In this document: positions 1 through 49,602 of the stretch, piece after piece | How the letters are laid out: each line of letters opens with the position of its first letter | How positions within the stretch are numbered: the stretch's first letter is position 1 | NCBI GenBank assembly: GCA_963666115.2 | Contig: CAXXET010000009.1 | Span: 1-49,602 of the forward strand | From: Dehalococcoidia bacterium | GTDB taxonomy: Bacteria; Chloroflexota; Dehalococcoidia; UBA6926 | DNA length: 49,602 nt | Reading direction: 5' to 3' | Notes under the pieces: model-generated | Database searches by the model: none | Seen by the model: the letters and a program-made list of their open reading frames with translations, nothing else | Told to the model about the DNA's origin: nothing | Position numbers and translations under genes: made by a program

Positions 1-389
1 TAGTCGCGCTCACGGAGGTCTCGCAGCGCGGGCACAACGTCCGGGAAAACGGCGAAGCCCAAGCGGGTTTGCCGGACGCGCTCGAAGATGCGGATCGCCG
101 TGTCAAGGTCAACATCGACGCCAACGCGGGCGAGCAGCAGCATTTCGTACCTGCCCCAGAGTTGCCGCGCGTCCTCGGGCGTCCGGCGGCTCAGGGGCAG
201 TTTCCCGTTCTCCTCGGAGAGAAACTGGTCGGCAACGGGATAGGCGCGGAGGACGGCGTTGGCGTCCAGCGTGATGCCGAATTCGGCGCAGGCGGCAACC
301 TGTATCTGCTCACGCATCGGGTCGAACCTGACGATGGTGTTAAAGAAATCCAGAGAGACTGCCCGAATACGCGCCATAGCGTTACTCAT
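1..389 (-). CDS. HAD-superfamily hydrolase (5' part; runs off the window start)
   Basis: Manual translation, not in the ORF track: MSNAMARIRAVSLDFFNTIVRFDP...AVFPDVVPALRDLRERD. Has HAD motif I (DxxxT) and the typical FPDVVPALxxL segment; open frame to the window edge. Confidence 0.8.
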   Translation of the reverse strand, partial: MSNAMARIRAVSLDFFNTIVRFDPMREQIQVAACAEFGITLDANAVLRAYPVADQFLSEENGKLPLSRRTPEDARQLWGRYEMLLLARVGVDVDLDTAIRIFERVRQTRLGFAVFPDVVPALRDLRERD

Positions 390-445
390 CGTACCATCGG
401 CGGATTGGCGCGGCGGTTTTGGCTTGTGGCAGAGCAGTAAATCAC

Positions 446-474
446 TTGACCACGCGCCGCGCAGAACGTAGCAT
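446..474 (+). promoter_or_regulatory. sigma70-type promoter for the SWIM-finger gene
   Basis: TTGACC-17 nt-TAGCAT, then a GGAGG RBS before the ATG at 514. Confidence 0.55.
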
Positions 475-513
475 GACGCAATCCGATAGCAGCGCGGGCG
501 GACAGGAGGCACG

Positions 514-768
514 ATGAATTCCAGCCTGATCAGCAAGATCGAGAAGGCGCGGAAGTACGCCGAGGAGCGGGACGACCGGATCAGGTTCGAGTCGTTTCGC
601 GTCCGCGTCGTTGGCGACAACGACGAGCACATCGTTGAACTCGTGGACGGTGTGTTTACGTGCGACTGCGAATTCTTTGCGGGCTGGAGCTCGTGCAGTC
701 ACGTGATGGCGATCGAGCGCATCCTAGGCGGCACGATTCCGGAGCCACCCGTCGTTTCGCACCGCTAG
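514..768 (+). CDS. small SWIM zinc-finger-like protein
   Basis: 84 aa with CDC-x8-CSH (CxC-xn-CxH) motif; good RBS. Confidence 0.7.
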   Translation: MNSSLISKIEKARKYAEERDDRIRFESFRVRVVGDNDEHIVELVDGVFTCDCEFFAGWSSCSHVMAIERILGGTIPEPPVVSHR

Positions 769-809
769 CCGGGATGCCGCAGCTTTAGCGGCCGCATAGC
801 ACCACTGCC

Positions 810-2906
810 CTACGGCGCGAGGAATTGGACCGTCGGAGGCGGCGCGTCAAGCTGTTCAAGGAACGCCTCGACGGTTGTGACGGGCAGCATGCAGATGAAG
901 TTCTCGCAGACGTAGGCTGTCGCCTGGTCGTTTATCATCGAGCGGCCTTCCAACACGGGCAGGTCGCCCCACTCGAACGCCTCATCGGGGGTGGCGGCGA
1001 CCACGATCTTGTTGGGCATGAAGCGCGTGTAGAGGGCGTCCAGCAGTTCGCCCATATCCCCCGCCGCCCTGTCGCCAATCAGCGCAATCTCCTTGGTGGA
1101 GCCGATGGCGAAATCGAGCGCGGCGAGCCAGTGGCCGACTGCCGTCGGGTAGCGCTCCATGTACATGTGAACGCTGCGGAGCGCGCGTTCCGCGATTTTG
1201 TGGTAGGCGCCGTTGCCGGTGAGGGCGTGGAGGCGGAGGAGGAGTTCCGCTGCCGCCGCGCCGCCGGATGGCGTGGCGTTGTCCAGCACGGTGCGGGGGC
1301 GAACCACGAGCAGCTCCGCGTCACTGCCGATGTCATAGAAGATCGATGTTGAGTCGTCCCAGAAGAGTTCGATGATGCTGTCCGCCAATGACACGGCCTC
1401 GTCCAACCAGCGCCGGTCAAAGGTGATTTCAAAGAGCGAGAGCAGGCCGTTGGCGAGGTTGGCGTGGTCTTCGAGATAGGCGGCGATGCGGGCCTCGCCG
1501 TCCTTGTACGTTCGCAGCAGGCGTCCCTCCGGCGTCCGCATCGTGTCCACGAGGAATGCTGCCTGGTTCTCGGCGGTGGCGCGGTAGTCCGCCCTGCCGA
1601 GCGCGCCGGCCGTTTCGGCAATCGCGCGCAGCATCAGGCCGTTCCAGCCCGCCAGTATCTTCTCGTCGCGGAACGGCCTCACCCTGCCCTCCCTCGCCTC
1701 CAGCAGAGTCTGGCGCGAGCGGGCGAGCGATACGCTCACGTCATCAACTGATATGCCGTGGCGCGCGGCGAGTTCATCATCGGACGCGACGCGGCTGAGG
1801 ACGGAGGAGCCGCTGCTTTCAAAGTTGCCTGGCTCCGTGACACCGTAGGCGTCACAGAAGAGAGCGGCGGCGGACTCATCGCCGAGGGCGGCGGCGATTT
1901 CGGCGGGCGTCCAGACGTAGAACTTGCCCTCTTCGCCCTCGCTGTCAGCGTCCAGCGTGGAGTAGAACCCGCCCTCAGGGGACAGCATTTTCCTCAGCAG
2001 GAAATCCACGGTTTCCTCGACGATGCGCCGGAAGTCGTCGCGTTTGGTGAGCTGCCATGCGTGGAGATAGACGTTCGTTAGCAGCGCGTTGTCATAGAGC
2101 ATCTTTTCAAAGTGGGGAACGAGCCATTGGGCGTCCGTGCTGTAGCGGTGGAATCCGCCACCGAGTTGGTCGTACAGCCCGCCCGCCGCCATGTGCTCCA
2201 GCGTGGTATCAAGAATGGCGCGGGCATTGGCGTCGCCATCGTTGGCGGAGATATAGCGCATCAGGAATTCCAGCAGCATGGGCTGGGGGAACTTCGGCGC
2301 GGCCATGAACCCGCCGTTGGCCGCGTCAAAGGCGCTGCTGAGACGCGTGAAGGCCTCCGCAAAAAGGTCTTTGGACAGCAGGGAGTCCTGGCCGCTGGAG
2401 GCGACGGTGGCGCGGCGGAGGTGGTCGACGATGTTCTGCCCCGCCTGCTTGATCTCCGTCTTGCGCGCCTTGTATGCGTCAAGCACGGTGTTGAGGACCC
2501 GCGGGAAGCCGGGCATGCCGGGGCGGTCCTCCGGGGGGTAGTAGGTGCCGCCGAAGAACGGCGAGCCGTCCGGCGTCAGGAACACGCTCAGCGGCCAGCC
2601 GCCGTGGCCGGACAGCGCCTGCACGGCGTCCATGTACACGGAGTCAATGTCCGGCCTCTCTTCGCGGTCTACCTTGATGGATACGAAGTTGTCGTTGAGG
2701 AGCCTGGCCGTGTCCTGATTCTCAAACGATTCGCGCTCCATCACGTGGCACCAGTGGCAGGAGGAGTAGCCGATGCTGAGGAAGATGGGGACGTCGCGCT
2801 GCTGCGCCGCAGCCAGCGCCTCCTGCCCCCACGGATACCAGTCTACGGGGTTATGCGCGTGCTGCTGCAGGTACGGGCTTGTCTCGTCGATCAGGCGGTT
2901 CGGCAC
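810..2906 (-). CDS. thioredoxin-domain protein, YyaL/SSP411 (DUF255) family
   Basis: [58 protein letters not shown]. Confidence 0.95.
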
Positions 2907-2939
2907 GCTGTCATTGACTCCTTCATGCTGCCCGGGGGG

Positions 2940-3683
2940 CTAGTCGTTCTCGCCCTGGGACCACTGCCACAGGGGCGGCTTGATGCGTTCAAGAACGAGA
3001 ATGCCCTTGCGCGTATCGCTTGCCAGGCGCGCCGGATCGCTCTTTGAGACGCGGCGCTTGAACAGCCAATAGGTGAGCGCCTTGTATTCGTCAAGCGACG
3101 AGCGGACGGGCGCGCTGCCCTTTCGGCCCGTTGCCAGGCGGAACTCTGTTCGGAGGTCACCGATGGGCGCGCCATAGAGGCGGCTCATGGCCTCATCCTC
3201 GATGTAGGTTTCACGCGCGCCGAGGTTCTGCTGCGCCTTGGCAACCTCTTCAATGTTGGCCTGCTGCAAGGCCTCTTCAACGACAATGCCGTAGAGGTAG
3301 TTGAGGTGGGCGGCGTGTTTGCCGTGTCCGATTGCGCGGCGGAAGAGTTCCGCGTTGATGTGGACGGGGGCGCCGCCCTTGAACAGCAGGCGGGTGGCCT
3401 CTTTTTCCGGGACAAGATCGCCCGCCGCCTCGATGAGCCGTTCGGCCAGCAGCAGCCAGTCAAAGGCCTCGCCGGCGATGACATAGGTATACGTTCGGCC
3501 TTTCAGATCCTCGTTCGGCGCGTGCCACTCCGCGACGGCGTTGAGTAATGCCAGGAACCAGTTCTCGCCGCCGCGCACGTTCTCCATAAAGGAGTCGATT
3601 ATCTCCTGCGTTGACCGGAGTTCGGGCGCGCCGCTGAGATGCGGAGCCTCAACGTCGATGACGGTCTGGGCGGAGGCGGACAT
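2940..3683 (-). CDS. conserved hypothetical protein, translationally coupled to secA
   Basis: ATG at 3683 overlaps the secA stop (TGATG); globular-looking sequence (GEAFDWLLLAERL). Confidence 0.75.
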   Translation of the reverse strand: MSASAQTVIDVEAPHLSGAPELRSTQEIIDSFMENVRGGENWFLALLNAVAEWHAPNEDLKGRTYTYVIAGEAFDWLLLAERLIEAAGDLVPEKEATRLLFKGGAPVHINAELFRRAIGHGKHAAHLNYLYGIVVEEALQQANIEEVAKAQQNLGARETYIEDEAMSRLYGAPIGDLRTEFRLATGRKGSAPVRSSLDEYKALTYWLFKRRVSKSDPARLASDTRKGILVLERIKPPLWQWSQGEND

Positions 3684-6361
3684 CAGGCGCCGACCCCGTG
3701 GCACTTCTTGTACTTGAGGCCACTGCCGCAGAAACAGGGATCATTGCGGCCAAGCTTGGGCGCTGCGCGGCGGACGGGGCCGCGCGCCGTTTGCGCGTCC
3801 GGCGCCTGACCTGCCGCGTCGCGCTGCTGGGAGGCCATCGGGCTTTCCGCGACAGCGCCCCGGGCCGCCACAACGCCGTTTGGCGCAACACCATTGGCCG
3901 CCGCGACGCGGCGCGCCGGCTGCGCCGTCACGTCGAGATGAAGCACGGTGCGGACGATGCCGTTGCGCAGCCGGTCCATCAGCTCCTGGAACATGCCGTG
4001 GCTTTCCTGCCGGTACATGACCAGCGGGTTGCGCTGGCCGTATGCTTGCAAGCCCGCACTCATCCGCATCTGTTCCATGGCGGTCAGGTGCTGCACCCAG
4101 AGGTTGTCGAGCGTCTGCAATAGGACAAGGCTTTCCAGTTCCCGCAGTCGTTCCGCCCCAACCTGCCCCTCGATTTCCTCATGGACGGCCAGCGCGTATT
4201 CGACCAACTCATCAGTGATCTCCGTTCGCGTCAGGTCGAGTATTTGGCCTGCTTCAAGCCAGTCGGGCGGGGGAAAGGCGGCGCGGGCGGCAGCCACGAA
4301 TCCCTCGATGTCCCAGTTGGCGGGGTCGCGGTCTGCCAGGTGCGCGTCAACGACGGCGGCGCACTCGTCGGCAATCATCTGCCGGATGTTGTCGCGCAAG
4401 TCCTCCGATTGCAGGACCTTGGCGCGCTCCGAATAGACGATGGTGCGCTGGCGGTTGATGACGTCGTCGTATTCGACGAGGTGCTTTCGCACTTCAAAGT
4501 TGTTGCCCTCAACGCGGACCTGGGCATTTTCGAATGCGCGCGAGACCATGCGGTTCTCTACGGCATCGTCATCCTTGAGGCCGGACCACGACATGATCGA
4601 CTTGACACGGTCGCCGCCGAACCGCTTGATGATCTCATCCTCGAGTGAGACGTAGAACTGGGACGCGCCCGGGTCGCCCTGACGGCCCGCGCGGCCCCGG
4701 AGCTGGTTGTCGATGCGCCGGGCCTCATGCCGTTCGGTGCCAAGGATGAACAGGCCGCCCAAGTTGAGCACCTCATCATGCTCGCGCTGCCATTCGTCCT
4801 GCTCGCGGCCCTCCGGGCTGCCGCCGAGGATGATGTCCGTGCCGCGTCCGGCCATGTTCGTGGACACAGTGATCGCGCCAAGCCGTCCGGCCTGGGCAAT
4901 GATCTGCGCCTCGCGGTCATGCTGTTTGGCGTTCAGGACTTCATGCTCCAGCCCCTCGCGGCGGAGGAGGGAACTCAGTCGTTCCGACGTATCGATGGAC
5001 GCAGTGCCCACGAGGACGGGCCTGCCCTCATCGTGCAGTTCCCTCAGAGTGCGGACAATGGCCTTGAACTTGCCGTCCTCGTTCAGGTAGATGAGGTCGG
5101 GGTGGTCCTCCCGCACGGAGGGCTTGTTGGTGGGGATGGGCAGAGGATCGAGGCTGTAGATTTTGAGGAACTCCTCCGCCTCGGTGGATGCGGTGCCGGT
5201 CATGCCGGCGAGCCGCTCGTACATGCGGAAATAGTTCTGGAGGGTGATGGTGGCAAGGGTCATGGACTCCCGCCGGATTTCCACGTTCTCCTTCGCCTCG
5301 ATGGCCTGGTGCAGGCCCTCCGAGTAGCGGCGCCCCGGCATCAGGCGGCCCGTGAACTCATCGACGATGACCACCTCGCCGTCGCCGTTGACGACGTATT
5401 CCTTGTCGCGGTGGAAGACGAACTCGGCCTTGAGCGCGTTTTCAAGGAAATGAACCGCCGTGTAGTGCTCCGGCGCATAGAGGTTGTCGATGCTCAGCGC
5501 GCGCTCGATCCTGGTGATGCCGTCCTCCGTCAGGGAGACGGCGCGCGTCTTGGGGTCGATTGCGAAATCGTCCTCCTCCGTCAGGCGGCGCGCCAACTGG
5601 GCGAACTGGCCGTAGCTCTGCGTCGGGGTCTGGGCCGGGCCGCTGATAATGAGCGGCGTGCGGGCCTCGTCGATAAGGATGTAATCGACCTCATCCACGA
5701 TTGCGTAGACAAGCTCGCGCTGGACGCGCTGCTCCGCGGTCAGGGCCAGGTTGTCGCGGAGGTAGTCAAAGCCGAACTCGGAGTTTGTGCCGTACGTGAT
5801 GTCCGCGGCGTACGCCTCCTGCCGGTGAACGGGCCGCATGAGCTCATCCGGGTCCTGGTTGTCCGGGTCATACAGCAGGGACGCGTCGTGCTGGAGGCAG
5901 GCAACGGATATGCCGAGCGCGTGGTAGACCGCGCCCATCCATGAGGCGTCGCGGCGGGCGAGATAGTCGTTCACCGTGATGACATGGACGCCCCTGCCCG
6001 TCACGGCGTTCAGGTACACGGGGAGCGTGGCGACGAGCGTCTTTCCCTCACCCGTCCGCATCTCTGCGATGCGCCCCTGGTGCAGGGCGATGCCGCCGAT
6101 CATCTGCACGTCAAAGTGCCTCATGCCAAGCGCGCGCTTGGACGCCTCGCGCACGGCGGCGAATGCCTCCGGCAGGAGATCATCCAGCGTTTCCTTGCCC
6201 GCCAGGCGCTCTCGAAACGCGGCGCTCATTCCCCGCAGCTCATCATCGCTGAGGCGGGAGAACCGCCCCTCAAGCGCGTTGATTTCGTCCACGGCGGGAC
6301 GCATGCGCTTGACGGCGCGTTCGCTGCCGTCGCCCAGCATCTTGCGGAGTTTGCTGATCAC
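3683..6361 (-). CDS. secA: preprotein translocase ATPase SecA
   Basis: MRTGEGKTL Walker [31 protein letters not shown]-terminal [19 protein letters not shown]. Confidence 0.99.
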
Positions 6362-6363
6362 GG

Positions 6364-7272
6364 CTAGCGACTCCCGCCGATCACCGTTTCAAGGACATGC
6401 GTCATCACCCCGAGGCCGACGCGGTTGCGGCCCAGATACGCCGCGCGGGGGTCCGCGTCGAACCACTCCGGCAACTCCACCGTGCGCGGCATGGGATGCA
6501 GCACGATGGCGTCCGGATTCAAGTCCTGTTGCGTCTTTTCCGTCATGATGATTGGCCTGTTCGCAGAGCCGCGCTCTGCCTGAACCCGCGTCATGTAGAG
6601 GACATCGGTTTCCTTAAGGATACCGCGAGTCAGGAAATCGGTCTCCTTTAGCTGCGGAGCGGTCTGGCGGACGGTCAATGAGGCGAGGTCTGACGAGAGG
6701 CGCAGCCCGGGATCGGTGACGACGATGATGCGGTTATCGAACAGCGCGAGTGCCATGATGAGGCTGTGGATGGTGCGGCCATGCAGCGCGTCTCCCGTCA
6801 TGGTGACGTTCAGCCCGCTCAGCCTCCCGAACCGCGTATGGATCATGGCGAGATCGATGAGCGTCTGGACAGGGTGCTCCCCCGCGCCGTTGCCGGCGTT
6901 GATGACCGGGCAGGTGCTCGCCGCCGTGGCAACGGTCATGGATTCCGTGTCCGGGTGGCGGAGGATCAGCGTGGCGATGCCGTAGTCGGCAAGCACACGG
7001 ATCGTATCGGTTAGACTCTCGCCCTTGCTGACCGAACTGGCGTGGACATCGAGCGGGATGACGTCCAGGCCAAGGGCGCGGGCGGCGAATTGGAATCCCA
7101 GTCGCGTCCGCGTGCTCGCTTCATAGAACGCAGTGGCTACGGCACGACCATCCGGCGCTGGGGGCGCAGTGTCGTCCGGCAGCGGTCGTTCGGAAAGTTG
7201 CCTGACGGTCAGTGAAAGAGCCTCAGCCGACATGCCCTGCAGGGTGACGAATGACTTGCCTTCGGCTAACAC
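6364..7272 (-). CDS. pyrB: aspartate carbamoyltransferase catalytic subunit (divergent)
   Basis: [44 protein letters not shown]. Start placed at GTG 7272 behind an AGGAGG RBS. Confidence 0.85.
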
Positions 7273-7291
7273 CCCGGCCGCCTCCTGCCTC

Positions 7292-8242
7292 CTATCCCTG
7301 GAACATCTCCCCGACCGAGCGATTGAAGTGAATGCGCCGGATGGCCTCTCCCAGGAGCGGCGCAACGGACACGACCTTGATGTTCATGCCGTCCGTGTTC
7401 TTGTTGTCGATGGGCAGGGTGTCCGATACGACAAGCTGATCGATTCCGCTGTTTCGCAGGCTGCCGCTGCCTGGCTCGGACAGGACGGGGTGTGTCACGG
7501 CGGCGGAGACGCTGGTCGCGCCATGCTCCAGGAGGGTTTCCGCCGCCGCCACGAGCGAGCCGCCCGTGTTGACCTCGTCATCGACGATGATTGCCTTGCG
7601 GCCTTTCACGTCGCCAATCACGGTGACGCTCTCAGAGCGGTCGCTGTTGCCAAGCCGGCGCTTCTCGATGATGGCCAGCGGCTCGCCCCATCGCTCCGCC
7701 ACGTCCCGCGCGCGCTTCGTGCTGCCCACGTCCGGGGCGACGACCACGCCTGCGCCGTCCGAATCAAGGAAATAGTCCGCAATCAACGGAGTCGCTGTCA
7801 GTTCATCGACGGGAACATTGAAGAATCCCTGGATCTGCCCGGCGTGCAGATCAACGGTGAGGACGCGCTCCGCGCCCGCCACCTGGATGAGGTCGGCGAC
7901 GAGTCGTCCGGTGATTGGAACGCGGGGCTGGTCTTTCTTGTCCGTGCGGCCATAGGCGTAATAGGGGATGACAGCAGTGACGCGGCCTGCCGAGGCGCGT
8001 TTGGCCGCGTCCACCATGATCAGGAGCTCCATGATGTTCTGGTTCACGGGGCTTGAGAACGGCTGAACCAGGAAAACATCGCGGCCCCTGATATTCTCCT
8101 GGAACCGCACAAAGATGTTCTCATTGGAGAACTGGAAGACTTCAACCTCTCCGGGCTCGATATCCAGGTATTGGCACACGTCCTTGGCGAGAGCCTGGTG
8201 GGCATTGCCCGAAAAAATCCGCAAGTCAGAATTCTGGTACAC
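7292..8242 (-). CDS. prs: ribose-phosphate pyrophosphokinase
   Basis: VIPYYAYGRTDKKDQPRVPI, DLHAGQIQGFF, IIVDDEVNTGGS. Confidence 0.97.
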   Translation of the reverse strand: MYQNSDLRIFSGNAHQALAKDVCQYLDIEPGEVEVFQFSNENIFVRFQENIRGRDVFLVQPFSSPVNQNIMELLIMVDAAKRASAGRVTAVIPYYAYGRTDKKDQPRVPITGRLVADLIQVAGAERVLTVDLHAGQIQGFFNVPVDELTATPLIADYFLDSDGAGVVVAPDVGSTKRARDVAERWGEPLAIIEKRRLGNSDRSESVTVIGDVKGRKAIIVDDEVNTGGSLVAAAETLLEHGATSVSAAVTHPVLSEPGSGSLRNSGIDQLVVSDTLPIDNKNTDGMNIKVVSVAPLLGEAIRRIHFNRSVGEMFQG

Positions 8243-8293
8243 CCCGCCCCCTTGCCTGCCCCGTTCGCTAACCCCTGCCCCGCCTCAGTATAG

Positions 8294-9642
<1,349 letters not shown>

Positions 9643-9643
<1 letters not shown>

Positions 9644-9674
9644 GGGGTAGATTCCCGCTTTCGCGGGAATGACA
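9643..9674. repeat. REP-like palindrome, ATTCCC-N8-GGGAAT type
   Basis: GGGGGTAGATTCCCGCTTTCGCGGGAATGACA between convergent purA and dapA; shares GATTC...GAATGACA ends with the family A repeats. Confidence 0.75.
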
Positions 9675-9689
9675 GAGGTAGAGCGGCCG

Positions 9690-10666
<977 letters not shown>

Positions 10667-11418
10667 CTAGTAGGTGCGGCCGGCGGGGCGCGGGCCGAAG
10701 ATTGCGGTTCCAAGCCGCACGATGGTAGAGCCTTCCTGGATCGCGGCCTCATAGTCGCCTGACATTCCCATCGAAAGGTAGCGCAGATTCGCCGCAGGGG
10801 CCGAATTCGAGAGTTCGTCCCGTATCTCTCTCAGGCGTCGGAACGCCGGCCGGGCCGCTTCGTTCTCACCCGCCATCGGTCCGACAGTCATCAGGCCGAC
10901 CACGTTCAGATTTGGCAGCTCGATGATGCGCCGCGCATCGTCATGAACGCAGCGACGGATTCGTTGTTTCTCTCCAACGGCAGCTTGAAGCCTTCGCGCT
11001 GGGACGTGTTCGTAAAGTCGATTTCAAGCAGCACGTCAACCGGCGCCGACTCTGATTGCTCAATACGCCGGTTGAGCGCTTCGGCGAGGCGGAGGGAATC
11101 GACGGTGTCGATGGCCTGAAAGACCTCCAGTGCCTGCCGCACCTTGTTGCGCTGGAGGTGGCCGATCATGTGCCAGGCGGGGGACGTGACGCCCTGCTCT
11201 GCCGCCAGCGCGTTTGTCGCCGCGATCTTGGGGGCGGCCTCCTGCACCCAATTCTCGCCGAAGTGGGTCAGGCCGTGCTGGATTGCGGCTACCACGCGCT
11301 CCGGCTCAACACCCTTGGTCGCGCCGTGCAGCGCAACGGACTGCGGATCGCGTCCGGCGTCGGCTGCAATGTCAGCCATGCGCTGTTGGAGGCGCGCGAT
11401 GTTGTCGCCTATGGCCAC
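10667..11418 (-). pseudogene. yggS: PLP homeostasis protein YggS/PROSC, one -1 frameshift near 10942 (probably sequence error)
   Basis: GATK, FGENWVQE, WHMIGHLQRNK in ORF 10906-11418; GLMT and LSMGMSGDYEAAIQEGSTIVRLGTAIFG in ORF 10667-10903. Confidence 0.9.
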
Positions 11419-12439
11419 GGCGTGCCTTTTGCCAGGAGTTCAGCGATCTGAATTGTGTTCGTCGCCGCGCCCTTGCGGATGTTGTCGGACACCACCCACA
11501 TGGAGAGGCCGTTGTCCAGCGCAGTGTCGCGGCGGATTCGTCCAACGAAGACCTCGTCCCTGCCCTGGGCGTCGATGGCCATGGGGTAGGCGCTCATGGA
11601 GGGATCGTCCGTGACGATGACGCCTGGCGCGGCGGCGAGAATATCGCGCGCGTCGGATGGCGTGATGGGGTTGGCGAACTCCACGTGGACGGCCTCGGAA
11701 TGGGCGAACGCGGCAGGGATGCGGACGCAGGTGGCGGAGACGGCAATCTCCGGCGCGTGCATGATCTTCCGCGTCTCTCGCACCATCTTGATTTCCTCTT
11801 TGGTGTAGTCGTCCTCTTCAAAGACATCGATCTGGGGAATGGCGTTGAAGGCGATGCGGTGCGGGAATGCGCTCGGCTGCGCCTCTTCGCCGTTCAGCAC
11901 GCCGCGCGACTGCTCCAACATCTCTTCGAGCGCCAACCGCCCCGCCCCGGACGCGGACTGATACGTGTCCACGATGATGCGCCTGATTGGGTTTTCGCGG
12001 TGCAGCGGCCACAGGGCGACGACCATCTGGATGGTGGAACAATTGGGATTGGCGATAATGCCGTTGTGATCCAGGGGCGTCGTCGGGATTGACCTCCGGC
12101 ACGACGAGCGGCGTGCGGGCGTCCATGCGCCACGCGGACGAGTTATCGACGACGACCGCGCCGCGCTTTGCGGCCTCCGGCGCAAGCTGCTTGCTCGTGC
12201 CGCCGCCTGCGGAGAACAACGCGATGTCGATGCCCTCGAATGCATCCGAGGTGGCCTCGATGACCTGATGCTCGTCGCCCATCGCCCTGAGACGCTTGCC
12301 CGCGGACCGCGCGGAGGCCATGAGCGTCAGGGACGACATGGGAAAGCCGCGCTCCTCCAGGATGTTGATGAACGTCTCACCGACGAGGCCGGTTTGCGCC
12401 GACGATCGCGACGCGTGGTCGATCACTGTTCGCCATCAT
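11409..12439 (-). pseudogene. asd: aspartate-semialdehyde dehydrogenase, two +1 frameshifts (probably sequence errors)
   Basis: Repaired sequence: MANSDRPRVAIVGATGLVG...DNSSAWRM..PLVVPEVN..IIANPNCSTIQM..YQSASGAG..DNIRKGAATN. Extra bases at TTT 12393-12395 and GGGG 12074-12077. Confidence 0.9.
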
Positions 12440-13250
12440 TCCCCTTTCTGCTCCGGCCACAGCAGCGCGCCGAGGCCGTATACCAGTTTGCCGGCATTAT
12501 TCCCCACCTCGCGGATGGCGAGCAGGACGCCGGGCATATAGCTTTCCCTGTCTATTACATCATGGCGGAGCGTGAGCGTCTCGCCCGGCCCGCCGAGAAG
12601 CACCTGCTGATGCGCCATGAGGCCCGGCATTCGCACGGAGTGGACAGCGACGCCGTCTACGCTGCCGCCGCGAACGTCATCCACGTTAACCACCTTCGGC
12701 TCAACGTTCGCGAAACGCCTTGCCGCCGCGTCTGGCCAGCATGGCGCGGGCGGTGGCTATCGCGCTGCCGGAGGGGGCGTCGGCTTTTCCGGCGTGGTGC
12801 ATCTCGATGATTTCCGCGTGGTCGAAGTGGCGGGCTGCCTCAGCGACGACGTTTTCGAGGACGGCAGCGCCGAGGCTAAAGTTGGGGCCGACCATGACGC
12901 CGATGTTGTGTTCTTCAGCGATTTTGCGGAGGTCTTCAAGGATTTCGGGGGTGAGGCCGCTTGTGCCGGTGACGACGTGGGCGTTGTGCTGGGCGGCGAG
13001 TTGGGCGGTGGGGAGGACGGCGTCGCGGATTGTGAAGTCTACGACGACGTCCGGCGCGGTTTCACGGAGCAAATCGTCAAGGTTGCCGTGCTCTGTCACG
13101 TCACCGTTTGGGGCGTGGGCACGGAAAAAACGACCTGCTAACCGAAGCGGCTAGCGCCATGTCCTCCGCGTTGGCGATGGCGTTCAGCAGAACGCGCCCC
13201 ATCCGGCCTGTTGCGCCGTGGACAGCGACGGTGATTTGGGGAGTGGCCAT
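12436..13250 (-). pseudogene. dapB: 4-hydroxy-tetrahydrodipicolinate reductase, split in three frames (probably sequence errors)
   Basis: VHGATGRMG, VVDFT, GTSG, PNFSLG, EIIEMHHAGKADAPSGSA, HSVRMPG..AHQ.V. Breaks lie in homopolymers at 13107-13130 and AAA 12713-12715. Confidence 0.9.
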
Positions 13251-13283
13251 GGGGGTAGATTCTTCGCTGCGCTCAGAATGACA
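13251..13283. repeat. REP-like palindrome family A, copy 1
   Basis: GGGGGTAGATTCTTCGCTGCGCTCAGAATGACA; core identical to copies at 23784 and 34022. Confidence 0.8.
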
Positions 13284-13293
13284 CGGCGGGCTG

Positions 13294-15603
13294 CTACATG
13301 CGGCGGCGTGGGGGGCGGTCACCCTCGGGGCGGCGGTCGCGGTCACCTTCGCGGCGGGGGCGGTCTCGGTCGCCGCCATCCGGCCTGCGGCGGGGCGGGC
13401 GGCCGTTGCCACCGGGCTGCGGGCCGCGATCACGGTCGCCAAAGCGGCGTCCGCCGCCGTCGCTGCGGCCCTGCCGTTGATCGAACGGCGCGCCGGTGTT
13501 CAGTTCCGCGCCCTCCGGCGGTGTCTCGGAGTCAGGATCGATCAGGGCGCGGCGGGAGAGGCGGATGCGGCCCGTCGGGTCGATGTCCGTGACGAGAACC
13601 TCGACCTCATCGCCAACCTTGATGACGTCCTCGACGCTGCCCACGCGGTAGTGCGCCAGCTCGGAAATGTGCACCATGCCGTCGCGGCCGGGGGCGATTT
13701 CAATGAACGCGCCGAAATCGGTCGTGCGGACAACCTTGCCCTTGAAAGACTCGCCGACCTCGATGTCCTTGGTCAGCCGCTCGATCATGCCGATGGCCCT
13801 GTCCGCAATGTCGCCGTCCGCCGCGCCGACGAACACCGTGCCGTCGTTCTCCACGTCGACGGTCGCGCCGGTCTCTTCGACAATGCTGCGGATGGTCTTG
13901 CCACCGGGGCCGATGAGCGCGCCGATGCGCTCCGGGTTGATCTGGATGCGCGTCATGCGCGGCGCGAACGGGCTCATTTCAGCCCGGGTTTCCGCGATGG
14001 TCTCGCTCATGTGGGCAAGGAGTTCAAGCCGGGCGGTTTTGGCCTGGTCAAGGGCCTGCTCCATGATCTCATCCGTAATGCCGGTGAGCTTGATGTCCAT
14101 CTGCAGGGCCGTGACACCCTCCGCGGTGCCCGCCACCTTGAAGTCCATATCGCCAAGGTGGTCTTCGAGTCCCTGGATGTCCGTGAGGACGGCATACGCG
14201 CCCGTCTTGTCCGTGACGAGGCCCATTGCGATGCCGGCGACAGGCGCCTTGATGGGCACGCCGGCGTCCATCAGTGACAGCGTGCTGGAGCAGACGCTGG
14301 CCATGGACGTGCTGCCGTTGGAGCCGAGCACGTCTGAGACGAGGCGCAGGGTGTAGGGGAACTCCATTTCGCCGGGGATGACGGGGAGGAGGGCGCGCTC
14401 GGCGAGCGCGCCGTGGCCGATCTCGCGGCGGCCGCGCGTGCCGACGCGGCGCGCCTCGCCGACGGAGTACGGCGGGAAGTTGTAGTGGTGGAGATACCGC
14501 TTGGTATCCACGGGTGTGAGCGAATCGATCTTCTGGGCGTCCGCGAGGGGGCCGAGCGTCGTGACGTTCAGCACCTGCGTCTCGCCCCGCTGGAACAGGG
14601 CGGAGCCGTGCGCGCGCGGCAGCACGCCTACCCTGCTGGTCAGCGGGCGAATTTGCGTATGCGTGCGTCCGTCCGGGCGCGTGCCGTTCAGGATGCTGGA
14701 GCGGACGGCGTCCGTGAACACGTCTTCAAAGACGTGGTTGATTGTCCCGGCATCGTGCTGCCCGGAGAGCTGCTCCAGCGTCTCATCGAGCAGCGCCTGC
14801 GTCGTCTCGTTGCGCTCGTGCCTGCCCAGGCCGGACGCCGCCTCCAGGAGTCGCTCGCCGACGAGCGACTCAATGGCATCGCGGACGGCGGAGTGGTCAT
14901 CGGGCTCGTCCAGGACGGCCTTGGGCTTGCCGCAGAGCGCCTGCAGCTCCTCCTGCATCTCGATGACGATGCGGTTGGCCTCCTGCCCTGCCTGCAGCGC
15001 CTGCCGCAGCACGGACTCGTCAACCTCATTCGCGCCCGCCTCAACCATGACGATGGCATCGCGCGAGCCCGCGATCACGAGATCGAGGTCGCTGTCATCG
15101 GCCTTGCTGTAGACGTTGTTGATGACGATTTCGCCATCGACGTAGCCGACGTGGCAGCCGCTCACGGGGCCCTCGAATGGGGCGTGGGAGATGGTGAGGG
15201 CGGCGGACGCGCCGATGATGCCCAGGGTGTCCAGCGCGTTCTCCCTGTCCGCCGAGAGGACGGTCAGGATGATCTGCACCTCGTTGCGGAGTCCCTTGGG
15301 GAACAGCGGGCGGATGGTGCGGTCCGTGATGCGCCCGGCGAGGATGGCCTCCGACCCCGGCCTGCCCTCCCGGCGGAAGAAGCTGCCGGGAATCTTGCCG
15401 ATGGCGTAGTGCCGCTCCTCCAGGTCCACGGTGAGGGGGAGGAAATCAATGCCCTCGCGGGCGGTGGCGGCCATGACGGCGGTGGCGAGGATGATGGTAT
15501 CGCCGTAGCGGACGGTAACCGCGCCGCTGGCCTGCTGGGCGAGTTCGCCCGTCTCAATGGTGAGTGTTCGTCCTGCGAGCTCGCGCTCGACTTTGTGAAT
15601 CAT
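13294..15603 (-). CDS. pnp: polyribonucleotide nucleotidyltransferase (PNPase)
   Basis: [55 protein letters not shown] and S1 domains, R/G/D-rich tail. Confidence 0.99.
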
Positions 15604-15655
15604 GCCGTTCTACTCTCCTGCGCTCTCACGCCGGAGGAAGACGGAGCCGTATCGA

Positions 15656-15919
15656 CTATCTGCGTAGGCCGAGCGACGCAATGAGGGACTGGTATCGTCC
15701 AACGTCTTTTCGGCGGAGGTAACGGAGCAGTCTGCGCCGCTGGCCAACGAGCATCAGCAGCCCTCTCCGTGTCGCATGGTCGTGGCGGTGGACTTGCAAA
15801 TGGGCGGTCAGGTCGCTGATGCGCCTGCTCAGGACTGCAACCTGCACCTCTGTGGAACCGGTATCTGTTGGGTGTCCCCTGTATTCTTCAATGATTTGGG
15901 ACTTCGTCTGCCGATCCAA
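15656..15919 (-). CDS. rpsO: 30S ribosomal protein S15
   Basis: [36 protein letters not shown]; TTG start with GGAGG RBS; classic rpsO-pnp order. Confidence 0.98.
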
Positions 15920-15978
15920 ACTGCCTCCGCCGTGGGCTATCGCCGTTCCTCTGTTCTTTCTCTTCCGTGTTCCATTCG

Positions 15979-15987
15979 AGTATAGCA
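15979..15987 (-). promoter_or_regulatory. extended -10 element of the rpsO-pnp promoter
   Basis: TGCTATACT on the minus strand about 60 nt upstream of rpsO. Confidence 0.45.
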
Positions 15988-15993
15988 GAACAT

Positions 15994-16008
15994 AAAGCGC
16001 GAGGGGTC
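15994..16008. repeat. 15-bp direct repeat, left boundary of the GH3/HDO-enolase cassette
   Basis: AAAGCGCGAGGGGTC, identical to 19631-19645. Confidence 0.85.
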
Positions 16009-16047
16009 ATATGGAAAACAGACTCGCCACGCCCATGGAGCCGTCAG

Positions 16048-17709
16048 TCACAACGTCAACTCTTGTCTAACTTCGGATTCGTCCGCGTCATCCCCGGCAA
16101 GGGCCAGCAGGGCATCCTTGTACTGGACGTCACGGACGGCGGAGGCCATCTTGGCAGCGAGGCGGCGCGATGACCATCCGGCCTCCATAACTTGCAGGAG
16201 CGGGGGATGGAGCCGGCCTGAGCCTCGCTTCTGTTCGTATTCGATGTTGAGGCGGGACATGCCCTCGTCGATCGCTCGCCCCAGGCGGATGATTGCGTCA
16301 TCCGGCGCGGCGGCGTCCCGCAGTTCCAGTTGCAGGCTGTAGCGGTTGTCAGCGGGATGTCCGAGGGCGCGGAAGTACTCGACAGTCACGCCTGTGTCTG
16401 CCTGCGCCGCGCGCACGGCCTCAATGAGCTGGCCAACGTGGAGTTTCTCCCCTTCCAGGCTCAACATATCCCTGCCCTTGCGCACGAACTCGATCTTTGG
16501 AGTCCGGTTGTGGAAGCCGTTCACACGGACGACATCATTGATGTCATATCGATAGAGGCCGCTCTGGGTCGTCACGATGACGTAGTAGATGCCGCCGTCT
16601 TCAAGCTGGCCGGCGGTGAGGATAGGAGGGTTGGGAGAATCAATCTCATCGTCCGGGATGAACTCGTAGACGTTGCCGGTGATGGCGAGAATCCCACGGG
16701 AGCCTTCGTCCTCGATGGGCAGGGTGAAATTCGCCTCGCTGGCAAGAAAGCCGAGATCGCGGAAAGCCATGCCGTCCGGGAACCAGGGGCGTAGACGATC
16801 AACGGTCGCGCCAACGCTCCCGCCCTTCCAGCAGCCCACGAGCGCCAGGCGCGGCCAATAATCGCGCGGCCTCAGCGCCTGCTCGCGGCTGAGGATAGCG
16901 TCCAACTCAGCGGCGCGGGCGCGGTTGGGGCGCAATCCGGCTGTCAGTTCAGCGCGCAGCCCGGGCTCAATCTCAGCGTCTCCGGAGATCGCGCCATCGT
17001 GAATGTCACGGATGAGGCTCTGGGCGTTTGCGTTGGCGGTGTCTGCAAGACGAAGGATGGTGGAGGGGTTGGGAGACGCGATGAGCGACAACTGCTGCTC
17101 GACGGCAAAGCGCATAATCGTGTAGTACTTGGCCTCGTAGTTCTTGATCCCAAACACGGGATAGGGAACGGCGTAGCGTCGCCGCACCATCCACGCAGCG
17201 TTGCGGTAGATGAAACCCGACGCCGAGCCATACGGGATACCGCTGTCTGTGTACCCCTCGATGGCCGGACTGACGATGATCAGCGCCTTGTGGTCAAGGA
17301 CGCGCGGGTGGTCAACCATGTTGCGGTACAGCCACAGGCGGGACAGCGCGCTGACGAACGCACTCGTGGCCGACGTGACGGGAATGAGCTTGGGCTGGCC
17401 GGCCGTTCCGCTCGTCATGGCAAACAGGTACGGGTCGTCTTGTGTCAGGACGTGGCGCTCGCCATCCATGATGCGATCCACCCAGGGACGAACAACCTCA
17501 AAATCGCCAATTTGCACGGCATCGCGGTACTCCTCAAACTCGTTGATCGACGCGAATTCACGTTCACGCCCAAATGACGTTTCCGCGTTGGACGCCAGGA
17601 TGCGCTGCAGTAGGCGGAGCTGAATGGCGTCGGGCTCACGCGTGGCGCGGTCGAAAGACCTCCACGCCAAACCGCCCTGCAAACCGAGAAGTCGAGATAC
17701 AACAGACAT
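16048..17709 (-). CDS. GH3-family (GH3 auxin-responsive-like) acyl-adenylate/amide synthetase
   Basis: GH3 motifs MTSGTAGQPKLIP, GFLASEA and GLYRYDINDVV; N-terminal QLRLLQRILASNAETSFGRE; 553 aa. Confidence 0.9.
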   Translation of the reverse strand: MSVVSRLLGLQGGLAWRSFDRATREPDAIQLRLLQRILASNAETSFGREREFASINEFEEYRDAVQIGDFEVVRPWVDRIMDGERHVLTQDDPYLFAMTSGTAGQPKLIPVTSATSAFVSALSRLWLYRNMVDHPRVLDHKALIIVSPAIEGYTDSGIPYGSASGFIYRNAAWMVRRRYAVPYPVFGIKNYEAKYYTIMRFAVEQQLSLIASPNPSTILRLADTANANAQSLIRDIHDGAISGDAEIEPGLRAELTAGLRPNRARAAELDAILSREQALRPRDYWPRLALVGCWKGGSVGATVDRLRPWFPDGMAFRDLGFLASEANFTLPIEDEGSRGILAITGNVYEFIPDDEIDSPNPPILTAGQLEDGGIYYVIVTTQSGLYRYDINDVVRVNGFHNRTPKIEFVRKGRDMLSLEGEKLHVGQLIEAVRAAQADTGVTVEYFRALGHPADNRYSLQLELRDAAAPDDAIIRLGRAIDEGMSRLNIEYEQKRGSGRLHPPLLQVMEAGWSSRRLAAKMASAVRDVQYKDALLALAGDDADESEVRQELTL

Positions 17710-17717
17710 GAACGCTC

Positions 17718-19577
17718 CTAGGATTCTATCGTTATCTTCTCGTGTGCCAGGCGTTCCAGCGCACCCTCATTCACTGCAACGCCAAGTCCGGGGCCCGGCA
17801 GCAGTTCCCCGCGTCCCTCGTATCCGAACATGACCGGTTCAAACGTGATGTCCTCGCTCAGCAGGTGTGTTCCGAATGAGCCTTCAACGTACTCGATGGA
17901 TGGCACGTGGGCGGCCAGGGCGCGCCCCGCCGCAGATAGAAGTGACGTTTCACCCACTTGCGCGCCGATCTGAACCCAAATTCCCGCCTCGGCGGCCATT
18001 TGGGCGATGCGCGCCGATGCAATCAGCCCGCCGCACTTAGAGATGCGGATATTGAACACGTCGCAGGCATTGGCGGCGATGAGCGCCGCCGCGTTGTCCT
18101 CCGTGACAAGGGACTCATCCGCGATGACGCGGAGGCCCGTCTGCTCTCGAACCTGCCGCATTCCGTCCAGGTCGGCGGCGGCAACCGGCTGCTCCACGGC
18201 GTCAATGTTGTAGGGCGCGAGCGCGTTGAGAGCGGCAACAGCGGCGCCGGCAGACCAGACGCCGTTGGCATCCACGCGAATCTCAACGTCATCGCCCACG
18301 GCCTCCCGCACGGCCCGCAGACGCGCTGCGTCATCATCGATTCCGACCTTTACCTTGATGGAGTTCATCCCGGCCTGCGTAAAGCGGCGGGCCATCTGCG
18401 CCGCGGCGGCGGGGTCTGAGGCATCGATGACGCCGGTATAGGTCACGCTGGAGCGGGCGGGCGGCAGCCAGGCCATGACGGACTGCCCTGCTCGCTGGAA
18501 CGCCCAATCGAGGAGGGCGAGTTCCAGCGCGCACGCCGTGGCGTTCCATGCGACGATGCCGGCGGACAGCGGCCGATTCCGTTTCCATTCCGTGAGAAAC
18601 TCGTCGATTTGCGGCACGGCGTCCGTGCCGGAATCAATCGTCATGCCAAGCGCCTGGGGCCCAAGATCATCAAGGAGAGCCGCAACGACGCCCTCAACGT
18701 CCTCTCCCGTGACATAGGGGCGAGGGAGGGATTCGCCGTAGCCGACCACACCGTCGTCGCCATGAACACGCACGATGATCGCGTCGCTCTCCACGCGGCT
18801 CATCGTGGAATGCGTAAATGCCTGCTGGAACGGGATGCGGAGCGGCAGGATATCGATGGCGCGTATCCCGCTCGCGCCCTGGCGCGGGGCGGCGTCGGAA
18901 CCCGGCGGGAAGTAGCGATTCAACACCACGTTCTCCGCGAACGTCCGCCGCGCAATCTGCTCAAACTCTTCCGGCGCGAAGCGGTAATGGGAGGCGTAGC
19001 CAAGGATGGCTTCTTGCCCCTCTTCAGCATGGCGAATGTCAACCTCGCCATGCAGCGTGAACCACATGACGGCTTCAGGCGTAAGCCCGTAGTGCGTGGT
19101 GAGCGCCTTGGCCATGCCGTCGCTGAACCGGGAGAGGAAATACTCAAAGGCGACGTTCTCAAGCAGGACGGCAAGTCCGAACTCCCGCATCGTCTGGTAC
19201 GGGACGGGAGACGAGATGAATGCCCGGCGCTCCTCATCAGCCTCCGCGTGGATGCGAATCAGGTCCTGTTCCGAGTAGCCGAGTCCGCGCGCAAGGTCCT
19301 CCACGAGTTCCGGATGCGATTTCCCGCTCTCCTCAAACCCCATTTCTTCAAGCAGGTTCTCCTTGATCGCCTCCATAACCTGCGGCGGGGCGATGGACGT
19401 GAGGAAGGCGAGAATCTGCACGGAGTTGAGATGCGTAACAATGAACCGCCGGAAGAACGCCTGCATATCGTCGCGCGACATAACGCCGTCCAACAGGCTG
19501 CGCAAGCGGGGATCGGCGAGGGCCTCAGCCGTCGTTTTCTCCATCAGCCCACGAACGGTCATCTCTGCGGACGCCAT
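17718..19577 (-). CDS. fusion: heme-oxygenase-like diiron oxidase (CADD/PqqC/TenA fold) + enolase-superfamily (MLE subgroup) enzyme
   Basis: N-terminal domain ENLLEEMG..SHPEL and WFTLHGEVDIRHAEEG (H-x3-D-x2-H). C-terminal domain GYGES.PRPYVTGE, IKVKVG, RVDANG, VEQP, ADES, NIRISKCGG. Confidence 0.85.
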   Translation of the reverse strand: MASAEMTVRGLMEKTTAEALADPRLRSLLDGVMSRDDMQAFFRRFIVTHLNSVQILAFLTSIAPPQVMEAIKENLLEEMGFEESGKSHPELVEDLARGLGYSEQDLIRIHAEADEERRAFISSPVPYQTMREFGLAVLLENVAFEYFLSRFSDGMAKALTTHYGLTPEAVMWFTLHGEVDIRHAEEGQEAILGYASHYRFAPEEFEQIARRTFAENVVLNRYFPPGSDAAPRQGASGIRAIDILPLRIPFQQAFTHSTMSRVESDAIIVRVHGDDGVVGYGESLPRPYVTGEDVEGVVAALLDDLGPQALGMTIDSGTDAVPQIDEFLTEWKRNRPLSAGIVAWNATACALELALLDWAFQRAGQSVMAWLPPARSSVTYTGVIDASDPAAAAQMARRFTQAGMNSIKVKVGIDDDAARLRAVREAVGDDVEIRVDANGVWSAGAAVAALNALAPYNIDAVEQPVAAADLDGMRQVREQTGLRVIADESLVTEDNAAALIAANACDVFNIRISKCGGLIASARIAQMAAEAGIWVQIGAQVGETSLLSAAGRALAAHVPSIEYVEGSFGTHLLSEDITFEPVMFGYEGRGELLPGPGLGVAVNEGALERLAHEKITIES

Positions 19578-19629
19578 TCAATCCTCCCCCCGCCAAAGAG
19601 CACTACACCACTATATGAGCATAGGACTG

Positions 19630-19675
19630 AAAAGCGCGAGGGGTCGATGACCGGGGCGGGCCATCGACCCCTCGC
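19630..19675 (-). terminator. rho-independent terminator after the metal-binding lipoprotein gene
   Basis: 14-bp perfect stem GCGAGGGGTCGATG/CATCGACCCCTCGC followed by GCTTTT on the minus strand. Confidence 0.75.
19631..19645. repeat. 15-bp direct repeat, right boundary of the cassette
   Basis: AAAGCGCGAGGGGTC, identical to 15994-16008; overlaps the terminator arm. Confidence 0.85.
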
Positions 19676-19705
19676 TGAGGAGGAGGCGGTTGGAGTGTTT
19701 GGGTG

Positions 19706-22150
19706 TTAGCTGAGCGCCTCTACCATGATTTCGACGTTTGAGCGAACCATGGTGACGTAGGTGTCCGCGCCGCTGCCCGCCGCGCCGAGAGCGCCGGAGA
19801 AGAGGGTGAAGAATCGCGCTCCGGTCTCGTCAGCGATGGCGCGGGCGAGCCGCTCCGAAACGGTATTCTCGCCGAAGACGGCCTTCACGCCCTCATGCTC
19901 GATGATCTCGGTCAGTTCGGCGAGCCATTCTGCGGACGGCTCAACCTCCGTCGTTCCGGAGGGAATCACCGTTCCCACGATCTCGAAGCCGTACACGACT
20001 GCGAAGTAGCTGAATGCGTCGTGCGACGTTACGAGGATGCGGTTCGCGGCAGGGATTGTGGAGACCTGCTGCTGCGTCCACGCGTGGAGTTCACGCAGTT
20101 CCGTCACGAAGGCGGTCGTGTTCGCGGTGTACGTCGCGGCGCCGGCCGGGTCAATCATGCCCAAACGGGTGGCGATTTGAATGGCAGCGACCTCAACACG
20201 GTTCGGATCGAACCAGAAGTGAGGATCGAGCGATCCATGGTCGTGGGCATGGCCGTGTCCGTCTTCGTCGTCATGCTCATCCTCGTCATGGTCGTCGTCA
20301 TGATCGTCAGCGTGGTCGTCGTCATGATCGTCGGCGTGGTCATCGTCGCCGTGGTCATCTTCAGCGCCCAGTCCGACGAATGCCAGGTCGCGAGGCTCGC
20401 CGTCAATCTCCCACTCGTGCTCAATTTCTCCGTGTTCAAGGCTGAACGCAATGATGTGGCCGTCAACCCTGTCGGACAGGTAGAGCATGTCGCCAACGAC
20501 GATGAACGATGGAGAGGTATCGCTGTCGAACGCCTCCACCAGCTCATGGGTCTCCTCGACCTCGCCGTGCTCGGCGTGGATGACGTTCAGGAGTCCGTCG
20601 TAAGTCAGGACAAACAGTTCCTCGCCGTGAGCGTCGAACGCGGCATCGAGCACGCGCTTCTCGTCAGTTGCAGGCAGCACGAGCGACATTGAGCCGTCCT
20701 CGCCGTCCTCGGTGTCGATCATCCAGAACCCGCCGTTAAGGGAGACGCCATCCTGCCTGTACGAGGCAGAGCCGTAGAAGTACTCGGAATCGTCATGCCC
20801 CCACAGGGTGCCGATGCGGGCCGCCGGATTCATATCGTCCGGGTTTGCGATGAACGAATCCTCGTATTCGCCGAAATGGGCATGAATGAACAGCACGCCG
20901 CCGGTGCAGCCAAACGCCACGCCATGGGAGCTAACCGCCTCGCCATGGAGGCCCGGGCATGCGCGGGAGGCTCCGTCGTAGACGGGGTCTCCCTCAAGTG
21001 TCCAGACCTCTGCGCCCAGCGGGAGGCCGCTGGTTCCCGCAACGCTCGGGTAATCCGGGTTGTTGCTCGTCACCATGACGTAGCCCTCACCAAGAACGAT
21101 GCTTGCGCCGTGCTGCGGGCCGGCATCCAGCCAGAGCGGCTCGTAGTCGTTCAACTCCTCCACGAGGTCATGCTCTTCGAACAGGGCAACGCGCCCGGAG
21201 GCATCATGGAAGATTGACGTCCATCCGCTGTGCCGGCTGACGTGGGAGGGGCGCTCGTCGGTCGTTTCCAGGGTCAGCTTGGAAACGGGATCGGTCACGA
21301 GGTCAAAGTGGTCGCCGTGCTCCTCAAGGTAGACGCCGCCGTCAAGGATGTGGACGCGGTCGTCCGCGTCTCCTGGGCCTCGCGCCACGGCAAAGGCAAA
21401 GCGTCCGCTTGGGCTCGTATAGAGCGATGCAGCCGGGGCCGCCACGCGGATGATCTCCTGATCGAGGTCTTCGGTTGCCAGGTCCAGGACGGACAGGTAC
21501 GGCAGTACGCCATCCGCAATCAGGAGCCTGCCCATGACGGCGTGGTCTTCCTCGTCCTCATGGTCGTCATGATCATCGTCTTCGTGGTCATCATGATCGT
21601 CGTCGTGATCGTCATGGCCCATGCCCATATGGGCACCATGGGCGCCCGTCTCGGTGAACTCGATGGCGTCGATGGCTTCGCCGAGGACGACGATGCGGGA
21701 TTCATCGGGGCTGGCGTTGTGGATGAGCTCCTCAAGCCATGCGTCCTCAAGGCCAAGGCCGATGGACAGCACCAGATCGGCGTCAGCAACACGGGCAACG
21801 TCGCGCGCGCCGGGTTGGAAGGTGTGAGGGTCGGCGCCGGCAGGTAGCAGGCTTGTGACTTCCACGCGGTCGCCGCCAACCTGCCGCGCCCAGTCGGCAA
21901 CGATGCTGGTCGTCGCGACTACCTGGAGCGGCTCATGGTCCATCTGGGTATCCCCGGATGAGCCGGTCTGGTCTTGTCCAGCAGGAGTGCTTGTCGGCTG
22001 TGTCTGGGTTGTGTCGGACGCCGGAGTGGCCGTCGGATCCTCGTCGCTTTCGCACGCCGCGACGGCAAGAACCAGCGCAAGCGCGAGGATAAGAACCACC
22101 ATGCCGAAGGCTCGCGCCGCGCCCGGCATGTGTAACGGAAGAGTCTTCAT
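19706..22150 (-). CDS. ZnuA/AztC-type metal ABC substrate-binding lipoprotein with an inserted AztD-like domain
   Basis: Lipobox VAAC; VVATTSIVAD, ADPHTFQP, DPHFWFDP, TSHDAFSYFA; two H/D-rich tracts flank a ~390-aa insert containing EEHGDH and CPGLHGEA. Confidence 0.85.
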   Translation of the reverse strand: MKTLPLHMPGAARAFGMVVLILALALVLAVAACESDEDPTATPASDTTQTQPTSTPAGQDQTGSSGDTQMDHEPLQVVATTSIVADWARQVGGDRVEVTSLLPAGADPHTFQPGARDVARVADADLVLSIGLGLEDAWLEELIHNASPDESRIVVLGEAIDAIEFTETGAHGAHMGMGHDDHDDDHDDHEDDDHDDHEDEEDHAVMGRLLIADGVLPYLSVLDLATEDLDQEIIRVAAPAASLYTSPSGRFAFAVARGPGDADDRVHILDGGVYLEEHGDHFDLVTDPVSKLTLETTDERPSHVSRHSGWTSIFHDASGRVALFEEHDLVEELNDYEPLWLDAGPQHGASIVLGEGYVMVTSNNPDYPSVAGTSGLPLGAEVWTLEGDPVYDGASRACPGLHGEAVSSHGVAFGCTGGVLFIHAHFGEYEDSFIANPDDMNPAARIGTLWGHDDSEYFYGSASYRQDGVSLNGGFWMIDTEDGEDGSMSLVLPATDEKRVLDAAFDAHGEELFVLTYDGLLNVIHAEHGEVEETHELVEAFDSDTSPSFIVVGDMLYLSDRVDGHIIAFSLEHGEIEHEWEIDGEPRDLAFVGLGAEDDHGDDDHADDHDDDHADDHDDDHDEDEHDDEDGHGHAHDHGSLDPHFWFDPNRVEVAAIQIATRLGMIDPAGAATYTANTTAFVTELRELHAWTQQQVSTIPAANRILVTSHDAFSYFAVVYGFEIVGTVIPSGTTEVEPSAEWLAELTEIIEHEGVKAVFGENTVSERLARAIADETGARFFTLFSGALGAAGSGADTYVTMVRSNVEIMVEALS

Positions 22151-22238
22151 CGTGCCCCCTTACAGAACTATGTGGTGATACCTAGTATCGTATTCCCCAA
22201 GTAATCGGAGTCGCGCCCGTTCACAAGCGCGACTAAGT

Positions 22239-22305
22239 ACAGTACCCAAGCACGCATGGGGGTGTCAAATCTATTGAGATTGGCAAGCGTAGGGAGTCTC
22301 AATAG
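22239..22305 (-). promoter_or_regulatory. putative promoter plus inverted-repeat operator upstream of the metal-binding lipoprotein
   Basis: TTGACA-18 nt-TACTGT on the minus strand; CTATTGAGA-N17-TCTCAATAG inverted repeat at 22271-22305. Confidence 0.45.
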
Positions 22306-22406
22306 GCTGCATTCGGCGCGGCAAATGGTAGAGTAAATGACGGAAGTTCTCCGGCGAACTTGCCAGTCACGCGGTCACGGATAGCGTTTGTGGAAAGGAT
22401 TGTTTC

Positions 22407-23702
22407 GTGCGTTCACCACTACACCCCGTCCTGCCTGGATTTGCCAAGCATCTGTCAGTTTTCGGAATCTTCGCTGTTGCGGCTGTCGCGCTCGCAGCGC
22501 TGCTATCGGGCTGTGTGATCGATAGCGCGTCGGACGGCATTGCCCGCGCGGACGCTCCGCGCAGCCAGCCCGCGTTATTTGCCCAGGCAGCCGTCCAGCA
22601 AGCTATCGACCGCTATGACGCGGACGGCCTGGACGAGACGCTTGATCACTACAATTCCCCGGAGAGCATGGACGGCCAGTGGTACGTCTTCATCTTCGAC
22701 GAAGAGGGTGACATGATTGCCCACGCCGCCAATCAGGACCTGGTGGGCGTCAACTTCGCCGGCGTCCTGGGGCCGAACAACTACCCCGTCGGGCAGCTCC
22801 TGGTGGACAGCGCGACGGAAGACGGCGCGTTTGTGGATTACATCTTCCCGGACGCGGCCGGGCGCATCGGCCAGAAGCATTCATGGGTCATTGAACATGA
22901 CGGCCTGGTCTTTGGCGCGGGCTGGTATGAGAACGCGCCGCGCAAGTCAGACCAGCCCGGCTACACGCAGGCCTACGTCGAGCAGGCTCTCAATCTCTAT
23001 GACGCCTCAGGACGCGACGCCGCGACGGCCTACTACAACAAACCGGCGAGCGTGGACGGGCAATGGTACGTGTTCATCATCGATGAGAACGGAACGATGC
23101 TCGCGCACACCGACCAGAGTCTGGTGGGAATACACACGTCGGAAATCGTGGGCGCGAACGAGTACCCGTCCGGCAAAATCGTGCTGGCGGACGCGGACGA
23201 GGACGGCGCATGGTCGCAATACTCGTTCTTCAACCCCGAAACAGGGGGCGCGCAGATCAAGCACTCGTGGCTGGTGAAGCACGACGGGCTGATCTTCGGC
23301 TCCGGCTGGTATGAGGACGGCCCGCGCAAGTCCGACCAGCCCGCGTACACGCAGGCCGTTGTGGACAGCGCCGTGAATCTCTACCAGTCCCTGGGCATCG
23401 AGCAGACGCTCGCCTATTACAACACGGACGCGAATATCGACGACCAATGGTACACGTTCGTCATTAGCCTTGAGAGCGGCAAGTCGATTGGCCACTATCG
23501 CCCCGAGATCCGCGAGCGCGACCCCAGCGAGCGTGTGGACATCAGGGGGAATTTCTACGGCGACGACCTGCTGGCGGCGACTGAAGAAGGCCGGTGGGTG
23601 TCCTACTGGTTCCGGAATCCGAACACAGGAGAGGAGCGGTCCAAGCACACGTGGATCGTGCGGCAGGGGGATTACCTGTTCGGGTCCGGCTGGTATGAGT
23701 GA
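22407..23702 (+). CDS. lipoprotein with three tandem single-Cache-like domains
   Basis: Lipobox LSGC; three 128-aa repeats (QWYVFI.DE.G...AH ... KHSW....DGL.FG.GWYE); GCTGGTATGA recurs at 22921, 23305 and 23689 (period 384 nt). Confidence 0.85.
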   Translation: MRSPLHPVLPGFAKHLSVFGIFAVAAVALAALLSGCVIDSASDGIARADAPRSQPALFAQAAVQQAIDRYDADGLDETLDHYNSPESMDGQWYVFIFDEEGDMIAHAANQDLVGVNFAGVLGPNNYPVGQLLVDSATEDGAFVDYIFPDAAGRIGQKHSWVIEHDGLVFGAGWYENAPRKSDQPGYTQAYVEQALNLYDASGRDAATAYYNKPASVDGQWYVFIIDENGTMLAHTDQSLVGIHTSEIVGANEYPSGKIVLADADEDGAWSQYSFFNPETGGAQIKHSWLVKHDGLIFGSGWYEDGPRKSDQPAYTQAVVDSAVNLYQSLGIEQTLAYYNTDANIDDQWYTFVISLESGKSIGHYRPEIRERDPSERVDIRGNFYGDDLLAATEEGRWVSYWFRNPNTGEERSKHTWIVRQGDYLFGSGWYE

Positions 23703-23713
23703 GGCGCCACTTT

Positions 23714-23809
23714 TGTCATTCTGAACGGAGCGTAGCGGAGTGAAGAATCTAGAGGCGCGTCAGGCTGCACAATTGAGGCCTTGGATTCTTCGCTGCGCTC
23801 AGAATGACA
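23714..23809. repeat. inverted pair of family A palindromes (REPIN-like)
   Basis: TGTCATTCTGAACGGAGCGTAGCGGAGTGAAGAATCT (23714-23750) faces GGATTCTTCGCTGCGCTCAGAATGACA (23783-23809) between convergent genes. Confidence 0.8.
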
Positions 23810-23810
23810 G

Positions 23811-24065
23811 TTAACTGAGGTTGAGGGCGGCGGCCAGTTCCTTGTCTGAGGGTTCGGCAAGGACGCGCCCGCCGGGCAGGACGATTGTCGGCACCACCTG
23901 CGCGCCGTTGTTGAGATGGCGGACGGTGTCCGCAGCTTCAGGCGTCTCTTCAATGTTGATCCAGGTGTACTCAACATTGTGCTTGTCCAGGAGGCGCTTC
24001 GAGCGGGCGCAGTCCGGGCACCACGTGGTGGCGTACATGAGGATCTGATCCTGCGTCTGTGTCAT
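23811..24065 (-). CDS. glutaredoxin/mycoredoxin-like protein
   Basis: MYATTWCPDC, NNGAQVVPTI; ATG at 24065 with AGGAG RBS. Confidence 0.9.
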   Translation of the reverse strand: MTQTQDQILMYATTWCPDCARSKRLLDKHNVEYTWINIEETPEAADTVRHLNNGAQVVPTIVLPGGRVLAEPSDKELAAALNLS

Positions 24066-24110
24066 GTGGGGTCTCCTTTGGCAACGGTTTGTCGTCACCA
24101 GTGTACGTCA

Positions 24111-25058
24111 CTAGATGTCGGTTTGCGTTCCCCTGCCCTGGACGCGGGCGGCTTTGTAGACGTGGGTGGCGAGGGCGACGTCCCACAGGCCGATGCCGTG
24201 TGATTCAAAGAGGGTGATGTCGGCGCTGGATCGGCGGATGGGGGTGTTGCCGGAGACGATGTCTCCCAGTTCGGGGAGGCGCGCCGGATCTACCAGGCCG
24301 CGTTCTATTGGTTCCTGGAGGTCTCCGCTTTCGAGGGCGGTTTGCTCACGGTCGTCCACGACGATGGCATCCGCCCTCATGACAGCCTCCAAGTCGATCT
24401 CACGGCGCAGGAGGGAGTTGGAGCCGATGGCGTTGACGTGCGCCCCCTCTTTCAGCCACACGCCCTGTAGAACCGGCTCAGAGGCGTTGGTTGCCGTGAT
24501 GACGATGTCGGCCTCGCCGGCAGCCTGCGCGTTGTCCACAGGCTCAACCGGCACTCCCGCGCGCTCACTTATCCGCTCCGCGAACTCTCTACGCCGGTTC
24601 TCATCCCGCCCGTAGGCGAGCACACGGGAGACGTTTCGGACGGCGCAGACCGCCGTCACCTGTGTCCGCGCCTGCATTCCCGTGCCGATGATGCCGACGG
24701 TCTGGCCGGGATCGTCACGCGCCATGTATTTTGTGGCGACGCCGCTCGCCGCGCCGGTCCGCAGCGTGCCGAGCCAATTCGCCTGGATGATCGCCGCGAG
24801 TGTGCGCTCTGTCATGTCATAGAGGAGGACGTGGACGGCGCCGGCGGCGTAGAAGGCCGTCTTGAATCCAAGGAATCCGGTCTCGGCATCGCCGGCCGGC
24901 ATGATGGCGACTGCGCCGTGCGGCGCGCGCAGGCGGCGGCGCGGATCATTGACCGCCCTGCCCCGCCCCTGGTTCCTGTGGGCGCTCTCCAGCGCATTTA
25001 TCGCATCCTCCATCGACGCAAGATCACGGACATCCTGTTCAGTTAGCAGCAGCGGCAT
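24111..25058 (-). CDS. ornithine cyclodeaminase/mu-crystallin family protein
   Basis: LRTGAASGVATKYMAR, IIGTGMQARTQ, GAHVNAIGS, ITLFESHGIGLWDVA. Confidence 0.92.
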   Translation of the reverse strand: MPLLLTEQDVRDLASMEDAINALESAHRNQGRGRAVNDPRRRLRAPHGAVAIMPAGDAETGFLGFKTAFYAAGAVHVLLYDMTERTLAAIIQANWLGTLRTGAASGVATKYMARDDPGQTVGIIGTGMQARTQVTAVCAVRNVSRVLAYGRDENRRREFAERISERAGVPVEPVDNAQAAGEADIVITATNASEPVLQGVWLKEGAHVNAIGSNSLLRREIDLEAVMRADAIVVDDREQTALESGDLQEPIERGLVDPARLPELGDIVSGNTPIRRSSADITLFESHGIGLWDVALATHVYKAARVQGRGTQTDI

Positions 25059-25100
25059 ACAACACCTCCTCCCCCCATCCTACCCACTCCGCCCCCCAAA

Positions 25101-25129
25101 TTGACACGGTAGAACGGCGAACGGACAAT
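25101..25129 (+). promoter_or_regulatory. sigma70-type promoter of the AAA-VWA operon
   Basis: TTGACA-17 nt-GACAAT. Confidence 0.55.
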
Positions 25130-25188
25130 AGGACAACGTCCCGGCTCGGCGGCCAGGGGCGCGGACTACAGAGCGGGGAGGCGGACTA

Positions 25189-26583
25189 ATGGCCAAAGCC
25201 ACGACGATAGGCGAATTGCGGGAGAGCGAATACCGCGTTCTCACGGTCAAGGACGAGCTTCGCAAGAACCTGGTGGCGCGGATACGGTCCGGGGACGATC
25301 TCTTCCCGGGCATCGTCGGCTACGAGGATACGGTTCTTCCCCAGATCGAGAACGCCATCCTGTCCGGCCAGGACATCATCCTGCTCGGCGAGCGGGGGCA
25401 GGCCAAGACGCGGCTGATCCGCACGCTGGTGGGCCTGCTCGATCCCGAAGTGCCAACCGTCGAGGGCTGTGAGATCAATTGCAACCCCTATGCCGTCACG
25501 TGCAGTCCCTGCCTGATTCGGCTGAAGGAGGAGGGCGATTCGACGCCCATCTCATGGCTGCCGCGAGAACGGCGGTACGGGGAGAAGCTGGCGACGCCGG
25601 ACATCACGATTGCCGACCTCATCGGCGAGGTCGATCCCATCAAGGTGGCAGAGGGACGGTATCTCTCCGACGAGTTCACCATCCACTACGGCCTCATCCC
25701 GCGCACCAACCGCGGCATCTTCTGTATCAACGAATTGCCGGACTTATCGGAACGCATCCAGGTCGGCATGTTCAACATCATGGAAGAGCGCGACGTGCAG
25801 ATTAAGGGGTACAAGGTGCAGCTTCCGCTGGACCTGTTCCTGATTGCGAGCGCGAACCCGGAGGACTACACGAACCGCGGGCGCATCATCACGCCGCTCA
25901 AGGACCGGTTCGGGGCGCAGATTCGCACCCACTATCCCAAGACGCTCGACCACGAGATCGAGATCATGGACGCGGAGCGCGAGCCGATTGCAGACGTGGG
26001 CGTGAATCTGACGATGCCGCGTTTCATGAAGGAGACCGTCGCCGAGTTCACCAACCTTGCGCGCAAGAGCGGCGACGTCAACCAGCGCTCCGGCGTGAGC
26101 GTGCGCGTGTCCATCGGCAACTATGAGACCATCGGCTCCAACGCAGTGCGCCGCGCCCTCCGCCTCAAAGAGAAAGAGGCCGTGCCGCGCGTCAGCGATA
26201 TGTCGTACTTCCTGACGTCAACGGCGGGCAAGGTTGAACTGGAGAGCGTGGAAGAGGGCCGCGAGCCGCGCATCATCGAGGAGTTGACCAAGCGGGCGGT
26301 TCTCAACACGTTCAACAGCCATTTCTCCGTCAATGAGTTCGACGCCATCATCCGGCGTTTTGACGAGGGCCTGTCCATTGACACGGGCGACATGATTCCG
26401 TCGAAGGAGCTGTCCGGCTGGCTCAAAGACCTGCCGGAGTTGAAGGACGCGGCCAACCGGCTTGACGTGAAGCGCTCGGTAGCGGCGCAGGCGTCGGTCG
26501 TGGAGTTCGTGCTGGACGGGCTGCACCTCAGCAGGAAGATCAACAAGGACCGGCACGAGGGCGGCTACCGCTATCGCGGCTGA
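25189..26583 (+). CDS. magnesium-chelatase-like AAA+ ATPase
   Basis: GERGQAKT Walker A, INELPDL Walker B variant, SANPEDYTNRGRIITPLKDRFG. Confidence 0.9.
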   Translation: MAKATTIGELRESEYRVLTVKDELRKNLVARIRSGDDLFPGIVGYEDTVLPQIENAILSGQDIILLGERGQAKTRLIRTLVGLLDPEVPTVEGCEINCNPYAVTCSPCLIRLKEEGDSTPISWLPRERRYGEKLATPDITIADLIGEVDPIKVAEGRYLSDEFTIHYGLIPRTNRGIFCINELPDLSERIQVGMFNIMEERDVQIKGYKVQLPLDLFLIASANPEDYTNRGRIITPLKDRFGAQIRTHYPKTLDHEIEIMDAEREPIADVGVNLTMPRFMKETVAEFTNLARKSGDVNQRSGVSVRVSIGNYETIGSNAVRRALRLKEKEAVPRVSDMSYFLTSTAGKVELESVEEGREPRIIEELTKRAVLNTFNSHFSVNEFDAIIRRFDEGLSIDTGDMIPSKELSGWLKDLPELKDAANRLDVKRSVAAQASVVEFVLDGLHLSRKINKDRHEGGYRYRG

Positions 26584-26591
26584 GGCCGGTC

Positions 26592-28640
26592 GTGGCGCCC
26601 ATCTACCGGTTCTCTCGTTGGGACGGCACGCAACTGCTGTCCGAGGCAGCCGATGAAGCCCTGCTGAACGAGTTGATGGAGGATGTTCTTGCGCGCGGGG
26701 ACATCGACTCGTCTCTGCGATCGATCATGCGTCGCGGCACGCACCCGCGCGACAGCGACGTCGACGTGCAGGGCATGGACGATATGCTGCGCCGCCTGCG
26801 CGAACAGCGACAGGAGATACTCCGCAAGCACGACCTGGGCAGCCTGCTGGACGATCTGCGAAACAGGCTCGACGAGGTCATCCAGACCGAACGACAGGGA
26901 ATTGAGGAGCGGGTCGCGGCGGCTGATGATGCCGTCAACAATCCTCCTGAGGGTCTCGACCCTGAAACGGCGGCCCGCCTCGCTGAACGCATGAAGGACA
27001 TGGCGCAGCGGAATGAGGCGACGCTGAATGCCCTGCCCGACAACCTGGGCGACGCCGTGCGGGAACTGAATGATTACGAGTTCATGGAGCCGGAGGCGCA
27101 GCGGCTGTTCGAGGAGTTGAAGAGCCTCGTCCAGCAGCAGTTCGTCGACCGGCAGTTTTCGGACCTGCGCGAGAGTCTCGAAAACATCACGCAGCAGGAC
27201 CTCGATGCCGCCGCGCAGATGATGAGCGAACTCAACAGCATGTTGCAGCGGCATATCCGCGGCGATGAGGACACCGGATTCGACGAGTTCATGGAACGGT
27301 GGGGCGGCGCGTTCGGCGAGTCGCCGCCGCAGGACATCGAGCAGCTCATCGACCAACTCCATGACCAGGCCTCGCAGGCGCAGTCGCTGATGAGCAGCCT
27401 GTCGCCGGATCAACGCCAGCAGCTCCAGGACATGATCTCCGGCATGTTGGGCAACCCGGCGCTGGCACAACAGATGGCGGAGCTGCAGATGAACCTGGAC
27501 ATGCTGCGCGTGGGCGGCGAATTCGGGCGGCAGTTCAGGTTCAGCGGCGATCAGCCCGTCGCGCTGCAGGACGCGCTGAACCTGATGGACGAACTGAACC
27601 GCATGGACAATTTGGAAGACGACCTGAAGCGCGCGCTGTACGGCGGCGGCAGCATCGACCAGGTTGACCCGGAACAGGTCAGCGAGATTCTTGGCGAGGA
27701 CGCAGAGCAGTCGCTGGAGAAGCTGCGGCAGTTGGCGGAGCGGGCTGTCGAGGAGGGCCTGCTTCGCGAGTCGGATGACGGCTCGCACGAGTTCACGGCG
27801 CGCGGCATCCGCAAGATCGGCGAGAAGGCGCTCGCCGAGATATTTGGCTACCTGAGACGGACGTACACCGGCCGCCACAACGCGCGCGTTCGCGGAACGG
27901 GCGGCGAGGCGACGGAGGTCACCCGCCCCTACCAATACGGCGACGAGTTCAACGTCGATCTGCGCCGCACCGTTCAGTCGGCGGTCATGCGCGGGGGCCG
28001 GAGCGTGCCGGTGCGGCTGGAGGCGGACGATTTCCAGGTGCGCGAGACGGAGGACATGGCGCAGGCGTCAACGGTGTTGATGATCGATCTGAGCCTGTCG
28101 ATGGCGATGCGCGGCAACTTTGTGACCGCCAAGAAAGTCGCGTTGGCGCTGGACACGCTGATCCGCACGCAGTTCAGCCGCGACAGTCTCTACGTGGTGG
28201 GGTTTTCGACGTATGCGCGTGAGATGAAGCCGGAGACGCTGGCGTACCTAAGCTGGGACGAGTTTGAGCCGTACACTAATATCCAGCACGGGCTGGTGGT
28301 GGCGCAGAAGCTGCTGGCGCGGCACGCGGGCGGCAACAAGCAGATCATCATGGTGTCGGACGGGGAGCCGACGGCGCACATTGAGAACGGCCACATCTTC
28401 CTCCAATACCCGCCAAGCCCGCGCACGATCCAGGAGACGCTGAAAGAGGTGTCGCGCACCACGCGGGCGGGCATCTCCATCAACACCTTCATGCTAGAGC
28501 AGAACCCGTACCTGATGGACTTCGTGGACCAGATCACGAAGATCAACAAGGGCCGCGTCTTCTACACCTCCCCCGAACACCTGGGAGAATACATAGTAGT
28601 GGACTACTACACCAACCGCCGCCGCACAATAATCTCCTGA
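26592..28640 (+). CDS. VWA-domain protein, partner of the AAA+ ATPase
   Basis: MIDAS motif DLSLSM, TNIQHGL, VSDGEPT; long helical N-terminus. Confidence 0.9.
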   Translation: MAPIYRFSRWDGTQLLSEAADEALLNELMEDVLARGDIDSSLRSIMRRGTHPRDSDVDVQGMDDMLRRLREQRQEILRKHDLGSLLDDLRNRLDEVIQTERQGIEERVAAADDAVNNPPEGLDPETAARLAERMKDMAQRNEATLNALPDNLGDAVRELNDYEFMEPEAQRLFEELKSLVQQQFVDRQFSDLRESLENITQQDLDAAAQMMSELNSMLQRHIRGDEDTGFDEFMERWGGAFGESPPQDIEQLIDQLHDQASQAQSLMSSLSPDQRQQLQDMISGMLGNPALAQQMAELQMNLDMLRVGGEFGRQFRFSGDQPVALQDALNLMDELNRMDNLEDDLKRALYGGGSIDQVDPEQVSEILGEDAEQSLEKLRQLAERAVEEGLLRESDDGSHEFTARGIRKIGEKALAEIFGYLRRTYTGRHNARVRGTGGEATEVTRPYQYGDEFNVDLRRTVQSAVMRGGRSVPVRLEADDFQVRETEDMAQASTVLMIDLSLSMAMRGNFVTAKKVALALDTLIRTQFSRDSLYVVGFSTYAREMKPETLAYLSWDEFEPYTNIQHGLVVAQKLLARHAGGNKQIIMVSDGEPTAHIENGHIFLQYPPSPRTIQETLKEVSRTTRAGISINTFMLEQNPYLMDFVDQITKINKGRVFYTSPEHLGEYIVVDYYTNRRRTIIS

Positions 28641-28650
28641 CAGGATCCTC

Positions 28651-28680
28651 CCTCGCTCAGCCTAAGCCTGTCGAAGGGCA
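28651..28680. repeat. possible REP-like element (CCCTTCGACAGGCT.AGG type)
   Basis: Minus strand reads GCCCTTCGACAGGCTTAGGCTGAGCGAGG, between convergent genes; single copy in this window. Confidence 0.45.
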
Positions 28681-28686
28681 GCCCCT

Positions 28687-29001
28687 CTACGGCAGCGGGG
28701 AGAAGGGGAGGGGTTGGAGGATGTGGTTGGTTATGTGGGAGACGGTTTCGCCGTAGGTTTCCATTGACTTGGGCCATTCCGGGTCTGCGTAAAAGGCAGC
28801 CCATGCTTTCTCCCTGGCTTCCCAGCTTTCCCACGCTAGCAGGTAGATCACGCGGTGCGGGATGCCCACGTCCTCGCGCCAGTAGCCGACGGCTCGGAAG
28901 CCGTGCTTTTCGAAGAGGCGCGAGTTGACGTTGGCGAAGCGGTCGATGAGATCGTTCATGCGCGACGTGTGGGCTTCGTATTGCCTTAGCTCGTAGAACA
29001 T
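28687..29001 (-). CDS. NIPSNAP family protein
   Basis: YELRQY, LFEKHG...VGYW, YLLAWES..AREKAW.AF..DPEW, ILQPLPFSP. Confidence 0.92.
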   Translation of the reverse strand: MFYELRQYEAHTSRMNDLIDRFANVNSRLFEKHGFRAVGYWREDVGIPHRVIYLLAWESWEAREKAWAAFYADPEWPKSMETYGETVSHITNHILQPLPFSPLP

Positions 29002-29028
29002 TTTTGGTTGGGCCTCCTTTGGATGCGG

Positions 29029-29454
29029 TTAGTTTGGGGTTGGATCAACGGGCAGGCCAGCGCCTGTGGCTACTTCCCAGAGGAAGCCATCGGGGTCTGC
29101 GAAGTAGCCGGAGTAGCCGCCCCAGAAAACCTCTTCCGCTGGCTTGGCGATGCGCGCGCCGGCCGACTCCGCGTGGCGTAGAACGGCATCCACTTCTTCT
29201 CGCGATGCCACGTTGTGGGCAATGGTAAATCCGTGCATGTCAGGCTGAGACGTTCCTTTCAATTCCGGGCGGCCAATATCCTCGGCCAGGTCATCACGTG
29301 AATACAGGGAAAGCATGATGCCGTTCAACTCAAAGAACGTTATCTCATCCCCGCCCGCCTCATGCACGGGAAAGCCCAGCCCGTCGCGATAGAAGACCGT
29401 CGAGCGTTCCAAGTCCGACACGCCGAGAGTGATGATGCTGATTCTAGGCTCCAT
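29029..29454 (-). CDS. VOC/glyoxalase family protein
   Basis: ISIITLGVSDLERS..FY..GLG, FWGGYSGYFADPDGFLWEVA. Confidence 0.92.
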   Translation of the reverse strand: MEPRISIITLGVSDLERSTVFYRDGLGFPVHEAGGDEITFFELNGIMLSLYSRDDLAEDIGRPELKGTSQPDMHGFTIAHNVASREEVDAVLRHAESAGARIAKPAEEVFWGGYSGYFADPDGFLWEVATGAGLPVDPTPN

Positions 29455-29525
29455 GTGACCGTTTCCTCCGTCAGTCGCCTTTGCTCTCCTGAGCGTATCG
29501 CCGCACGGTTGGGGGGCGCAAACTG

Positions 29526-31976
29526 CTAGCTACCGGACATCGGATCAACGTCCACCGTCCAGCCGGGCGGCAGCGCGACGGTTTCCAGCAGCTCCGTCGG
29601 CTCATCAGCAATGACGGTGATCTGCCAGCGATAGCGTCCGCGCAGCCGTTCCCACTGGGCGGGCGCGGGGCCGATGACGCGCGTGTTCATCATGCCGCGC
29701 GAGCGTATCTCAGCCCGCAGCGCCCGCGTCAACTGGCCTGCCGCCGACTGCGCGTCGCGGCGGGATGTCCGAGCGCACGTCAGCCTGGCCATGCGGCTGT
29801 ACGGCGGGTAGCGAAGCTGCCGCCTGAACTGCGTCTCCACCAGGTAGAATTGCCGATAATCCTGCGCCGCCGCGGCCTGGATCGCCTGGTTCTCCGGCTC
29901 ATACGTTTGGACGATGACGCGGCCCGGCGCGCTGCCTCTCCCCGCCCTGCCCGCCACCTGGCACAGGAGTTGAAAGGCCCGCTCCGAGGCGCGGAAGTCC
30001 GGCGCGTGCAACCCGATGTCCGCGTTCACGACACCAACCACAGTGACACCGGGGATGTCCAGCCCTTTGGCGATCATCTGCGTGCCCACAAGGATATCCG
30101 CGCGCCGCTCCATGAACTCGGCCAGGATCGGCTCATGGCCGCGAGCCTCGCTCACGGCATCGCGGTCCCAACGGATGACGCGCGCGCCGGGGAAGGCGAT
30201 TTCGGCCTCAGCCGCAACGCGCTCCGTGCCGATGCCGATGGGGCGGATGGTGTTGCGGCGGCACTGGGGGCAGCGCGTGGGCGAGCGCCGCCTGTCGCCG
30301 CACAAGTGGCAGACCATTTGCTCGTCCGCGTGGTAGGTCATCACCGTCGTGCAGCGGCGGCACTTCATGGTGTGGCCGCAGGCCCTGCACTGCACGGCCT
30401 GCCCCGCCCCGCGCCGGTTCACGAACAGGATCGCCTGCTCGCCCCGCCGCAGCGCATCGGTCATCGCCTCTCTCAGCGCCCGGGAAAAGATGCTGCGGTT
30501 GCCCTCCATCAACTCCTGCCGCAGATCAACGACGTCCACATCCGCAAGAGGCCGCTCCGTCCACCCTGTTCCGCCGCCGTCCTCAGCCGCCGTAATCCGG
30601 CCGGGGAGTTCCAGCAGGGTGATCTCATTCCTGAGAGCGGCGTACATCGTGCCCACGTCCGGCGTCGCAGTGCCGAGCACGACAACGGCGTTCTCGCGGC
30701 GGGCGCGTTCAATTGCGACATCGCGGGCGTGGTAGCGGGGGGTGGGCGACTCCTGCTTGTACGTCCACTCCTGCTCTTCGTCAACGACAACCAGGCCAAC
30801 GTCCGGCATGGGCGCGAGCACGGCGCTCCGCGAGCCGATGACGATGTCGAACTGCCCCTCCGCGATGCTGCGCCATTCGTCGTACCGCTCCCCCAGGGTG
30901 AGGCCGCTGTGGAGGACGGCGACGCGACCGGGGAATCGCTCCCAGAAGCGTCCAATGGTCTGGGGGGTGAGGGCGATTTCCGGCACGAGCATGATGCCGC
31001 GCCTGCCCTTCTCGATGACGCGGCGAAACGCTTGCAAGTACACCTCCGTCTTGCCGCTCCCCGTCACGCCGTGCAGCAGATACACGTGGGGGGCGCGCTC
31101 GTCGATGCTTGCCGTCACGTGATTCAGCGCGTCCTTTTGGTGGGGGGTGAGTTGGAGGTCGGGCGCGGGCGGGGCGGCGGCGCGTGAGGCGAGCGGGTCA
31201 CGGCGCGACTCTCTTTGTTCAAGGGTGATGATGCCGTCCCGGGCAAGGGCGTCCCATGAGCCGCGCGACGCGCCGGAGACGCGGCGGAGGTCAGGGAGAC
31301 GGGTGCCGGGGTTGGCGGCAAGTGCATCCAGGGCGTCCGCCTGCCGGAACGCGCCGGACGCGCGCAGCTCGGCGGCTTTGGGCAGCAGATCACCGCTGGG
31401 CACGGCGGCATTGACGTAGGTTTCGAGACGGGGGGAGATGCGCGGGCCTTCCCACACTTCGGATGCGTCGAGGTAGCCCCTGCCCGTCAGCGCGGTCACG
31501 TCGCCGGCGGCGCGCGCGCCGAACTCGTCGCGGACGGCGGCGGTCGTGGTTTCCCCAGCGGTGAGAACGAAGTGGAGTATCTCCGCGCGGCGCGGCGAGA
31601 CGGTTTCGATAGCCTCCTGCCCTGCCCCCGTCACGCGGACAATGACGGTCTGGCGTCGCTCAAACGCGGGAGGCAGCATGGGGCGGTAGGCGGTGTAGAG
31701 ATCGGTGTGGTAGCGGGCGGCGATCCATTCGCCGAGGCCGATGAGCGGCGGGGCGATGACGGGGTCGTCGCCGATGAGGGATTCGACGGGGCGTGTGCGG
31801 GAGTAGCCGGGTTCTTCCGTGATTTCCAGCACGATGCCCTGGAATGTGTGGCGTCCGAAGGGGACGATGACGGCGTGGCCGGGGTTTACGCGGTCGGCGA
31901 GGTTATCCGGCAGCGCGTAGCTGAAGGAGCGGCGGCCGGCGCCGGGGGAGTTGACGGCTATTTGGGCGTAGGGCAT
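29526..31976 (-). CDS. priA: primosomal protein N'
   Basis: LHGVTGSGKTEVY, LVPEIALTPQ, VDEEQ, four CxxC pairs, GTQMIAKGLD, QVAGRAGR. Confidence 0.98.
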   Translation of the reverse strand: MPYAQIAVNSPGAGRRSFSYALPDNLADRVNPGHAVIVPFGRHTFQGIVLEITEEPGYSRTRPVESLIGDDPVIAPPLIGLGEWIAARYHTDLYTAYRPMLPPAFERRQTVIVRVTGAGQEAIETVSPRRAEILHFVLTAGETTTAAVRDEFGARAAGDVTALTGRGYLDASEVWEGPRISPRLETYVNAAVPSGDLLPKAAELRASGAFRQADALDALAANPGTRLPDLRRVSGASRGSWDALARDGIITLEQRESRRDPLASRAAAPPAPDLQLTPHQKDALNHVTASIDERAPHVYLLHGVTGSGKTEVYLQAFRRVIEKGRRGIMLVPEIALTPQTIGRFWERFPGRVAVLHSGLTLGERYDEWRSIAEGQFDIVIGSRSAVLAPMPDVGLVVVDEEQEWTYKQESPTPRYHARDVAIERARRENAVVVLGTATPDVGTMYAALRNEITLLELPGRITAAEDGGGTGWTERPLADVDVVDLRQELMEGNRSIFSRALREAMTDALRRGEQAILFVNRRGAGQAVQCRACGHTMKCRRCTTVMTYHADEQMVCHLCGDRRRSPTRCPQCRRNTIRPIGIGTERVAAEAEIAFPGARVIRWDRDAVSEARGHEPILAEFMERRADILVGTQMIAKGLDIPGVTVVGVVNADIGLHAPDFRASERAFQLLCQVAGRAGRGSAPGRVIVQTYEPENQAIQAAAAQDYRQFYLVETQFRRQLRYPPYSRMARLTCARTSRRDAQSAAGQLTRALRAEIRSRGMMNTRVIGPAPAQWERLRGRYRWQITVIADEPTELLETVALPPGWTVDVDPMSGS

Positions 31977-31977
31977 G

Positions 31978-32011
31978 CCCTCACCCTAACCCTCTCCCAA
32001 GGGGAGAGGGA
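31978..32011. repeat. REP-like element family B, copy 1
   Basis: CCCTCACCCTAACCCTCTCCCAAGGGGAGAGGGA; near-identical to 49397-49430. Confidence 0.8.
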
Positions 32012-32025
32012 ACTGGGGGGCGGGA

Positions 32026-32643
32026 TCAGCTCTCTTTGGAATCCTCTGCGGAGGCTTCAGTTTCTTCTGACACAGCCTCGGACTCAACTTCTTCCGCAGC
32101 ATCTTCCGCGACGGCGTCGGTTTCTTCCGTTGCATCTGCGGTTTCTTCGGTCGGGGCCTCGGCCTCTTCGGCGTCGGCTGCTATGTCCTCCGGCGCGGCG
32201 ACCTCATCCTCATGCTCTTCTTCGATGATTTCATCATCGGCGACGTCAATCGGAGCCTCGGCGGTGGCGACCGCGCCGTCGTCTTCAATGATGCGGCGGG
32301 CGCGCGTGCCGGTCTTGATGCGGGCGCGGCGGCCGGTGCGGCCACGCTGGTAGTACAGGCGGGCGCGGCGCACCTTGCCCTGCCGGACAACGTCGATGCG
32401 CTCCAGGCGCGGGGAGTTGAGCAGGAACGTCCGCTCCACGCCGACGCCCTGGATCACGCGGCGAATGGTGATGTTGGCGTTGGGGCCGCTGCGGGTCATC
32501 CACATGACCACGCCCTGGAGCTGCTGCGTGCGGACGCGCTCGCCCTCAACAACGCGGTAGTACACGCGGACGGTGTCGCCCGGGCGAACGTGCTGGTAGG
32601 GGTGCTGCTTCGGAATTGAGGTCAGCAGATGGCCGACATCCAT
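32026..32643 (-). CDS. rplS: 50S ribosomal protein L19 with acidic C-terminal extension
   Basis: [37 protein letters not shown]; located downstream of trmD. Confidence 0.95.
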
Positions 32644-32724
32644 GATTCAAGCGCCTTTCATAGGTGTTCCCGCGTGCGGGAACAGTGATCATATTTTTGG
32701 GGTGTGTTGGTGAGTATACACGAC

Positions 32725-33471
32725 TTAGCCCTGCCAACCGTGCTGGCGGAGGACGTTTCTGTCAGCGTCGGTGAGGCGGGCGGCATCCAGAAGGTCGGGG
32801 CGGCGTTGGAGGGTGCGGAGGAGGGATTGTTCGCGCCGCCACTGGCCGACGCGGGCGTGGTCGCCGGACAGGAGGATGTCCGGCACAGGCTCATCCTCCC
32901 ACTCGGCGGGGCGCGTGTATTGCGGATACTGCAACAGGCCGGACGCGAATGAGTCGGCCTTGCCGGAATCCTCGCCGCCCAGCACGCCCGGTGTCCGCCG
33001 CGCAACGGCCTCGATGAACACCATCGCGGGCAGCTCTCCGCCCGTCAGCACGTAGTCGCCGATGGAGATTTCATGCGTGATGAGCCGCCGGCGGACGCGC
33101 TCGTCGATGCCCTCGTAGCGCCCTGAGACGATGATTATGTCATCCAGCGCGGCGAATCGATCGACGATGCCCTGCGTCAACCGCTCGCCTTGCGGGTCCA
33201 TGAGAACGACGGGCGGCTCATTCGCCTGGCCACGGCCCGCGCCCTGCCGGGCGTCCCTGATGGCTGCGGCCAGCGGGCCGGCCTTGAGCACCATGCCGGG
33301 GCCGCCGCCAAACGCTGCGTCGTCAACAACGTTGTGCGGCCCCTCGCCGTAGTCGCGGAGATTGTAGAGAAACAGTTCAACGGCGCCGCTGTTCAGCGCG
33401 CGCCCGATGATGCTCTCCCCCAGCGGGCCGGGAAAGAGGCCGGGGAAGAGCGTGACGACGTGAACCTTCAC
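32725..33471 (-). CDS. trmD: tRNA (guanine37-N1)-methyltransferase
   Basis: [43 protein letters not shown]. Confidence 0.98.
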
Positions 33472-33486
33472 CGGAGGGTTTTTGGC

Positions 33487-33993
33487 CTATGCCTGCTGCG
33501 TCGGGTGTTCGTCCGCGCGGGGCTGCGTGAGCACTTCAAGAAGGTGGGGCAGGATAGGCATGACAACGTCAAGGCACTCCTGCACGGCCTTTGGGCTGCC
33601 GGGGAGATTGATTATCAGCGTCGCGCCGCGAATGCCGACCACCTGGCGGGATGCCATCGCCATTGGCGTCTTGGCAAAGGTCTGGGCGCGCATCTGCTCC
33701 GCGATGCCGGGCACGAGGCGGTCCACGACGTCAAGAGTGGCTTCCGGCGTTACGTCGCGCGGGCCGACGCCGGTGCCCCCGGTGGTGATCACTAGGGAAA
33801 CGGTCTCACCGTCCGCCCACGCGCGAAGCTGCTCGGCGATAACGGCGCGGTCATCCGGCACGATGGCTTTTTCGGACACGGTCCAGCTTTCGGCGGCGGC
33901 GATTTCCTCAATCAATTTACCGCTTCGGTCTGCTCTCTCGCCGGCGGCGCCTGAGTCGCTGGCGACCAGGATGGCAACGGTGATTTCAGTCAT
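33487..33993 (-). CDS. MogA/MoaB molybdopterin adenylyltransferase
   Basis: ASD, IVPDD, TTGGTGVGPRDVTPEAT, INLPGSPKAV. Confidence 0.93.
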   Translation of the reverse strand: MTEITVAILVASDSGAAGERADRSGKLIEEIAAAESWTVSEKAIVPDDRAVIAEQLRAWADGETVSLVITTGGTGVGPRDVTPEATLDVVDRLVPGIAEQMRAQTFAKTPMAMASRQVVGIRGATLIINLPGSPKAVQECLDVVMPILPHLLEVLTQPRADEHPTQQA

Positions 33994-34020
33994 GGAGTTA
34001 GTCTAGCGGAATACGTTGGG

Positions 34021-34047
34021 AGATTCTTCGCTGCGCTCAGAATGACA
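34021..34047. repeat. REP-like palindrome family A
   Basis: AGATTCTTCGCTGCGCTCAGAATGACA, identical to 13257-13283. Confidence 0.8.
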
Positions 34048-34053
34048 TTGAGG

Positions 34054-34824
34054 CTAGAGCATGCGGCGGTTGGTGTCATTCACGGTTGGGTAGGCGAGAT
34101 CGAGGATGTTGCTGAAGGCGGCCTTGACCTTATCCCGGTCCGTGTCCGTCCAGGGCTGGCCGTTCTTGGGCAGGAGGTCAAGCAGGTTCATGAAGATGTC
34201 CGGCACGCTGTCAGGGCGGTTTACGCTCAATTCGGCGGGCGCGGGCAGGATTTCGGGCTCGATTTCCGTTTTCGGCGCTGATTCCGAAATTTTTTCGCTC
34301 TCCGCTGTCCCGTTCCGATTTGTGGTTGTCCTCCGGCGTGTCCTTGTCCCTTGCCCCCTGGCGAAAAGGGCGGGATGCACCTCCAGACCGGCTTCCCTGG
34401 CGAAATTAACGAAAAAGCTCACGGCCTTTTCCGCCGTCGCGTTTGCGCTGCCGGCGTTCCGAAACGCCCCATGAATCTGCTGGCGTGTCGCGCGGGCCGG
34501 ATCGATGCCCTCGAGGATTGGCGCGTACCTCTCCCGGTAAATGGCCGCGAGGATGCGCCGCTGGGCCTCTTGCGACTCCGCCTCTGCCAGGTTCGTCAGC
34601 CTGCCTGACGTAGCCCCGGTCGAATCTGTGAGGCCAAGGAATGTCAGCGCGCCCTGCAGGCCTGATTTCGTCGACCCGGAGAAAGGCGTCTGCCGCCAGA
34701 CGCTGGTATCCAGCCGTTCCGGCACGGGCATCAGGCTACTCTTGAGATAGGCCAGGAACGTGTCCCAGCTCCTATAGGAGACATAGGGCGGAGCGGCCCC
34801 TCCTGCGCTGTTTCCGTTGGTCAT
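34054..34824 (-). CDS. DUF5343-like protein
   Basis: PPYVSY..W.TFL..LK...PERLD, ALTFLGL.D..G, AEKAVSFF...AREAG, basic linker, C-terminal LLDLLP..G.PW. Confidence 0.6.
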   Translation of the reverse strand: MTNGNSAGGAAPPYVSYRSWDTFLAYLKSSLMPVPERLDTSVWRQTPFSGSTKSGLQGALTFLGLTDSTGATSGRLTNLAEAESQEAQRRILAAIYRERYAPILEGIDPARATRQQIHGAFRNAGSANATAEKAVSFFVNFAREAGLEVHPALFARGQGTRTRRRTTTNRNGTAESEKISESAPKTEIEPEILPAPAELSVNRPDSVPDIFMNLLDLLPKNGQPWTDTDRDKVKAAFSNILDLAYPTVNDTNRRML

Positions 34825-34868
34825 GTTTTGTTGTCCCCGCGTTTTTTCGGCCTGCAGACCATATGAGG

Positions 34869-34897
34869 ATTTTCGGTCATTGCGCCCGCGCTGTCAA
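34869..34897 (-). promoter_or_regulatory. sigma70-type promoter of the DUF5343-like gene
   Basis: TTGACA-17 nt-GAAAAT on the minus strand. Confidence 0.45.
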
Positions 34898-35068
34898 CGT
34901 TAATTTTTCGGGCAAGTTTCGCTCACAAACGGCCATGGGGGACAGAGGGGGACAATTTGTTGAGCATGGGTTGATTTCGGTTCAGGATTGTTCATGCGAC
35001 GGGGAAAAAGGGACGCGGGCGATACGCACGGGCGTCCCTGACAAGGAAGGATTGGGAGCAAGGAGGGA

Positions 35069-36013
35069 GTGATGGTAGCTAATTCGCACATCTACCACGT
35101 CCCTGCCCTATTGGACGAAGTCATCGAAACGCTTCAGCCGTATGCCGGTGGGAAGTACATCGACTGCACGCTCGGCGAGGGGTCCGTCACGGAGGCGCTC
35201 CTCTCTGCGGGCGGGCGCGTGCTTGGCATCGATGCTGACCCGGAGATGCTATCGTCGGCGGCGCGCCGTCTGGACGACCTGCCGAACGCGCGCTACACGC
35301 TTGTGCAGGCGAACTTCGCGTTCCTTAAAGAGGTGGCCATCGCACATGGCTTCACGCAGGCGCAGGGAATCATCATGGACGTTGGCCTGTCTTCTCGGCA
35401 GTTGCAGGCCATACGTCGCGGCTTCACGTTCCAGGACGATCAGCCACTGGACATGCGGTATGACCCTCGGCAAGACGTCACCGCCGCAGACCTGGTGAAC
35501 GACCTCCCGGAGCAGGAGCTTATCGACCTCCTCAGGACGTACGGCGAGGAGGACGCGTGGTCGGCCCGGTCCATCGCGAGGACAATTATCGGGCGACGGC
35601 CACTCAGCACGACGCGCGAGCTCGTTGAGTGCATCGAGTTCGCGGTTGGACAGCGCAGCGCGGCGCGGATACACCCGGCCACCAAGGCGTTCATGGCGCT
35701 TCGGATGACCGTGAACGCAGACCTCCAGGCCCTGGAGTCGGCCCTCCCGCAGGCACTGGAGTTGTTGGCGCCCGGCGGCAAGCTGGCCGTCATCGGGTAC
35801 CAAAGCCTGGAGGACCGCGTCGTCAAGCGGTTCCTCCACCAGGAGGCAAAGGATTGCCTTTGCCCCCCTGCCCAACCGGTCTGCACGTGCGAGCACGAGG
35901 CGACGGTTAGGCTGTTGCGGCGGCAGGGCATCACGCCCTCCATCGCGGAGATCGCGCGCAATCCCGCAAGCCGGTCGGCCCGGCTGCGGGTGGCGGAGCG
36001 CACAGCGGCATAG
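35069..36013 (+). CDS. rsmH: 16S rRNA m4C1402 methyltransferase
   Basis: HVP.LL.EV, DCTLGEG, DVGLSSRQL, PLDMR, YGEE, HPATK.F.ALR..VN, SLEDR.VK, NPASRSARLR. Confidence 0.96.
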   Translation: MMVANSHIYHVPALLDEVIETLQPYAGGKYIDCTLGEGSVTEALLSAGGRVLGIDADPEMLSSAARRLDDLPNARYTLVQANFAFLKEVAIAHGFTQAQGIIMDVGLSSRQLQAIRRGFTFQDDQPLDMRYDPRQDVTAADLVNDLPEQELIDLLRTYGEEDAWSARSIARTIIGRRPLSTTRELVECIEFAVGQRSAARIHPATKAFMALRMTVNADLQALESALPQALELLAPGGKLAVIGYQSLEDRVVKRFLHQEAKDCLCPPAQPVCTCEHEATVRLLRRQGITPSIAEIARNPASRSARLRVAERTAA

Positions 36014-36105
36014 GGCCGCAGAGAGCAGCGCAGCACGGGAAGCACAGGGACGAGAGACAGGCAGCGCAGCGCGGAAAAGCAGTGAGAAACGCGGAGAGTC
36101 GAAAG

Positions 36106-37152
36106 ATGGATCGGATAATCGCAGGCGTCGAACTCGCCGATAGGAAACTACGGATCGCCGTCGGACGCCACCGCCCGGGGTCCACGCGGATGCTCGCGTA
36201 CAGCGAGGCGGCCTCGGCGGGCATTGAGAATGACACGGTGGTCAACGCGCAGGAGTTGGGCATGGCCCTGTCCGGCATATCCCGGCAACTGCGGACAACG
36301 GTGGATTTCCCGCTTGAGAACGTGGTCTTCATCGTTCCCGCCGGCCACCTCCAATATCACCCCTCCATGTCCGTCTCATGCGACGCTTCCACCGCCGCGA
36401 ACATCCGTGACGCGGCGCGGCATCTTGGCAGCGAGAACGTCGCCCTGATGGCGGCGCCGCTGGCGGAAAGCCACGGCTCGCTGACGGACACGGAGCGGGA
36501 ACGCGGCGCGGCGGTTCTCTCAATCGGCGAGCACATGAGCACGATCACCGTCATGCGCTACGGCAAGTACCTTGGCACGGCGAAGATCGGCATCGGCGCC
36601 CACCACTTCACGAACGATCTCGTGATCGCCTTGGATCTCCCCTACCCTATTGCCCAGGCCGTGATGGATCAGGTTGCAACCGTCTCCGACACCATGGGGC
36701 CGGCACGCGCCGCCGTCACGGTGGACGGTAAGGACGTGGACATCGACCGGGTGCGGATGGCGGCAACCCTGCGCGACCGGGCCGATGAGTTCCTCGCTCT
36801 CACTGAGACCGCCATCGGGAGGATCGCCGGAAACCGTGAGCTTCCGGGCGGTGTGGCCATCGCCGGGCGGCCGGTGCTGCGCGAAGGACTCCTCCAGCTT
36901 GGACGTTCGGCGCTCTCCCTCCCCGTCTACCGGGCGACACCGCGCGGCATCGAGGGCATTCCGCAGGCTATATCGACCAACACAGCATGGGTTCCGGCTG
37001 TTGGAATCCTTGCCTGGGCGGGCGCGATCGCGGACCCGCTCACGCATCCCCTGTTCCATGCCGAGCCGCACAAGCGGTCCGGCAGCATTCTTTCAACGTG
37101 GCGTCGCCTGGCTCGCAGGCGTGAACAACGCCGGGAAATTGCGCGGGTTTAG
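36106..37152 (+). CDS. ftsA: degenerate FtsA-like protein
   Basis: Located between rsmH and ftsZ; PLAES..SLT..ERE.G..V..IG, IGAHHFTNDL..AL, GG..I.G, AVG; C-terminal amphipathic helix; short, with degenerate ATP motifs. Confidence 0.75.
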   Translation: MDRIIAGVELADRKLRIAVGRHRPGSTRMLAYSEAASAGIENDTVVNAQELGMALSGISRQLRTTVDFPLENVVFIVPAGHLQYHPSMSVSCDASTAANIRDAARHLGSENVALMAAPLAESHGSLTDTERERGAAVLSIGEHMSTITVMRYGKYLGTAKIGIGAHHFTNDLVIALDLPYPIAQAVMDQVATVSDTMGPARAAVTVDGKDVDIDRVRMAATLRDRADEFLALTETAIGRIAGNRELPGGVAIAGRPVLREGLLQLGRSALSLPVYRATPRGIEGIPQAISTNTAWVPAVGILAWAGAIADPLTHPLFHAEPHKRSGSILSTWRRLARRREQRREIARV

Positions 37153-37182
37153 GGAAAACGAAAGCAGGAGAGGAGTACGGAT

Positions 37183-38250
37183 ATGGCACTGCCTGAAGAT
37201 GTAGACGGGTTGGTTCGCATCAAGGCGTTCGGCGTCGGGGGCGGCGGCGGCAACGCGGTGTCCCGGATGGCGCGCGAAGCCGTCCCGGGCATCGAGTACA
37301 TCGCCGTGAACACGGACGCGCAGGCGCTTGCGCGGACGGACGCCCCCTATCGCCTTCGCATTGGCGACCAGATCACGCGCGGGCTGGGCGCGGGCGGCAA
37401 CCCTGAGATTGGCCGGCAAGCCGCGGAGGAGAGCCGCGACGACATCTATGAGACCGTCAAGAACTCCGACATGGTCTTCGTGGCCAGCGGCATGGGCGGC
37501 GGCACCGGCACGGGAGCGGCCCCGGTGATCGCCAACGTCGCCAGGGAAACCGGCGCGCTGACCATCGGCATCGTCACCCGGCCCTTCGCATTTGAGGGAA
37601 CGCACCGGGCGCGGCAGGCCGAGGAAGGCATTGCCAACCTGCACGGCGCCGTTGACAGCCTGATCATCGTTCCGAACGAGCGGCTTCTTGCCGTGGCCGG
37701 CACGGAAGCCTCATGGCACGATGCGTTCCGCATGGCGGACGATGTTCTCGGACAGGGCGTCCACGCCATCTCCGAGCTTGTCACCGTCCCCGGCGAGATC
37801 AACCTCGACTTCGCGGACGTGCGAACCGTCATGTCCATGTCCGGCCAGGCCCTCATGGCCATCGGCACGGGGCGCGGCAGCACGCGGGCGACAGACGCGG
37901 CGAAGGCGGCGATCCAGAACCCGCTGCTTGAGATCGACATCACGGGCGCAACCGGCGTCATGTACAACATCACCGCCGGCTCCGACCTCTCGCTTGCGGA
38001 GATTCACGCGGCCTCGGACATCATTTCCCAGGCAGTTGACCCCAACGCCAACATCATCTTCGGTGTCGTGTCCAACCGCGCCAGCGACGGCGAGGTGCAG
38101 CTGACCCTCATCGCCACCGGCTTTGAGACCACGCAGGACACCTTCGAGGATGACGAAGTGGTCGATCAGATTCTGCGCGACGCGCTGGGCGACGGAGACC
38201 TTGATCTCCCGCCGTTCCTGCGCCGCAAGACGAGGAGGATTGCCCGCTAA
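37183..38250 (+). CDS. ftsZ: cell division protein FtsZ
   Basis: GVGGGGGNAV, NTDAQAL, GMGGGTGTG, INLDFADV, C-terminal DLPPFLRR. Confidence 0.99.
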   Translation: MALPEDVDGLVRIKAFGVGGGGGNAVSRMAREAVPGIEYIAVNTDAQALARTDAPYRLRIGDQITRGLGAGGNPEIGRQAAEESRDDIYETVKNSDMVFVASGMGGGTGTGAAPVIANVARETGALTIGIVTRPFAFEGTHRARQAEEGIANLHGAVDSLIIVPNERLLAVAGTEASWHDAFRMADDVLGQGVHAISELVTVPGEINLDFADVRTVMSMSGQALMAIGTGRGSTRATDAAKAAIQNPLLEIDITGATGVMYNITAGSDLSLAEIHAASDIISQAVDPNANIIFGVVSNRASDGEVQLTLIATGFETTQDTFEDDEVVDQILRDALGDGDLDLPPFLRRKTRRIAR

Positions 38251-38287
38251 AGCCCCTTTCGGGCTACCAAATAGAACTTTCAGCACC

Positions 38288-38371
38288 CAGTCTTCCCCTA
38301 CCCCCAGGGAAGCGCAGGCCACCCGATCTATCGGTGTTTCGGCCTGCGTTTTCCTTTTTGCGAGCCTAAGC
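38288..38371. repeat. 84-bp direct repeat, copy 1 (contains the ftsZ terminator)
   Basis: Base-for-base identical to 39820-39903. Confidence 0.95.
38308..38359 (+). terminator. rho-independent terminator of ftsZ
   Basis: GGAAGCGCAGGCC...GGCCTGCGTTTTCC stem followed by TTTTT. Confidence 0.8.
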
Positions 38372-38422
38372 GCCACTCGGTGGCTTGGCTCGGATAACCA
38401 AGTTTCCGGCAAGGGCCAGGAG

Positions 38423-39799
38423 TCATCTCAGTGACTGAACAAGCGCATCGCCGATAGCGGTCGATGGCTTTACTTCATAACAGAGCTCACGCAGTTGCTC
38501 TTGGCGGGCATCCTTCTCTTCCGAATCAGTGACGGCATCACCATAGAGAAGATCATAGGCTGATTCCGGATGAAGCACCGGAGCGTTTCGCGCAATTACC
38601 TGCAGGTACTGTCGATGCACTCGCATTATCCCTTCATCCACTCCAACGACCGGGTATAGCGGAACGTGAACGTCATCTGGCACTGCAATTGAGTAACCGT
38701 GAACGGCGTCCTGCCTGTCGCTGAAACACCGCGCAAAGTTGAGCGAGTAAATGAGTTTCTGGATCATCGATGGCGAGAGGCCGAGGTCGCTCGACCGTGA
38801 GTGTTCACGCAGCAAGTCCCGGGCAAAATCGAGAGACATGCCAATGTCGGCCCGTTCTTCAAATTCGTCCCAAATCAGGCGGATCAGGGCATCCCGCGTC
38901 CTCCAGGGAATGAGCGGGATGCGGTTTTCTTGGAGGATTCTCCGATAGCTTGCCGTAATCGTCGCCTGTGATGAGTAGTCGTACTCCGGGGAAAGTAGAC
39001 CGACGTGTGGCACCGCAGGTGCCCCATGAGAGGGAATTGCCGCCATGACCATATCTGAGCCCGGGTTTTCCGAGACGCTGACATAACCCTGCTCCTGGGC
39101 ATCTTGTGCTAGCTGTTTGAACGTAGTCTTGTACCTCTCCAGGTCAAAGGAGGGAGAGAGCTGTTTCATCATCGAATGAACTGCTGCGCCTGTTGTTGGC
39201 CGCCCGCCGCGATCCAACGCCTCTACGGCCCGACGCATAAGCGAGTGGGCCTCAGCTGGGTCGGGTAGGGCAACCACTTCGGAAGATTCTTCCGGGGCCG
39301 GAGGAACAATGTCGTCGTAGTAGACGTACGAGTCGCAGGCCTCCACGAGAACACGACTGACTCCGGCCTCTACCCCAATGCCGACTACCACAACGCCATA
39401 GCGCCTTAGCTTCTGGACCAACGGCACGTAATCTCGGTCTCCGCCGACTATCACTACTGTGTCGGGTCGTACCGGGGAGAACACCATCTCAAGGGCGTCA
39501 ACCGCGAGTTGAATGTCTGCCGTATTCTTGTGCTCTCGGCTGGCGGCGGATGTCAGCAATTCAACCAGTTCGATCGCGCTGGACCTAAAGTCCCCAAGAA
39601 CAGGCCTCAAGAGGTCGGATGTCCAGTCCCCATAAGCCTTCGCCGACATCAAAGCGCCCTGTTGCCGCGCTCGCTCGATAATCAGTGACAGATGAAACGG
39701 CAGGCCCGAGTTCTGCGCGAGAATGAGGACGTTGTCAACGTCAATAAAGAGCGCAACGCGTCGGTTTCCAATACCACTAGCATCGTTGGCGTCCACCAT
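38423..39799 (-). CDS. NYN (LabA/DUF88) RNase with an OST-HTH/LOTUS-like domain and an extra C-terminal domain
   Basis: ALFIDVDN, AYGDW, KNTADIQLAVDA, GGDRDYVPLVQKLR, ACDSYVYYDD; LOTUS-like MKQLSPSFD..RY..FKQL. Confidence 0.88.
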   Translation of the reverse strand: MVDANDASGIGNRRVALFIDVDNVLILAQNSGLPFHLSLIIERARQQGALMSAKAYGDWTSDLLRPVLGDFRSSAIELVELLTSAASREHKNTADIQLAVDALEMVFSPVRPDTVVIVGGDRDYVPLVQKLRRYGVVVVGIGVEAGVSRVLVEACDSYVYYDDIVPPAPEESSEVVALPDPAEAHSLMRRAVEALDRGGRPTTGAAVHSMMKQLSPSFDLERYKTTFKQLAQDAQEQGYVSVSENPGSDMVMAAIPSHGAPAVPHVGLLSPEYDYSSQATITASYRRILQENRIPLIPWRTRDALIRLIWDEFEERADIGMSLDFARDLLREHSRSSDLGLSPSMIQKLIYSLNFARCFSDRQDAVHGYSIAVPDDVHVPLYPVVGVDEGIMRVHRQYLQVIARNAPVLHPESAYDLLYGDAVTDSEEKDARQEQLRELCYEVKPSTAIGDALVQSLR

Positions 39800-39819
39800 G
39801 GCAGCACTCCCCCCGATCT

Positions 39820-39903
39820 CAGTCTTCCCCTACCCCCAGGGAAGCGCAGGCCACCCGATCTATCGGTGTTTCGGCCTGCGTTTTCCTTTTTGCGAGCCTA
39901 AGC
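39820..39903. repeat. 84-bp direct repeat, copy 2
   Basis: Identical to 38288-38371. Confidence 0.95.
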
Positions 39904-39952
39904 CGATGCGCGAGACGTGGTCGATGTGCGAGCCGCGGCGGTTGCGCGGGCT

Positions 39953-40897
39953 TTAGCCCGCTATCGCCCGGGTCAGTTCCGGCGGAAGCTGGAAGGTGAC
40001 GTTCTCTTCGAGCGCCTTCAGGGTCCGCACGTCCCCCACCCCTGCGGCCATGAAATGCGCGATGACCTCTTCCACGAGGGAGTCCGGCGTGGACGCCCCT
40101 GAGGTGATGCCGACGGAAACGGCGCCCTCCAGCCAGGATTCATCCAGGTCCACCAGGCTGTTGATCAGATACGCCCTGCACTGCCCCGTCTCCGCCACTT
40201 CCTTCAGTCGCTGCGAGTTGCTGCTGTTCTCCGCGCCGAGCACGAGGACGACGTCCGTTTCCTCGGCAAGCAGCTTCACCGCGTCCTGCCGGTTCTGCGT
40301 GGCAAAGCAGATGTCGGAGCGCGCAGGCATCCGAATCCTGGGAAAGCGCGCCTTGAGGGCATCCACAATGTCTTTCGTCTCATCCACGCTCAGGGTCGTT
40401 TGCGTCACAAGCGCGACGCGCTCTTCGTCCGGAACACTGACCATGGCCGCGTCATCCATATCCTGGACCAAGATGATATCGTCCGGGGCCTCTCCCATCG
40501 TGCCGACGATCTCATCATGCCCCGCGTGGCCGACGAGGAGCACCTTGTAGCCGTCCCGCACGTACCGGACGGCCTCCACGTGAACCTTTGTCACCAGCGG
40601 GCACGTCGCGTCGATCACGTCGAGTTCTCGTCCCTGCGCCAGTTCCCGCACGATGGGCGCGATGCCGTGGGCGCTGAAAATGACGCGCGCGCCTGCCGGA
40701 ACGTCGGACACCTCTTCGACGAATACCGCGCCCTTTCGCTCCAAATCCTGCACGACGAACAGGTTGTGCACGATCTGCCTGCGGACATAGATCGGCGGGC
40801 CGTATTCCGCCAGCGCCAACTCGACCGCCTCGATGGCCCGGATCACACCGGCGCAGAATCCGCGCGGCTCCGCAAGAATAACTCGTTCGATTGTCAC
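39953..40897 (-). CDS. ispH: 4-hydroxy-3-methylbut-2-enyl diphosphate reductase
   Basis: PRGFCAGV, IVHN, SAHG, DATCPLV, QTT, DICFATQNRQ, SSNS, GASTP. Confidence 0.98.
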   Translation of the reverse strand: MTIERVILAEPRGFCAGVIRAIEAVELALAEYGPPIYVRRQIVHNLFVVQDLERKGAVFVEEVSDVPAGARVIFSAHGIAPIVRELAQGRELDVIDATCPLVTKVHVEAVRYVRDGYKVLLVGHAGHDEIVGTMGEAPDDIILVQDMDDAAMVSVPDEERVALVTQTTLSVDETKDIVDALKARFPRIRMPARSDICFATQNRQDAVKLLAEETDVVLVLGAENSSNSQRLKEVAETGQCRAYLINSLVDLDESWLEGAVSVGITSGASTPDSLVEEVIAHFMAAGVGDVRTLKALEENVTFQLPPELTRAIAG

Positions 40898-41030
40898 AGC
40901 GCCCTCACGTCACGTTGCTGAAGTCGTTTCCTTCTGCCTTAAGCATACACAAAGCTTTCACCCCTGCCCTCCCGCGCAGCGCCGCTCATGGACGCGGGCA
41001 ATGTTGTTATAGTGGTGACGGAGGTGGCCT

Positions 41031-41966
41031 GTGAACGACATTCGTCTCCACCGCGAGATTCCCCGAAACGTCCGCACCGTCATCATGGCGTTCTTTGGAT
41101 GGTCCGACGCCGGCGATGCCGCGACGGGCGCCGTCGATTTCCTTGCGCGCGCCCGGAACGCCGAGCTTGTCGCCGAGTTTGACCCGGACGAGTTCTTCAA
41201 CTTCACGGACTACCGCCCGATCGTCAACGTGGACGACTCCGGCGTGCGGTCTCTTACGTGGCCGCAGAACCGCTTCTTTCTCGCGCCCGGCACGGACGCG
41301 ACCGAGCCGCTTCTACTCTTCTCCGGTATCGAGCCGCACCTCCGGTGGAACCGCTTCAGCAACCAGTTCATCGATTTCCTCCTCGAATGCGGCGTGGAGC
41401 ACCTGGTCTCGTTCGGCGCGCTGCTCAACGCCGTGCCGCACACGCGCAAGCCGTACGTCAACGGCAGCAGCAGGACGCCGGAGATCAAGGCGACAATGGA
41501 GCGCCTCGGAATCTCGCGCGGCGGCTCCTATAACGGCCCGACGGGCATCTCGTCCGTCATTGCGGAGGCGTGCCAGCGGCGCGGCATCAGTTCGTCCAGC
41601 TTCTGGGGCCACGTGCCGCACTACATCCAGACGTCGCCGAACCCCACCATCATCCATGCGATTTTAGACACCCTGCGGCAGTCCATGGGCATCGGCGCGG
41701 ACCTCCGCGAGTTGGAGGGCGAGTCCGCAGCGTTCTATGAGCAGTGCGAAGAGGCCATCGAGGAAGAGCCGTCCATGCGGCAGTACGTCCGCAAGCTGGA
41801 GCAGTACTACGACGAGACGGAGGCGGAGCGACAAACAGGCCAACCGCGCGGCGGCACAAGCATCATCACGCCCGGCTCGCCGGAGTTCCCGGACGCGCAG
41901 GACCTCGTAGACGACCTGGAGGACTTTCTGCGGCGGCGTCCGCCGTTCAATGGGTCATCCTCGTAA
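41031..41966 (+). CDS. PAC2 (proteasome assembly chaperone) family protein
   Basis: AFFGWSDAGDAA, DPDEFF.F..YRP, GIEP..RW..F, VPHTR, YNGPTGI, WGHVPHY, YVRKLE. Confidence 0.9.
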   Translation: MNDIRLHREIPRNVRTVIMAFFGWSDAGDAATGAVDFLARARNAELVAEFDPDEFFNFTDYRPIVNVDDSGVRSLTWPQNRFFLAPGTDATEPLLLFSGIEPHLRWNRFSNQFIDFLLECGVEHLVSFGALLNAVPHTRKPYVNGSSRTPEIKATMERLGISRGGSYNGPTGISSVIAEACQRRGISSSSFWGHVPHYIQTSPNPTIIHAILDTLRQSMGIGADLRELEGESAAFYEQCEEAIEEEPSMRQYVRKLEQYYDETEAERQTGQPRGGTSIITPGSPEFPDAQDLVDDLEDFLRRRPPFNGSSS

Positions 41967-42031
41967 GCGATAACGCCCGATATATCGAACCGTCCTACCC
42001 TCTTCACCGCCCCGCGTTAGAATGGGATGGA

Positions 42032-42105
42032 CGGGGCGTAGCGCAGCCCGGCAGCGCGCCTGCTTTGGGAGCAGGAAGTCCCCGGTTCAAATCCGGGCGC
42101 CCCGA
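42032..42105 (+). tRNA. tRNA-Pro(TGG)
   Basis: CGGGGCG/CGCCCCG acceptor stem, CCTGC-TTTGGGA-GCAGG anticodon arm (TGG at 42066-42068), GTTCAAAT T-loop; CCA not encoded. Confidence 0.97.
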
Positions 42106-42147
42106 CTTTCTCCCATGCTCAGCCATGAGCTTCGCCCGCAATCCGGC

Positions 42148-42576
42148 TCAGGCAGCCGTCACCTCCAGGGTGACCGTGCAGCCAACCGCCGCTAACGCCC
42201 GCTGAACTTGGCTCATATGGGAACGGTGGTCGGGGTTTGTGATCCTGCGGACCGCGGCCTCGCTAACGCCCAGTCGCCGCCCCAGCTCCACTTTTGAGAC
42301 ACGCTGCCGCTTCATCGCCACATACAGCGCAATCTTGGCCGCTACGACAGGTATCACTGAAACGCGCTGCTGCCCCGGCTTGAGTTTCCCCGGATTCGGA
42401 ATCTCCTTCCCGTCGATCACGTATCCGGCCAGCGCAACTGAAAGGGCATCCGCTGCCAGTTCAAGAGTCTCGGGCTTGTTGTCCGCTCCGGTGATGGCCT
42501 CCGGCACGTCAGGGAACGTGGCAACATACTCGCCGCCCTCGTAGAGAGTCAGCTTACACGGATAGGCGTACAACAT
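42148..42576 (-). CDS. hicB: HicB-family antitoxin (no adjacent hicA)
   Basis: Y..TFPDVPEAITG, A.DAL..AL..Y...G..IP.P, AAKIALY, C-terminal HTH. Confidence 0.88.
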   Translation of the reverse strand: MLYAYPCKLTLYEGGEYVATFPDVPEAITGADNKPETLELAADALSVALAGYVIDGKEIPNPGKLKPGQQRVSVIPVVAAKIALYVAMKRQRVSKVELGRRLGVSEAAVRRITNPDHRSHMSQVQRALAAVGCTVTLEVTAA

Positions 42577-43820
42577 CAGTTAGAACTCCTTGTGTTGACC
42601 CCGCTAATGCCCCGTGTTGCTGCTATTAGCGCGAGGACGCCGCAGGCGGCGGCGACGATGCCGGCGACAGCGTATGGAACACCGGTCACGCCAGTCGCGT
42701 TCTCCGCAATCCTGCCGCTCACAATCGCGCCGATGGAAACACCAAGCGAATACGCCCCGTAGAAGATCCCGAATGCCAGCCCACGCCGCGCCGGCCCGCT
42801 GGAGTCGGCGACCAGAGCGGTCGCTGTCGGCAGGAGCAGCCCGAATCCAAGTCCGATGACGGACATGCCCACGAAGATTGCCCACATATCCTGCGTGGCA
42901 GCCATAACGAACAGCCCGGCGGCAAAGAGGGGAAGCCCTACGCTGATGAGGGAGAGCCTGCCGTAACGGTCGCCGCGGAGGCCGACCGCGCCGGCCATCA
43001 TGATGAGCGCGGTGAGGGCGAACATCGAGAAGGCATAGCCCGACAGCCTGGACGTTTCTCCGAGTTCCTGCACGTGCAGCGGCACGTAGGTGGTAAACGT
43101 GCCGACGCCGATGGTCCACGAGAGCGCAGCTATAGAGGCCAGGGCGAGCCATGAAAGGCGGAACGGGGTTATCACGGGGTCAGGATGGTCGGAGGTCTCA
43201 GCCTCTGCGTCCGCGGGTTCCGCAGCAATTCCGCCTGCGCCGCGAGAACCCAGCACGTAGATCACCGCAGTGGCGGCCATGAGGCCTGCCGCGATGAGAA
43301 ACACCGGCTCGTACCCGATCCTGTCGGCAAGGATTCCGGCGGTCGCGGGGCCAACGATTGCGGCAACGGCGATGCTGGCCGCGCTCCTGCCCATCGTTCG
43401 CGCGCGGCTGCCCGTCTCCGTGGAATCGCCGAGCATTGCAAACGCGCCGGGCGTGAGGACGGCGGCGGCGAATCCGTGCAGCGCCCTAACCGCGAGGAGC
43501 ATCTCTGAATTGGCGGCGAAAGCGTACCCTGCAAGGGCGAGGGCGGTGATTACCAAGCCCATCGTTATGGGCAATCTGCGGCCAAACCGATCCAGGAAAT
43601 AGCCTGCCACGACGTTGCCGGGGAGATTGGTGATCGAGTAGATGCTGACGATGAAGCCGGCCATGGTTTCCGACGCGCCGAGCTCCGTCGCATAGGTGGA
43701 TATGAGCGGCAGGCCGGCAAAGAAATCGAGAAATGCGACGAAGACGACGAGCGTCGCAAGCTGGACGCCGCGCCGTCCTGTGACGCCGCTCACGGCGGCA
43801 AGTTCGCTTGATGGTGACAT
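42576..43820 (-). CDS. MFS transporter
   Basis: About 12 hydrophobic segments; motif A G.FLDRFGRR; second-half GDRYGR. Confidence 0.92.
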   Translation of the reverse strand: MSPSSELAAVSGVTGRRGVQLATLVVFVAFLDFFAGLPLISTYATELGASETMAGFIVSIYSITNLPGNVVAGYFLDRFGRRLPITMGLVITALALAGYAFAANSEMLLAVRALHGFAAAVLTPGAFAMLGDSTETGSRARTMGRSAASIAVAAIVGPATAGILADRIGYEPVFLIAAGLMAATAVIYVLGSRGAGGIAAEPADAEAETSDHPDPVITPFRLSWLALASIAALSWTIGVGTFTTYVPLHVQELGETSRLSGYAFSMFALTALIMMAGAVGLRGDRYGRLSLISVGLPLFAAGLFVMAATQDMWAIFVGMSVIGLGFGLLLPTATALVADSSGPARRGLAFGIFYGAYSLGVSIGAIVSGRIAENATGVTGVPYAVAGIVAAACGVLALIAATRGISGVNTRSSN

Positions 43821-43887
43821 TGCCCTACGGTATCACGAAGGCAAACGGGACGGGCGGCTATTATGGAGCGAGTGAGGAGGAGCAGGC

Positions 43888-44253
43888 ATGGCGGCTGTTC
43901 GCTATATCGTGAAGGACGTTGAGCGGGCAGTGGAGTTCTATACATCGCTGCTGGGCTTTGCCGTCGCAGAGCAATACGGCCCCGCGATGGCCATCGTGAC
44001 GCGGGGCGATTTGAGCCTGTGGCTGGCGGGGCCGCGCGCCTCGGCCGCCCGCCCCATGCCGGACGGCCGCCAACCTGAGCCGGGCGGCTGGGCGCGCATC
44101 GTCATTGAGACGGACGATATCGAGGCTTTGGCGACCACGTTGCGGGAGGCGGGCGCGGCGTTTCGCAATGAGATCATCAACGGGCCGGGCGGGCGGCAGG
44201 TGATCGTGGAGGACCCGTCCGGGAATGCGATAGAAGTGTTCCAGGCGGGGTGA
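43888..44253 (+). CDS. VOC/glyoxalase family protein
   Basis: VRYIVKDVERAVEFY..LLGF, GPGGRQ...EDPSGN.IE.F. Confidence 0.92.
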   Translation: MAAVRYIVKDVERAVEFYTSLLGFAVAEQYGPAMAIVTRGDLSLWLAGPRASAARPMPDGRQPEPGGWARIVIETDDIEALATTLREAGAAFRNEIINGPGGRQVIVEDPSGNAIEVFQAG

Positions 44254-44308
44254 GTAGTATTGTCAATGGGACGTGAAGAGAAGGAACGACTCTATTCCAG
44301 GGGGGACT

Positions 44309-45106
44309 ATGCCCGGCTTACATGAATTCAGCCTTGATGGGAAAACAGCAATCGTCACTGGCGCCGGACAGGGCATCGGCAAGGGAATCGCGCTTGCGTT
44401 GGCGGAGGCGGGGGCGGATGTTGTCGTGGCGGGCATAACCGTCGCGGATCGCTCACGGTCGGAGGCCGATCTTCAAGCAACTGCCGACGAGATTCGGCTG
44501 CTTGGCCGCTCTGCCCTGCCCTTCGTGGCGGACGCGCGCGAGGACGCCGACGTTCACGCGGTGATCGACGCGGCGCTCAGGGAGTTCGGCAAGCTGGACA
44601 TCATGGTCAACAACGCGGGCGGGAGCTTCTACGCCCGCTTTCCGGACATCAGCGAGCGCGGTTTCGACGCCGTGGTTCGGAACAATCTCAAGAGCACGTT
44701 TTTGTGCTGCCAGGCGGCGGGCACAGTCATGCGCGAGCGGGAGAGCGGCGTGATCATCAACCTGTCGTCCGGCGCGGCGTTCGCCGGTTCCATCGCGCAG
44801 CCGGTGTACGCCGCCACGAAGGCGGGAATCACGAACCTGACGCAGACGCTGGCCGTGGAGTTCGCGCCGCACGTGCGCGTCGTCGCTCTCGCGCCCGGCC
44901 TGACGGATACCGTCGGGATGCGGGCGGGCTACGGCGACCAGGCGGACGAGCGGGTCGCAGCGCAATCACAGACCTTCGCTGCAAAGCGATTGGCCACCCC
45001 GCGCGACATGGGGCTGGCCTGCGTCTTTCTCACTTCGGACGCGGCGTCCTACGTCAGCGGCATCACCCTGCGCGTTGACGGCGGTGGCCGCGCTGCGGAC
45101 GATTAG
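44309..45106 (+). CDS. short-chain dehydrogenase/reductase
   Basis: TGAGQGIG, NNAG, SS, YAATK. Confidence 0.93.
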   Translation: MPGLHEFSLDGKTAIVTGAGQGIGKGIALALAEAGADVVVAGITVADRSRSEADLQATADEIRLLGRSALPFVADAREDADVHAVIDAALREFGKLDIMVNNAGGSFYARFPDISERGFDAVVRNNLKSTFLCCQAAGTVMRERESGVIINLSSGAAFAGSIAQPVYAATKAGITNLTQTLAVEFAPHVRVVALAPGLTDTVGMRAGYGDQADERVAAQSQTFAAKRLATPRDMGLACVFLTSDAASYVSGITLRVDGGGRAADD

Positions 45107-45186
45107 GGGGCGCCCCCGGCTGCACGGGGGATTCGGTTGGATGGCGGTGGATTCTGGGGGTGGATGGCAGGGGATATGCGGCCGGG

Positions 45187-46419
45187 ATGATGATTGACGA
45201 TACGCTTTCCGAGGAACTGCGGCTGCTACGCCACTCCGCGCGGGAGTTGGCGCGGGATAGGGTCGCGCCGCGGGCGTGGCAGATCGACCAGGATCGCGAG
45301 TATCCGCAGGACGTTTTTGAGGCCTTTCGCGACCAGGGGCTGTTTGCCCTTGCCCTGCCGGAAAGCGAGGGCGGCGCGGGAGCGGGAACGATGGGGCTGG
45401 CCATCGCCGTTGAGGAAGTGGCGCGGGCGTGCGCGTCCTCCGCCCAGATGATGATTCTTTCCGCCCTCGCGACGTGGCCGCTGCGCATGTTCGGCACAGA
45501 TGACATGCGCCGTGATTACATCCGCGCCGTGGCGGACGGCGGCAAACGGGGCGCGTTCGCGCTGACGGAGCCAAACGCATCCTCTGACCTCGGCTCAATG
45601 GTTACGCGAGCTGAGAAAAACAACTCGGACTACGTTATCAACGGGGAGAAAGATTTTATCAGCGGCTCCCCACAGGCGGATTTCTTCATCGTGTTCGCCG
45701 CTGCGGGAGACGCCCCGGACGTGCGCTCCGCCATGACCGCTTTCCTCGTTGACGTGCCGCAGCCCGGCGTGATATTCCTGCGGCGTGACGAGGGCATGGG
45801 TCTCAAGGGGATGCCGCACTGCGATTGGTCGTTCGACGGCTGCCGGGCACCGGAGTCGAACGTCATCGGCGGCATTGGGCAGGGAGAGGAGATCGCCCGC
45901 CTCAGCATGAACACCATCCAGCCGCTCCTGGCGACGCGGGGGCTCGGCGCGGCGGAGGAGGCAATCGCGTTCACGCGGGATTACGCCAACCGGCGGCGCA
46001 TCTACGGCGGGCTGTTGGCCGATCTGCAGACGACGCAGCTGCACCTTGCGGAGATGGTGGTGAACGTGGAGGCGACGCGGCTGCTGGCGTATCGGGCGGC
46101 GCAGATGGTGGACGAGGGGCGTTTCCACGACGAGGCGGACGCGGCCTACCTGAACGCGGCAAAGCTCATGGCGGCGCGCACCGCCGTCCACGCAACGGAC
46201 CACGCCATGCAGGCAGTCGGCGGACATGGCTACATGGAAGTTCACCCGCTGGAGCGGATGTATCGTGACGCCCGCCACCTGAGCCTGTACATGGGCACGA
46301 GCGAGGTATTGAGCCTGCGGGTAGCGCGGGCGGCGCTGGACGGCGGGCTTGGATATGGAGCGTCGGTTTCGCGGCAGTCAACCGAAGAACGTTCACGACG
46401 GGAGGGGCGCGATGTCTGA
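45187..46419 (+). CDS. acyl-CoA dehydrogenase family protein (non-canonical active site)
   Basis: FALTEP.ASSD, INGEK.FIS, QAVGG.GY...HPLERMYRDAR. Confidence 0.88.
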   Translation: MMIDDTLSEELRLLRHSARELARDRVAPRAWQIDQDREYPQDVFEAFRDQGLFALALPESEGGAGAGTMGLAIAVEEVARACASSAQMMILSALATWPLRMFGTDDMRRDYIRAVADGGKRGAFALTEPNASSDLGSMVTRAEKNNSDYVINGEKDFISGSPQADFFIVFAAAGDAPDVRSAMTAFLVDVPQPGVIFLRRDEGMGLKGMPHCDWSFDGCRAPESNVIGGIGQGEEIARLSMNTIQPLLATRGLGAAEEAIAFTRDYANRRRIYGGLLADLQTTQLHLAEMVVNVEATRLLAYRAAQMVDEGRFHDEADAAYLNAAKLMAARTAVHATDHAMQAVGGHGYMEVHPLERMYRDARHLSLYMGTSEVLSLRVARAALDGGLGYGASVSRQSTEERSRREGRDV

Positions 46420-47287
46420 TTTCACCATGCAGGTTGGCGACGCGGAGATCATCGCCGTGACGGACATGAACATCATCTACCCGCGCCCTTTGCCAGAGCT
46501 GTTCCCAAGCGTGCCGTTGGAGGCGTGGGACGACTACCGCGGCGACTTCGCGGACACGTTCGCGGGCGAGCACATCCGGTTGGAGATTGGGTGCTACGTT
46601 GTGCGCTCGCAGGGGCAAACCATCCTCATTGACACCGGCTACGGCCCCGGCCCAATCGAGGGCGAAGACGGCCAGCTCATGGACAATCTATCCGCTATGG
46701 GTGTTGAGGCGTCTGACGTTGACACCGTTTTCTTTTCACACCTCCACCCTGACCACACGGGCTGGAACATGGTTTGGGGAGAAGAGATTCCCACCGAGCC
46801 GACCTTCCCGAACGCGCGCTACCTCGTCCATACGCTTGACCTGGAGCACTTCCGCAAGCCGGAGGTTGAGGCCGGAATGTCGTTCCCGTTCATGTACCGC
46901 GACGTTGAACCGCTGGACACGCTGGGGATACTCGACACGATCAGCGAGGACACGAACCTGACGCCGGAGGTGCGGGCCGTCCACACGCCCGGCCATACAC
47001 CTGGGCATATGAGCGTTGTCGTGGCGTCCGGCGGCGAGGACGCTATCATCCAGGGCGACGTGTTCATCCACCCGGCGCAGGTGACCGAGGACGACTGGAA
47101 TTGCATCTTTGACGTGGATTGGTCGCTGGCGACCGAGGCGCGGCGCGCGATGCTGGACGAGGCCGCCGACAAGGGCACTCCGATGATTTCCTGCCACTTT
47201 CCCCTGCCGGGCTTCGGACGGATAGGGCGCAGGGGCGGCAAGAGATATTACCAGGTTGGCCTCGACATAGTTCCGACACGGGAATGA
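46412..47287 (+). CDS. metallo-beta-lactamase-fold hydrolase
   Basis: LIDTG, SHLHPDHTG, TPGHTPGH, GD...HP.Q, HF. Confidence 0.92.
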   Translation: MSDFTMQVGDAEIIAVTDMNIIYPRPLPELFPSVPLEAWDDYRGDFADTFAGEHIRLEIGCYVVRSQGQTILIDTGYGPGPIEGEDGQLMDNLSAMGVEASDVDTVFFSHLHPDHTGWNMVWGEEIPTEPTFPNARYLVHTLDLEHFRKPEVEAGMSFPFMYRDVEPLDTLGILDTISEDTNLTPEVRAVHTPGHTPGHMSVVVASGGEDAIIQGDVFIHPAQVTEDDWNCIFDVDWSLATEARRAMLDEAADKGTPMISCHFPLPGFGRIGRRGGKRYYQVGLDIVPTRE

Positions 47288-47298
47288 GGAGAATCGCC

Positions 47299-48555
47299 AT
47301 GACAACCGACATGAACTCCGCAGACGCCCAGCGCGTTCTGGACGCCGTCAACGTTGACGAAATGGCTCAGCTGGCCCAGGAACTCGTCCGCGTGCCCAGC
47401 TTCAAGACGGAGGAGACGGAAATCGCCCGGTTCCTCGCGGCCTATTTCACCGACCGGGGCTATGAGGTCCAGGTGCAGGAGGTTGAGCCGGGGCGCTTCC
47501 AGACCATCGCCACCCTCCGGGGCACGGGCGGCGGCAAGTCGTTCATGCTCAACGGCCACACGGACATCGACCCCCTCGCAATGGGATGGGAACGAGACCC
47601 CTGGACGCCCAGCGTCGAGGGCGACCGCATCTACGGGGCGGGCATCCGCAACATGAAGGCCGGCGTCGCCTCCATGATCACCTCGGCGGAGGCACTGCGA
47701 ACGTCAGGCGTGGAGAGGCGCGGGGATATCGTGATCGCCTGTGTGGTCGGCGAGCTGCAAGGCGGCGTCGGAACGATCTATCTCTGTGAGAACGGCCCGC
47801 TCGCGGACATGGCCGTCATCCCCGAGCCGCACGGCGCGAACAATATCCTTACGACGCACGCAGGCGTTGTTGAACTCGCCGTCCACGTCATCGGCAACTC
47901 GCGCCACATCGTCCGCAAGGACGAGGCCGTCGACGCCATCGCTAACCTGGCGAAAGCAATTCCGGCCATCAACAGCGTTGAGTTCACCTACACGCCGCGA
48001 GAAGACCTCCCCGGTCTGCCGCGCATCAATGTCGGCGCGGTCATCGGCGGGCGGGGGCGCGACTATGACCTGCGCGGCCCCAACTGGGTCGCCGACTTCT
48101 GCACTGCCCTTGTTGACGTGCGTTTCCTGCCCGGCATGTCCTCCGAGTCCGTCAGGGCGGACATTGAGCGCACGCTGGACGCGCTCAAGGACGATGATCC
48201 TGATTTCAAATATGAGATCGAGATGCCACCCGACCCTAAGCACCGCGTGTTCACCCGGGTCATGGAGCCGTTCGACCTGCCGAAAGACGAATACATCGTC
48301 GACGCAGTGCTCCGCAGCTTCAGCGCGGTGACGGGGCGGGAGCCGGACGGATTCGGCACGGTGCTGCCCGGTTCCTACACCGGCGATGACACCACGCACC
48401 TCTGGCGCGCCGGAGTCCCCTGCCTGCTGTATGGAGCGGCAGGGGCGTCCGAATCGGACACCGTCCCCGATGAATACGTGCGCATCCCGGACATGGAACA
48501 AGTAGCCCGCGTCCTGGCCCTAACAGCGCTGGACATCATTTCACTGCCCGCCTAG
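47299..48555 (+). CDS. M20/ArgE-DapE family metallo-amidohydrolase
   Basis: LNGHTD, IYG.G..NMKAG, PEP, DVRF.PG, DEYV. Confidence 0.88.
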   Translation: MTTDMNSADAQRVLDAVNVDEMAQLAQELVRVPSFKTEETEIARFLAAYFTDRGYEVQVQEVEPGRFQTIATLRGTGGGKSFMLNGHTDIDPLAMGWERDPWTPSVEGDRIYGAGIRNMKAGVASMITSAEALRTSGVERRGDIVIACVVGELQGGVGTIYLCENGPLADMAVIPEPHGANNILTTHAGVVELAVHVIGNSRHIVRKDEAVDAIANLAKAIPAINSVEFTYTPREDLPGLPRINVGAVIGGRGRDYDLRGPNWVADFCTALVDVRFLPGMSSESVRADIERTLDALKDDDPDFKYEIEMPPDPKHRVFTRVMEPFDLPKDEYIVDAVLRSFSAVTGREPDGFGTVLPGSYTGDDTTHLWRAGVPCLLYGAAGASESDTVPDEYVRIPDMEQVARVLALTALDIISLPA

Positions 48556-48631
48556 AGGGTTTACGACAACAAGTACAGGGGAGACCAAGAATTGACTATT
48601 CTCCACCCCGGCCCGGGACGTGTTTTGACTT

Positions 48632-49072
48632 TTAGGCGCTGATGGAGACGTTGCCTGTCTGTCCTTCGTATGTAAGCGTATAGTCTCTCAGGAATGACCT
48701 GCCCAGCAGGGCAACGTGGGGCTGGCCGCCCGCCGCAAGGTGTGCTCCAGCAAAACGTCCGTAGATCGTGAGATTTAGATCCGGCACATAAATCTGCGCG
48801 AGATACATCGCAACTTCATCCAGGCCGCTGATCCCGGCAACGGGGATTCGACCGATGACAGGTAGCTGCAATTCCATCGCGAGCTGCGAGTCGATACAAC
48901 TATCACGAGCGCCGGTGTCAATAAGAGCAGGACTGGCAATCAGCGGCAGGTCAAGCGCAGACGATTGCCCCGGAACGAATGTAGGATCGAACCCAATGCG
49001 GACAGGCAGGGTTGGCCCCTCTCGAATCAGAGAATCGGGGAATCCGGGAAATCCGGCGTTAGCTGTCGGCAC
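48632..49072 (-). CDS. retropepsin-like (clan AA) aspartyl protease
   Basis: ALIDTGA catalytic motif and ALLGRSFL; probable GTG start at 49072 overlapping the upstream gene end. Confidence 0.85.
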   Translation of the reverse strand: MPTANAGFPGFPDSLIREGPTLPVRIGFDPTFVPGQSSALDLPLIASPALIDTGARDSCIDSQLAMELQLPVIGRIPVAGISGLDEVAMYLAQIYVPDLNLTIYGRFAGAHLAAGGQPHVALLGRSFLRDYTLTYEGQTGNVSISA

Positions 49073-49325
49073 GAATCGGCCTGTATTGAACCGACGCGGG
49101 TAGCACCAGGGGCGGTTCGCCAACCTGCTTGATAAGATAGGGACCGCGCCCAAACTTACTTACTGCTTCCTCAGCGGCATCCTGGAAATCATCATGGACA
49201 CCAATCAACTCCATCCCATAGAAGACGACCCACTTGCCCATGTAGTCCATCTCAAGGCGACCACGCATTTCGTCATAGGCTTCTATCTGCCTGCTGAGCA
49301 GCTTATCCCCATCCTGCGTCTTCAT
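49059..49325 (-). CDS. small DUF5678-like protein
   Basis: AYDEMR..LE.DY.GKWVVF.G.ELIG.HD.F..A...A...FG..PYLI.QVG; ATG at 49325 with GGAGGG RBS. Confidence 0.7.
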   Translation of the reverse strand: MKTQDGDKLLSRQIEAYDEMRGRLEMDYMGKWVVFYGMELIGVHDDFQDAAEEAVSKFGRGPYLIKQVGEPPLVLPASVQYRPIRADS

Positions 49326-49396
49326 CGTGCCCTCCGGGACGCGCCTCACTCCATCATATTTTGTGCGCCATGTTACCACGTCAAACTGACGTGTGC

Positions 49397-49463
49397 CCCT
49401 CACCCTAACCCTCTCCCTCAGGGAGAGGGGATTGGATTCTTCACTGCGCCCTTGCTGAGGAAT
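49397..49463. repeat. REP-like family B copy 2 abutting a degenerate family A element
   Basis: CCCTCACCCTAACCCTCTCCCTCAGGGAGAGGGG followed by GGATTCTTCACTGCG...GGAAT. Confidence 0.7.
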
Positions 49464-49485
49464 GCCGGAGCGGGAACCTCGAAAT

Positions 49486-49602
49486 TCATGCTGTTTGAAG
49501 CACGACGTAAATGCAAGTGACCAAATAGGCCGGCGCGATTACGCTCGCCAACCACGCCCCTGCAAACGGAGCAAGATGGGTCCACGGCAGCGAAAGCGCA
49601 TC
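49486..49602 (-). CDS. C-terminus of a probable membrane protein (runs in from the window end)
   Basis: Manual translation DALSLPWTHLAPFAGAWLASVIAPAYLVTCIYVVLQTA*, hydrophobic. Confidence 0.4.
   Translation of the reverse strand, partial: DALSLPWTHLAPFAGAWLASVIAPAYLVTCIYVVLQTA

Follow-up and report, generated by a model that had tools for sequence, protein, structure and literature searches.

A lower-GC single-gene insert flanked by an 84-nt duplication of a conserved hairpin element between ftsZ and ispH in a Dehalococcoidia bacterium

The ftsZ–ispH interval and its duplicated hairpin element

The window, as the whole stretch of DNA analysed (49,602 nt) is called here, contains the convergent genes ftsZ and ispH, between which one further gene (the cargo gene) is bracketed by two copies of an 84-nt sequence (Table 1). 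The copies are identical at 84 of 84 positions with a start-to-start spacing of 1532 nt, and the boundaries of the duplication are sharp, since the letters immediately outside the two copies differ on both the left and the right. Within the genome (2,067,757 bases in nine contigs) the 84-mer is present in these two copies only, which sets it apart from a dispersed repeat, and, of the 202 exact local direct repeats of 30 nt or more in the genome, 29 are 'isolated', the 84-mer being the longest of these. Another repeat-flanked arrangement was seen in the same genome at C8:229885–231958, where two complete tRNA-Glu genes, identical over 75 nt, bracket a low-GC insert of two genes that has no integrase.

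Table 1. Features of the ftsZ–ispH interval; positions refer to the window.
Feature	Position	Strand	Description
ftsZ, 355 aa	37183..38250	+	Pfam Tubulin, E 2.2e-46; FtsZ_C, E 4.6e-28
Conserved element, ~75 nt	38285..38359	+	C-rich 5' part, long hairpin, T-run
Left 84-nt copy	38288..38371	+	Native, 3' of ftsZ in all congeners; aligns to a single copy in 21/21
Hairpin stem-loop in left copy	38306..38355	+	Folding; conserved pairing
Foreign insert, 1,448 nt	38372..39819	-	20-nt leader (Shine-Dalgarno-like G-run), one ORF, 51-nt trailer
Cargo gene, 458 aa	38423..39799	-	NYN + winged-helix + ROQ-like; ORF, Pfam, structure matches
ROQ-like domain, residues 272-445	38465..38986	-	Structural superposition on Roquin ROQ
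Winged-helix domain, residues 179-258	39026..39265	-	Winged-helix matches, Z 7.2-8.4
NYN (PIN-like) nuclease domain, residues 14-161	39317..39760	-	Pfam PF01936, E 1.5e-30
Right 84-nt copy	39820..39903	+	Hairpin 39838-39887; between ispH and cargo gene
ispH/lytB, 314 aa	39953..40897	-	Pfam LYTB, E 8.5e-93; co-directional with, and upstream of, cargo gene

The insert contains no ORF of at least 100 aa other than the cargo gene, the start codon of which lies 20 nt from the right copy. A scan of 38000–40200 on both strands returned no sigma-70-like promoter, and no terminal inverted repeats were found when inverted-repeat pairs were screened over 36000–42000, the insert ends not being complementary to each other. 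The insert's GC content is 0.568 versus a genome mean of 0.634 in windows of the same size, placing it in the lowest 4.7% of 10,278 windows, and the GC3 of the cargo gene is 0.61 versus 0.78–0.87 in five neighbouring genes; on account of this low GC3 the composition of the cargo gene is foreign. The preliminary description of the locus had proposed a perfect 84-bp duplication containing a long hairpin followed by a T-run, and between its copies a single gene, starting about 20 nt from the right repeat, that looked more AT-rich than its neighbours. All of these points hold, including the AT-richness, which had not been computed at the time, and the gene is intact. The final 8 nt of the insert are found again in the loop of the hairpin (chance about 0.0045, post hoc), and local alignment of the insert ends with the hairpin gave p of about 0.025 for the right end and no significance for the left end; this similarity is left as unexplained and is not counted as evidence.

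The hairpin lies almost at the centre of the duplication, with margins of 18 nt on the left and 16 nt on the right, and the left edge of the duplication lies no more than 3 nt from the start of an element of about 75 nt that serves as the ftsZ terminator. Compared with 21 congeners, this element has a mean identity of 94.7% and is invariant at 57 of its 75 columns, whereas the corresponding identities are 89.2% for the last 150 nt of ftsZ, 73.9% for the spacer and 28% for the 12-nt tail; judged by sequence identity, the element is thus better conserved than the end of ftsZ. The earlier label 'ftsZ terminator region' is therefore apt in that the repeat holds the terminator hairpin, but it understates a genus-conserved element that is not an ordinary terminator. 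The minimum free energy of the hairpin is -35.3 kcal/mol (z = -3.86), none of 200 shuffled sequences folding equally well; the long bulged stem was overlooked by a simple terminator scan. At the 15 pairs of the outer helix, pairing holds in 100% of cells in the 22 genomes compared; one compensatory change was counted, a number equalled in 38 of 500 shuffles. Because the element varies too little for covariation, support for the hairpin comes from folding energy and conservation. An Rfam search at E≤10 over 37900–40300 gave no match on the element, and an RT-15 match inside ftsZ was rejected as chance (17 bits versus a gathering score of 82). JGI metagenome contigs gave no match to an exact 32-mer taken from the element's invariant part. 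A T in the hairpin bulge and the 12-nt tail are common to both copies and are seen in none of the 21 congeners, and both copies therefore stem from the single copy of this lineage.

Domains of the cargo protein

The NYN domain of the cargo protein scores 107.1 bits against PF01936 (curated cut-off 24.2), and 35 homologues all share its acidic residues D20, D95, D101, D121 and D123. Its structural matches lie at Z 17–21, including 2qip (Z 20.8) and the NYN domain of MARF1 (Z 18.5), and as in NYN–LOTUS proteins of the MARF1/LabA type the NYN fold is followed by a winged helix. The winged helix weakly resembles a divergent LOTUS-like fold: the OST-HTH profile (PF12872) gave no match in the cargo protein even at E≤10 and matched one of 35 family members (E 3.1e-6). 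The C-terminal domain superposes on the whole ROQ domain of Roquin (Z of about 16), with 13 Roquin ROQ entries matching at Z 15.1–15.9 and an rmsd of 2.4–3.1 Å over 139–148 aligned residues of about 150. The motifs A-x-C-F and LLYGD are common to the cargo family and Roquin-1. At the sequence level, however, the similarity to Roquin is marginal: when the family profile was compared with PDB sequences, Roquin-1 was found at E 0.017–0.18 and made up seven of the eight hits at E≤10, and no ROQ Pfam match was obtained in the cargo protein. Among 101 significant hits from 1.84 billion proteins no Roquin-type protein was recognised, as judged by length alone. The designation 'NYN/LOTUS RNase' proposed earlier thus stands for its NYN part and weakly for its LOTUS part, and had missed the third, ROQ-like domain.

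In the animal system, the ROQ domain of Roquin acts on stem-loops alongside the PIN-type nuclease Regnase-1, as described in PMC4614863 and PMC5031192. Unlike Roquin and MARF1, the cargo protein joins a nuclease and a ROQ-like domain in one bacterial polypeptide that is without RING, zinc-finger or HEPN domains, and its function is a predicted one. The protein is most likely an endoribonuclease that recognises stem-loops, and possibly has a role in defence. The family comprises about 100 clusters at 50% identity from several phyla and appears to be the first reported case of a ROQ-like domain in a bacterial protein, no earlier report having been found in the literature.

Empty sites in relatives and recombination genes of the host

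In all 21 congeners ftsZ and ispH are directly convergent, with a single hairpin copy and no gene between them, and when the two repeats are collapsed into one the sequence becomes collinear with the ftsZ–ispH junction of each of them, so that the plain convergent junction predicted earlier is indeed restored. The junction measures 510–532 nt in 17 of the 21, compared with 569 nt for the collapsed window, and the remaining four exceed 569 nt by 6 to 180 nt and are entirely non-coding. A 617-nt contig from run X1 likewise carries an empty site, being 97% identical over the end of ftsZ and joining position 38360 to 39946 with 35 other letters between them. With perfect repeats, and with empty sites in the 21 congeners and in this closer, 97%-identical relative, the integration is recent and lineage-specific, in line with the 'very recent' event envisaged in the preliminary description. 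The 'variable slot' that it also envisaged was not recovered, the interval being free of alternative cargo in the 21 congeners and the X1 contig. Its 'circular one-gene cassette', which would have needed to bear the lineage's own 84-mer beforehand, gained no support either.

No close homologue of the cargo gene was found in the 21 congeners, four of which have partial matches of 26–32% identity; of 400 other genomes taken as a sample of the class, one has a full-length homologue (49% identical), and the best database relative (P0002) is 77% identical. Matching plasmid records (126) and phage records (five) included none that covered at least 80% of the protein, and only two-domain NYN proteins matched. 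Around the homologous genes of other genomes, 18 loci in all, no flanking duplication exceeded shuffled controls except for a 24-nt palindrome in L054, and the route of insertion is therefore not a property of the gene family. Pieces from run X3 are 100% identical to the cargo gene (38937–39087) and to ispH (40240–40390), and a piece from run X4 is identical to the cargo gene (39619–39760); the gene is thus not confined to a single assembly, and in X3 it is accompanied by the ispH of this organism. In the four runs, each representing 5–6% of sampled words, no contig bridges either junction.

Whole-genome searches with the Phage_integrase, Resolvase and Recombinase profiles placed no recombinase on the contig of the window (C9), confirming the earlier remark that none is nearby. 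Two Phage_integrase matches (C4 and C6) and one Recombinase-domain match (C4) were obtained, and the Resolvase profile had no match anywhere in the genome; the recombinases of the genome are XerD, a XerC-like protein and a 419-aa serine-recombinase relic that is without the catalytic N-terminus. A dif-like site was sought by eye in the hairpin and no convincing one was seen, on which ground Xer-mediated integration was rejected. The genome contains neither reverse transcriptase nor Ku, and retro-insertion and end-joining were rejected accordingly. A transposon or insertion sequence was rejected in view of the missing transposase, the missing terminal inverted repeats and the duplication length of 84 nt. 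An integron cassette would share with this locus a promoterless single ORF, a short leader, hairpin-forming repeats and expression from upstream. The core site of integrons has the motif GTTRRRY, which neither strand of the 84-mer contains; integron-integrase models match Xer proteins only and with scores well short of their cut-offs, the best (127 bits versus a cut-off of 265) falling on XerD. With no IntI, no attC core sites and no array, and with repeats that are native host sequence, this candidate was also rejected. ComEC, DprA and RecA are present in the genome, but since they are near-universal (controls match in 10–14 of 14 genomes), they show opportunity rather than competence. Large serine recombinases number two to nine per congener, none of them at the ftsZ–ispH site; in one congener (G002) such a gene adjoins tRNA-Glu in a 28-kb island without a long flanking repeat.

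Routes to the duplication

From these comparisons, 1,448 nt of foreign DNA of lower GC content entered the convergent ftsZ/ispH intergenic region in this lineage, and 84 nt of the lineage's own sequence, nearly centred on the conserved terminator hairpin, now flank it on both sides. With about even confidence, we regard the locus as an insertion with long target duplication (ILTD), a rearrangement that is reportedly on record for restriction–modification genes (Nobusato et al. 2000, Gene 259:99). As described by Furuta et al. 2010 (PMC2853133), an ILTD combines an insert of less than 20 kb with a duplication of more than 30 bp, lacks mobile-element genes and has a relative whose site is empty, and those described there have repeats of 45–423 bp and come mostly from competent species. 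At the present locus an insert of 1,448 nt lies between repeats of 84 nt that are not multi-copy, mobility genes are absent, and relatives have a single-copy empty site. As in the published cases, the insert is small, the repeats are unique in the genome, the GC content deviates from that of the host and the cargo encodes a nuclease. In contrast to those cases, which carry R and M genes, this locus holds just one cargo gene, for a predicted NYN-family RNase; its duplication centres on a terminator hairpin that is conserved, and competence is not known in the host. The single NYN-domain gene thus departs from the restriction–modification cargo of Furuta et al., a criterion that defined their screen and not the rearrangement.

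For the formation of the ILTD the following route is put forward tentatively, at rather less than even confidence. The two strands would each suffer one single-strand break, to the left of the hairpin on one strand and to its right on the other, leaving an 84-nt staggered gap; foreign DNA in linear form, for which uptake via ComEC/DprA is plausible, would be joined to both ends without homology; and fill-in synthesis would produce the second copy of the 84 nt, with ftsZ and ispH each retaining a hairpin copy of its own. We can only infer this step, because we know of no enzyme that makes an 84-nt stagger and the mechanism of ILTD is itself unsolved. Once in place, the cargo gene would be transcribed by read-through from ispH, the hairpin having no U-run in that direction. 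RecA-mediated recombination between the copies could delete the unit as a 1,532-nt circle or amplify it, and could re-insert the excised unit into the empty site of a conspecific cell. Repeat-mediated loss or amplification of the unit, as suggested in the preliminary description, is plausible, given that RecA is present and that amplification of genes between long direct repeats is cited by Furuta et al. (PMC2853133).

The reading as an ILTD has to be weighed against a Campbell-type insertion, in which a 1,532-nt circle carrying the gene and one 84-mer was integrated by a single crossover, catalysed by RecA or by a site-specific recombinase acting in trans. This route is unlikely, but it is a serious contender: one such crossover yields a final structure identical to the one observed, an insert between direct repeats of host sequence with no need for a transposase, and RecA is present. 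The large serine recombinases of the congeners indicate that such enzymes circulate in the genus, and the integrase-less insert between the tRNA-Glu pair on C8 provides a second locus of a comparable kind. The position of the left duplication edge, at most 3 nt away from where the conserved element starts, also favours this route, as the element could have travelled as a module rather than having been cut around. However, the circle must already have carried the lineage's own 84-mer including the non-conserved 12-nt tail, and a Campbell-type event therefore explains spread within the species rather than origin. In addition, this genome has no active dedicated integrase, and the only serine-recombinase island inspected (in G002, at tRNA-Glu) is without a long flanking repeat. 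Homology-facilitated illegitimate recombination in transformable bacteria likewise places an insert between host repeats without the need for a transposase. Both processes require incoming DNA identical to that of the host, which is unexplained here, the nearest relative of the cargo being 77% identical.

A remnant of a larger element is improbable. In this explanation, an island with its own recombinase was integrated at the hairpin and later lost all but the cargo gene and two att sites, which fits the definition of a cis-mobilizable element (CIME), in which the integration and transfer genes are lost and attL and attR are kept (PMC5704250). Phage integration at hairpin-forming small-RNA genes offers a precedent (PMC3603311), and the island of G002, in which the serine recombinase gene adjoins tRNA-Glu, is a further point in favour. 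CIMEs and the small decayed islands described in these two sources at tRNA or small-RNA genes resemble the present locus in their direct repeats, missing integrase, hairpin-forming conserved non-coding target and low-GC cargo. The locus differs in that no gene remnants are found, the intact gene leaving only 20 nt and 51 nt to spare, no island occupies the ftsZ–ispH site in any congener, and no cognate recombinase was found. Moreover, both repeats are perfect up to their ends, and the 84-nt identity includes non-functional spacer.

A more speculative variant, to which we give very little credence, is that the cargo protein makes its own entry site. It is proposed that the ROQ-like and winged-helix domains would bind the stem-loop as a DNA hairpin, a cruciform or the nascent RNA of an R-loop, that the NYN domain would nick both flanks of the hairpin at a set distance from it, and that the gene would be copied into the resulting 84-nt gap. 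If true, this would be a homing-like, self-promoted route and ILTD would gain its missing enzyme.

It is at least as doubtful that the arrangement is an assembly artefact, produced when an empty chromosomal site and a separate molecule bearing the 84-mer were threaded into one path. Graph resolutions are, by reasoning, equivalent at word sizes below 84, and the four runs yielded no junction-bridging contig. Against this, a 1.5-kb circle without a replication gene would be an implausible replicon, identical cargo pieces occur in X3 (with the ispH piece) and in X4, and the ORF forms a coherent arrangement with its ribosome-binding site and its orientation downstream of ispH. Finally, loss from relatives of an ancestral gene with both copies is scarcely credible: loop-out between 84-nt repeats would be easy and would leave exactly the observed empty site, but the site is empty in every one of the 21 congeners and in the X1 relative, the copies are still identical although the element tail averages 28% across the genus, the GC3 of the gene is foreign, and full-length homologues are rare in the class (one of 400 other genomes).

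In conclusion, this study describes a locus that, as an ILTD, adds a clean new example to this known class of bacterial gene gain. The case is unusually clean in its perfect repeats, its empty sites in 21 relatives and a 97%-identical one, its single-gene cargo, a genome without an active integrase and a duplication nearly centred on a strong, genus-invariant hairpin. The combination of a hairpin-centred geometry with a cargo in which a nuclease is joined to a domain resembling a stem-loop reader in shape makes it testable whether the hairpin directs the breaks and whether the nuclease takes part. The invariant element after ftsZ may matter independently, as a candidate 3'-UTR or regulatory RNA of an uncultured lineage. 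The occurrence of a ROQ-like domain in bacteria is relevant to how the Roquin/Regnase stem-loop decay system arose, and the stem-loop reader of animal Roquin would, if the self-entry proposal is true, have a nuclease-fused bacterial counterpart.

The duplication and its site in related genomes

The 84 nt after ftsZ recur beside ispH with full identity, the two copies lying 1,532 nt apart and the adjoining bases outside them differing on either side; the perfect duplication reported in the preliminary description is thereby confirmed. The 84-mer is present exactly twice in the genome (2,067,757 bases in nine contigs), the two flanking copies being all that a search for further ones returned, and it is the longest of the 29 repeats with unrelated flanks among the 202 exact local direct repeats of at least 30 nt found in a genome-wide scan. 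The insert between the copies comprises 1,448 nt with one long ORF, here called the cargo gene, and contains no terminal inverted repeats. The ORF ends 51 nt from the left copy, and its start codon, preceded by a G-rich run resembling a Shine–Dalgarno sequence, lies 20 nt from the right copy, as had been estimated. The gene had also appeared AT-rich, which agrees with an insert GC content of 0.568, a value among the lowest 4.7% of 10,278 equally sized windows of the genome, and with a cargo GC3 of 0.61 versus 0.78–0.87 in rsmH, the ftsA-like gene, ftsZ, ispH and the PAC2 gene. Beside the right copy, the insert ends in 8 nt that reappear in the hairpin loop region (39810-39819 and 38321-38330; chance about 0.0045, post hoc).

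Coordinates of the features discussed (positions in the window unless a contig, C1–C9, of its own genome, G000, is named; L111 and L120 are stretches of that genome)
Feature	Position	Strand	Description
Left copy of the 84-nt repeat	38288-38371		Identical to right copy
Right copy of the 84-nt repeat	39820-39903		Identical to left copy
Conserved element, ~75 nt	38285-38359, copy from 39820		C-rich 5' part and long hairpin; near-invariant in 22 genus genomes
Cargo ORF	38423..39799	minus	458 aa
ROQ-like domain	38465-38986	minus	Residues 272-445; superposes on Roquin ROQ
tRNA-Pro(TGG)	42032-42106		In the window
tRNA-Glu locus	G000:C8:229885-231963 (L111 1886-3964)		tRNA-Glu(CTC) in two complete copies, identical over 75 nt
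'Recombinase'-domain protein	G000:C4:119882-121141 (L120 1057-2316)		419 aa
REP-like repeats, examples	C3:54725, C3:57491, C8:208084, C6:109187, C1:16267 (G000)		

In all 21 other genomes of the genus the sequence matches from the ftsZ end through the end of the hairpin and then runs on into ispH. The interval rebuilt with a single 84-mer is collinear with every one of them, as a single alignment in 16 and as two pieces, broken at the variable spacer, in five, so that collapsing the repeats does restore a plain convergent ftsZ–ispH junction. The junction measures 510–532 nt in 17 of these congeners versus 569 nt in the collapsed window; the remaining four (575–749 nt) hold additional non-coding sequence too short for a gene. 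No close cargo homologue was found in the 21 congeners, four of which encode partial NYN paralogues (26–32% identical) elsewhere in the genome. Among four sequencing runs, each sharing few words with the region, run X1 yielded a contig of 617 nt that shows 97% identity over the ftsZ end and joins 38360 to 39946 via 35 other letters; the relative it represents is closer than all 21 congeners, and its site is empty. The idea of a variable slot with alternative cargo is not supported, as neither the congeners (0/21) nor the X1 contig carries any, and no evidence emerged for the suggested circular cassette.

Elsewhere in the window, rsmH is followed directly by the ftsA-like gene and ftsZ (35069-38250), with no mur or fts cell-wall genes between them; the dcw cluster usually holds such genes between rsmH and ftsA/ftsZ. 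After the tRNA-Pro gene, a 142-aa ORF (42148-42576, minus strand) looks by eye like a HicB-type antitoxin with a C-terminal helix-turn-helix.

A conserved hairpin element after ftsZ

Within the repeat a long hairpin with bulges (stem 38306-38355) precedes a T-run, with a minimum free energy of −35.3 kcal/mol (z = −3.86) that none of 200 shuffles equalled. Over its first 72–75 nt the repeat forms a conserved island, with a mean identity of 94.7% to the 21 congeners and 57 of 75 columns invariant. In the same comparison ftsZ scores 89.2% and ispH 79.4% over their final 150 nt, the spacer preceding the element 73.9% and the 12-nt tail beyond the T-run 28%; the element is thus more conserved than the coding end of ftsZ. 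The 15 pairs of the outer helix form in all genomes, with one compensatory change, and 38 of 500 shuffles equalled the element in a covariation test, for which the variation is too low. No Rfam family corresponds to it, and among 150 other genomes sampled from the class only the seven congeners possess it, two further matches of 19–21 nt (E 0.004–0.005) looking like chance. Because the element is genus-limited, conserved and paired throughout, it is more than a generic terminator, and we guess that it may be a regulatory RNA derived from the 3' UTR, with its loop rich in C.

The hairpin-bulge base and the 12-nt tail are common to both copies and occur in none of the 21 congeners, and the tail of the X1 relative is related to theirs; both copies therefore derive from the lineage's own sequence. 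The end of the right copy and the bases after it (39897-39920) resemble, by eye, the surroundings of the ispH stop codon in four congeners (G019, G015, G004 and G011), the present stop lying 50 nt beyond; an earlier rearrangement of the ispH 3' end may have left this resemblance. Dispersed REP-like palindromic intergenic repeats of ~33–41 nt (a hairpin with a GAA-type loop and flanking C-runs) occur in many copies in this genome and its congeners.

The cargo protein and its family

Three domains make up the AlphaFold model of the cargo protein (mean pLDDT 81.5). A structure search matched residues 5-166 to NYN nucleases (2qip, Z 20.8; MARF1, Z 17–18.5), in line with a Pfam NYN match (E 1.5e-30) and with acidic residues that are invariant across 35 sequences. 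Residues 179-258 form a winged helix (structural matches Z 7–8), for which the earlier LOTUS label was too firm: the OST-HTH/LOTUS profile matches one of 35 family members, and this protein is not that one. The third domain superposes on the Roquin ROQ domain (13 PDB entries) with Z 15.1–15.9 and an r.m.s.d. of 2.4–3.1 Å over 139–148 residues of a ~150-residue domain, the next unrelated row having Z 8.8. When the family profile was compared with all PDB sequences, one NYN protein was followed only by Roquin-1, which accounts for seven of eight matches at E ≤ 10, marginally (E 0.017–0.18), and the motifs A-x-C-F and LLYGD are common to the family and Roquin-1 in the alignment. A profile of this domain found 101 cluster representatives (E ≤ 1e-3) among 1.84 billion, nearly all with the domain C-terminal in proteins of the cargo family's size; judged by length, no Roquin-type protein was recognised among them. 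The winged helix of the ROQ domain binds stem-loop RNA, according to PMC4614863, and Roquin and the PIN-type nuclease Regnase are described in PMC5031192 as targeting similar stem-loops. Our literature search turned up neither a ROQ-like domain in bacteria nor an NYN–ROQ fusion.

The family (proteins of ~430–530 aa) gave 836 matches in a word-index search (E ≤ 1e-3; best 77% identity) and falls into ~100 clusters at 50% identity, from genomes whose labels span several phyla. Homologues of 48–63% identity are mostly in metagenome-assembled genomes labelled Dehalococcoidia, and distant full-length ones in genomes labelled Armatimonadota, Planctomycetales, Lentisphaeria and Caldithrix; only one of 400 other genomes sampled from the class carries a full-length homologue. 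The GC content of the gene is below both flanks in 17 of 19 homologous loci, and the neighbours vary by lineage (between mrp and ftsK, between otsA and otsB, or beside GmrSD, Dcm-Vsr, a Dam-type methylase, HicB or a transposase). Full-length homologues are absent from plasmid and phage collections, and the family thus behaves as a solitary, horizontally moving gene. Flanking duplications were absent from 18 of these homologous loci, save one 24-nt palindrome in locus L054, so that the duplication is special to the ftsZ–ispH site.

Origin and consequences of the insertion

The rearrangement fits insertion with long target duplication (ILTD) as published, being a small insert without mobility genes, bounded by a direct duplication of >30 bp whose sequence occurs once where a relative's site is empty; the cargo here is an NYN nuclease, whereas the published cases carry a restriction-modification pair. 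According to PMC2853133, which cites Nobusato et al. (2000), ILTD has been found with every type of restriction-modification gene, the repeats measuring 45–423 bp and the hosts being mostly naturally competent species, and its mechanism is unknown, double-strand breakage having been proposed. ComEC, DprA and RecA are encoded in the genome, as in most bacteria; neither reverse transcriptase nor Ku is.

Whole-genome profile searches placed no recombinase on the window's contig, which upholds the earlier remark that none is nearby. The genome encodes two Phage_integrase proteins, one above the XerD equivalog cut-off and the other XerC-like, and shows no Resolvase-domain match. The single 'Recombinase'-domain protein likewise has no match to that domain and, as read from its sequence, lacks the catalytic N-terminal serine motif; it is probably a dead relic; five congeners searched have 2–9 intact-looking large serine recombinases each. 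The integron core site is absent from the 84-mer.

We tentatively favour an origin in which staggered breakage flanking the hairpin would have led to the capture of foreign linear DNA, fill-in synthesis then duplicating the 84 nt, because both copies carry the lineage-private bases, the insert ends are unlike the flanks, the hairpin sits almost at the centre of the duplication (which reaches 18 nt beyond the stem on the left and 16 nt on the right) and there is no integrase nearby. One crossover with an 84-mer-bearing circle would yield an identical product and would be a natural route for the spread of the unit among conspecific cells, but it cannot account for the first event and is a possible, rather doubtful origin. 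A decayed larger island is improbable, since the intact gene fits snugly and the sites of relatives are empty. An assembly artefact is quite improbable. In its favour, no contig among the four sparsely matching runs bridges either insert junction; against it, those runs contain pieces identical to the cargo gene (X3, 100%, and X4) and to ispH (X3, 100%). Ancestral presence with repeated loss is very unlikely.

A locus similar in look lies at tRNA-Glu, where the two genes flank a low-GC insert (1.9 kb, GC 0.57) that lacks an integrase and has ORFs of 370 and 225 aa, neither with a family in Pfam or NCBIfam. Across the genus this locus is hypervariable; in the congener G002 the same two ORFs (78% identical) lie within a ~28-kb island that has no long flanking repeat and in which a large serine recombinase gene adjoins a single tRNA-Glu.

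In the boldest reading, to which we give little credence, the nuclease, steered by its stem-loop-reading domains, would cut around the hairpin and so make its own insertion site; the near-symmetric margins fit this but carry little weight, and the 18 homologous loci without duplications speak against it.

After the insertion, ftsZ and ispH would each retain their own hairpin copy. RecA could loop out or amplify the unit via the repeats. Since no promoter-like site was found for the cargo gene, which lies downstream of ispH and co-directional with it, and since the hairpin lacks a U-run when transcribed from the ispH side, the gene is likely to be expressed by read-through from ispH.
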